Assembly (NCBI RefSeq): GCF_003704095.1
Contig: NW_020846775.1
Span: 310,001 to 374,000 of the forward strand
DNA: 64,000 nucleotides
Direction of reading: 5' to 3'
Origin: Pocillopora damicornis
Taxonomy: Eukaryota
Made by a program: the position numbers and the translations under genes. Under the pieces are notes generated by a model. It saw nothing but the letters and a program-made list of their open reading frames with translations, ran no database searches and was not told where the DNA came from. Shown here piece after piece: positions 1 to 64,000 of this stretch (positions are counted from its first letter, which is position 1; each line of letters opens with the position of its first letter).

Positions 1-445
1 CTGCAAACTCAGTAAATTCGATTGTTGTTTCGGTTGGTCGTGAACTTCTACCTCCCATTTCTGGGCCTTTTTAGGTGAGGAAAACGGCATTCAAAAGCTT
101 GAAATCTGGTTAATTCACTCAGAGTTCCTGAGGTCAGGTCTTTGCTATTTTGCTTAGCCGAAAACATCTGTAATTATAGAAAAAAATTATAACCCAAGTT
201 ATGCCTTGGCTTTACATTAATACTTCACAACGAAAACCATTCAAGTTACTCTGCACGCAAGAAACATGAAATTAAGTGAAACTGATACCTTCTGCAATGG
301 GACAAAGACGATAGTAATCCGAAAAGTCAAGCAAGAAAGCCAAAAATTCTCCGGCGTACAACTTCAATTATCCGGCACGACTTAAACATTTCAGCACGAC
401 TTCAACTTTCCCGCGCGACTTTAACATTCCGGCGCGACTTTAACT
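1..445 (-). pseudogene. Second copy of the 5' end of the Ulp1-domain gene (matches 3085..~3530), with a 1-bp frameshifting deletion; runs off the window edge
   Basis: 1..445 aligns to 3085..~3530 with about 15 differences by eye. CTACCTCCCATT here versus CTACCTTCCCATT in the other copy breaks the frame. Could be an uncollapsed haplotype. Confidence 0.6.
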
Positions 446-651
446 NNNNNNNNNNNNNNNNNNNNNNNNNNNNNNNNNNNNNNNNNNNNNNNNNNNNNNN
501 NNNNNNNNNNNNNNNNNNNNNNNNNNNNNNNNNNNNNNNNNNNNNATGATATTTATAATAAGTAATTTCGAGATTTCTCTTAGTTTGAAACAAAGATCTA
601 AGATGACATGACTATAAAGTAGAGATTTCTTTCGTTGACCTGAAATAGTAC

Positions 652-3252
652 CTTGAGACTTTCCTCTTTTCTTTCCAGTTNNNNNNNNNNTGTAACTCCC
701 ACAACGGTTGCACTGGAAATAATCGACCCTGAGCCCACTGTTTTTTTGTTTCTTGGAACCTTTAGTAGCAAATAAGTAAGCAAATAAAAAGTTATATAAC
801 AAAGTGAATGGATGAATTAATGAATTAACTAATTAATCAATTNNNNNNNNNNCAATTACTGGTTGAAAGTGAGACATGTTAATTGCCTGATGAGACTGGC
901 TTTATTGCATTTTCAAGGGTTACCGCTTTCTTTAAGTAACGCACCTGTCACCTTGACAAAAGAGCAGCCTTCTTTCTCCTCAGTGTCCGCTTTCCACGTC
1001 TCGANNNNNNNNNNAAAGATATATTATGTGTCATTTGGGACTCGACTAATGGTCTGAAATAAGTAGATATGAAAGTTATAAGAGATGTTTAATTTTAAAA
1101 AAAGAGGCTGAGTAANNNNNNNNNNNNNNNNNNNNNNNNNNNNNNNNNNNNNNNNNNNNNNNNNNNNNNNNNNNNNNNNNNNNNNNNNNNNNNNNNNNNN
1201 NNNNNNNNNNNNNNNNNNNNNNNNNNNNNNNNNNNNNNNNNNNNNNNNNNNNNNNNNNNNNNNNNNNNNNNNNNNNNNNNNNNNNNNNNNNNNNNNNNNN
1301 NNNNNNNNNNNNNNNNNNNNNNNNNNNNNNNNNNNNNNNNNNNNNNNNNNNNNNNNNNNNNNNNNNNNNNNNNNNNNNNNNNNNNNNNNNNNNNNNNNNN
1401 NNNNNNNNNNNNNNNNNNNNNNNNNNNNNNNNNNNNNNNNNNNNNNNNNNNNNNNNNNNNNNNNNNNNNNNNNNNNNNNNNNNNNNNNNNNNNNNNNNNN
1501 NNNNNNNNNNNNNNNNNNNNNNNNNNNNNNNNNNNNNNNNNCCCGGTTCCTCGTTCACCTCTATGCTGCTCTCCACTACCTGGCCTATGCTTTGGACTGT
1601 CATCACGGTTTCTTTTCTCATCACAAGTGACTCTATCGTCGTCAATTGCTCTGTCACGATCGCCCTTGTTTTTTCCATCTTTCTCTCCTCCCACTCTCTT
1701 AACAGGAATATTACGGTATTTCTCTTGACTGGCCTTGTCANNNNNNNNNNCACTTTTGTAGACTTTTTTTTCATAGTTATCATTGATCTTTTGTAACTGT
1801 TTGTTGCCCAGGATTTTATCCTCTGCCTCACTGCTGCTTTGAGTGCTCTCAGTTCNNNNNNNNNNTTCCGCTTTTCTTTGAATACAAAGTCCCATCTCAT
1901 TGTTCTCTGCGGTGTTGTCTCTCTCATCTATGTCTCCTTTTGATGACGGTACTCGAGGAGTGTCCAAGTCCGAATCGGAGTCTGACTGGCTCTCGTGTCT
2001 AAGTTCGGGGCGAAGAAAAGAAGATGGAACCACATGCTCAGGNNNNNNNNNNTTCTCACCGATCCATCCCATGATCACTCTACGCAAGTACTTTGCATAG
2101 CGCGTTGGAGCACTTATGAAGACATTTGAAGGCGACACCGCCTGCAATTGACCTGAAGTGGTAATGTGAGAAAAAAATGATCGGGCTGTACAGGCGTACA
2201 NNNNNNNNNNNNNNNNNNNNNNNNNNNNNNNNNNNNNNNNNNNNNNNNNNNNNNNNNNNNNNNNNNNNNNNNNNNNNNNNNNNNNNNNNNNNNNNNNNNN
2301 ATGCACAGCTGAATCCACATTTGTGCTCCCGTTCAGTGGAAACGTTACTTGAAGTGTGACACTCGAAAACGGAGAAGTCGGATAAACATTCTCCATAAAT
2401 GTGCTCGATGAATTGCTCTAATCTAGGCAAGAGGTCGACTGGTACGCTCCAAGCCAGTGAGTCACCATAGACTATTTTCTTTTTTTCCCGATCAACATGG
2501 CACATTGTCCAGTGACAACCACTCCGGGATCCGCTTGCAATGAATACATTGCCACTCGAATCCTTACCCACATTAAGGACAAAGAACAAACTCGTTGGCT
2601 TTGACTGGCCATCTGGAAGAGAGCGAGCCACGAACACCTCTACATCCAACACGTGATTGATGTGAACACAAAGAGTTTTTTTCTGTGAAATATTTAGATC
2701 GTCAAGCAACCAATGTACATGATCAGATGAGATCCACCGATCACAACAAAGATTCGCCATTTCATTGGGTGACATTTGAAGACCATCGACCTGCTTATCA
2801 AATTTTTCTCCGTAAATAAGATTTTGGAACTTTTTGATGGAATCAGTGGCAGGATGGCTTATCACAGAAAGTGGGCGAGGGTAGGTCGATGCAAACCAGT
2901 CGAGTTCTTTCTCGACAGCTCTCTTAATATCTATTGCCTCGGTAATCCGAAGCATGCCTTTGATTCCATCGTCATCAAAACAACCCAAAGAACTTTCCGC
3001 ATAGCAATAGCTTTTTGGATTAGAGTTCTTAACTCTCCTCATTTCATCCCTCCATGACTCTAACGTATGCCTATCTGGAATATACTGCAAACTCAGTAAA
3101 TTCGATTGTTGTTTCGGTTGGTCGTGAACTTCTACCTTCCCATTTCTGGGCCTTTTTAGGTGAGGAAAACGGCATTCAAAAGCTTTAAATCTTGTTAATT
3201 CACTCAGAGTTCCTGAGGTCAGGTCTTTGCTATTTTGCTTAGCCGAAAACAT
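652..3252 (-). CDS. Ulp1/SENP (C48) protease-domain protein with downstream exons resembling the N-terminal region of MULE-type transposases; incomplete because of gaps
   Basis: The large exon (3252 to ~1542) has DRWISSDHVHWLL and GCHWTMCHVD..IVYGDSL (C48 His/Asp motifs); the catalytic Cys would fall in gap 2201-2300. A charged linker follows. AG/GT-bounded, phase-compatible exons 1053..945 (ETWKADTEEKEGCSFVKVTG) and 759..652 (SKKQKNSGLRVDYFQCNRCGSY..TGKKRGKSQG) follow that. Confidence 0.65.
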
Positions 3253-3434
3253 CTGTAATTATAGAAAAAAATTACAACCCAAGTTATGCCTTGGCTTTAC
3301 ATTAATACTTCACAACGAAAACCATTCAAGTTACTCTGCACGTAAGAAACATGAAATTAAGTGAAACTGATACCTTCTGCAATGGGATAAAGACGATGGT
3401 AATCCCAAAAGTCAAACACGAAAGCCAAAAATTA

Positions 3435-3625
3435 TCCGGCGTACAACTTCAACTATCCGGCACGACCTAAACATTTCAGCACGACTTTAACTTTCCCGCG
3501 CGACTTTAACATTCCGGCGTGACTTTAAGTTTCCGGCACGAATTTAACATTCCGGTACGACTTTTAATTTTCCGGAACGTCTTTCTCTGGTCTGTAAAAA
3601 TTAAAGTTGAAGTCTTGCCGGCTAA
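3435..3625. repeat. ~20-bp degenerate tandem repeat (TTCCGGCACGACTTTAACAT-like), about 7 units plus an inverted unit; also at ~350-445
   Basis: Units are directly visible; an inverted unit AAGTCTTGCCGG lies at ~3610-3621. Confidence 0.8.
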
Positions 3626-4254
3626 AAACTGAGGTGGCGAAAATTAAAGTTGAGGTGGTGGAAAAATGTTGATGAGAAGTACAAGATGGCACTTATGTCA
3701 ATCGCAATGTCACGCAACACTGGAAAGGCACTGCGTGTGCACCTGCTGTAAAAGAGTAGTTGACTGAGTAGGAGGGTTTGACGGGAACTGATACCGACCG
3801 AGCGCAGCAACGTCCGTGCGTCATGAATGAGAGCCAAATATTTTCCTGTCCGGCCCCACCTTAGTCAGTGAATAAGAATTTTTAATATGATTGTCACACT
3901 GTCTTTTTCTTTCTACTTTCGCATCTCGTAGGCCCTCGCGCGGGGATTTTCTTGTAATTGTTTCGATAAAAGCGCCCGGGAGATCGTACTGGTCTTAGGA
4001 TAAATTGACATTATCGCTGAAAAAGTGCATGGCCGGCTTTAAGCATGGTAGAGCTCAACATAGGAAGAACGTAGTAAAACACTAAAATCCAAAACGATTG
4101 GCAAAAAAAAAGAGAGAAAATTAATAAATGCACGCGCACGAATCGGAGCTATTCCTGTCAGCGGTGAAATACAGGAATGGCTCCAGTTTCTGGTCGTCCG
4201 CCTGAACTGAATAATTAGTTTAGTCAATGAAACTAGTCAGCGGATGACTTTATC

Positions 4255-4650
4255 GCCGGAATATCGCTGAACGACCTTGCTGATCAAGAAAGGCCTTCTC
4301 TTCGTTATGTAAGTGACCATTTCCTGTTTCACACATCGGTATTTTCACTCGAATTGATATTTCATCGTTCCGCTTCGAGACACACGGTCAAACAATACTC
4401 ACGAGCAAGGNNNNNNNNNNNNNNNNNNNNNNNNNNNNNNNNNNNNNNNNNNNNNNNNNNNNNNNNNNNNNNNNNNNNNNNNNNNNNNNNNNNNNNNNNN
4501 NNNNNNNNNNGCCGGAATATCGCTGAACGACCTTGCTGAACAAGAAAGGCCTTCTCTTCGTTATATAAGTAACCATTTCCTGTTTCACACATCGGTATTT
4601 TTCACTCGCATTGATATTTCATCGTTCCGCTTCGAGACACAGTCAAACAA
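4255..4650. repeat. ~140-bp near-identical duplication flanking a 100-N gap, probably an assembly overlap
   Basis: 4255-4395 matches 4511-4650 on either side of N run 4411-4510. Confidence 0.8.
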
Positions 4651-4866
4651 GAGTTAAGATATAACTTATTACTTTTACTATTTTTATCATCCAATTACAG
4701 GTCGGAGCCATTCCTGTATTTAGTCGCTTGTCGGTGTTTTGGGTACCCCCGCGTTTTTGGTATAACGCTCAACCATCGATTATGATGGCCCAGTGAAATA
4801 CAAATCCAAGGAATCGCTGTCAAAAGTCATTACATCTTCCAACATTCCGAAACGAGACTCCTCAAG

Positions 4867-6576
4867 ATGAATATACCCGAGCAAGGGCACAAAACTCCAC
4901 ATACTGTGTCTCTGATTGTTGAGGATGGGAAGGAATTCAAGACGCTTTCACATATTCTTTCCACAGCAAGTCCCTTCTTTGAAAAACTTCTCTCCAGCAA
5001 CATGAAAGAGAATCAGGAGGGGGTTATTCGATTGGAGGTCTTCACGGAGTCGCTGATGAAAGATGTTCTCGAGTTTATTCAGACTGGTAACGTTCGGATT
5101 TCGACTCGTGAAAATGCCGAAGAGCTCGTTGCAGCAGCGGATTACCTATGTCTCTCCAAGCTCAAGTCGTTCGCTGGGAAGTTTATCGAGCAGACCATGT
5201 CCTCTTTAAACTGCGTTTCAACTTACTTCATGGCGGAAAAATTCGATCATTCCGAGCTGTTAGACAGCGTGCGGAAGTTCATCTTATCAAATTTTGCCGA
5301 CGTCGCACAAACAGAAAACTTCCCACGTTTACCGAGTCACGAGGTTGAACAGTTGGTGTCCAGCGACGATATTGTTATCAATTCAGAGGAAGACGTTTTC
5401 AATGCAATTTTCAAGTGGACCCTTCACAAGAAAAGTGAAAGAAGCAAAGAATTCTGTAAACTCTTCAGTCACGTTCGATTGACCTTTCTGTCGCGTGACT
5501 TTTTACTGAAGGATGTCGTGACAAACGAAATTGTGACAGAAAATGAAGACTGTATTGATCGCGTGAACAGTGCGTTAGCTTGGATGAATCGAAAAACCGA
5601 CTGCGACCTTTCCCGGCCGTATTCTCCAAGGAAGGCAATGGAGACATGTGTCATTGCAATATGGGGAGAGGATAAGACATTCCGCCCTCTTTTCTATGTT
5701 CCTGAAAATAATGATTTTTATCAGCTACCGGGTATGGCCGAACCGGACTGTGTACCACAGCATGTCTTCTCATGCCGAGGGAAACTATTCTTTGTTGCCC
5801 AGGAAGTAAATAAATCGCAATATTATGACCCAGACTCCAACTGCTGGCATCCAGCACCATGGACGAAGACCGATTCAAAGCCAAATTGGTGCAAAACTAA
5901 CCGTCGAGAGATAGGCAAACTATTTCTTCGCGCAGTGTTAGTTGTCGAAAACGAAATTTGTTTTATTGAAGAAAATCTACAAATTTATTCAAGCTGTCTC
6001 TGTCAATTTAACTTGGACAAGAAATCCACGACTCGCTCGAAGGACTGGTTAAAAACAACAAGGACTTGTCTCGTTACTTTGGGCCAGTACATCTACGTCA
6101 TAGGAGGGACAAAATCCGACGTAAATATCGTCCCCCATTGCTCTAGGTATGACATCGTGAAAAACAAATGGCAGAAATTGGCAAACTTACGCTTTGCAAG
6201 ATTTAGAGCCCTTGGAATTGGAACACAAGAAAAGATTTACGTCGCTGGAGGATGGCTCGACTTCGGCGGTGAGATTACCAACACGTGTGAGGTTTACAGT
6301 GTATTGACTGATGAGTGGCATTTAATTGGTCGTTTAACAGTTCCCCGGGACATTGGAAACATGCTATCGATCGATGAATCTTTGTACGTATTGGGTGGAG
6401 TTTGCCATCCCGTTCTTGGAAAGATATGGTCAGTTGAAAGCTACGAACACGAAAAAGATGAGTGGAAAGAAAACCGACATTTCCTTGACATTCACAAAAT
6501 CATGACGTTCACAGCGTGTACCTTTAGACTGTTGAAAGACGTGTCAGTTAAGCTGAAACACCATGGCAACTCTTAA
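4867..6576 (+). CDS. Kelch-like BTB-BACK-Kelch protein, intronless CDS (paralog A, 569 aa)
   Basis: BTB (VSLIVEDGKEF..ILSTASPFFEKLL..NMKE), BACK (LVSSDDIVINSEEDVFNAIFKW..LFSHVRL), Kelch blades YVIGG/YVAGG/YVLGG with Y..W spacing. Confidence 0.93.
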   Translation: MNIPEQGHKTPHTVSLIVEDGKEFKTLSHILSTASPFFEKLLSSNMKENQEGVIRLEVFTESLMKDVLEFIQTGNVRISTRENAEELVAAADYLCLSKLKSFAGKFIEQTMSSLNCVSTYFMAEKFDHSELLDSVRKFILSNFADVAQTENFPRLPSHEVEQLVSSDDIVINSEEDVFNAIFKWTLHKKSERSKEFCKLFSHVRLTFLSRDFLLKDVVTNEIVTENEDCIDRVNSALAWMNRKTDCDLSRPYSPRKAMETCVIAIWGEDKTFRPLFYVPENNDFYQLPGMAEPDCVPQHVFSCRGKLFFVAQEVNKSQYYDPDSNCWHPAPWTKTDSKPNWCKTNRREIGKLFLRAVLVVENEICFIEENLQIYSSCLCQFNLDKKSTTRSKDWLKTTRTCLVTLGQYIYVIGGTKSDVNIVPHCSRYDIVKNKWQKLANLRFARFRALGIGTQEKIYVAGGWLDFGGEITNTCEVYSVLTDEWHLIGRLTVPRDIGNMLSIDESLYVLGGVCHPVLGKIWSVESYEHEKDEWKENRHFLDIHKIMTFTACTFRLLKDVSVKLKHHGNS

Positions 6577-6924
6577 TCAATATCAAAGCCTCATGCATTA
6601 GTATGATATCCATATGTTAGACCCCATTTTGTTGGGGTTGAGTGCCAAGGAAATTTTCTTGTCGTGTCCATGGAAACTGTTGGGTTTCACTAAGTAGGTC
6701 AGTCAGGAGCACATACTCTTCCATTCCATTCTACATCCTGTATTTCTTCAATGATCACCCATGTAACAATCCAGTACAATCACGTTACTTGATTACAATC
6801 CTTTTACATCATTCAATAGTCTTACAGTGATTTCACTAATGTTGCTATAGTACTCAATACACTACAGAATAGTTTAAAGAAACAGCCACCTTTCCACACA
6901 AAATATATAGCCGGTTACGTAGAA

Positions 6925-7305
6925 TAGTCCATTTTACAGTTACGTGCTTGGTTGCCAAGCCTTTGAACAGGAGTGAGGCAAAGGTGGCCTTGTTATGATA
7001 CAAACGTTGCTCTTTTCAAATGTAAATTACTTTGTTATTATGCTAACTAGATACTGGTCTATATCACAACAATTGCTCTGACGAAGGGCTAACGCTCGAA
7101 ACGTCAGCTTTTTTACTCTTTACGGTGGCCAATTTACGTTTTCAACCTAGTTGTTAACACTAAATTACCTGCTATACTCTGCCACCGACGCAGCACCACA
7201 GTTTCTTCACTTACCTCCTTTATTCATCTATCACAGTAAGGTCACCTTCAGCCTCACTCCAAATAAAAGGCTTGGCAACTAAGTACACAACTGTAAAATG
7301 GCCCA
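6925..7305. mobile_element. MITE with ~70-bp TIRs, interrupted by a Penelope-like fragment
   Basis: CCATTTTACAGTTACGTGCTTGGTTGCCAAGCCTTT at the left is the inverse of AAAGGCTTGGCAACTAAGTACACAACTGTAAAATGG at the right. Confidence 0.8.
7075..7108 (+). ncRNA. Minimal type-I hammerhead ribozyme motif at the head of a Penelope-like pseudo-LTR fragment (~7071-7227)
   Basis: GCT-CTGACGA-A-GGGC-TAAC-GCTC-GAA-AC-GT-C/AGC: intact CUGANGA and GAAA core, stem II GGGC/GCTC, palindromic ACGT stem III, GUC site, 3-bp stem I. Confidence 0.75.
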
Positions 7306-7712
7306 TTGAATGGCAGATTTTCGGTGAATAAAAAATGTCTGCCGTTATGGCCTCGAACATGCATGTAACAGTAATTCCAATCTGTTTTATAACTCAAACT
7401 TTAACATATCCTTAACCAAAGAAACGTTCATTTTAGAATGAGTGATTGGGGCCTCCTATTAATGAAACCCAGTTGGTGCTAATTTGAAGAAGGCACTAAG
7501 AACGTCAGAACAACACAGCCTATATTTCATGTAGATATAAATTGCAACATTAGAAAGAGAAACAAGAACATGTCTTTCAATAGAGACACAACAATTTCTT
7601 GGCGTTGCACGCATTTGCTTTCACTTTGCTTCAACTGATGTAACTTATTAGTGTCCTGCTGGTAAGAAGTTTATTCTTCCACTTTTTAGCCCACAATAGT
7701 CTTTGGGATCTT

Positions 7713-7829
7713 TAGTCAAGCGTATGCAAGCAAGCGCGAAACGAGCGCTTAGGGCGCGTCACGCGGAAAGAAATGAACGGTATTCCGCCTAAGCGGGACC
7801 TATCCTTCGCGCTTATCGCGTGCTCGACT
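7713..7829. mobile_element. Short CpG-rich MITE-like element with imperfect TIRs
   Basis: AGTCAAGCG..AAGCGCGAA versus TTCGCGCTT..GCTCGACT. Confidence 0.5.
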
Positions 7830-8151
7830 CAAAACTGAAAAAAAATATTCCATAACAAGCAGATAATCGCATGTCTGTGAATACCCAGGGGCTAGTAATG
7901 GTAAAATCTGTGGACGATTTTCATAATTAGTCACCAGTAATTTTCATTTGCGTTTGAAAGGCACGTGGAAAGCATTTGAATAGTATGTGTAAATATCGTC
8001 CCTTTCGAACAGTGTTTTCTCATGCTTTTCAATTAGTTCTTGAGGCAGACAACTGAGAACTTGCCCTCATGCATTGGCATTGGAGTCTTGACGGCGATTT
8101 GTGAATGATCCGACCCCAAATTCTTAACAGTCGAGCATCCAGCGGATTCCT

Positions 8152-8319
8152 TGACTCGTCCCCAGTAGTCAAAATGGGTGCAACCAATGTGAGTGGGATA
8201 GAAGGAAGAAATGTGATGGGTAAGGAAAAAACGAAAGAGGAAGTTCTTCTCCTTCCCGTCACTCCTTTTTACCCCATTTCAGAGCCGCGCATATTTTGAA
8301 AACGATTGGGGACGAGTCA
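8152..8319. mobile_element. MITE with ~18-bp TIRs
   Basis: TGACTCGTCCCCAGTAGT ... ACGATTGGGGACGAGTCA. Confidence 0.7.
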
Positions 8320-8518
8320 AAAATCACCAAATATCATATTGCACTGTCGCTGTCTGAAGTAGTCTTATGATCGCCACAGCCCTCTTTCGTAAAAAAAAAA
8401 CGTTAACACAGCGACTGTCCATTGTTTTGATAGCTTAAACATATCCCGATAAACTTTGCTGTTAGGTTCGCCAAGTCTTAACTCTTTCCACAACTCCTAA
8501 ACGAGCTGACAGCTGAAG

Positions 8519-10228
8519 ATGAATTTGTCCGATCAAGCCGAGTCTGAATTGTCTAAAACTGTGTCTCTGATTGTTCAGGATGGGAAGGAATTGAAGACGC
8601 TTAGACATGTTCTTTCCCAAGCAAGTCCCTTCTTTGAAAAACTCCTCACCAGCAACATGAAAGAGAATAACGAAGGAGTAGTTCGATTGGAAGTCTTTAA
8701 TGAATCGCTGATGAAAGATGTTCTCGAGTTTATTCACACTGGTAACGTTCAGATTTCGACTAGTGAAAATGCCGAGGAGCTCATCGCGGCAGCGGATTAC
8801 ATGTGTCTCTCCAAGCTCAAGTCGTTCGCTGGGAAGTTTATCGAGCAGACCATGTCCTCTTCAAACTGCGTTTCAACTTACTTCATGGCAGAAAAATTCG
8901 ATCATTCCGAGCTGTTAGACAGCTCGCGGAAGTTTATGTTATCAAAATTTGTCAACGTCGCACAAACAGGAAATTTCCTACGCTTACCGAGGCATGAAGT
9001 TGAACAATTGGTTTCCAGCGACGATGTAGTTATCAAGTCAGAGGAAGACGTTTTTAAGGCAATATTAAGGTGGACCCTTCACAAGAAAAGTGAAAGAAGC
9101 AAAGAATTCTGTAAACTCTTCTGTCACGTTCGATTAACATTTCTGTCGCGTGACTTTTTACTGAATGATGTCGTGACAAACGAACTTGTGACAGAAAATG
9201 AAGATTGTATCAGTAGCGCGACTAACGCTTTAGCTTGGATAGATCGTGCTGGTGACGATGACTTTTCAAGACCGTTTTCTCCACGAAAGGCTCTTGAGAA
9301 AAGTGTCATCGCAATTTACAGAAAGGATAAGCCTTTTAAGAACCCTCTCTTTTACCTTCCCAAAAAGAATGATATTTATCGCTTGCAGGGCATGGCCAAA
9401 ACGGACTGTGAACCGGAACATGTCTTCTCATGCCGGGGGAAACTGTTTTTCGTTTCCAAAGAAGTGGATGAATCACAATATTATGACCCAGACTTCAACT
9501 GCTGGCGTGCAGCACCCTGGACGAAAACAGATTCAGAAATAAACTGGCTGCACTGGCGAGCAATGGGTATACGACATCGTCGCAAAGTAGTAGTCGTTCA
9601 GAACGAAATTTGTTTCATAGAAGAAGATTTAGAGGAAGACTCAAGCTGTCTCTGGAAATTCAACCTGGACACGAATTCCACGAGTTGCTCGAAAGACTGG
9701 CTGGAAAGAACAAGAATTTGTGCCGTAACTGTTGGGAAGTACATTTATGCTATCGGTGGGGTTAGAGACATAAATATTATTAAACAATGCTCGAAGTTTG
9801 ACATCGCGGAAAACAAATGGGAGAAGTTAGCGGATTTAAACCTGACCAGGTATGATGCCCTTGGAGTTGGAACACAAGAAAAGATTTACGTCGCTGGAGG
9901 GTGGCTGGACTTTGATGAGATTACCAACACGTGTGAAGTTTACAACAGGTCCACAGATGAGTGGAACTTGATGTGTCGTTTAACAGTTTCCCGGCCTTTT
10001 GGAAACTTGGTGTTAGTTGGTAATTCTTTGTACGCGGTGGGTGGTGCTGTACATGATTTATTTAGAAAGATATGGTCAGTTGAGAAGTACGACTATGAAA
10101 AAGATGAGTGGGAAGAAAAGAAATGTACCCTCTGCGTTGAAAACATTTCGCCGTACCAAGCCTCTTCCTTCACACTTTTGAAAGAGGATTCAGTCAAGTT
10201 GAAACGTTACAAAGGTATCTTTCGCTGA
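8519..10228 (+). CDS. Kelch-like BTB-BACK-Kelch protein, intronless CDS (paralog B, 569 aa)
   Basis: Colinear paralog of 4867..6576 with the same domain motifs; a splice acceptor TTGCTGTTAG at ~8465 suggests a 5' UTR intron. Confidence 0.93.
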   Translation: MNLSDQAESELSKTVSLIVQDGKELKTLRHVLSQASPFFEKLLTSNMKENNEGVVRLEVFNESLMKDVLEFIHTGNVQISTSENAEELIAAADYMCLSKLKSFAGKFIEQTMSSSNCVSTYFMAEKFDHSELLDSSRKFMLSKFVNVAQTGNFLRLPRHEVEQLVSSDDVVIKSEEDVFKAILRWTLHKKSERSKEFCKLFCHVRLTFLSRDFLLNDVVTNELVTENEDCISSATNALAWIDRAGDDDFSRPFSPRKALEKSVIAIYRKDKPFKNPLFYLPKKNDIYRLQGMAKTDCEPEHVFSCRGKLFFVSKEVDESQYYDPDFNCWRAAPWTKTDSEINWLHWRAMGIRHRRKVVVVQNEICFIEEDLEEDSSCLWKFNLDTNSTSCSKDWLERTRICAVTVGKYIYAIGGVRDINIIKQCSKFDIAENKWEKLADLNLTRYDALGVGTQEKIYVAGGWLDFDEITNTCEVYNRSTDEWNLMCRLTVSRPFGNLVLVGNSLYAVGGAVHDLFRKIWSVEKYDYEKDEWEEKKCTLCVENISPYQASSFTLLKEDSVKLKRYKGIFR

Positions 10229-10353
10229 GAAGTCCTTCCGGTTTCGGGAAACCCAAACCAAAGTAACGATAGATCTTTAAGAACACTGCACTACGTACCT
10301 ACGTCCCTTAAAAAACCATTTTGTTCTCGTCAAGTTCTCTTCCAACAATTATC

Positions 10354-10564
10354 TCAACCTTTTTACGCCCTAACATTAGTATGAATGTTCTTCATAATGT
10401 ACGCTATACATTCCCAAGGTGCTGACATGGAGAATTTGTTTAACAACCAAGAGCTTCTTCAGTTAGTGATCACTTCCTTTATTCCCATTACCTCAATGTT
10501 TGATTCAGGAGTGATATTGTAAGGAGAAATTAGATGCTGGTCACTATTAGTAGCGAAAGGGTTA
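10354..10564 (+). mobile_element. ~210-bp TTAA-flanked MITE family (piggyBac-like ends CCCTTT..AAAGGG), the most abundant repeat in the window
   Basis: Full, partial or variant copies also at ~12632-12842, 16590-17292 (split), 19573-19725, 26650-26858, 38334-38543, 46927-47023, 48708-48918, 49857-50004, 52438-52646, 53652-53845, 56590-56785, 60969-61160. Shared core: CATCAGTATGCATATTCTCCATACTGTT..GGAGAATTTGTTTAACAATCAAGA. Confidence 0.85.
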
Positions 10565-11857
10565 AGCGACCCTATGCAAATTTCCAGGGGGTCTGTGACC
10601 CCTTTAGAAACCAAAAGTTTGACAAACTCTTTTAGTTTGTGTTTCCACTAAGAGTCTAACCACTAGATAATATAGAATCCTTGTGTTACTCAGATATCAA
10701 AATGAAGAAAATAACTGTTCTGTATTCTAATGAAAAGTTCTCTACTGAAGGGAAAATAATTTCCAGTGATTTTATGGGGAAAAAAATGAAATTGCAAGCT
10801 TTCATTTCCTAAAACTATTAATGAATAAAAGAACACCATATTGCTTGATTTAAAAATGTAATTTCTGATTTTTGAGTAACATGGGAACAAATTAGTCAGA
10901 AATTAATATTCTGATGGCACATTGAAGAGTTTTGCATGCATCATGGAAGTTTCAGATTATTTAAGCATTTTGCAGGAAAATTAAGTCATTCTAGGTCAGT
11001 CAGTCCTATGTTTGACCACCTTCTTTTTTGTATTTGTTATAATTTTGGTATTCTAACTCCTTGTAAAATATCATTACATTCACTGATATTTCTTTGTGAT
11101 TAGTGGTGCAACCAGGTCAGTTACCGTTTTCTTAGGGTGTTGTGCTGCTTTGTTAGATGAGGAATACGTTTTCACTCATTTTTTGGCCACATCTACAGGG
11201 TGGCGTTTTTAGTGGTTTTTCGTATCTGACATAGTACAGGTTCTTTTTTTAGAACCCCTAGTTTAAGGGTGCACATGTTACGATTGTATCAGGATGCATA
11301 TACTAGAAGACTGACTGACTCATCCTTAATAAACTTTTTATCTCATGTGAGTGTGGTCAGAATTACATTTTTATTGGATGAACTTTGTGTATTCCTGAGA
11401 AACAAAAGCACATAAGCTCATGTTCTCTTGACGAGAAGAGAAATAGTAATAATTTGTGTATTAAATCACTTTCTTGCTTTGGTATTGTGGTGTCTCTTAA
11501 GTGATCACCTCTTACTTAAAAGGGTCATTGCAAGAGCCAGCTGACTGTATTCACAACAACCATTTTGAACATAGGTAAACAGGTCAAACGTGAGTAACAC
11601 AAGTGTTCAAGTCGTGACTGATTTTAGTCCCCAATCTGATTGACTGAAAAAGTAGCTCGAGTTTTAATTAATGAACAGTCAAAGAGCGAAAATCTAAAGC
11701 AAAACCAAAACAATCCAAGTTTAATATTGTGGGAATTTGAGCAAGGCCTTAAAGAGTGTTACTCTACAGAGTTATAAATCAGAGCTTCTGCCAATCAACA
11801 GCATCATCATTTTGAACGAATGGTCATTTTTTATTTACAAATACCTACCTATCAGTA

Positions 11858-14800
11858 TCAATAGAATGCTTCATTATCCTCAGAGTAATGCATAATTTCC
11901 TTATCTATTTGCAAGTTTGACAACAGTTCATTCATAGTAGGCTTGGGATCAAGTTGTATTTTTTCGAGAAGACTCTCTGCAGCTTCCTGGCTTACTCTTC
12001 GCCACTTGTCTATTAAACATTTCAGCTCCATGATGTCATTCTACAAAAATCAGGAACAACCAAGAGTCACTATCAAAAGTATAAAATCACAACCACAGGC
12101 ATCCTAACTATGGTTACAGGTATCCCAACAGTGGCCACAGGCATCCTAACTGTGGTCACAGACAGAGAGCCCATCCAGCCAGATGTTGGGTGGGTAAATT
12201 TGTCAGGCTTCATTTTTCTTATATTTCTTTGTATGTATTTTGCCAGTGAGTATCAATTTATTCTTTGCTTACCTTATTTCTGTACATTTTGACAAGATTT
12301 AGCTTTCTCAGGGAGTCTTCTCTCTCTTGTATTATTTTGATTAAATTTTTTTTCTCAGTCTGAAGCTGGTGTAAAGCTGACCCAGTTTCCTTAGGACTGG
12401 GAATCTCATTGTAATCTTGACTGTTAATATATCTACATCTTTTTGGTGTATCAAAATTTTCCTGCAATAGAAAAGATAAATCAATCTAAATATAACTGAT
12501 TTATGATTTTTCTACCATTAAATTTCAGTAAGATATCACAAGATTTTCAGGGAGTTTTAGGCAAGTGACTCAAAACTACATATATGACAAACAGAAACTC
12601 TCCAACCCAAAATGAGCAAAAACCATGTTTTTAACCCTTTACGCCCTAACATCAGTATACATATTCTCCATACTATTCTCTATACCTTTCCTTGGGCAAT
12701 GACAACAAGAATTTGTTTAACCATCAAGAGCTTCTTTTGTTGGTGATCATATTTGTTATTCTCAGTACCTTTATGTGTGATTTGGAGGTGATATTGTAAC
12801 GGGAAATTAGATGTTTGTAACTGTTAGGGGTCAAAGGCTTAAGTCATTTTAATTCTGAATCTGTCACTGCTTTACCATAAATCACCAATGAATTAGCTAC
12901 ATGTTACCTGATTGTCAGAAAGAAAACAGCGCTTTATTACTGGAGAAACAAATGGTGATGACACTCTTCGGAGCCCACATGATCTTTTACATGATGTTGG
13001 CATATACTGAGTGAAAATAAAAAGTGTTAAATAAGTATGTGTTTATTTGATTGTCACTCACATATAAATAATTATCTCATAACTAATTCCTCAGATGAAA
13101 TATCATTTAATTTAGTGATGCATTACTTACAAAAGGACAGGTTCCTCTTTCTGGTGGGAATCATAATTTCCTCTATATTACAGTAGTCAAGCTCAGCTCA
13201 CCAAATTCTTCTTTACATTCAGAGTTCAAAGTTATAGAATTGCATTATTTATCATTATGGGTGTTTCTCATCTGTTCAACAATTTCTTTTTGAAGCTTTT
13301 AAATGAGATGACAAAGCCCACTTAGTCCAAATACAAATATATTTAGTAGTATGACTGTAAGCATCATTATAGCTGTAATCAGTTAATAGTACCTTCTGAT
13401 TTACGCATGAAGAACTCCCAATGTTTCTTGTAGATGGTGTTCTAGACTGTGGTGGTGCTGACTCTGTAGAAATAGAGCAGCACTGCTTCATGTTATGAAA
13501 TTTGAAAAATTTATAATGTAGCCCTTTTAAAGCTGCAATGATGCTACAACTTCCAATATTAATTTTAAAAAAACAAACAATGAAATTATAATATTGTATT
13601 CTGTGCAATTGATCATTCAGCATAAGGCTTGGAAAAACAGCTGTACAAGATATGGTGGTAGAGAGGTTTGTGTCCTAGAGTCCTGATTAAAAGGTTTGAG
13701 TTTAAGCCCTGAGGAGGTCCTTGTGTTATGTTCTTGGGCAGGATACTCTGCTCTCACAATGCCTCCCTTCATCAAGTAATGTACATGGGTAATGAAAAAC
13801 AGTTACAGAAACTGAAACCCTGTAATGTCTGTGATGGACTAATATCCAGTTCAGGAGAGAAAAGCAATACTCCTAATTCTTCACCCTATTGAAACTGGTA
13901 AAACAATCAGGATAGCAACACAGATGAAGATATTGATCAAAAAATGAATTTATATTGTTAGATAAAATTTTGCAAATAGCTGAAACATAAATAAATTGCT
14001 AGCAGCATTCTGTTCTCAAACACACAAATTTTTGTGATTTCACATTGTTGTATTAGGACATGGCTAAGCTACTGTTCTGTCGATTAGATCTTTTTTTTTT
14101 GGCCATATCCTTGTTGCTGTTACCATAATGGTGTGATTGCAGTCCCAAATATCCCACATGATGGGCTTTTGTTTTCCTTTGGCTACCTTCACCTTTAACC
14201 TTTTGGCCACACAGCAGTATGTTGTGATGACAGAGACCCAGTGTAATTTTTAAAAATTGTCTGGAATTACTTTTAAATGAAATTTTCTTGAATGCTTTAT
14301 GAGTGGTCTTGGAAACTTTGAAGACCTACTTGATCAATAACATGTAGAAGAAAAGATGGTCATAGTTTTCTTTCAGTTCTCATAGCCTCTTTGTAATCCC
14401 TGTCAAGTTAAACTACTTTTAATCTACTAAGTCTGATCTGTACTTTCTTTCTGATTAGGAAAATTAAATGACAACAAAATGTTGCACACAAATTCAGTAA
14501 GAGATCATTTTGACGAGCATGATATGAAACCAGGTAAATGTACCATTGTTCTACCTGGCCAATGTTTTATGTAAAAACTCAGCTATAAACACAATTCAAG
14601 CCTGGAAAATGGAAATTGTTGTCCACAGGATGACTACAGCTGAACCTGGATTAAGTGGCACTGTATTATATTGTCACCCTGTGTTAAGCAATTGGTTGTC
14701 AAAGTTCTGAATTTGTCTCCCCTTAATTACTGTAATTTTCACCTCTATTATGCTGTCGCTGTCACCCTTTACTGACACAATGACCTGTTTTTATTGTTTT

Positions 14801-15268
14801 CCACCTGTATTGAATGGTCACTGAAAGCGGATCACTCCAGTAAAACTGATAATCGTTGAAATAATTTTCAATCCATGTCTCTCTCCCAAAATCAAAGTAA
14901 ACAGTATTAGTTGTGTATCGTTTTTTATGAAACCCCTTATCTGTGGAACCTGCATTAAGCGGTCGACTTCTATCAAACGGTCACCCCGCCATTCCCCGTG
15001 GTTGACCGCGTAAAGTAATACAGGTACGACTGTTATTAAATGTTCGTTTCGGCCCGACCTCGGTTCAAGAGGCCAGATGAAGAGACAGTTCAATATGTTC
15101 AGGGGTGGCGTTGTGCGAAAAAGGAAGTCAAATAGTAGAGCCTTGGAGAATTATGGTGGAAAAAAACAAAGAAAAATTCACAGGTTCTCACACCGAGGTT
15201 AATCCTTCGTTTTACATTAGTGGAGTACCTTCAGAAGTATTTGAAATTCCCGCCACATTGTCCGCCAT
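11858..15268 (-). CDS. SFR1: Swi5-dependent recombination DNA repair protein 1 homolog (SFR1/Mei5), 5 exons
   Basis: Exons 15268-15229, ~13463-13393, ~13006-12908, 12461-12273, 12040-11858, all GT-AG. The C-terminus EDSLRKLNLVKMYRNK|NDIMELKCLIDKWRRVSQEAAESLL..IMHYSEDNEAFY* matches the Mei5/SFR1 domain. The N-terminal exons are less certain. Confidence 0.85.
12093..12162. repeat. 21-bp minisatellite, about 3.3 units, in an SFR1 intron
   Basis: CCACAGGCATCCTAACTATGG-like units. Confidence 0.75.
13650..13900 (+). mobile_element. Degenerate tRNA-derived SINE
   Basis: Decayed A/B-box head followed by TTGTGTTATGTTCTTGGGCAGGATACT..CACAATGCCTCCCTTCA, a typical SINE core. Confidence 0.55.
14636..15034. 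mobile_element. Tc1/mariner-like MITE (TA-CAG...CTG ends)
   Basis: TACAGCTGAACCTG at the left versus CAGGTACGACTGT at the right; internal repeated TATTAAGCGGTCAC-like motifs. Confidence 0.55.
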
Positions 15269-15424
15269 AATTCATGTTTTCATTTTGTGATTAACAGTAC
15301 GCATGAGCAAATGGCTTGTTCACTGGCCCGAAATCACGCGGGGTCACGGAACTTCCTGTCTGTAGTAAAGAAACTGCATGAAAATGAGAAAAATGTTTTA
15401 TTATTGACGGAACCAACTTTACAC
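15269..15424. promoter_or_regulatory. Compact bidirectional promoter shared by SFR1 and the C3orf38 homolog
   Basis: Divergent ATGs at 15268 (-) and 15425 (+), only 156 bp apart, within a local CpG-rich stretch. Confidence 0.7.
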
Positions 15425-18400
15425 ATGTTGTCACACAAAGAGAGAGAAGGATGTAAATCCATCTTGAACAAACTTCCTCAACAGGATTTAATAAATCTCA
15501 CGGATACAGTAACGAACCGAGTAGTATCGCCTGAAAATACTACTGGTAAGGTTTTACAAGTATTTCGCTTTTGTGTATATATCTTAGTGGACGTTTTGGC
15601 GTGTTATATCACAGAGTATGTTTACGAGTTGTACCGTATTTTGACGAGGATGAGTGAAAATACAAACAAAGAGAACGAATATTCAGCAATGCTATACACC
15701 AAAACGACTAATAAGTAATTTCTTCTCTCACTGCTTTATTTTACATCCATTTTTTATCAAGCGGGAAAAGTGAGGGGTATTACAAGATAATTTGATTTCA
15801 TCAACTGAGTTGATACTGTAGACTGGCTACCATAAAGAATTTCTAAAGCAGACATTTTGTCCATAAGTCCTTCGTCATATGCTCAAAGGTCAGCCTTAGA
15901 AACTACTTCACAAGTGTTTTCAAACCCTACAAATAAATTATCTTCTTGTCAAGTTTCTACGTTGTCCAACTCGTCCGTTTTCATTACTTTGTATGCTACA
16001 GCAGATTTTCAACTCATTCTTTGAACATTAGGATTAAGTAAAATAAGTACATTTGTGTATTTCTAAGTTAACTTGACCTTCTAGTTTTCCTGTATTTCTT
16101 GCTTCGGCCAATAATTAGTAACTAAACATTTGGAAAAGGTTTCTATATAACCTCATACTATTCTAAAACAAAGCTGTAATCCCAAAGGCAGTTTATTCAT
16201 TTCACCATCCACTAGCCCACTTTTGAAACATGGATAAAATTAAACCAGATCTAGAGCAGGACAATTCAAACCTCCCATAATTCTGTTGATCACCCTCCCT
16301 TACAGAGGCAGTCAATGCCATTCTAAGTTACAGCCATACGGCCTCACAGTTGCTGAAAAGGAAGAAAGTAAAGAGAGAACATATCTATCAGTACTTGGCA
16401 GAAAAAGGGATAATTGAACCTGTTGCGTCTGACAAGCCCACCTTGATAAAAAGGGCATTATTGTATTGGGGCTCTAGCAAAGAGGTGAGTTTCTAGGGTT
16501 TATTTGAATGCAAGTTTCAGTTGAGTAAGGTGATTTGTGCTATTAAATATGTAATTTGTTTCGTCACCCGCTTTACCAAGCTTCATTCTGTAACCTTTTG
16601 ATCCCTAAGAGTAACTAACATCAAATTTTTCCTTACAGTATTATGCTATAATCTAACTGACAGAAAAACACTGCAATCCTACAAACTCAACTTCTTTGTT
16701 AAACAACAAGTGATATTCTTAATAGGGAGTGACTCCTTAAGGCAGTACAGTACTTATGCTCAATAAACTCACTTAAGCCCATTACAGTCTATATCTTAGC
16801 TCACCACTGAGCCAAACTCATAGTTTTCTCCAATGTTTCTTGAAATTAGCAATCTTCTGCTGTAGTTCTCTCCCACTTTCTAAACAGCTGGTCACTCCAG
16901 ACAACAACAAATACAATTACTATATAACTGAGTCCTTATATACATTCACAGAGTGTTTTGGAACATTTCAGAAGTTTACAAAAGAACTGTTTTAGTAGTA
17001 TTATGTAATAACTGTGTGACCCGACAAAATGTTCCAGAAAGTTCTGTGGTATGCATGTCAGCTTGACTAAGCAGTCTGGAGATTTCTAGAAGCTTTTACC
17101 TACAACAACAATTACTCATAACAACAGTAGCACCCCTGAGTCACATTAAGGTCATGAGTAAAGAGGAGATGATCACCAACTTAAGACTGAGGCTCTTGAT
17201 TGTGAAACAAATTCTCCTTATCAGCATGTTAGGAAATGTATAGAGAACAGTATGGAGAATATGCATACTGATGTTAGGTTGTAAAGGGTTAATTATGTTA
17301 AAATGTTTGAACCCTCTCCAAAGATTTTCAATTCATTCACCATGGAGTGGAGAGGATGTTTCTTATCAAACCGCCATTTAGAGGTGTTGTAAAGACTTCC
17401 TCTTTAAACTTTAGATTTTAAAGTACACTACAATAGTACAAATTAAACTTAGAAATTCCTGAGAGCCTTAGCAAACTTTGCTAGACACACATGTCAAAGC
17501 AAACCATATCTTTGTTGTGAACTTCACATTCAAGAATCTGTGTCAAAATAGAAATTCCATAAGACACAATATATTTCTAATAGTCGCGTACAGCCAAATT
17601 CTTCAATAGCACGTGCACTGACATGGTGCCCTTCAAAAGATAAGTTATGCATAAATGACATAATAGACATGACAGGTGTCAAGGATGTATGTGACTTCTC
17701 ATGGTATACCTCTTGATATACCCTAAGAATTCAGTGAGATGTTGGGTTAGGACCCAGTGTTGTAAAGAAAAGCTTATATCTATTCCTAGAACTGTACAAT
17801 GGAAGAAATTCCTGACATGTATGCTGGATAAAAGAACTTTAACAGGTTTGTCGCAAATTTGTCTTTTCTTTTTCTCTTTAGGATAGCGAAGAGGAGATTG
17901 AAAATGAGTCTGAAAACCTAACAGCATCAGAGCCTAATTCAGCAATTTCACGCAGTGATACTAGCTGTACAAATCCTCCCTTTGACAACAGTGTTGATGG
18001 ACAGCAGTTAGCTGAATATTTTATACCCTGGTTCTACAAAATCTTGAACTCTTTCAATACCCTCTCTGACAACACTTCACAGGAATGGGGTCCACAGCAT
18101 TTTTGGGAAGATGCAAAAGGATCAGTGCTTGTAGTATCTAATGGACAAGTATTTGATGAGTGCCAAGGAGCGATGGCAGTTAGTACAAAACTTCAAGAAC
18201 TTGTTTGCAAAGAAAAAATACTCTTTAATGCAAATTTAAGTGGGGCAAGGGGCCACATAGATGCTTATGGACTTGTCAAAATATCAGTTGGAGGCACAGT
18301 CCATAGATTTTCCAACTGCCTTGGAATTTTCGAACAATCATTCGGACTCATTCGAGACCCACAGATGCAAAATAACTGGAAAATCAAATTTACTGAGCTA

Positions 18401-18463
18401 AAACTGAAAGCACAGCAACAACAAAATGAAGTAGAAGGTATCACAAAAAAGGCTATTACATAA
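15425..18463 (+). CDS. C3orf38: C3orf38 homolog (DUF4518), 3 exons
   Basis: Exons 15425-15545, 16306-16484, 17882-18463. Motifs LSHKEREGCKSIL..LTDTVTNR, AVNAILSYS..LLKRKKVKREHIYQYLA, WGPQHFWEDA, GTVHRFSNCLGIFEQSFGLIRDP..NNWKIKF. Confidence 0.9.
15787..15940 (-). mobile_element. Degenerate Penelope-like pseudo-LTR fragment related to 7071-7227; hammerhead core decayed
   Basis: Reverse complement reads ATGACGAAGGACTTATGGACAAAATGTCTGCTTT..CTTTATGGTAGCCAGTCTACAGTATCAACTCAGTTGAT. Confidence 0.55.
16639..17123 (-). mobile_element. Solo LTR (485 bp) inserted into a TTAA MITE in C3orf38 intron 2
   Basis: Termini T(A/G)TTATG..CATAACA, 4-bp TSD ACAG at 16635-38 and 17124-27, TATATAA on the minus strand at ~16936; the MITE sequence resumes seamlessly across the insertion. 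Confidence 0.75.
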
Positions 18464-18617
18464 ACTAAGAAGAGAATGTAATATCAATAGACTGTAGTGG
18501 ACAGTGTCACTATTTTAACACTATGGCTGTTTTCTTAAATAGCGAGCGTCACTTTTTTTCTTGTTTTCAAGTACTTGCCAAATATATGAATTAGAGAAAA
18601 AAAAACAAGAGGAAAAA

Positions 18618-18894
18618 ATTTCTTTCTCTATTTCTTCACCAAGTTCAAAACTTACCATCTTTCTTGTTCTATTTACAAACATGACACTATCGACATTGCT
18701 GATCCTAGCAGTAGGTATCCAGTTAGATCGCACCATGGTTAGATTGCTCCCTGTAAGATTGCTCCACTCAAAAGTTAGATTGCTCCATCAAATAAGTTAC
18801 TTTGCTCCAAACATAAGTTACTTCACTCCATGTTGTTATGTGAAGTATTTCTTAGCAACGATCTTTAAAGTTCATTGGTGATGATGTGTCTTAT

Positions 18895-18932
<38 letters not shown>

Positions 18933-19520
18933 TATAGGTGGCTAGATGTATAGTGATGATGGAATAAATGATTGTGGTTACACTTTGTGAGTCCATTACA
19001 TGAGGTTTTATTTGTTCTTTCTGCGTAGCTTGGATTTATTTCAAGAGTGCGCAAGCAATATTAATTTATTGTTAGATAAGATATACATATCATTTAGTGA
19101 ATTATCAATTTAGATAGCTTAGTTTTGCTACCTTTACCTTAGTTTTCTACATGGAGCGAAGTAACTTATGTTAGGAGTGACATAACTTATTTGATGGAGC
19201 AATCTAACTTTTGAGTGGAGCAATCTAACCTGTGGTTGGAGCAATCTAACTGGGAGCAATCTAACCATGGTGTGATCCGACCATAATTTTAGCAGTATAC
19301 AGGAGGAGTGTCATATGAACATAGTAATAAGCCCTGCTCACTATAGAGTCTCTGTGGCTCAGTGGTAGAGCATCAGAATGTGGACTCTGAAAGTCTGAGC
19401 TTCGATTCCTCATAGAGACTCAGAATTTTTTCTTTGCTCTACGCTTGTGATGAGATGAAAAAACATATTTCTCTATTTCTTTACCAAGCTCAAAACTTAC
19501 CATCTCTCTTATTTTATTTA
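18618..19520 (+). mobile_element. tRNA-containing repeat with ~55-bp terminal direct repeats, split by a MITE
   Basis: Direct repeat TTTCTCTATTTCTT.ACCAAG.TCAAAACTTACCATCT at ~18620-18675 and ~19467-19520. tRNA-like module 19346-19421 with A box TGGCTCAGTGG, B box CTTCGATTCC and acceptor stem GAGTCTCT/AGAGACTC. Confidence 0.7.
18714..19289. mobile_element. Non-autonomous DNA transposon (576 bp) with ~120-bp internally repetitive TIRs and an 8-bp TSD (hAT/P-like); contains (TA)n at ~18896-18936
   Basis: TSD TAGCAGTA at 18706-13 and 19290-97; TIRs are built of AGATTGCTCC/GGAGCAATCT units. Confidence 0.85.
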
Positions 19521-20952
19521 TATGAATTACATAGACAAGTTTGTGTCTTTTATACACAGTTAAAAAATATCTTTAACCCTTTCACAACAGAGATCTCATT
19601 AATGAGTTTCCATACTGTCTGCCAAACAATTCTTATGAGGTTTGTTTGGAGAATTTGTTATTGAACCAACAAATCATTGTCTGACTGGTATTTTTCTTTA
19701 TTTCCATTACTTCTCTGCTTCAAGGTTTTCATTGTATTGTACTGAAGTTTGACCGCTGAGGAATATCAAAAGATATTCTGCAGTTTAGGTTGAGGGATTT
19801 TGGTCTCTTGATGTGATTAGAACAACCACATTCAATCGATATTTGATGAATAATAATACTATCTATTGGGTATACAAAATTATAGAATGAAATATCCTCA
19901 ACAAATAACAAAAACACTCTTGACGATCAAAATATTTGTGAAAAGTGAAAATATACCATTTATCACGTGAAAATATCTATTCAGCCTCGCCAATTTCCTG
20001 CTATTAGAAATTGTTTAATTTTCAACCCCAAACAGTTGAATAAATATGTGAGATTTTTTTCTGAATTCATCAACTGACAAGGCATAGTAGACAAATTATC
20101 CATTATCAATAACAAATAACATTTTAAAAGCAATGGCTCTCATGAATTGAATCAGGCAGGAACAAGGAACATCCTTTTTACTTTGTGTGTATGTTTGTCT
20201 TAGCCATTGTTTTTTTTTTCCTCTTGGCCTTCAGGAGAAGGAAACACATGATAAATAAGCTTGATCAAAATCTTAGTTCATTGTGCTGTTTACCGTAAGC
20301 ATAGTCAGGCTTCTAAGTCCTACAGTCAAGTGAGGATTGCGTGACCGTACATTTAAAGCATGACCATAGATGTTGAAACTTAGGGAGAAGTGAATCTGCC
20401 TCAAATAGTGAAACAAATTGTAATTACTCAAAATCTCTGGCTTTTGTAATATTTCAAATTTAGGGCTTCAGTTTCAGCTGAAGAGGACCAAGGTACAATA
20501 ACCACCTTAGGTAGGGCTCATCCGTAAAAATAATATACATCAAACCACCAACGATTACTGAATATGGCAAGATAAATACATCGTTTTAGATATCACTGGA
20601 TCACGAGCCAGCCCCTAAACAAAACCTAAAGAGTAATTTCAAAATGCTTTAATGACAATTCGTCTCTGTTTCTTTTATTTTTCAAGTTCTTAGTATATTA
20701 TTTCGATATTCTATGATTTAATGCACGTATCAGAGAAGAAAAAACTTAATTGCAACAATCCGCCTTGAAATTAACTCCAAACCAACATGGACTTTGATAG
20801 CTGTCAGTTAATCCGATAGGTGTAACGATAGTAACGTGACTGTCATTATCCACATATTCCCATTGAACCTGCGGCCAAATAAGCGGAAAACAAACCACTT
20901 CCTAATTGATATCCTGGAGTTGTTTGTCAATCTGCGAGTTTTGGGAGGTCAG

Positions 20953-20977
20953 CCAATCAGGGAGCGTTCTATAAATA
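20953..20977 (+). promoter_or_regulatory. CCAAT box plus TATA box of the RIT1-like gene
   Basis: AGCCAATC at 20951-58 and TATAAATA at 20970-77, about 140 bp upstream of the ATG in a CpG-rich stretch. Confidence 0.6.
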
Positions 20978-21112
20978 GGAGCCAGTACGTATTTATTCGA
21001 TTCGATCTGCTACAGCGATTTAATGTGACATGTCAATCCGTGTTATTTGTTACATCCAACGAGCAGAAACGAAGGTTTATTGCAATCAACATCCTCATTG
21101 TCAAAAACAAGG

Positions 21113-24100
21113 ATGCATCCTCCTAGCGCTTGCTTTCTAGGTGGACTCCGTATGTACAAGATTGTTCTTCTTGGAGAGGGCGGCGTGGGAAAATCAGGTA
21201 AGTTTGTGCACGGGCTTACTTCCCGCTTGACTGAAGGAATTCGCGAGCAAACACTTGTAAAAGGGAACAGTGTTGATCGTTGAAACGAAATCGCTTCCTG
21301 GATGAGTTTGCCCAGTGGACTGAAGTTTAGTATTGAGCTACAACTCCTGCTAAGTTTTTCTACGAGAGTTATTTTAGTGAAGAACAAAATCAGAAAGTGA
21401 AAAGCGAAAAGGTTATTTGTTTGCTCTAACGCGCCTTTTAGCTCAGTTAATTATAAAATATTTGGAATACCTCAAAGCTATAACATCTGTTTGTCTCGGG
21501 TAAACGTTGTCTGTTTTGCCATCTCTCATTCTAGTTATGTTATTTAGTGCGCTTGGAATTTCAACTCATTCGATCTGACCACATTTTTCTGCTCGCGCAA
21601 ACAACTCGCTCTGGTGAAATGTATACTTTGCTGTGCTTAGTGAAACGAAACAAGTTATTTCTTGCATGTTAAAATTGTTTTGTAGTTCGTTTCACAAACA
21701 TTCGCTTTTCAGTTCAATTTTGAATTACGCTATTTCTCAACAAATTATTGCCGTAGGGAAATTTAATGGAACTGAGTAAAATCTGCCTCATCATCGGATG
21801 TTTTGAACGGAGTTGTCACTTTGACAGCGAAACAATATCAGCGCCTTTGTTTTGTGACCCGTAACGTAATTGACTTCACATCCCAAGATAAACAACCATA
21901 TCATAGGTACTCTTTTATTGCTTTATTTTTCTGAATCGATTGTTTTTGAATTATGAATTTTTTAAATTCATAATTCTGTTTCCTAATTACCGGAAAATTG
22001 TAAACCAGAGACCGCCAATGATGCTGAAACTTCAACTTGCCTTCATCGTGCGCGCGCTCCACTGTTTCGATCGAAGTTGTTTTGATACACGTTGTTTTGA
22101 TAGAAGTTACGAGATCAGGTCGATGTAGCGCGTGAGCAAGCATACAATGTTGAATTTAGATAGTTACTCGGGCTGGGGGCATTTAGAGCGAATTAACGCC
22201 AGTAACTGTCTCAAAATTTTTATTTACTTTGTTGTCGAGACAGGTCCGAATTGTGGATGAAATAGACGCATATTTATAGCTAGAAATGAAATCTCATTTC
22301 TATTTTTTTACCTTTCAAGTAAGATGTACTAGTTCTTAATGTGGGTGTTACTAAACTGTGGATCAGCGGACCACAGAACCTCCGTAACCACTGGAACTCG
22401 CAGAACCCATAAAGGAATTAAATAAAAACTAAAAAGACCTTAACACTGTTGGAAAGTTTACTTTCGGGTGTAAGGAAGAATATTTTAAAAGAGAAATATG
22501 TCTTAATTGTCCTCGATATTCAACTACAATTGTTGTAGGGACATTCACTGTACAAGAGTATGTGTCACCTACCCTGAATGTCAATAACTGAACCATAATT
22601 TGAAAGCTTCAATGGTTTGGGTACTGTGATATCCAAGTAATGCTTCATCTTAAGGCTCTCAGCAAACCTTTAGGCTGGATTTACCATCGTTTAATTTCAT
22701 TTCATTGTACATAATCCTGGAATGAGGAATGTCAGTGTAAAGTAACATCATTGCTTGTGACGCATGTAGAATTCCAGGATGACCAGGGCCTCAGGAGGGA
22801 ATTTACTGAATTTTGCATGCATTGGACTTGTTTGGTTGGTGTTACTCTCAGACATATCTTGGAAAGGGTTAAATAACAGGAAAAGCAGATGAACTAAAAC
22901 CAAGCTAAATTACCTTAAATCAGCCCTAGAAATTCAAATGATGCAAAAGAACATCCATTTGAATAGGGTTAATTTGTCCTTATTCAAAACTAGTTCAGAT
23001 CTTTTAAAGGTTTAGGGCATGACTGTTCATTTCCATGCAAATCCTTATATTTCCCCCATGGTATGATGAAAACATATTTGCATATTCACAGAGGCCCACT
23101 GCATGAGCGTGGGCTTTCAGTGGTTGGATGTCAAGGTAGATTTTTAAAAAAAAATTATTTTTCTCTTAAAATATTATCTTCCTTATACCAAAAACCAAAT
23201 TTTGAACAGTGTTATGGTAGTTTTAGTTTTTCTTTTCTTTTATTTTCTTTCTATTTATTTTTAACAAAAAACTCATGGCTCCACGGGTTCCACTGGTTCT
23301 GAACAAATAATTTGATCTATTCAGTTCTTGTTACTTATGGTATTTTTTTTTCATCTTTTATTCAGTAAGCTTTTGTTAAACATAATGTGGAAATAAAATT
23401 TTTTCTTTTTTTTTTTTTGGCAGCTCTAACCATGCAGTTTGTATCTCACTGTTTTGTGGATTATCATGATCCTACTATTGGTGAGTAAACATTATCGGTA
23501 CTAGGTACTGAAGGTGGAATTTCACTCGCAAGAGAGTAAGAGTCAGAGTCAGAGTCATAAGAGCACTTCTGACCTGGCAAAATTCTAAAAATTGTAGTTG
23601 TAAGTAGAGTCATGAGCTAAATGGAACTGGACTCAGAAGAATCAGAATGGTTTCATTTTCTTCCAGTTCTGCCTATGACTCCAAGGTTTATGATCCAGTG
23701 AAAACTAGATTGTTGGAGTCGCAAACAGAAAGGGAAGAATAACCAAACAGAATGTCAGTTCTCATTCTCCAGCCCTTTAAGTATAGTCTTCCACATAGGA
23801 CTGCGACAATTCAGTTTTCAGTTTTGTCAAGGGCATGGACATTTTTCTTCCAATGCTGTCAGCTAAATTTTTTATTAGTTTGTGTTGCTCTGTGCGTATG
23901 ATTAAGACTTTCACTCCAACTGTGTGGTAAGTGCAAACCAGCCTTAAACCTTAACGCACAGAAAAGGAATATCTGTTTTCCCCAAGCAATAATGATTATC
24001 CTGAAAGTGCTAAGCTTAATCAATTTGTTAAAATTTGTTCATTTGTTTTGATTACTACCAATTTAGAAGATGCATACCAACGTCAAGCTGTAATTGATGG

Positions 24101-25135
24101 AGAGTCTGGATTGTTAGATATTTTAGACACTGCTGGACAGGTGGGTACAAACAATGAAAACCATGATGTTGCCCAAAAGGAAAAAAAAAACTGAGATAGC
24201 TGAAGGAAAAACAAAGCATTATGCTTTGTTTTTTATTTAATTTATATATATACTTTTTGAGATTTCATGCAATGTTTGTTAAGAAGATGAACAGCATCTT
24301 TTTCAATTGAATATAAGAAGACATACTCTATTGCATCACTCTTAAGTATATGAGATTTCATGCAATGTTTGTTAAGAAGATGAACAGCATCTTTTTCAAA
24401 TGAATATAAGAAGACATACTCTATTGCATCACTCTTAAGTATATGGGTTATCTCAGATGAATGAAAATTTAATGACAAAGGGTCCTCAAATTAATTTTTT
24501 AAAAATTTGGAGTTTGGGGGTCTGGTGATTTCCATGAAATTATGTAAGTTTAAACCCAAAAGGGAAAAGTTAATTCATCTCTGAGATTGGACGGTCATAA
24601 GAGGCTCTTTTACTGAATAGCAGCTGTATATTAAGCATGAAATAATTTTTTTTTGCTGAACAGGCTATATTAGTACCAGTAGCAGATTACAAAATTGTTT
24701 TTGTTTAACTTATAGCAAGAGTTCACTGCCATGAGGGAGCAGTATATGCGTAGTGGTGAAGGATTTGTCATAATATATTCCATAACAGACAGACAAAGCT
24801 TTCTTGAAGCAGCTCAAGCAAAGACGCAAATTGAGCGAGTTCGAAGAGGAGATGGAACACCAATGGTCCTGGTTGCAAACAAAATGGACTTAGAGAGCAA
24901 AAGGGAGGTGACCACTGAAGAGGGCCAAGCATTAGCCAGGGAGTTTGACTGTCCATTCTTTGAAACATCTGCAGCCCTGAGGCACTTTGTGGATGATGTT
25001 TTCCACACTTTAATTCGACAGATACGGAAAAAGGAAAGATTGGGTATGAAGCTAGCTCAAAAGAAAAAGAAACGTCATCATAGGGCAAGCACAATTGTTC
25101 AGAATTTTTTCAGACGTCAGAAGAAAAGGGTGTAA
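21113..25135 (+). CDS. RIT1: GTP-binding protein Rit (RIT1/RIT2-like Ras-family GTPase), 4 exons
   Basis: Exons 21113-21197, 23424-23480, 24067-24140, 24716-25135. GEGGVGKS, Rit-type effector [34 protein letters not shown]; polybasic C-terminus without CAAX. Confidence 0.92.
23510..23948. mobile_element. Degenerate MITE with GAGTCA-type short repeats in RIT intron 2
   Basis: AAGGTGGAATTTCACT at the left versus AGTGCAAACCAGCCTT at the right. Confidence 0.5.
24258..24445. repeat. Near-perfect ~92-bp tandem duplication in RIT intron 3
   Basis: GAGATTTCATGCAATGTTTG...CACTCTTAAGTATAT occurs twice. Confidence 0.9.
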
Positions 25136-28100
25136 GTGTATCTGGACATGAGGTTGGGAACAAAAATGATATTGCGCTTCTGTTCATAGAAAATGATAAT
25201 TTGTATCAAGTAAGTCAAAAATTCCTAATTGTAAATAGCAAATTAGATTTTTCTGTATATTGTGGTCTTTCCAGAGATATAGATTTACAAATTGTTTGAT
25301 GACAAATTAGTTTTGTAGGTGTAAACATTGTAGAAATTCTCATGGAATCTACCAGGCTTTCAAGAGCTCTGAGGGTTCAAAACATTCATAAAGCATGTGT
25401 ATGATATGTTGAAATCCTATTCAACCAATGGTTGGGAATTTTTAATACTAAAAAAACTCAAGAGATTCCAATTTGACCTCTAATAGTGAAAAATCTAAAA
25501 ATGCTGAGGTTTGAAGTTAGAATGTTATCATCATGGAACAATGCAAGTTCACACCCAGAAATTTTGTGAAATATTAAAAAAGGTCACGTTTTAAACATTT
25601 GTTTAAGAGAAATCCTCATCTTTTTTTTTGTTTGTTTTTGGAATAAACAGAAACTGATCACAAGTTGTGCATAATTAAATCAGTTGAAAGAAAACAGAAT
25701 TTTTTTTCTCCTAAGGGAAACTTACAGTGTGATATATTTTGTTACATATGTCACATACACAAAACTGACCAATCCTATTGCAGAAAACAAGCAATGAGTT
25801 CCATCTAAATCCTTAGACATCTTTGCTTAATTACTTAGAACTTTGCTGCATTCATTGGCTGTTTGAAGTAATAACATAACTGGTTAATTTTGTTGAAGTG
25901 ACGACAGTAACTGTAGTGGCTCTATACATAGCTGCTAAGTTTTATCACTTTTTACTTATAAATATCACTGTTTACATATAATCATTGCATGTTAATTATA
26001 AGATTAAATAGTAAGTTGGGTAAATGTGTTGAGTTTGGAGTTTTTCATTCAAGCAGAAATCAAGCAAATGAGTAACACAAGGATGGGCACCTTCTAAGAC
26101 CATGAAAGACTTTCAAAAAGTCAAATGTAAATCAATAATTTTGTTAATTTTGTACATCCCATGATAAATTTATTTTTAAGATCCTGCCTGTTTTTAGAAA
26201 CTATTTGAATGGGCCAGGGCTCTGACTGAATAGTGAGGTTCCCCATCAAACTCTCTACCCTCTGATCTTGTGCAGTGATAGAAAGAGTTCTAAAAAAATT
26301 TAAATTGCTGGAATGTGCAATGCTCTCTGCTTTGGTCTAGAAATTCAGTCATTAATTTTTTTATTGTTCTTTAATTAAAGTTAGAGGATAGGTGGTCCTT
26401 TGTGTGTGCTCCATCATACAAGTCATTCGAAATCAGTGGAAATCACCCCACATCTTGTTAAGTGTCTGAGCAATGTGCACAGAAAGTGCATGCAGGGGCC
26501 AACTCAATGAGGCAATTTTTCTTGACTCATGATGGACCACACTAAGAAGGAAGGAATATGCATACTCTACTTTGAACATGTGTAATAAACTCAACCAATC
26601 ACCTCATAAAAAAAAATATAACAGGTCCAAGAGAAGATTTCTCTCTTCTTAACCCATTTAACCCTAAAGATGACCAGCAACTAATTTCTCCATACAGTAA
26701 TAATGCCAAATCATTTAAGAAGATCATGAGAAATGAAGAAACGATCACCAACGTAAGAAGCTTTGATTATAAGACAAATTCTCCTAGTCAGTACCAAGGG
26801 AAATCTGGAGAAGAGTATGGAGAAAATCGATGCTGATGTTAGGGTGTAAAGGGCTTAATGAAAGAGAAAAATATTCTGATTGAATGAGGTGATTATTTAA
26901 AGCAGTAACATCACAGTTACTTCCAAAATGTATTTATGCAAGGCAATGTAGTCAGCTTCACTTTAATCTAAAGTAGGTGAAGATTATTTGTTAGAAATGG
27001 AAATGAAGAGTATTTTAATGATGTTGTAATTTAAGAAGCTTTTGTATAATAGTGGCTGTAAGCTTTCTTTTTATCTGTATATGGTGCTACATAGCTATAT
27101 TAGTGATAAATTAAACACTGTCTCCATTAATCTAGTCTGATACGTTTATCTCAAATTTGAGAAAAGTTGCGGCGTAGGGTAGGGGAGGGTAGGGCCAAAA
27201 TTTGAGGGACAGAAAAGCAGGCTCTGTCACTTTTAGTAGTCCATATTGTTTCTTTAATTAGCTGATACTTTAAATTGTACAATATTCAAAGCTTTTGAAA
27301 ACGCAATCTAGGGTGAAAGCAGAATGGCTTTAGAGGCCCAATAAATTACCGGAACCTTCGAGAATCTGCTCCTAAAGTGGGACCTTTTTTGGTATTATTA
27401 TTTGAAGGTATTGATGAGAAAAAAAATACTTACGGTTAGCCGCTAAAAAAGAGAAACTTGGTTGTCAGTGAGGGTAGCAAACTACAAAACTTTTTCTACA
27501 AAGACCAAACACGTACCCTTCTTTTCACGTCTGGATTCTGCTCTCGGTTTAATAGGAAAATCTGAGCATTTCTATCGGATAAATTGATACCACTGCCAAA
27601 CGAATTGAGGATAAAACCCTTAAAAACAATCATGTGTTGTGTCTATAAGATTCAATGTTCACCTGTCGAAGAACCTTCAGAGCACCGAGTCGTCGGGATT
27701 GGGATGCGCGCTATTTACCTCGTACTTACCTTGAGGTCCCAGGGGATATTGGGTCACCCGGGGTCAAAGTTTAGCGCACACTTAGTCAATATTTATGACG
27801 TCACAAGTGAGGAAAGGAGAGTTATATAGACTTGTTTAGAATTATTTCTCTTTCGTTCGCATTTGCGCAAAAAAGATATCTCACAGGTATTTCTTCAAGT
27901 TTCGTCCCTTGGATATCACTAACAGCAGAAATCTGTTCCCCGTGAAGATCCGTCGTGTCACATCCGTGTTGTCAACCACAAATGATGCCATAGCGGTTAT
28001 ATCGTTTCCTTGTTTCAATGTTTTAAATAAGTTTTCAAGTTTTAAACTACTTCTCTGTTGTGAGCAGTGGGAGTTTACCGAGAGAGCGGATCGTGGAAAA

Positions 28101-29690
28101 CTTGCTTTGCTCCAACGGAGGTCTAACGCTCCAGACGTCCGCTTTCCAAAATTCTCTATTGCAGTGTATCTACCTTTCCCAAATTCTAACTAACAGTCAA
28201 CCTAGTGTCCCACAACACAGCGGTCAAACATGGGGCATACGTTTGGGGATCAATTTTGGACGCCCGCGCGTCAATTTTTGAATATTTCCCACGCAAAATT
28301 TCAACGAAAAACACAACACACAACTGCTGTCTCGCAACTTTAGGCGAAGGAAAATTAAAACGGCGTTCATAGAAATTTGTTAAAAGGGAACAAAAGTAGG
28401 GAAAAGCGAAGCTTAAGACTCCTCGAATACAAAGCTTATTCAATTACGTACTGTGTTGATTTACCTTTCTGTTTTGAGATTTTTACCAAAAACGTTATAC
28501 GCTTCTAAGACATCGTGCCTTACTGGCTTGTGTTTTTGTTTGTAACTCGTGGAAGATAGCTTGGTTGTGGCGGCCTGAAAGCACGCCACCTAGTCATTAC
28601 AACGTTAACACATGCGCAGACGTTTGAGCGTTGTGGCTTGTTTCCCTTGCTTCTGACGCAGTTCATCAGTATCTTTAAAAACTAATAACCGCGTGCCTTG
28701 CATCCCGCTTTGTCTAGTGAAAGATTACGCCTAGTGCACTCAGAATTGAGCAAAATTGACTTTCCACTAAACGTCTAATCGTATATTTAAACAGCAGCCT
28801 TGCACAATAAAATATAAAAATATATCTTTATTTCCCTTGAAGGATCCAAGAAAACTTTAAAATTGTATTACTTCGTGACAGAAGTAACATCAATTTGATG
28901 GTAACTTCCATTATTGGGTGTTTGAAAAATTAATTTATAACAATTTACCTTGTTTAATTCGTATGCTTTGTACACCCAATCGCATTAATAGTAATGCTAT
29001 ATGCAAAAATAATAACTCATCATTTTTATCTATGTTTCGCTGAATTTTTTTAAATTAAAGATAAAGATCTTTCACTAATTTTGGTTCCATAACCGAGACC
29101 ATAATGAGAAAGCACGACATGTATATCCCTCTGCAGTTTTTTCAGATGTGAGCATACTTTTCATAGTACTTAATACCGGGCTATGGAAATAAACGAATAC
29201 AAATGCAACTTTCTGCAAGCAAATGATTTGAGTGAAATAGTAACTGTTATTCAAAGGTTTTTACTTCAAATATAAGCTTGGAAACTAAATGCCTTTGATA
29301 AAAACTTTGTTGTAAAACTAACTATCTCAACAAAAGAATATGAACAGGTTTCGTTCTGAAATGTAAAGAATAAGATACTTAGAAAACATGTCAGTTAACA
29401 TGGTCAATGAGGACGGGATTACAAACATTTGTTTTCAAAAAATAACTTTCTGAACCGCAAAGATCGATTATAATTTTACTTTGCGTATCTATTTGCCTTT
29501 TTAAATTGAAAATACGTGTTAATCTTCGCACTTTTTATGAGCAGATCGCCTGACACACGAGTATGCGTAGTAAGTCTTTCCCCCTTTTTTATATCTGTTA
29601 GAATGGCGATTAATTAAATAACTGTCTATTTTCTGAACGAATAACAGTTCACGATTGTCGTGTAGAACGACACTAACCATAAGTAGAATT

Positions 29691-32600
29691 TTACATTCTC
29701 TCGTCTTCGTCTTCGTCTTCGATAAGAGACCAGTTGCATTCATCATCAGATTCAGCTCTACCGTTACATTCTACACTAGTGTAGTATTTCATTCTCTTTT
29801 TGGATCGAAACTGAAGAATCCCAAATACAACAAGAAAAGTAACAATTGCCAGTGACATAGCTACAATGGCTATTGCCGATAGCCCAGTCTTTCCGGGATC
29901 TACGAGCACAAATTTGAGTGCACTATCATTTGGATACTGCACTGAGCGATTCCTGTCAATAACTGATGATTTACATTCTCTTCCACATGGATGACAAGAT
30001 CTTGTTTGTTCCTCAATGGAATGATTGGGCGAACACTGTACAACGCACATTCCACGCTCAAGATAAAGCGGGCTCTTACATAAGCGACAGTTATCTGAAG
30101 AGAAACCATAACAAGATTGACAGACAGGATGACACGTTTGACACTGATGAATACCATACTGTTCCGTAAGAAACGATCCACTGGGACAGCTACTGACACA
30201 AGTAAAATTGTAGAATACTTTGCCTTGTGAGCAACTAAGACAGTTGAAACTCTCTGGGCCATTGCATGATCTGCAATTTGGATGACACTTCTCACATTTT
30301 CCTTCAAGAGAAAATTTTCCTTCAGGGCATACTGAGCCGCAAGTTCCTTTGTCTTGACTTTGAACTAAGTCTTTTGCACATGATAAGCAAGTGTCTGCAC
30401 CAGCACCAGAACATGTCTGGCAGGTTGGGTGACATTTCTCACAGAGACCTGTGTCCCGATTTGGAAATGTTCCATGGGGACATTCCTTTTTGCACGAAAA
30501 GCCAACTAGACTTGTATCTGGTTTGCTGCATGCGATGCAGTCATTCGCTGTAGGCCCAATACACCTTGAACAAGAAGGGTGACATTTTATACACTTCTGA
30601 CGACTGGTATCCAATACCCAGCCATGTTTGGGACACTCTCTGATACAGTAGTGCTTATAGAGCACAAATGGTGGTATACATCTTGTGCAATTTCTGAGGC
30701 CATTCCCTGCAAAAGAATTGGATAAAAGATAGCCAACGTGAGTATGATAGAATGATTAAAGCTTACTCTTTAGTACTTCGACACCTGTAGACTCAAGATC
30801 ATTGCATATCGAATTTACAAGCCAAAAGTGATATTTTGAACTAACCGTGGATAAATGGTGTACCGACTTTATCCGAACCTTTCGATCTATGAGATATTTT
30901 CTACTGTTCTCTCATTTTCCATGGCAAGTTTAATGGTTTACAAACGTAACTGAATATTGCAGGATGAGATACTCTGACCTTAATTATATTTATATGTTGA
31001 CAGTTGTACAGCTAAGGAAAATAACTACTCATAAACTTACCTCCTTCACAGGTTGAGCAATAGTAGTCACATCGCTGGCAACTATTAACTTCTCTGTCAA
31101 AGTAATAGTCTGACGGACAAGATGCTAAACATCTTGAGTTCGCCATGACAGATGCAGGATGACATCTGGTACATTGATCCGCACCGGGTCCTGTGCAAGA
31201 CTTGCATGATGAATGACATGGCGCACAACTCTTTGTTCCTGGCAGTAGATAGGTTCCAATCGGGCAGATACTGACACAGATTCCATTATTCAGAACCTCG
31301 TGTTCTTTGCACCGGACACAGTTGTTGGAAGACCTCACACATTCCTTGCACATACCATCACAAGGTTCACATGAGTTAGTTTTGCTACGATATTGGCCTG
31401 CTGGGCACTGTGTTCGACATGAATTAGCAACAAACAATAAACCTGGCTGACAGGACAAACATTCCACTTGGTTTTTGCATTTTGTGCATCCAGGGGAGCA
31501 CGGCTTACATCGTGTTGTATCCAGCTCACCGAAGTAACCGTCTGGACACTCATAGGAACACTGTTTTGTTTGCAAATCCAGAAACTTTATATCACTGCAG
31601 CTTAGGCAGTCTTTTTCATCTGGACCAGTGCATGAATGGCACACAGGATGGCATCTCTGACAGCCGTCACTACTATTAAACTTGCCTCTTGGACAAACTG
31701 GTTTGCATTCAGAGCCATCAAGCGACCAGCCAGCTGTAAAGAAAATAGGTTTTAAAAAAAGGCGTTACAACAAAAGAAAATCTTCCCTGCTCCAAAAAGT
31801 TTTATCCGTTTGTTCTCTTGTAACAATGTGGCAATAAGCGGTCACAGGAAGTGAAAATTGTGGAAAGAGAAAAAAAAGCGACATGTAAATCTTGAATATA
31901 CGATTAGGCTAAACGAGTCCTCCTAAACTAGTCCTTTTACAAAGGTGATCAATTAAAAGAATTGCTCCGAGGAGAAAGGTCAGAAGAAAATACTTTATTT
32001 TCCTATTTCTGTCATCGTTTTCATGATTATAGACCCCCTTGAGTTCTGCATAAAAAAATGATGATAGAGTTCAAAATACCTCTACAAGTCTGGCAGTCGC
32101 TAGCAGACGGTCCACGGCATGTTTCACAATTTGTGTGGCAAGATTTACAGGTAGGAGGATTTTGACTGTGGAACGTTCCATCCGGACATTTGGTGACACA
32201 CGTTGATCCAGCCAAAACATTCGAAGGGGAGCAAGAGAAACAGTGGTTGCTTTCCTCACCAAAGCATGTGCGACATGCTGAGTTACAAGGGACACAGCTG
32301 CGCAAAAAAACAAAACAAGATAATGTAAATGACGATTCTTTTTTAGTTGTACAAATATTACATAGCTCTTTAATCAGTTAAATCGCAAGAATCAGCGTGG
32401 TCTGCCATACGTTTTCTGCTGCATCACGTTTTGAAAATTATCAATGAGAATAATATGCTAATAAGCTATCCCCACCACATTACATACCAAGCCTCACCTG
32501 GAATTCCTAGGGAAGGTTCCTTCAGGACAACGTATCAAGCACTGAGATTTGTACTTAACAAATCCTTCCGAACAAGACTGACACTCCAGACTCGAGGAAT

Positions 32601-35600
32601 GACTGCAAGAAGCACATCCAACCTGGCAATTTTCACATATCGAAGAGGTACTGTTTGGAAATGTGCCAGTTGGACAATGTTCAGCAGACAAACATTGATG
32701 CACGTGTAGAAATTTGCCTTCTTGACAGCTGGTGCATTTGGTGGGTTCGATAGCATCACAATGTTTACATGACGACAGGCAAGCAACACAAGTACCATTT
32801 GAGGATTCCCCATACTGACCTAGAAATGACATCGATCAAATCAATCCATATCTTATGAATATCAAGTACCAATAGTATGATAATTGCTGCATAATTATGA
32901 CAGGGTTGTTGAGAAGAATTCTAAAGCCAGCAGTAAGACCACCCTTTTACACTTACTAGGTAACCTGAGTGGTTGGTTGTTTTTCAGGCATTTGTTAAAA
33001 ATGAAGACGGTAAATCAGTTCAAACACAGGTGAATTTTCCCTTCCTACAGCGGAACTAATGGACAGACAGAGCCAAGCCTATTATAAAGTGAAAAAAAAA
33101 TTGAGATCTTCACTTTCAAGCCTACATGCTATTATCAGTCAACGTACCCTCAGGACAACTTTCAACACATGTCCCAACTGGGGTTCCAGTCCTAAAGTGT
33201 CCCTTGCTACAAGACAGACAATCGGATGCTGAAGATCCTACACAACTGCTGCATGATGCAGAACAAGGTTTGCATTCCTGGCTTTCTCTATCCCCATAGA
33301 ATCCACTTGGGCAAGATGCCTTACACTCTCCCCCATGCAGAAACAGTTGCTGCTGAGTTTCTTTAGTGCCACATTCTGTGCAAGAGCTTGCACCACCAGC
33401 ATGACATTTACGACAAGAAGGGTGACAAATCTTGCACTGTCCGTCTTCTGCTAAGTACTGTCCATCTGCACATTTAGCTACACATCTGCTGAAATGATGC
33501 CTGTACTGTGACCTACAGGAAGTGCATGACGTTGCATTACCGGCACAAGTCAAACATGACTTGTCACACTTCCCGCACATCAGAATAGAACCATTAACAT
33601 GTTTATACCAACCATCGGGGCAAAAGTTCACACAACTTCCATTGTTCAGAATAAGAGGTGGATGACATGATAGACAGTTAGGTGAGTTAGGTCCATAACA
33701 AGTTGCACATGTTGGACTGCATGGGGCGCACAGTTTTGCAGCCAGATCTCTGTATTCTGTCTTGGTGCAATCGGCAACACACTCCTTCAAAAAAATAATC
33801 ACGATTTCGATTCATAACGTCACACCTATGATATTTCTATATCCTTGACTGTAACAGTATACAACATAAACCATAGGTGTCTCTTTAACTAGAGGTAATA
33901 TCCAAGAACATGAACTTGTGACTGTAAATTGAATAATAGTCTTAGCAAGGTGATCTCAAGCTTCCTTCCATTATTGTTGGTGGTTTGCTAGAGGTTATAA
34001 CACTGGTAAACCACCAAAAATAAAGGAACATGCTGTATATAACTTATAAAAATCAGGCTGTAATGGCAAAAGATTCTTTCACTTGTAGCTAAAGGATGAT
34101 ATCAATACTCAAGTCGTGAGCCGCAGGTCTACATATCAAAACTCAAGTTGTGAGCGACAGGTCCACATGAAACTAATTATATGAAGACCTGTCAATATGA
34201 TAATAAGTGCTACAACAATGTTTTCCAACTGCAGTTGGTCATAGTATTAGTCATGCATTACTAATTAATTACTCTTACATTGCTGGTGCTTCTTCTGAAG
34301 TGCTTACACTCTTTACATTGGTTTGCCCTTGGTCCAGTGCAGCCATTTTGGCATTCCAAGTTGCAGGCAGCTACTGGTTCCTTTGTGGAATCAGTAGGTT
34401 GTGGCGGTTCTGATGTGCCATAAGTAATCAAATACCAATTCTTGAGTGTTCCACTATTTCGAGAAGCACCTGGAAAAGATAAAACCAAAAAATACACTTA
34501 ATCAACAATGCCTTTTTGTCCAAACCATCTTTCCCTTCCTCTTATGGAATCATGAAAAGTCAATTACATAAGGTCTCATACTGATTCATATCCATTTCTT
34601 GTGATGAAAGCAGTTTCCTTTATATTATGATTAAGGATTAGAATTCTGTTATTCTCAGAGACTAGAACACCCTTCGGAAATGGCTAAAGTCATACAACAC
34701 CATTTCAAAAGGATAAAATTTTTTTCTTATTGTCTTCTGTCCTTGAAAAATAATGCACACAATGAATACTTGTGAGAAACATGAAGATTTAAATATACAA
34801 ATGTCTTTTGTCAGAGAGAGCTTTCCTCACCATGGTTTTCAATCTCCAATGTCCATGTTCCTTTTGGATCTTCACCCCATGTATGAGTTGACATGAATTC
34901 CCAATCTGTAAAGCCAGCACCTGAGTAGTCTTCCCTTCGCTGTGGCAATAAAACTGAAGCTGTTCCACAAGGGGAAATCAGCTTAATAGTGAGGTCTCCA
35001 CGTCGTGTAAAAGTCAAGGTTATGACCACTTGGACATGTTCCAAGTACCGCACATAGCGGTCACTACCTGAACAAGCTGTTGCATCAATAGTCACCTTTA
35101 AAGAGCCAGTTCCAGGAATTGGTCTAAAGGAGAAAATGTAAGGTGATGAGTAGTAAATTAAATGAAAAACAGGACAACAGATCTTTTATGATGCATTGTC
35201 ATTCATTCTGAAAAATTTATAAGTTTCAAATTTAAGGATCACCTTTGCTGTGCTTCAGGTATTTCACAACAGACATGCTGGGCTGGTGTAGTTTTCCACT
35301 TCCTTGCAAGGTTGACAAGTGCTAAAGCATCAAGTAAACCGTAACCAAACTTGTGGCTGACCTTCCTCCCAACTGCATTGACAACAAAGTCATCGGATTT
35401 CAACTTAGCATTGGATGATGTTCGAACAACAAGATGCTGCATGTCCCTCCAGGTCAGGTTACAACTGGGTGAGAAGAATGAGCATGTTAAAATTAGGCAC
35501 ACCCTGAATGATGTGACTACGAAATATCTTCATCATTAAGTCACACCAACGCTGTTACTGTGAAACTGAGAAAAGTGAACATTTTACCTCCACAGGTGAC

Positions 35601-38600
35601 CTGACCAATCACAACAAAGTTCAGCACATGCAAGAAAACTTCCAAAAAACACAAACTAATTTGGAGTTCAGTTATCCAAAGCCTTTACCCATTTGGCATT
35701 TCCCTGACACATAATAACATTCCATGCATGCCTCTGGTGTTCATTGTTATCTGTGTTTCACAGTACTGTACAAAAAGGAATGAGGGATCAGTACTTACTT
35801 AACTTCCATTGCAAGGGCTAATATTCCAGCAGCAAGAGGTGCTGAAGCAGATGTGCCTGTATGTGAATCTGTACATCTACCATGCAGGTCTGTGGTAACC
35901 TATAACCAAACATCATGTTGTTACTTGACTTCTGTTTATAACAACATTAAATTACAAATATTTTTTATTTGAAAACAAGTGATACAACCTGGAGGTTGTA
36001 ATGCTCTTTCAGCGACAATTTACCTCCAGTAGCTTCATGCCATTTTGTAAAGGTAACATTGAATCTTACAACAACAACTGTTATGATATTTGTAACAAAT
36101 AACTGAATAAATACAGTAAGGAAAAAGTATCTATACTTAATGTACATACAATTTTTCTCATATCATAGCTCCCACTGCTAAAAGTAGTGGCCAGAGTTGA
36201 TGCACAGTACTCAGAATACCATGGAGAAGTTCCATGTTCTGTTGCTGAGCTGATTGACAAAGTGTAAATACTATTTGTGTAGCCATCACAACTGCAACTG
36301 TCATGGCCTCTCCCCCCATTGCCAGAGGCCCACACAAAAATGGAACCTAATCCACCACGGCCCTGTAAGGGAATGAAACAAGCTAAATGTCATTTACATT
36401 TTTCATTTGATTTCTTTTATTATACAGCTCTTCTTTCAATGTTACCCTTAATAATACAATGGTATTTTCACCAAGAACATGGAACACCCAATTAAAAAGT
36501 TTGATTCAGACGTCATGCTTCTGCTGTGCTTTTGTTGAACTAAACTGAACTGAATTAAGTTTGACAAGATAGAAGCATGATGTCTGAACTGTGGCTTGCA
36601 TTAAAAGAGGCCATAACAAAAAAGGTTTACCTTTTGAACACCATCAGCAAATGCCTTTTTTGCCAAAGTAGCTGGTCCATCAACTGTTCTCCCATCATCA
36701 TCAGGTCCCCAGCTTGAACTGTACAAATCAATATGCTGAGGATTAAGACTCAGAGATGATGCCTCTACTGCATCTGTCACATCACCATCAAGCATGCGTA
36801 CACCTAAAACCCACAGAAAAACACATGTAAAAATTTTTGCAATCTGAATTGATTCACCCAAAAGAGAGTAACGGGTCCAGAGTGATGACACCTTAGCATG
36901 TGGTGAAAAAATCTCAGATCTTGGAGAAATAAGCTCACTGTAGTGTGCCCAGTAGCATTCTACAATCAGAGCTCTCCTAGTATTGGTAGCTTACAGGTAA
37001 AAAGAGACTTGATGTAAGTCTATCACAAATACACCTCAAGCACTTCGTAAACTCTCCCTGGCAATTTTCAGGTGCCCATTTACACTCTTGAGTGAAGAGG
37101 ATTGTGAATGTAAGAGGCCAAAGAGGCTTCAAAACTAATTCAGGTTTCTTTATTCCTTTGTTCTAAGGCCTCCTTTGGGCTAATTTCCTCTATTCTTTTG
37201 GAGCATCCAATCATCAAATTGTAGAAAAAAAGAATTATACTGAATTCTCTTTAAAACTTTCATATCTGAAATCAGAATTCACAGTAATCCTAAGTCATCT
37301 TCATCTGGCGTCAAACAACTCAGCCCTGGAGTCTTAGGCAGGCAACACACCTGAGGATTTTATTGCCATTGCAATGTTCAAAATTGCATGTCAGATATTG
37401 GGGATTTAAAGCTTTGATCACAGCAATTGGCACATAAAATCCCCAAGTGTGTCGCTGCCTTTGAGTAGAAGACAGCTGGTTGCAAAACATGGTCTAGGGG
37501 AAGCTGTCAAAACTGGTATTGCATTCTTGATTAAGCAATCTTTGAAGACCTTCAAATTTTCCCTCAATACTGACATTAGCCTGTAGATATTTCCTTGCAA
37601 CTGCATATGCAGGGTGTAAAATTGCACCCAATATAGGTGCCAATGCAACTAAATTTTTCATTTCGGCCACCAAATCCTGAAAATTAGTCGCCAAATTGGC
37701 AACTAGAGTGCTTCATCATAACGTTACTTAGAGATAAAGTGAATTAAATTGGACATCCTAGTGTCCAATTTGTAGCATGTTAAAGATCTTTTTCCTAACT
37801 TAATTTTGGAGGGTCTATCTAGAATGCTGACAGCGTTTAAAAAAGGTTTTATTTGTCTTTAAAACTGGTGACCAACTTTTTTTGAAATTAAATTTAGGAG
37901 CCAAGTGGCTATCAGAAAAAAAAGTTAATTTCACACCCTGATATGGTATCTTTTATTTGTATACTTACATGTTTATACCTATACAGCCAGCTTACCTCCA
38001 ACTTTTGATCCTGGTGCCACACCCACACCACAGACACTGTTGTTCCATGCAGCAGCCACTTCACCTGCACATCTTGTACCATGCCTGGGTAATGTGAGAA
38101 GCAAATAACTTAATCCTTCAATTCCCAGAAGTGATCAACATGGCATCAGAGCTTACAGAATTAACGAGGCAAAGTGTAAACTGATGTACCTCATTGATAT
38201 TGAAGCATTTGCTTGCCTTTTTACATGACTTACCTGTTTTCATCATTCCATGTTGGTCTTGGAGCAGGATCAGGATCATTGCTGTTATAGTCATAACTAG
38301 CCTCGGAATCCTGAAAGACATGTGATGTAATCATTAACCCTTTACACCCCAACATCAGTATCCATATTCTCCATTCTCTTCTCCATAAGTTTCCTTTAGT
38401 ACTGACAGGGAGAATTTGTTTAACAATCAAAGCTTCTTTGGGTGGTAATCATTTGCTTTATTCTCATGATCTCAATGAATGATTCAGCCATATAACTGTA
38501 CGGAGAAATTAGATGCTGGTCACTCTCTCAGTTTAAAGGGTTGAAGGGGCTTTCAGAAATCTTTAAGGTATCACTGAGTTTCTCAATCCTTCTGTTCAAT

Positions 38601-41600
38601 GGTAGATACTGAAAATAATGAAGTACTATAAAAGGACTGCCAATGTTTAATCTCAGTTTCACTTAAAACCATAAACACTTAAAGTGGCAACAACATAACA
38701 GCTTGCTTCATGGCAAACTCTTATATAAATTTATTTGCCAAAATTTCTCAAACTCATCAGAGCAACAGTACAAAACAGTGGCAACTTGGGGGTGCTTTTA
38801 CTATTTATTGATTATTATTAATTTACTGCAAAACCTTTTTAATACATCCCCCACAAGGCTATGAAAATGTGGTCCAAATTTAGGGGGTCATAAAAACAAG
38901 GTGGCTGTAAAAGGCCAAAAGCAAGAAAGGGTTAATATTGCTTTAACAATTACTGATAAGAACTTACATAATTATCCTTTAAATCCCCATGTTTATACTC
39001 AATTCCTACAAAAGAATAGGACAGACAGACAGACTGAGATGAAAGTAATAGAATGATAACAATCAAATTAACCATAGTCAGTGAAAGTCTAGGGACTAAA
39101 TTATGCTAGAGGAAATTGAAATATTCACAATACTAATGGTTGATTTCAAATCATTCATGGACAGAAGAAGCTTTTTTGTTCACTTTGATCTCAATGTTGA
39201 ACTTAATAATGAAGACCTTCATAGCCATTTTTCGCCTTTTCCATGTACAGATACAGTGGCCTAATGCAGAGTGAACTGGACTCAAGGTGAAGAGGTCCAG
39301 TTGAAATGAGTATGGGCAAAGCAACTGGGAGGCCTCATAAAACACCAGGGGGTAGCCTGTGAAAGACTAGCAGGAGTAGTTATACTTCTAGTTATTTAAC
39401 ACTTTCACTCTCAAGATCTCATTAGCAATTCTCCTAATTCTCTAAATATTGACTCTCCTTGTTGCCATGGCCAAAGAACCGAATACATCACAATGAAGTA
39501 TTGATTGCTTTATTGTGATCTATTTCATTGAATTTCTCTGTGAAACCATGGGCTGTAAGGACTAACTATAGAACTTTACATATAATGTATTCATTTGGTC
39601 AGGGTTTATTTCATTATCAGGGAAAAGTCAGGGAATTATACTGACATTTGATATCAACTAGAGTGAAAGATTGTATGACCCAGTAACTCTCCTAAATCAG
39701 TATCTACCGGTAATCATTATTAATTCATTATTGTTTGTATATTATGAAAGTGTCTCCATTGAGATAGTTCTAACAGCAATCAGATTTGACACAAAGAAAT
39801 TTCTTTTTCTTGTACTCACTCTTGTTGTCAATATTAGGGGAACTGTATTCACCAATAGTGAGCAACTTAGCTTAGCAATATCTGTGACAAATCAATATTC
39901 GAGGTCTTCAATATTCAAATATTCGTATATCTGTGTACTTGCAAAAGATATCCTGGTTAAAATTCACATACCATCATCTAGGATGGACACAACTATGCCC
40001 TTGCCAGTAACACCCTGTTCCCATACGGGAAGGACGTTGTGATCATATCCTCTAAATATACTGTCTCTATTATGCTGTAAAAGAAAAGCAATAATTCAAT
40101 GTGAAAAAAAAGCAAATGTTATATATCAGCCCTCCATTTGTAAGAGAGCTGTGCAATATCATTTATGTCGTTCCCTTACCATAACAAAATGTATTTCATC
40201 ATCTGGAAAAAAAATGGATAACCAAAACCCACTTGAAACTATTACTGAATAAAATCTAGATGGCATATATAATAACTGTTGCAATCAATAAGAAAGAAAA
40301 TGAGAGCCATTTTTTGAAAATTCATTGCTCCCTCTATCTCTTCCTTGAGATATCACAGTCATACACTGGTAAAAAGGATGGGTGCTCTCTATCACTTCAT
40401 GTACTTGTTGTACAAATCATTACCTAGTGCTGCTGTCAAATGCCTATGGAAAGGTGTCATTTTAGAATCAATCAAAAAAAGTGCCTGTTTTAGGTTCTCA
40501 GTTTGCAGGAAAACATGACAAAAATCCATCTAACAAAAGGAAAAAATAAAAGCTACTGCTATTGGTTATGTTGGGTTTATCTTTAATTTGTCTCCAGCTT
40601 GCCATGCAATCCCACAGCCCGCAGCTGGAAATAGGCTCTTTTTTTCTGACTTCCTTTTTATCTGACTTCCAACTGGCATTCTTAAAAGCAGTGCAAACTA
40701 CCAGTATAGCTGAGCTCAATAACCTAACAACCATTTTATATATCTCCTTGAATCAAGTATTTTGAATATATTCTGGGAGACCAAGAAAATATGAATAGCA
40801 GATGTGCAAGAGTGGTTTCTCCCACACGCCAATCAGACAGATTTGTATAAATGTATAATTTACCAGATCAGTACAAAATATCTATGTGGCAAATTAAAAG
40901 TGGAGTGGAATGAAAAAAGCAAATAAAATATTCCACTTGGAACAGTTTTTGAGTCAAAATGATTTTAAAAATTGTAAAAATCATAATGAAAAAAAAAATT
41001 AAAATACTTTTTCTCATGATAATAATTACAGTGAAGGTAAAGGGAAACCCTAAAGGAATATTTTATATAATAAATTACACCTGCTCCGCTTTCGTGAATC
41101 GTTTAAATTACACTATACAAACGGAAATAGAGAGTAATCGTCTTCAAAATGTTTCAAAAGAATTGTTTCAGATTTGTGTCTAAGATTATTTCAAATCTCA
41201 GAAATCTCTTTGCACAATTAAATGCACTACCGGTAAACGTAAACTTGCACATGGTACTTTGTAAAACGCTCTAAAAAAATTGGACTTTATGCTCTCTTCA
41301 ATTAAATTCTATAATTGGGTACAACTTTCACCGCAACGTATCCGCCTCAGATCTATCATTTGCACTTCAAAAATCGTTGTTGGTGTAAATTTACAACTCG
41401 ACAAAAATTTTCTCTGATCACACGAAAGTTTAAACATACTATTAAGCTCATTTCTACGACTATAAGAGCAAGAACTAGCTCCCTGGCAAACTAACGATAG
41501 AATTTGACTTACTCCTAACTTACCAGAAACCACTGTTTACTATAATCTGGATCATTTAACTTGGGATTATAATCTCTTCGTACACGTCTCTTCACAATTT

Positions 41601-42191
41601 GTTGATCTGCCCAAATCACCTTAAACAGAAGAAATAATATCATTAAAGTCGTTGAGGAAGTGCAAGACTGCCGTAACAAAAGAAACCAACTTCCTGGATT
41701 TAGCATGTTCCTGATAATGCTAGAGTAGATGTTAAGAATGGATTATAAAACGCAATGCATACATTAGGATGTTCACCAAGGTCCGATGTGATATCCATGG
41801 CATCGCGTTTCGATCGTTTGGGATGTGAATTGTGCTTGAACAAATAAAATCCTTCCAGACTTCCAACCTATAAATGAAGACAAAAAACACTTCCAATTCA
41901 TTGATCAAACAAACGCGTGAAATGAAGAGGATAAGTTGAATTCCCTCGAGCAGAAAACCTCAAATGAAAAATAGCATCCTTCGAGGCACTTATGCCACTC
42001 ACGGGAGGCTAATGAATCAATGTCTCCCCTACCTGGCCTAACAGTGTAAGATCCTTTTCTCTTGCTATCCTTTCGGCCTCCCGAAGACCACCATCAACCT
42101 TCGCAACCCATGTATTGGAATACACTTCCCGAGTACGACACGTCGCCAAGTTTAACACCGCGATAACCAACATGTAATAACTAGTATGCAT
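29691..42191 (-). CDS. PCSK5: Proprotein convertase PCSK5 (PC5/6B)-like: signal peptide, prodomain, S8 catalytic domain, P domain, ~18-19 furin-like Cys repeats, TM helix, acidic tail; 18 exons
   Basis: Exons 42191-42033, 41867-41763, 41619-41524, 40074-39972, 39005-38968, 38310-38234, 38084-37996, 36803-36631, 36362-36150, 35899-35799, 35464-35243, 35123-34831, 34469-34279, 33784-33148, 32819-32498, 32297-32080, 31733-31041, 30706-29691. Motifs [38 protein letters not shown]; tail YTSV plus EDEDEDE. Confidence 0.93.
37610..37940. mobile_element. Non-autonomous hAT5-like element (CAGGG termini, 5-bp TSD), shorter copy
   Basis: CAGGGTGTAAAATT..AATTTCACACCCTG with TSD ATATG on both sides; homologous to 61606-62059 in the opposite orientation. 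Confidence 0.8.
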
Positions 42192-42386
42192 TATCGCCGC
42201 TTCAAGAAACGATCTTGCCGCAAAAGTGTATACAGAATAAATCAAAAGTGAGCTAACTAAAATACAAAAGGAATAATCGGTACTGCGGAATACCTATACT
42301 GATCGAGAACGAACAAGTTCACATAATTTTTCCATACAGATCTACGTGCAATGTCAATAATATGCCGAAACAAAATATCTGTCTTC

Positions 42387-42396
42387 GTGACGTCAC
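42387..42396. promoter_or_regulatory. Palindromic CRE (GTGACGTCAC) upstream of the PCSK5-like gene
   Basis: Perfect TGACGTCA about 200 bp 5' of the ATG, plus a half-site at ~42435, in a CpG-rich stretch. Confidence 0.5.
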
Positions 42397-45300
42397 ACGA
42401 AGACTCCTACTTCCTTTAGTTTTACCGCGCGCGTGACGCAATTTGCTGAAAAGGATTCAGGGATAAGATTTATGGTTGATACTCGGAAATAGAAACCTTC
42501 CTAGTTGGCTGCAACCATTCGAATAAGCCCAACCTAAAAATAGTATGCGAAAAAGAAAGAATACATAGCGCGTGGGACTTAATGTTTACTCTAGAGTGAA
42601 AGCTGTGATAACACAGCCACCACGCGCCATAAAAGATGAGGAGAAAAAACAAACTCGCTTTTGCTTAAAGTTAATTGATTGAATTGCTAAACTCTGTGAG
42701 GAACATTACTAAAAATTTCCTGAATTTCCGAGAATACAGATATAAAGGAGTTCAATTCATAAATCAATTTGATTTACATTTTTCGTTGTCGCTACCTTCA
42801 CTTAATCTGTTCCATAAACGGTTTTCCGAACCACTGTTTGTAAAAGAATCTTTTTTACACAGCTGTTTCGCTCCCAGAGATTTATTTCAATGGAACAAGA
42901 ATTGAAAGTTCATTATTTTCAAAGTGCCAGAAAGGCAGATTTATGAAACAAAGCAGGTGCTTTTGTAGAAAAGGACTGTTAGTGAAGCAGATCTTCGAGT
43001 TTCTCAGTTAACAATAATATAAAACATCTCAGCCGAGCAGAGAAGAAGTGTCTATGCTGTTCAGAAGTTGAGTTTGCGCTAATTTTTCAATGGCGTACAT
43101 AACCTGTCAGTAATACTACAACATTGAAAAGAGTGGTGTCTTTTGTTCTAAGGTTACGAAATTCTCTTGTTGTGACAAATTTTTAATACCAATTAAATTG
43201 CCATAGCACACTAAAATGTTTAAAGCCTTTTAATAAGCGAAACAAAATAAAAAGCGAGATATGATATTGCATTTAAAGGAGTTTTTCCTTTGTACCCAGC
43301 GCCTTTAAAAGTCCGGCTACAGCTCACTTGTATCCTTCAAGGGATAATTCAGACAAAGAATACCATGAAAGAATCGCTGAATGTGTAAACCAGAGGGGGA
43401 AATCATTACATTTTTGGCACTCCATTAATTTCCTGTGGAAAACAGAGGGGCGCATCATGAGAGTGACATGTTGGTATATAGTAAATCATCGGCCGCCGCG
43501 GGGAAATCCCAGGTTGACATTAACCTTAAATCTCTTAAACTACAATAAATCATTCCCTCTCTTTGTGATTCCCGATACCTCGAAATGAAAGCGAACACAG
43601 CCCAACTTTATTCTGTAAATAACCACAAAATATGACATAACTCCACAAAGATAAGAGCGTCATGGAGGCGTTCTTGATGGGAAAGGATTTTATAACCGCG
43701 CCTGTCTTCACTTCTGTCGCTATCCAGGTTGCTAAGTAAATATGGGAAACTTGGAGCTGTATCCATATCTCCCCTCAAATCCTGAAACGAACACAGCTAT
43801 TAGTTCTACGCATCTTGGCGTCTATCAGGCTTCTATTGTGCCGTATAGGCTTTTTCTTTGTAATAAAAACAGACGAAAGGCAAAGTAAACAAACAAAAGA
43901 AAAAACAAAAACAAAAATCGCGCCTCGTTAAAAAAAATTCTTGCCGATTGGATGTTTGTCTCGCTAATCTAGTCTATTTATTTCACCCTAAACTGTCCTA
44001 ATTCTTTTTTTATAACAAAGATATCCTCAATTTTTTTTTTTGGGAGGGGAAAGTGCGCGGGGAGCGAATCAGGTTGCGTATTTTAGTATTGCGCTCATTG
44101 AAATTTCTAGAAAATGACACCAAGATACCTGCAAAAGTGTCACTGTTACACTCAATTAAATAGAGATGGATTTCATCATATGGGTTGGTTGTCGTGAGCT
44201 GAGCTAGTCCTGTCTTGAATTACGTCTTAAAAGGCAAGGACGTAAAGGCTGAGATACATGTGCCTTGCTCCCCAAAATGGTGCAATTCCATAGTGGGGCG
44301 TGGTTATGGAAATGTTTTCCAATAGCTTTAAGTCTGGCTGAACGCGGTGAGATACAGACAAAAGGTCTACTCAAAATGTGTTTGTATTGTACTTGTAAGG
44401 CACTTGACAGTTCATAGTCTTTGACCAACTGCTCGTGTTTAGGTAAAATGTCTGAATGATTTTTAATCTTTATGAATTAAAAGTGACGATAATAGTGGTT
44501 AAAAAAAACTCGAAAAAGATGTCGAATGCGTCCATTTCATTCTGATCAAAAGCGAGGACAGAGAAAAGGATGAGCGTGGTAGGAAAAGCGAAAAATGACG
44601 AGAATGTCAACATATCAACAAGATTTTGATTTATCATTTCAAGTTCCGATATATCACCCCCTCCACTTAAGCCGATGAGACCGATACTGGTCAACAGCTT
44701 GAGCGTATCAGGTGTGTCTAAGTTTTTTTTGTTGTTGTTGTTGTTTGTGGTAATGAAACAGAAAACTTTTCTAAAATAGAAACTTATTGCGTTCCTTTGG
44801 AATTCGCCCTAGCTTTGTTGTATCTCAAGGCGGGTTATTGCATGCACGCAAGGTCTACTACAAGGCGGTATTCTATTTATTTACTAACCGCAGTGATAAG
44901 CAAGTAAGATTTGTGAGTGATACTATCACAAGGTGTGAAATACGGTAAAAATAATATGTTCAACCCATTCGCACGCACTACGGAAATGAACGTTTGCACT
45001 ATACACAGACGAAAGTTTGTTGCTAATTGGCATTCTGTACACTCAAGAGCTTCAGAGTTGATAAAAACGTCGGAGAACCATGGTTGTATACTGTCTTGAA
45101 GCAGTACCCCTACTTTGAGTCACTCTTTCGAGGTCAGTTTTTCAGGGTTAATCACTGGGTCATCTCAAAATCGCGCCTATATTAGCAAAATATCTCAGAC
45201 GCTAGAGGAGACCAGATGTTAGTCTGGTATGATAAATCTTTCTTCCCAACAGGCGTGAAAGCTTCCCTTGCAAAATAAATCTGTAAACTCAACTGTCGCT

Positions 45301-46447
45301 CGGCTTATCCTTCTCTGTGCGGTAACAGTCTCACAGATAACCAGTGACTCCTTGGTGTCTCCATTGCTCACATCATTCTCTACATTTGCGCGTTTGTTAG
45401 TCAGACAAGAATTCCGCGCGAGCAAACCGTTGGTTCTACCAGTGCTTCTCAGTCGTTTGAGAAATCAGCTAAAACAATAGTTTTTTGACATTAGTAGGTC
45501 AAACTATTTCATTACCCAAGAGATCAACCACAACTCAGTTCAGTTATTTTATTCCTGCAAGTGGCCCCTGGGAGCGAAAGACATGCGCCGCCCAGAAAGG
45601 AAGGATTTTCAAAAAGCTTAATGTTCGGTTGAAATTTTAATGACCTAAAAAAGTTCTATACAGTTTCGAGGGGTTTATTAAAGAAATCAATGTGACCCCA
45701 TTCCGAGAGGTTGTGAAAAAATGGCGAGAATCGAGAGGGGCGGCGAAAAGGCTTTTGACCGATTACCGCATACTTTGCTATTGAAAAGCACGAATGCGGA
45801 GACCGAATCCCACTAAAAGCGATGAAGGGAATAGTACATATAGAAGGGTAAAAGGTCTGATCCTTCGATTTATGTAAATCGTTTTGAGCACGACGAGCCA
45901 AATTGCAATGTATTTATTTTTACTGAATTGCTTTAATCTCATATATAACTTTTTATAATCTGTTACAGCAATAATTTCCATAAAGGTTACGAGCTTAAGA
46001 TGTATTCAACGGCCAAATCGTCTCGTTTCCAAAATGTACATCTCACTTTTACCTATCAAAGAAATTTGGGCTGTCCAAAGCCTTCTTCAAGAAGATCACA
46101 GATATCGTTTTCCGAGAATTACTTCAGAAAAATCCTCTTAATCAATCATCAACCCCAAACAGAGACTGAAACAACAAAAAATCGAATAGCCACGGTTTTA
46201 AGGATAATTCTCGGAAAAAAATTCTTACAGTTTTGAGGAAGCAGAGAAAGCTAAGTGAACAGAAGAGCGTTAAAACATTGACCATACTGTGCAAGAAAAA
46301 TAATCAGAAATCACTTTTTCAGCTGCACCATCGACCTATAAATTTGATATCTTCTCCAACCTTCTGCCAAAATGGCACAACCACAACGATCAGTTACTAA
46401 AAAGAACTCCAAAACCAGCTGGAAGAACTAAACATTTGAGAACTACA

Positions 46448-53524
<7,077 letters not shown>

Positions 53525-54778
53525 GTTTGTTTCTGCTATATACGCAAAGAAGTCTGGTATCGAAAAACCGAAGCATTCCGAAGGAATGACGAATAATTAC
53601 GAACACATTCGAGGAATGTCTAACCCACATCTTTAAAGGAAATCGTCAGAACTTAACCCTTAACTCCCAGGATCAAATTGTATATTCTCCCCTAAAGCTG
53701 CTCCAAATTTCCTAGTAAGTTAGTGGCAATAATTTGGTGCTCAGGATAAACTGTACCTGATACATTGGAGTTCCCTTTGACCTACCAGCTAAATTTTGGA
53801 AGGATATTGTAAGAAGTTACAAGTGTATCACTCCTGGGAGCTAGAAGAGAGGAAAGTGTTCATTGCCCAAGGCATTAATTGTCAAAAGTAATCAGAACAA
53901 GGTAACAAAGAGCATGTTCTTTACTGATCTGATAGGGAATTATTGTTGATAAATTTCACAGGAAGAATGATACCAGCTGCGGTTCTTCCCCATCAAGTTA
54001 TTTTAGACACATCAATGCACATTTGTCTCATTTGCATTCAAAACTAAACTTGGTAGGGAATTCTCTTTACATTTGATTTGATTAACTTGGAGAAAGCATA
54101 GCTTCTAAATTTTGCCATTGAAATGTACTTTGTACAGCTGGTGTACTTAAGCCCGTCCATTAAATTCCATCTCGTTACGTTTCAGTAAAAAAAATAACCA
54201 GTGTTATCCCTATGTAAAATCACACTACATTACTAGAAGCCAACTTCTGATACAGAAGAATAGAACACAGCTTTTTAAAGACAGTTTATTGTCTCTTAAA
54301 TAAAGTTAGGTTAAAAATGGATATATTACATACAAGATCGTTACTCAAGAGTGTCAATAAAAACGAACGGCTACCAGATCTTATCTCGCAAAGAGATCCA
54401 AAGAACACGGTCTTCCGTTAATCCCCAATCACCGTGGATTCGGCGAAAAAACGAAATATCAGTGAACAAAGACTCCTTATTCGCCCGCCATTATTGTCCC
54501 AACCAGTGACTGACATACAACAGCGAAGACGGCGCCTACATGTAATAAAACTTAAAATTGACTAACTTATGATTGGTATTTACGATTTTGGTAACAAAAA
54601 TTCTAAAATCATGCAACTCTTACAGAGAGAAAAGTGAACGAAAAGGAGAACTTTAACCGACATGAAAAGTAGTTTAGTTACTGACGACTAGTGCATGCAT
54701 CATAGATATCAAGTTCGGTTCCTTACATTTAGATATGTTCCTTTAAAGTTTCAATATGTACAGCGATAATGAGCTAAT

Positions 54779-55368
<590 letters not shown>

Positions 55369-57414
55369 CCTTCGATCCGAGCGAAAGTCAAGCTCTTCTA
55401 CCTTACTGCGTTTCTTGTGTGAGCGCCTCGCTAAATTGTGCTCAACCCAGGATATCTTTCAAATGATTTGTTATCGTAGTATTTATCAGGTACAAAGTTA
55501 GCTCCAGTCTTGTTTATAGTCTTCGTGAGCTGAAAAATCTTCCGTCCCGAAGAAACTTGGGACAAAATCGTCACAACGCTAACTCGTTCTCATTTTAAGA
55601 TCCTTTAAATTTTTCTTCGGTTTAGTCTGAGTCGATATGTGTTTCTGCGCAATTACTTTGTGTTATAAAGCTTTTTTCTGTACATGGCATCTCTGTCCAC
55701 TTTATTGTGAGCTCATGCGGTGTAGTGATGTGACGCAAAACATTTTTGTAGGTTTCTGTGCTTATGAGCATATCCATACTTAAACTTAAACGTTCGATAC
55801 TCTTGCCTATAACGATTGATTGAGATTTAGGCATTTCATGATGATTATAAATTATTTATCTCGTGTTACTCTAACTATAATGGGTGAACAAGTCAGCTTT
55901 GCTTTCCACTTAACGCTGTTATTCTTTTTAATAACTCGTCGGCAGGAAGGGGTTTATGTGACAATGGCAGATGTAAACTCGGTAGTGGTCATACAGAAAG
56001 AAACGTCTCACGTTTGCGTGAAATTTGTTGTCTTAAACTTCTCAAAAGTTGATGAACTTTCTTCACTGGGTGAAATTGTACAGGAAGGAGCTGACTTTTT
56101 GTACTGATTTCCAACAGGGCATGAGAATATTTGTGGAAATATTTGGGTAAATAGTGTTAAATACTAGTTATACAGATCTTTTGGTTGTGTTTGTGAAGGT
56201 GTTAAGAAGTGACTTTGATTGACACTTTCAAAGGAATTTCCAGAAAAAAAATATGGTTTGGCCTTTTCTTTAATGTGGAGCAATCCTCTGTTAGTGATAA
56301 ATTGTGTTACCTATCTTTATGAGCTCATAGTTGTCACCATAGAGTGAGCTGAATTATTCACACTTTTCAATTGGTCTTAGTTATGAGCTATAAGAGGACA
56401 GATGCATATGATTTCATGATTGACAGTTTTTGGCCTCTTTATTATATAGAACAAATGGATGCCATGTTAGCACAGTAATAGGTCACTGAAGACTTCAGTA
56501 ACCCAGTTAGCTTGGCACCTTGTTCCTCTTTCTTGTTCTTACCACATTTTGACTGCCAAACAAATGCATGGCCCCATGGAATCTGTTTGTTAACTCTTTA
56601 ACCCACCGTATAACCCAACAGTATAACCCCTACATCATACAATAAGGTCATGGGAATAAAGAAAATAATAACCAACTATATATTATCTTGATTGAAAAAC
56701 AAATTCTCCTTGTCAGCACCTTAGGGAATGTATAGAGAAACAGTATGGAGAATATGCATACTGATGTTAGGGTGTAAAGTTAACCAATTTATTTTAAAAC
56801 TTTGATTTAACAGTCAAATCTTAATTCTTCAAATGTAAGGGAAAGAAATTTAGTTTGAAGATGTGAAATTTTAAAATTTCAAAGGTAGCATCCAATAACA
56901 TCTTATTGACCAGGTTGCAAGAGAATATTAGTACATTGTGCCCAACAACAGTAAGACGGGTTTCTCTTTCTTTACCATTTAAGTACCTCGTATTTTAATA
57001 CCAACATAGACTTCATAAAATATTGTCTTTTAATCTTGAATATATATAATAGCTTTTTTACAGGTAATTTCTATGATAAATAAAATGAAAACAGAGACCA
57101 AGAATTTCAGTTGATGTCAGGTCTGCATGTCAGTTTCTGTATGTGTGCACTAAGTTGTTTATAATGCATTCACTTACAAACACACCCATATGTACAATTG
57201 TGTTTTCAGAGAATTTGCTCCTGTAAATATAGAACATTTTCATAAAGATTTGTAAAGGGAAAGGCCACAAATTTGAAGTTAGAACAGCTGCAAAACCAAC
57301 CAAGTGCATTGTCATTCTACTATGAGGAAACTGTGATGATTATTACAATAAACAAGAAATATATGATTGAGCAAAGCAAAAAATTACTGACAAACACCTG
57401 GGATATTTTGCAAA

Positions 57415-57701
57415 TACCATATCTCCTCTATTAAGCACCCTCTCCTGAATAAACACCCACCTCCTAAACCATAATTTCAAACAAGCACCCCTTCCTTCCT
57501 CACTTTCTTAAATAGCAGGGATGCAAAGGGAACCTGTTCCTAATGCCAATTAATTTATAACTTTATAAGCTCTGACTGCAATGGAAGTACAGGAGAATAA
57601 TATGCACCCCCCTTAACATAGCACCCTCATTCCAATAAGTGCCCCTCCTTTGAGATGACGTTCTAAATAAGTGCCAGGTACTTATTCAGGGAGATAAGGT
57701 A
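57415..57701. mobile_element. Tc1/mariner-like MITE with repeated AATAAGCACCC motifs
   Basis: TACCATATCTCCT ... GGGAGATAAGGTA inverted ends with TA flanks; related fragments at ~60700-60960. Confidence 0.6.
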
Positions 57702-58970
57702 TGTCACTTAAGTTACATTCACACTGGAGATCAGGACAAGCAAGAAAATCACAGGATAGTAATTATTTCATTTAATAGTTCCTTAACTCTAGCTTGGCGT
57801 ATTGTTTACCTTAAAACAGTACAACTCCAAAAATATATTTGGTCTTCATAGATTTCTGAGTTTGACAATAAGAAAGTAAAAAAAGTTGAAATGTTGCAAA
57901 AAAAAATATAGGTTAAATATGACTTTCATAGTATCCTCACCCCAACAAAACAACATTTCCTTCAACAAAATTTGCATTGTAACGTCTTCCCATAATATCA
58001 ATAAATTATCCAGCAAACAGGTGGTGAGAATACTCTAAGTCATCAACTATCCACAAATTCTCATACCTAATTTAAAAAGAGATGTGGAGCAACTAGAAGG
58101 GAGAATTAACCATCAGATCTTTGGAGTTGAAGGCCTGAAGGTAACAACACTTTCCTCCTGTGCTAGACATTCTAAAGCAGGCCAATGTACTGCCATAAAA
58201 TGATGTAATAAGATACTTGTTATAATAAACATTTTGTTCCAAATAATCACTCAATTCAAAATTCATATATTACTTTTGGTCACCCTTGTCTTATCAAAAC
58301 TTTTTGTATCACAGACACTGAACCATACCCAGTCACACGTCTGCATTAACACCTTGTGGTACAGCTGAAGCTTGCTGCGCAAACAGCTAAAAGGAATGGG
58401 AAATGAAAGGCACTGTTTGAGGAACCTGAGAGTCTAGGATCACAGTAAATGAATTTAAAATGTTTTATGGTATTAGTGTGAGTTTTTGGTAAATTTAAGG
58501 GGATTGATTTCCTAACTGAATGCTATTGGGGACCTTTAACAAGAATTTCAGCACTTTTAAGTAATAACTGAATAGATATTCACCCTCTTAAATTTAGGTG
58601 GAGGCAAATATTAGTGGCTTCCTCTAATTATTTAAAGAATTTTGTCCTTTTCAGGCAGTCAAAACCGTTTACTACAATTTCTGTTGGCAGATTCTTTGAC
58701 AAAATAGAAAGTTAAAAAATAAACAAGTCTGTTCTGTCTTTAATTATGAGAAAAAGCTGTTTGTCCATGTAGCACAGTAGTCTTGCCAAGAGCTGGTGGT
58801 GTCTGGGTTTCCTGTACACAACAAGTGCACTATCCTGGGGAGACAGCCTTGCATGTATACTCTTATCCACTCTGAGTACAGCAGAACCATTGTCATACAC
58901 GTGAAGTAGTAAGAACATTACATAGATTGACACTAAAAGCATAAATCACAGCCTCCACTTCTCCCAAACC

Positions 58971-61900
58971 TTAAAAAACCATTGTACTACTTGTCCTGTG
59001 CATTGAAATAGAAGAAGCATGAAGTGGATTTGTAGCTATAATTTTGACAGGTAGATCCCATGACATAGTTTCAGCCTGAATATCAGAGGGGCCCTGCCAC
59101 GAGGCATTGTCTGTAAAAGGAGTTGTTTGCTGAACAGGACTATCTCCTCCAGGTAATGGTGACAGAGCTATTGTAAACTCAAAATGAAGTCTCCATTTCA
59201 AACAAACTGTGAAAAAATGAGAACAATATCTCATCAAACTTAATAGCCGGGCTGTGTGGTTCTAAATTTACTTTGCACTTAAAATTATTTTTAAGAAAAA
59301 ATCAGAGGACATGGCACATTAGGTAACAAGTAAGTGCAACAAGTCTTTGAAACAGATAATGCTTTTTCCTTCCATACCAACCTGCCCTAGTGCATTTTCT
59401 TGATTCCATGAGACACAAACTCAAACATTTGTATTTATGGAACTGTTCAGGAGACTAACATCAGTATGCACATTCTCCATACTGTTATCTATATATTAAA
59501 TACTGAAATATCTGTCTTACCTAAATCTGAGACGAATTCTGGACAAGCAGTGTAAGGTATAGGTAAAACTAGATGAGTCTTTTTAGTGTGCAAACAATTT
59601 TCTTGAACAGAAGTGAAAGAAGAGTATGTCACATCTGAAGATTGCTTTGAAGGATTGCGTGAATTCTCAGGAATGTGTTCTTCACTTTGCAGGACAACTG
59701 AAAACTAGATTAAGAAAAAAAAAACAGTACTTGGTTAAGTGTAAATAATACAAACAGCTAAAATTTCTAAGATTTACCAAAACTACATGTACACAACTCC
59801 TTAAAAACTGCAAGCAGACCTACAAATTCTCTACATAATTTCATTTACTTTCAACAAACTTGAAAGCCACTTAAGACTAGGTAAAAATAACAGTTGAAAT
59901 ATCATCAGGTTGGATGTTTCCTGCTGATAAAATTTGGCTGCTGAATGCAATTTCAAGTTGAGTGTAACTAAAGTAATCCACAGTAACAAGGCTATCTAAA
60001 GCAATAAACTGTGATTGGTTTTAAAACTCACACTGTATATTTTCCTCTGTAAAACATAAACCAAATGCAAGTATATTATGTTTTCCCATATTTTGGGAAG
60101 TTTGCCTGTTGCTACATTGAGTTCATTATGGCTTCTTTCACTTAGTTCTGTCTGATGGGCCATTTTTAACTCTTTCTTTAATTTTTGTTCAACAATATTA
60201 CATCAAAATATGCTCATCAGGAGTTTTAGGAGTGGTTTTAATCAAAGATTCTCTAGAGATGGCCTCCTCAAAGGGGATTAACTGCAGAAATTATTTTAAA
60301 TTCAAAAGCTTTTTTAAAAAACTATTGAATTAACAGAGTTTTAAAATGCACCACTATTGGAAAATCAAGTCATATATACGCCTTAATTACCTTGAGACAA
60401 AGAATGAGAGATTCTGAAAAGTCAAAAGATCCTACGATTTCTTCACCTATGCGATATGCTGACTTAAAGAGACAAAACTTTCCTATAGATCCTCTGCCAC
60501 TGACAATGTTATATACATCTGTTGAAAAAAAAACAAAAAAGCAAAGTTCAAGAACTAAGTTCTACTCAGTCATTTAGAACTACCATCCAAGACTCCCTGT
60601 CAAGTTAAACTCATGTTATTAGATTTCACAAAAAAATTGGATTGGAGTAAGTTAATACAAATTACCCATAGATCAAATTGTAACTTTACTTATTTGATTT
60701 GGGGCACAACCTTGAATGAGCACCCACCCTGTTGGTGAGAAAAGCCAGCACCAAAAAACTAAAGTACACCAGGGGAGTATAGATCATTTTTTATTTACTG
60801 GCTTACAATCTTGAAATTTACCATGTAGGGTACATCTTCACATTTTATTATTAATTGTTTTGTTGCAAATTAAATTAACTACTCACTGAAAAGGGTAAAA
60901 ATTTGAATAACCATGCAGCCTTGAATAAGCACCTTCCTCAAGGTCCAAACATTGAAAAAATAATGTAACTAACCCTTTAAACCATAGGATTGGGCATTGG
61001 TATGTACATTTTCAATACTGTTCTCAATGCGCTTCTCATGGCACTGACATGGAGAATTTGTTGAACAATCGAGAGGTTTTCTGGTAGGTGATCATTCTCC
61101 TTATTCTCATGGCCTTATAATGTTTGATTCAACAGCAATATGTTTAGGAGAAATAAGATGCAAATCCTTGCAAAAGATTTGAATCTTTCTGAATACCAAA
61201 CAGTGGGGTAATGATCAAACTATTAAGCGGATGATTAGAGATTAATCGTCATTTGTCTTATTCATATTTCAATCATGTATAAACAGTGGTTCTGTACTTA
61301 CGTGAATTTCTTTTAGAGGTGACTATAGTTAAAATGTCCACTGCTAAATCTAATAAAGATGTTTCTGGATTCGAATCATCTAAAAATGGATTATGAGAAT
61401 TTTCTTGCTTGCATAAAAATTGTTCAATCCTACCCAGTCCTGTTAAAAAAGAAATTAGAGGAACATATTTAAAAAATTAAGGAGCTAAGTTCTCTACTCT
61501 TTAGGAGAAGTTTGTAGGTTCTTTAACATCCCTTGCTAAGTATGATTCCGAGAAGATGCAAGAGACATGACATGCGGTTTATTGTCCTTATCCAAGAAGA
61601 CTAGACAAGGCGTGACATTTTTTTTTTCTGATAGCCACTTGGCTCCTAAATTCTTCAAAGTGGTAGCCAATTCAAACAAAATTGGTTGCCATTTTCAAAG
61701 ACAAACAAAACCTTTTTTTTTATGCTGTCATTGATCTAGAAATTAAGTCAGGGAAAAGATCTTTAAAGTGCTACAAAGTGGACACTAGGATGGATGATAT
61801 GCAACGTTCAAGCTCACCTAAATCCAAGATGACATCTAGTTATTGATCGAGATGCATGTGCTACGTTTTGGAAACAAACTTAACGAGGAAGTTTGCCGCG

Positions 61901-64000
61901 GATTTATCTTTGCAAATCTCTTTAATTCCCTATATCTCTAAGTAAGGTTATGATGAAACATTCTAGTCACCAATTTGCCGACTAATTTTCAGGATTTGGT
62001 TGCCAAAGTAAAAAATGTAGTCACATTGGCGCCTGTATTAGGCGCAATTTCACGCCCTGCTAGAATGTTTAACCATTTGCCCATGTTATATGGCAGGCAG
62101 TACCATCTTCTCAACTGTTTTAAAACCCTAAATGTTGGTTGGATCTGGAGCTTGAAACCTTGACCTCCCATATGGCAATGCAGCGCTCTACAATATTAGT
62201 GAACCAAACTTGTGCTTTCATCTTGTGTGAAAATTGTAAATTTGAGGTCAATAGTGGAAATATTGAAAACTTGTATTTTAACTCATGTATTGAAAGCATA
62301 GGAAAAGCAGGTTACGTTCAGTTATTTAGCAGAAAAATATGATCAGAAAGAAATAAAAATAAACTTTTGGCAAAACCTTTCCTCTCTTTATTTTACAACA
62401 AGAGATCTCTACATCAGTTTGCCATTATAGAGGATTGCCTATATTCATCACACTCTCACCTTGTAAAGACAATATTCTAACAGGCAATTTTAAAAGTTTG
62501 GAATGTCCTTGAACTCTACTGGTGCCAACAGTGATCTTGTAAGAATATTTCACTGTATGTCCTTTATATGAGGGCACTCCATCAAACGGAATTGTGTCAC
62601 TATAAAAATCTGAAACAGTCAAGATATCATGTATTCAGTGATATAATATTAAGGTTTCGTGATCAAAATGAAGAAAAAAAAAAAAAGGCATTACCCCTTC
62701 AAATAGCATGACCTTGGAATTCAAAATGCATCATGCAAAATATGTAATGCAATGCTGCTAATCATTTCATGTTTAGGGCCTGTTAGGAAACTTTACTATT
62801 AACCATTAGCTTACTCAAACTCAATTACAAAAAAAAAATCCCTGCTGACTGGAATTTCCCCCTCTCTGATTTGCAATCTGACTTTTGTATTTTTATAGAA
62901 GCCAAGGAAGCTATCAACTAATAAAGTAACAACAAGTGAAAAGTCTGTCATCAAGTGAATAATGGTATGTTGGACTAAAATTTAACTCTCTTTACTCAGG
63001 AATCATTGAAATGACAGATAAAGCAGACTAAGCTTACTCTATATTCCGAGACAATAATACATTGCAGTCATACCAGTATCAGTATTAGCTAAATTAGTTT
63101 ATTAGTATCATAAACCTTCGGGGCATAATATGATTTCATTACAGTACTAGAGTCCCACACACAGTCAGTGATCTTGTTTCACGAAAAGATGATTGAAAGT
63201 CGGAGAATAATACTCAGATAAAATTTCTTCCAAGTTGAAGTCAATCTGTAGAAATTCTTCACTGTAAATATGCAGTCTCGGCGGACAACTCTAAACAAAT
63301 TTTAACTTCGATTGATCCCAAAATTCAAACACAGTAGCCTTAAAAGAGAGAACAACTACGATTTAATTATGTGCAGAAGGTAGATATCTTTTATATAATT
63401 ACTTTCGATAGGGAACCAATTCATGGATGAACGAACGATACCGTAAACAAGCACTTTCAAGTAATGAAATAAGATAAGCTTTTCCTTTGTTTTACAAAAC
63501 AAAAAGGTCCGCCAGAACGTACAAGGAACAAAGCAATACCAAGAAATTCGAACGAATCGTGGGTTAGGAATCGCTCAGGAGTTTAAGAAATGGATATTAC
63601 CAACACATTTGCAATACAACTTGCTGACTTTTCAAATTATCATTCACGCAATCCCAAAACTACTTCACTTCACAGGTAAAAGTAAACTTACAATTTCTAG
63701 ATTCTCCAGGAGCAAGCTCCAGATCACAAAACAATATCTTCGGTTGCGTAGACAATAAACAGCGACCTTGTTCTCCTGCGACAGACATTTAAAAAACAAA
63801 ACACGACATCACGATCAATAATTCACCATTTTCCGATCGATAATAGTATACCAGCAAAATCCAACCATAAATCATACATGCACCAAAGAAGCGTTTGTGC
63901 TCTAACCTCTTGAGGGAACGAAGCTTGTACAAGATGCATTTGCATCCGAAGAAATTTGGTTTAGAGTTCGATCCATTCTTGAATTCGTAGTTGGAAGAAC
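58971..64000 (-). CDS. RGP1: RAB6A-GEF complex partner protein 2 (RGP1 homolog), 3' portion; the 5' end lies beyond the window
   Basis: Exons (approximate) >64000-63907, 63775-63691, 62608-62460, 61439-61302, 60518-60391, 59705-59520, 59207-58971. Motifs [75 protein letters not shown]. Confidence 0.9.
61480..62208 (-). mobile_element. Degenerate tRNA-derived SINE, split by the hAT5-like element
   Basis: Reverse-strand tRNA-like head at ~62205-62140 (GTAGAGCGCTG..GGGAGGTCAAGGTTTCAAGCTCC); the body is continuous across the CTAGA TSD. Confidence 0.55.
61606..62059. mobile_element. Non-autonomous hAT5-like element (454 bp, 5-bp TSD CTAGA)
   Basis: CAAGGCGTGACATT..AATTTCACGCCCTG with CTAGA at 61601-05 and 62060-64; about 125 bp longer than the 37610 copy. 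Confidence 0.8.

What the first reader, a model, noticed from the sequence alone, without database searches (positions are those of the whole stretch)
652..3252. Spliced gene joining an N-terminal Ulp1/SENP protease to a Mutator-type transposase N-terminal motif
Seen: a C48-like domain (W.SD..; HW..; GDSL), a charged linker, then two small exons that the ORF track does not connect. They splice in phase (VKVT-G/GT-SKKQ) to give F..ETWKADTEEKEGCSFVKVTGSKK..DYFQCNRCGSY..TGKKRGKSQG. Recalled knowledge: F..WK...E followed by Y.C.R.G...KR..K.QG resembles the start of the WRKY-GCM1/FAR1-type Zn domain of animal MULE transposases, and Ulp1 capture is known in plant MULEs and in Zisupton. Inference: this is an animal transposon, or a domesticated derivative, carrying a deSUMOylase ahead of its DNA-binding region, possibly countering SUMO-dependent silencing. 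The catalytic Cys, the link across gap 1116-1541 and any DDE domain are not visible.
Basis: partly seen in the sequence, partly recalled or inferred. Interest (0 to 1): 0.72.

Follow-up and report, generated by a model that had tools for sequence, protein, structure and literature searches.

The report
Promoter-homing coral transposon with SUMO-type protease
This is a gapped, truncated copy of a coral jumping-gene family whose spliced transposase begins with a SUMO-protease-like domain (a pairing already known), and whose copies very often sit exactly 21 bases from one short DNA motif that resembles a YY1 promoter site, which likely means the element homes in on active promoters with base-level precision.

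Summary
Gap-free sister copies in the same genome supply what the window hides: the Q-x5-C catalytic Cys, two C2H2 fingers in gap 1116-1541, and a downstream DDE core, SWIM and PHD-like fingers. RNA contigs show all three introns spliced. The gene belongs to a Mutator (MULE) family with ~350-bp terminal inverted repeats (one at window 4136-4731) and 9-bp target duplications. Homologues with the same front-end protease occur in sea stars and a sea slug. Ulp1 in animal MULEs is in print, and this scan noted such fusions on other DNA; the N-terminal position is a variant. The unexpected result is the target site: ATGG starts exactly 21 bases outside the element end at 17 of 56 ends (20 at 20-21; background 0.0023 per position), within a YY1-type motif, in otherwise unrelated CpG-rich flanks, and again at one independent metagenome insertion. 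I did not find such motif-spaced targeting described for a eukaryotic MULE; bacterial Mutator-like TnGBS does the analogous thing at sigma-A promoters. Whether host YY1 or the element's own fingers guide it, and what the protease cuts, is untested.

The parts
4136..4731 (-). Left terminal inverted repeat (~350 bp; outer end at 4731; part of it is assembled twice across the N gap 4411-4510)
   Evidence: Matches TIRs of paired non-autonomous copies at 84-85%; 27 exact hits to its 24-nt end in G000; duplicate 4255-4345/4511-4601
3424..3586 (-). Subterminal array of 19-bp tandem repeats upstream of the gene
   Evidence: family D1
2301..3252 (-). Coding exon 1, first part: N-terminal extension and first two thirds of the Ulp1/C48-fold protease (Trp 2736-2734, His 2514-2512, Asp 2463-2461); ATG lies directly behind an AG acceptor, so a further upstream exon is likely
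   Evidence: upstream exon inferred from AG|ATG and 22 unplaced letters in an RNA contig (X3 record 22)
2201..2300 (-). N gap; in copies U and H 60 nt with the oxyanion Gln and catalytic Cys (Q-x5-C)
1542..2200 (-). Coding exon 1, second part: end of protease fold and charged, predicted disordered linker
1116..1541 (-). N gap; in copy H 242 nt with two C2H2 zinc fingers and the donor of intron 1
   Evidence: joint seen in RNA
945..1007 (-). Exon 2 (E-F-E-T-W-K...V-K-V-T), start of the WRKY-GCM1-type domain
652..759 (-). Exon 3 (G-S-K-K...Y-F-Q-C-N-R-C-G...K-S-Q-G)
546..651 (-). Start of intron 3; this copy ends here at an N gap, so the DDE, SWIM and PHD exons are absent from this place
1..445 (-). 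5' part of a second, tandem copy (U) that continues to G000:C3410:307175; carries stops and frameshifts
4867..6576 (+). Neighbouring host BTB-BACK-Kelch gene; its ATG is about 135 bp outside the TIR end (not part of the element)

Best explanation
The stretch is a truncated copy of a Mutator-type cut-and-paste transposon whose single spliced gene encodes protease - linker - two C2H2 fingers - WRKY-GCM1-type finger - DDE core - SWIM - PHD-like finger, and whose family inserts with a 9-bp duplication 21 bases from a YY1-type motif, likely because the transposase is tethered there by host YY1 at active promoters. Shown: anatomy, splicing, TIRs, TSDs, motif spacing, conserved catalytic triad. Inferred: the tether is host YY1 (my odds about 50%; the element's own finger pair about 30%; fixed promoter geometry or other about 20%). 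Inferred: the protease is active and removes SUMO (less likely NEDD8 or ubiquitin) from the transposase or from proteins at the donor or target site, keeping the transpososome working or the element unsilenced. The window copy itself cannot move on its own as assembled.
For: Copy H: MULE 26.7 bits (cut-off 27.6), ZSWIM1-3 RNaseH-like E 2e-5, D/D/CxxH/E motifs aligned to homologues; homologue P0125 passes the MULE cut-off; model of homologue P0186 matches the IS256/Mutator transposase ISCth4 best (Z 13.6, rmsd 5.5, 262 aligned) and residues 58-156 match Aft2, a WRKY-GCM1 protein (Z 5.6, rmsd 3.1, 73 aligned). Triad in 151 aligned family members: His 136 of 142, Asp 142 of 145, Gln 122 of 129, Cys 118 of 129 rows with a residue. 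RNA joints: intron 1 in frame in 3 of 7 RNA runs (2 studies), intron 2 in 3 of 7, intron 3 in 5 of 7; none in the DNA-like run X16. TIR-bounded derivatives carry the 3' end of the same gene (L027-L030, L034). 9-bp TSD with 8-9 matches in 5 of 11 candidate end pairs, and 7-9-bp slipped repeats in 2 more. ATGG at exactly -21 in 17 of 56 ends, 20 at -20/-21, background 0.0023 per position, binomial P about 1e-31; strict motif in the first 40 nt in 14 of 56 ends, 0 in reverse orientation, 6 of 1733 background bins; all 7 TSD-bearing pairs have it on one side; independent metagenome insertion L090 also at -21. Motif columns (A/G)-(A/T)-N-A-T-G-G-C-G with a free position before ATG fit the YY1 consensus as I recall it; YY1-family motifs are in 40-51% of active Pocillopora promoters (10.64898/2026.09.10.745915, passages); flanks are CpG-richer than sequence 1.1-1.4 kb away (P 0.0005). 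A YY1-transposase-TIR interaction is known for lancelet ProtoRAG (PMC7481187, abstract).
Against: No binding or cleavage was tested; 'YY1' rests on recalled consensus, not on a motif-library scan. 36 of 56 ends lack the motif at -20/-21 (about 28 are expected to, being the other side), and the window's own TIR flank and H's lack it on the one side that is assembled. Three end positions were shifted by eye before the count; two of them add to the 17 (15 without). Two motif flanks are paralogous and three non-motif flanks are one repeat, so 16 of 53 are independent. The sites were not shown to be promoters; ATG-initiated frames at the 7 rebuilt sites are short (5-43 codons). No intact full-length element was found in G000 (H, U, C750, C3122, C108 are broken), no single RNA contig spans catalytic Cys to DDE, intron 1 is also retained in contigs of X1, X2, X5, one joint in X3 is out of frame, and contigs of X4 and X6 carry frameshifts in exon 4. 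pN/pS between copies is only 0.49-0.58. The Acanthaster homologue has Ser in place of the catalytic Cys, and two spider homologues as annotated lack the protease.
Confidence: 0.66

Rival explanations
1. Same element, but its own two C2H2 fingers read the ATGGCG motif directly and set the 21-base distance; YY1 is not needed.
For: Helix position 6 of finger 1 is Arg in 33 of 36 family members with that finger, with K/R at -1 and mostly N at 3; finger 2 has R at -1 and D/E at 3. By the recalled recognition code these read GAT and GCG, both in the motif. The TIR itself has ATGGC at +21 and an inverted copy at its inner end.
Against: The base before ATG is free in the targets (G 9, C 5, T 3, A 3 of 20) although finger 1 would want G; the triplet order is opposite to canonical binding; the code is recalled and weak; the fingers may bind the TIR instead.
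Confidence: 0.3
2. General promoter preference plus chromatin geometry or survival bias: the element lands in open promoters like maize Mu, and the motif is a passenger.
For: Mu hotspots lie at gene 5' ends (10.64898/2026.05.18.725947, passages); YY1 motifs are common at coral promoters; flanks are CpG-rich on both sides.
Against: Mu hotspots average 1.4 kb; here the signal is one or two base positions wide and one-directional, with no excess of the motif at 40-200 nt.
Confidence: 0.15
3. The coral gene is a domesticated host gene (protease-transposase fusion) and the repeats are relics.
For: Spliced transcripts in several runs; sea-star homologues are 84% (Patiria-Acanthaster) and 63% (to Asterias) identical over full length and annotated as host genes.
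Against: Window copy and H have unrelated flanks, i.e. separate insertions 96% alike; at least six coding copies, all but the visible parts of the window copy broken; TIR intact and shared with non-autonomous copies.
Confidence: 0.08
4. The protease is a self-processing or separately expressed module: it cuts the polyprotein in the linker, or intron-1 retention yields a free protease-finger protein that acts in trans.
For: Long disordered linker; intron-1-retaining RNA contigs; polyprotein processing was proposed for OTU-bearing MULEs (PMC1702500, passages).
Against: No conserved Gly-Gly cleavage motif was looked for or noticed in the linker; retained-intron contigs may be unspliced RNA or DNA.
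Confidence: 0.15
5. The tandem arrangement of the window copy and copy U is an assembly artefact (two alleles or paralogues joined at a scaffold gap); this does not affect the family anatomy.
For: The joint is a 100-N gap; a similar overlap duplication flanks gap 4411-4510; neither copy has a right TIR or DDE exon nearby.
Against: U and the window copy differ by 3.7%, as much as either differs from H, and U has its own 210-bp intron insertion.
Confidence: 0.5

Closest known systems
Animal MULE transposases with two classic Zn fingers before a WRKY-GCM1 domain, some with C-terminal PHD (sea urchin, Ciona, Caenorhabditis; Babu et al. 2006, PMC1702500, passages)
   Same: 2xC2H2 - WRKY-GCM1-type - DDE - SWIM - PHD order
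   Different: An Ulp1-fold protease precedes the fingers; that paper has no 'Ulp1', 'SUMO' or 'peptidase' in its text
Ulp1-bearing DNA transposons: Mutator of hydra, lancelet, Arabidopsis, maize, rice, melon; Ginger1 (Bao et al. 2010, PMC2836005, passages)
   Same: C48/Ulp1 domain carried by a cut-and-paste transposon, including in a cnidarian
   Different: In Ginger1 the protease is C-terminal; the Repbase Reports entries for hydra and lancelet MuDR were not available, so their domain order is not checked (I recall it as C-terminal). Here it is N-terminal, below the Pfam cut-off, and has a conserved His/His/Cys/Cys insert before the catalytic Cys
Ghost and Spectre MULE clades (Dupeyron et al. 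2019, PMC6446971, passages and 3 readable supplements)
   Same: Invertebrate MULEs, Ghost with cnidarian members, Spectre with a C2H2 finger, 8-9-bp TSD
   Different: No protease reported; clade membership not tested because the FASTA supplements could not be read
TnGBS / ISLre2 / ISKra4 prokaryotic Mutator-like elements (Guerillot et al. 2014, PMC3942029, passages)
   Same: Mutator-superfamily transposase inserting at a fixed distance (15-17 bp) from a promoter motif
   Different: Bacterial sigma-A promoters and oriented ends; here a eukaryotic YY1-type motif at 21 nt, with no preference seen for either element end
Maize Mu and Aedes Muta1 (10.64898/2026.05.18.725947; PMC5225508; passages)
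   Same: 8-9-bp TSD, long TIR, preference for gene-rich or 5' regions
   Different: Mu hotspots are about 1.4 kb wide and Muta1 shows little or no sequence preference; this family shows base-precise motif spacing
Dada target-specific DNA transposons (PMC3706591, search listing only)
   Same: Sequence-specific integration by a eukaryotic DDE transposon
   Different: Targets here are not small-RNA genes: 0 Rfam hits in 19 loci, 0 tRNAs in 21 loci

Membership tests
Mutator/MULE superfamily | RNase H-like DDE core with C/D-x2-H after the second Asp | tested here: met
   Copy H and homologues; fold best matches ISCth4. Absent from the window copy itself, which is truncated
Mutator/MULE superfamily | Long terminal inverted repeats | tested here: met
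   ~350-bp TIRs on paired copies that carry the gene's 3' end; left TIR in the window; no complete coding element with both TIRs assembled
Mutator/MULE superfamily | 8-11-bp target site duplication | tested here: met
   9 bp in 5 of 11 candidate pairs, slipped in 2 more
Mutator/MULE superfamily | WRKY-GCM1-type N-terminal DNA-binding finger and SWIM finger | tested here: inconclusive
   No Pfam hit on these exons; Cys/His pattern aligns with homologues; homologue model matches Aft2 at modest Z 5.6
Peptidase C48 (Ulp1/SENP, clan CE) | CE-clan fold | tested here: met
   Model of P0001 (pLDDT 84): SENP1 Z 18.4, Ulp1 17.8, NEDP1 14.6
Peptidase C48 (Ulp1/SENP, clan CE) | His-Asp-Cys triad with oxyanion Gln | tested here: met
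   His and Asp in the window, Gln and Cys in U/H; conserved across the family
Peptidase C48 (Ulp1/SENP, clan CE) | Pfam PF02902 gathering score | tested here: not met
   17.4-18.5 vs 20.7 bits; 20 of 94 members hit at E<=0.01, best 8e-5: a divergent branch
Peptidase C48 (Ulp1/SENP, clan CE) | Cleaves SUMO conjugates | not testable with these tools
   Needs an enzyme assay
Ghost or Spectre MULE clade | Placement in the DDE tree | not testable with these tools
   Reference FASTA supplements not readable
Zisupton/KDZ | KDZ transposase and CxC domains | tested here: not met
   Pfam and fold point to MULE/IS256; no KDZ or CxC family among hits
Dada-type small-RNA-gene targeting transposon | Insertion in snRNA/tRNA genes | tested here: not met
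YY1 binding site (target motif) | Match to a curated YY1 matrix and YY1 occupancy | not testable with these tools
   Consensus compared from recall only; column counts

The most novel reading that the evidence does not exclude
This is a natural, base-precise promoter-homing eukaryotic DNA transposon: a widespread invertebrate MULE clade docks on a YY1 site (through YY1 or its own finger pair), integrates 21 bases away, and uses its front-end, zinc-insert CE protease to strip SUMO from the docking complex; sea stars have domesticated the same fusion.
Probability: 0.3. Interest if true: 0.86.

Novelty: new variant of a known kind. Interest (0 to 1): 0.64.

Why it matters
How Mutator elements find promoters is an open question; maize Mu shows broad 5' hotspots without a known guide. 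A family with a one-base-wide spacing to a named promoter motif makes the guide directly testable (YY1 versus own fingers), parallels bacterial TnGBS, and would be a rare natural example of motif-directed DNA transposition in animals, of interest for targeted integration tools. It also offers an expressed, triad-intact case for the long-standing question of why transposons carry SUMO/ubiquitin proteases. The protease-transposase fusion alone would be ordinary.

Tried and rejected
Word-based search for longer fused homologues of the protease found none; the profile search did. H as the allele of the window copy: rejected, flanks outside the TIR differ. The 350-bp repeat as an independent MITE inserted upstream of the gene: rejected, it bounds derivatives holding this gene's 5' subterminal and 3' sequence. 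Motif as part of a shared flanking repeat: rejected for all but one paralogous pair. Small-RNA-gene targets: none. Orientation bias of element ends towards the motif: none seen (11 of 31 vs 5 of 12 by a diagnostic TIR base, 4 of 8 unclassified). The kelch paralogue at window ~8.5 kb did not reach the insertion point, so the window's empty site could not be rebuilt. Long reading frames from the motif ATG: not found. PDB sequence search with one protein gave only weak hits. No complex prediction was run (enzyme-substrate pair). Literature: no paper found describing an N-terminal Ulp1 on a MULE or YY1-motif-spaced insertion in searches; Repbase Reports and most subscription papers are not in the library, two FASTA supplements of PMC6446971 and all bioRxiv supplements were not readable, so prior description cannot be excluded. 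No earlier scan note on this sequence or genome fitted.

Full report
Setting. The window is G000:C3410:310001-374000. The host is a pocilloporid coral, inferred from 91% identity of the protease to a protein named Pocillopora meandrina. The region 446-2300 is broken by N runs.

Observation. Pfam gives Peptidase_C48 below cut-off. A DNA search found two close copies, U directly upstream of the window and H on C3552, plus older pieces on C750, C108 and C3122. W (window), U and H are 96.0-96.5% alike. U and H show that gap 2201-2300 stands for 60 nt with Q-T-C-S-[N/D]-I-C-G and that gap 1116-1541 stands for about 242 nt with two C2H2 fingers and the first donor. H continues through a third intron into T-C-K-I..H-S-G-H, a DDE core with C-T-W-H (Pfam MULE 26.7 bits, cut-off 27.6) and a SWIM-type finger. 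The 3' end, seen in C3122 and L029, has a PHD-like Cys/His pattern split by an intron (pattern only). H and U have stops and frameshifts; the visible parts of W have none, but W stops at the gap at 546 and no DDE exon or right TIR was found near it.

Splicing. Contigs of seven RNA runs (one a guessed RNA run) and one run of unrecorded kind were laid on H. The in-frame joint from the finger exon to exon 2 is in X4, X5, X6 (two studies); exon 2 to 3 in X3, X4, X5; exon 3 to the DDE exon in X1, X2, X4, X5, X6; none is in X16. X6 has one 1220-nt contig running from before the linker into exon 2. Contigs of X1-X3 carry letters that restore the frame at H's frameshifts, so an intact copy probably exists and is expressed. 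Against: no contig spans Cys to DDE, intron 1 is retained in X1, X2, X5, X3 has an out-of-frame joint, and X4 and X6 have frameshifts in exon 4, so broken copies are transcribed too.

Protease family. A profile search found 699 proteins at E<=0.001. Among 151 aligned, His, Asp, Gln and Cys are kept in 136/142, 142/145, 122/129 and 118/129 rows, and an insert before the Cys keeps His, His, Cys, Cys (129/140, 110/135, 129/133, 128/133), a possible zinc site (inference). The model of homologue P0001 (pLDDT 84) matches SENP1, Ulp1, SENP3/5 ahead of NEDP1 and bacterial CE proteases; Atlas features also point to C48. Full-length proteins with protease, fingers and MULE core in this order are annotated in Patiria (XP_038070595) and Aplysia (XP_005091692), and an unnamed one ends in a PHD; of 18 long hits scanned, 4 had a MULE hit. 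A second MULE lineage (Stylophora PFX12216; remnant on C2597) has a related protease in front of a ZSWIM-type core. A model of the spider homologue P0186 matches ISCth4 best and Aft2 weakly at the N-terminal finger.

Element. Window 4136-4731 is a ~350-bp TIR with 54 end matches in G000 at up to two mismatches, 0 for the reversed control. Paired TIRs bound non-autonomous copies of 0.35-2.4 kb, several of which hold the gene's 3' end and 5' subterminal sequence. Five of 11 candidate pairs have a 9-bp TSD with 8-9 matches; two more have slipped 7-9-bp repeats. W and H have unrelated flanks. W's TIR ends about 135 bp before the ATG of a BTB-Kelch gene.

Target site. Reading the flanks showed a recurring AAGATGGCG-like word. 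Of 58 ends collected, 2 were dropped for N; in 56, the strict pattern lay in the first 40 nt in 14 (10 at 21 nt, one more with two motifs of which the outer is at 21, two at 20, one at 13), never reversed, versus 6 of 1733 farther bins. Counting ATGG by position gave 17 at -21 and 3 at -20 against 0.0023 per position (P about 1e-31); 15 without my by-eye shifts, 16 of 53 after removing related flanks. Only one end of an insertion can face the motif, so roughly 20 of 28 insertions follow the rule, and all 7 TSD-bearing pairs do. The single metagenome hit, a diverged TIR variant, has the motif at -21 as well. So the 9-bp TSD begins 12 bases after the A of ATG. The flanks are CpG-richer than distant DNA and are not small-RNA genes. 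The motif fits YY1 by my recall; a Pocillopora ChIP-seq preprint reports YY1-family motifs in 40-51% of active promoters (passages).

Mechanism. Shown: a Mutator family with this anatomy, splicing and motif spacing. Inferred: a protein bound to the motif positions the transpososome. I favour host YY1 because the free base before ATG and the AA before it match YY1 rather than a strict finger triplet, and YY1 binds a transposase and TIR in lancelet (abstract); the element's own conserved finger pair is the main rival. The protease is inferred to be active and to remove SUMO from the transposase or from proteins at the site; no substrate test was possible.

Comparison. Ulp1 in hydra and lancelet Mutators and in Ginger1 is in print (PMC2836005, passages). 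The 2xC2H2-WRKY-GCM1-MULE-PHD order is in print without a protease (PMC1702500, passages). Two MULE surveys do not mention proteases (PMC6446971, PMC13359780; passages). Fixed-distance promoter insertion is known for bacterial Mutator-like TnGBS (PMC3942029, passages), a lead taken from an earlier scan note. Aedes Muta1 shows little sequence preference and maize Mu has kilobase-wide hotspots (passages). I found no description of an N-terminal Ulp1 MULE or of YY1-motif-spaced insertion in searches, but Repbase Reports were out of reach.

Verdict. Observation confirmed, interpretation supported, fusion a variant of a known theme; the base-precise target rule is the result worth following. New variant of a known kind, interest 0.64.

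Noticed in passing
P0016, P0167, P0168 (Patiria, Acanthaster, Asterias): Same protease-finger-MULE fusion conserved at 84% and 63% over full length in three sea stars, with altered N-x3-E motif; Acanthaster has Ser for the catalytic Cys. Possibly a domesticated gene.
   Followed up: partly
L021 3340-5466 (G000:C2597), P0132: A second MULE lineage (ZSWIM1/3-type core) carries a related protease at its N-terminus, suggesting a swap or second capture.
   Followed up: partly
P0001 residues 305-322 and equivalents (window about 2360-2302): Conserved His-x10-His-x-Cys-x3-Cys insert just before the catalytic Cys; possible zinc site not typical of SENPs.
   Followed up: partly
P0013, P0010, P0015: Family members without transposase hits; P0013 has two tandem protease domains, the second lacking the catalytic Cys motif.
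   Followed up: no
L018 372-1533 and 7098-8211 (G000:C3122): A 1.2-kb inverted duplication of the gene's 3' end flanks an older copy; looks like a non-autonomous derivative next to a coding copy.
   Followed up: partly
TIR positions 21 and about 321 (L024 1315-1680): The TIR holds ATGGC at +21 from its end, mirroring the -21 target motif, and a palindromic double copy at its inner end.
   Followed up: partly
window 4867-6576 and about 8520-10205: Two tandem BTB-BACK-Kelch paralogues, 78% alike; the element sits just upstream of the first.
   Followed up: partly
G000:C3410:308037-308246: A 210-bp dispersed repeat inserted in intron 1 of copy U; further copies and several long inverted repeats lie at C3410 290-303 kb.
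   Followed up: no
G000:C2713, C2801, C3127 TIR ends: Three TIR ends share the same 190-bp flank (85-92%), so one insertion was copied along with a host repeat.
   Followed up: partly
G000:C1307:676900 and C4019:221288: Insertions at the same position of two paralogous flanks (76% alike), possibly independent hits on the same motif.
   Followed up: no
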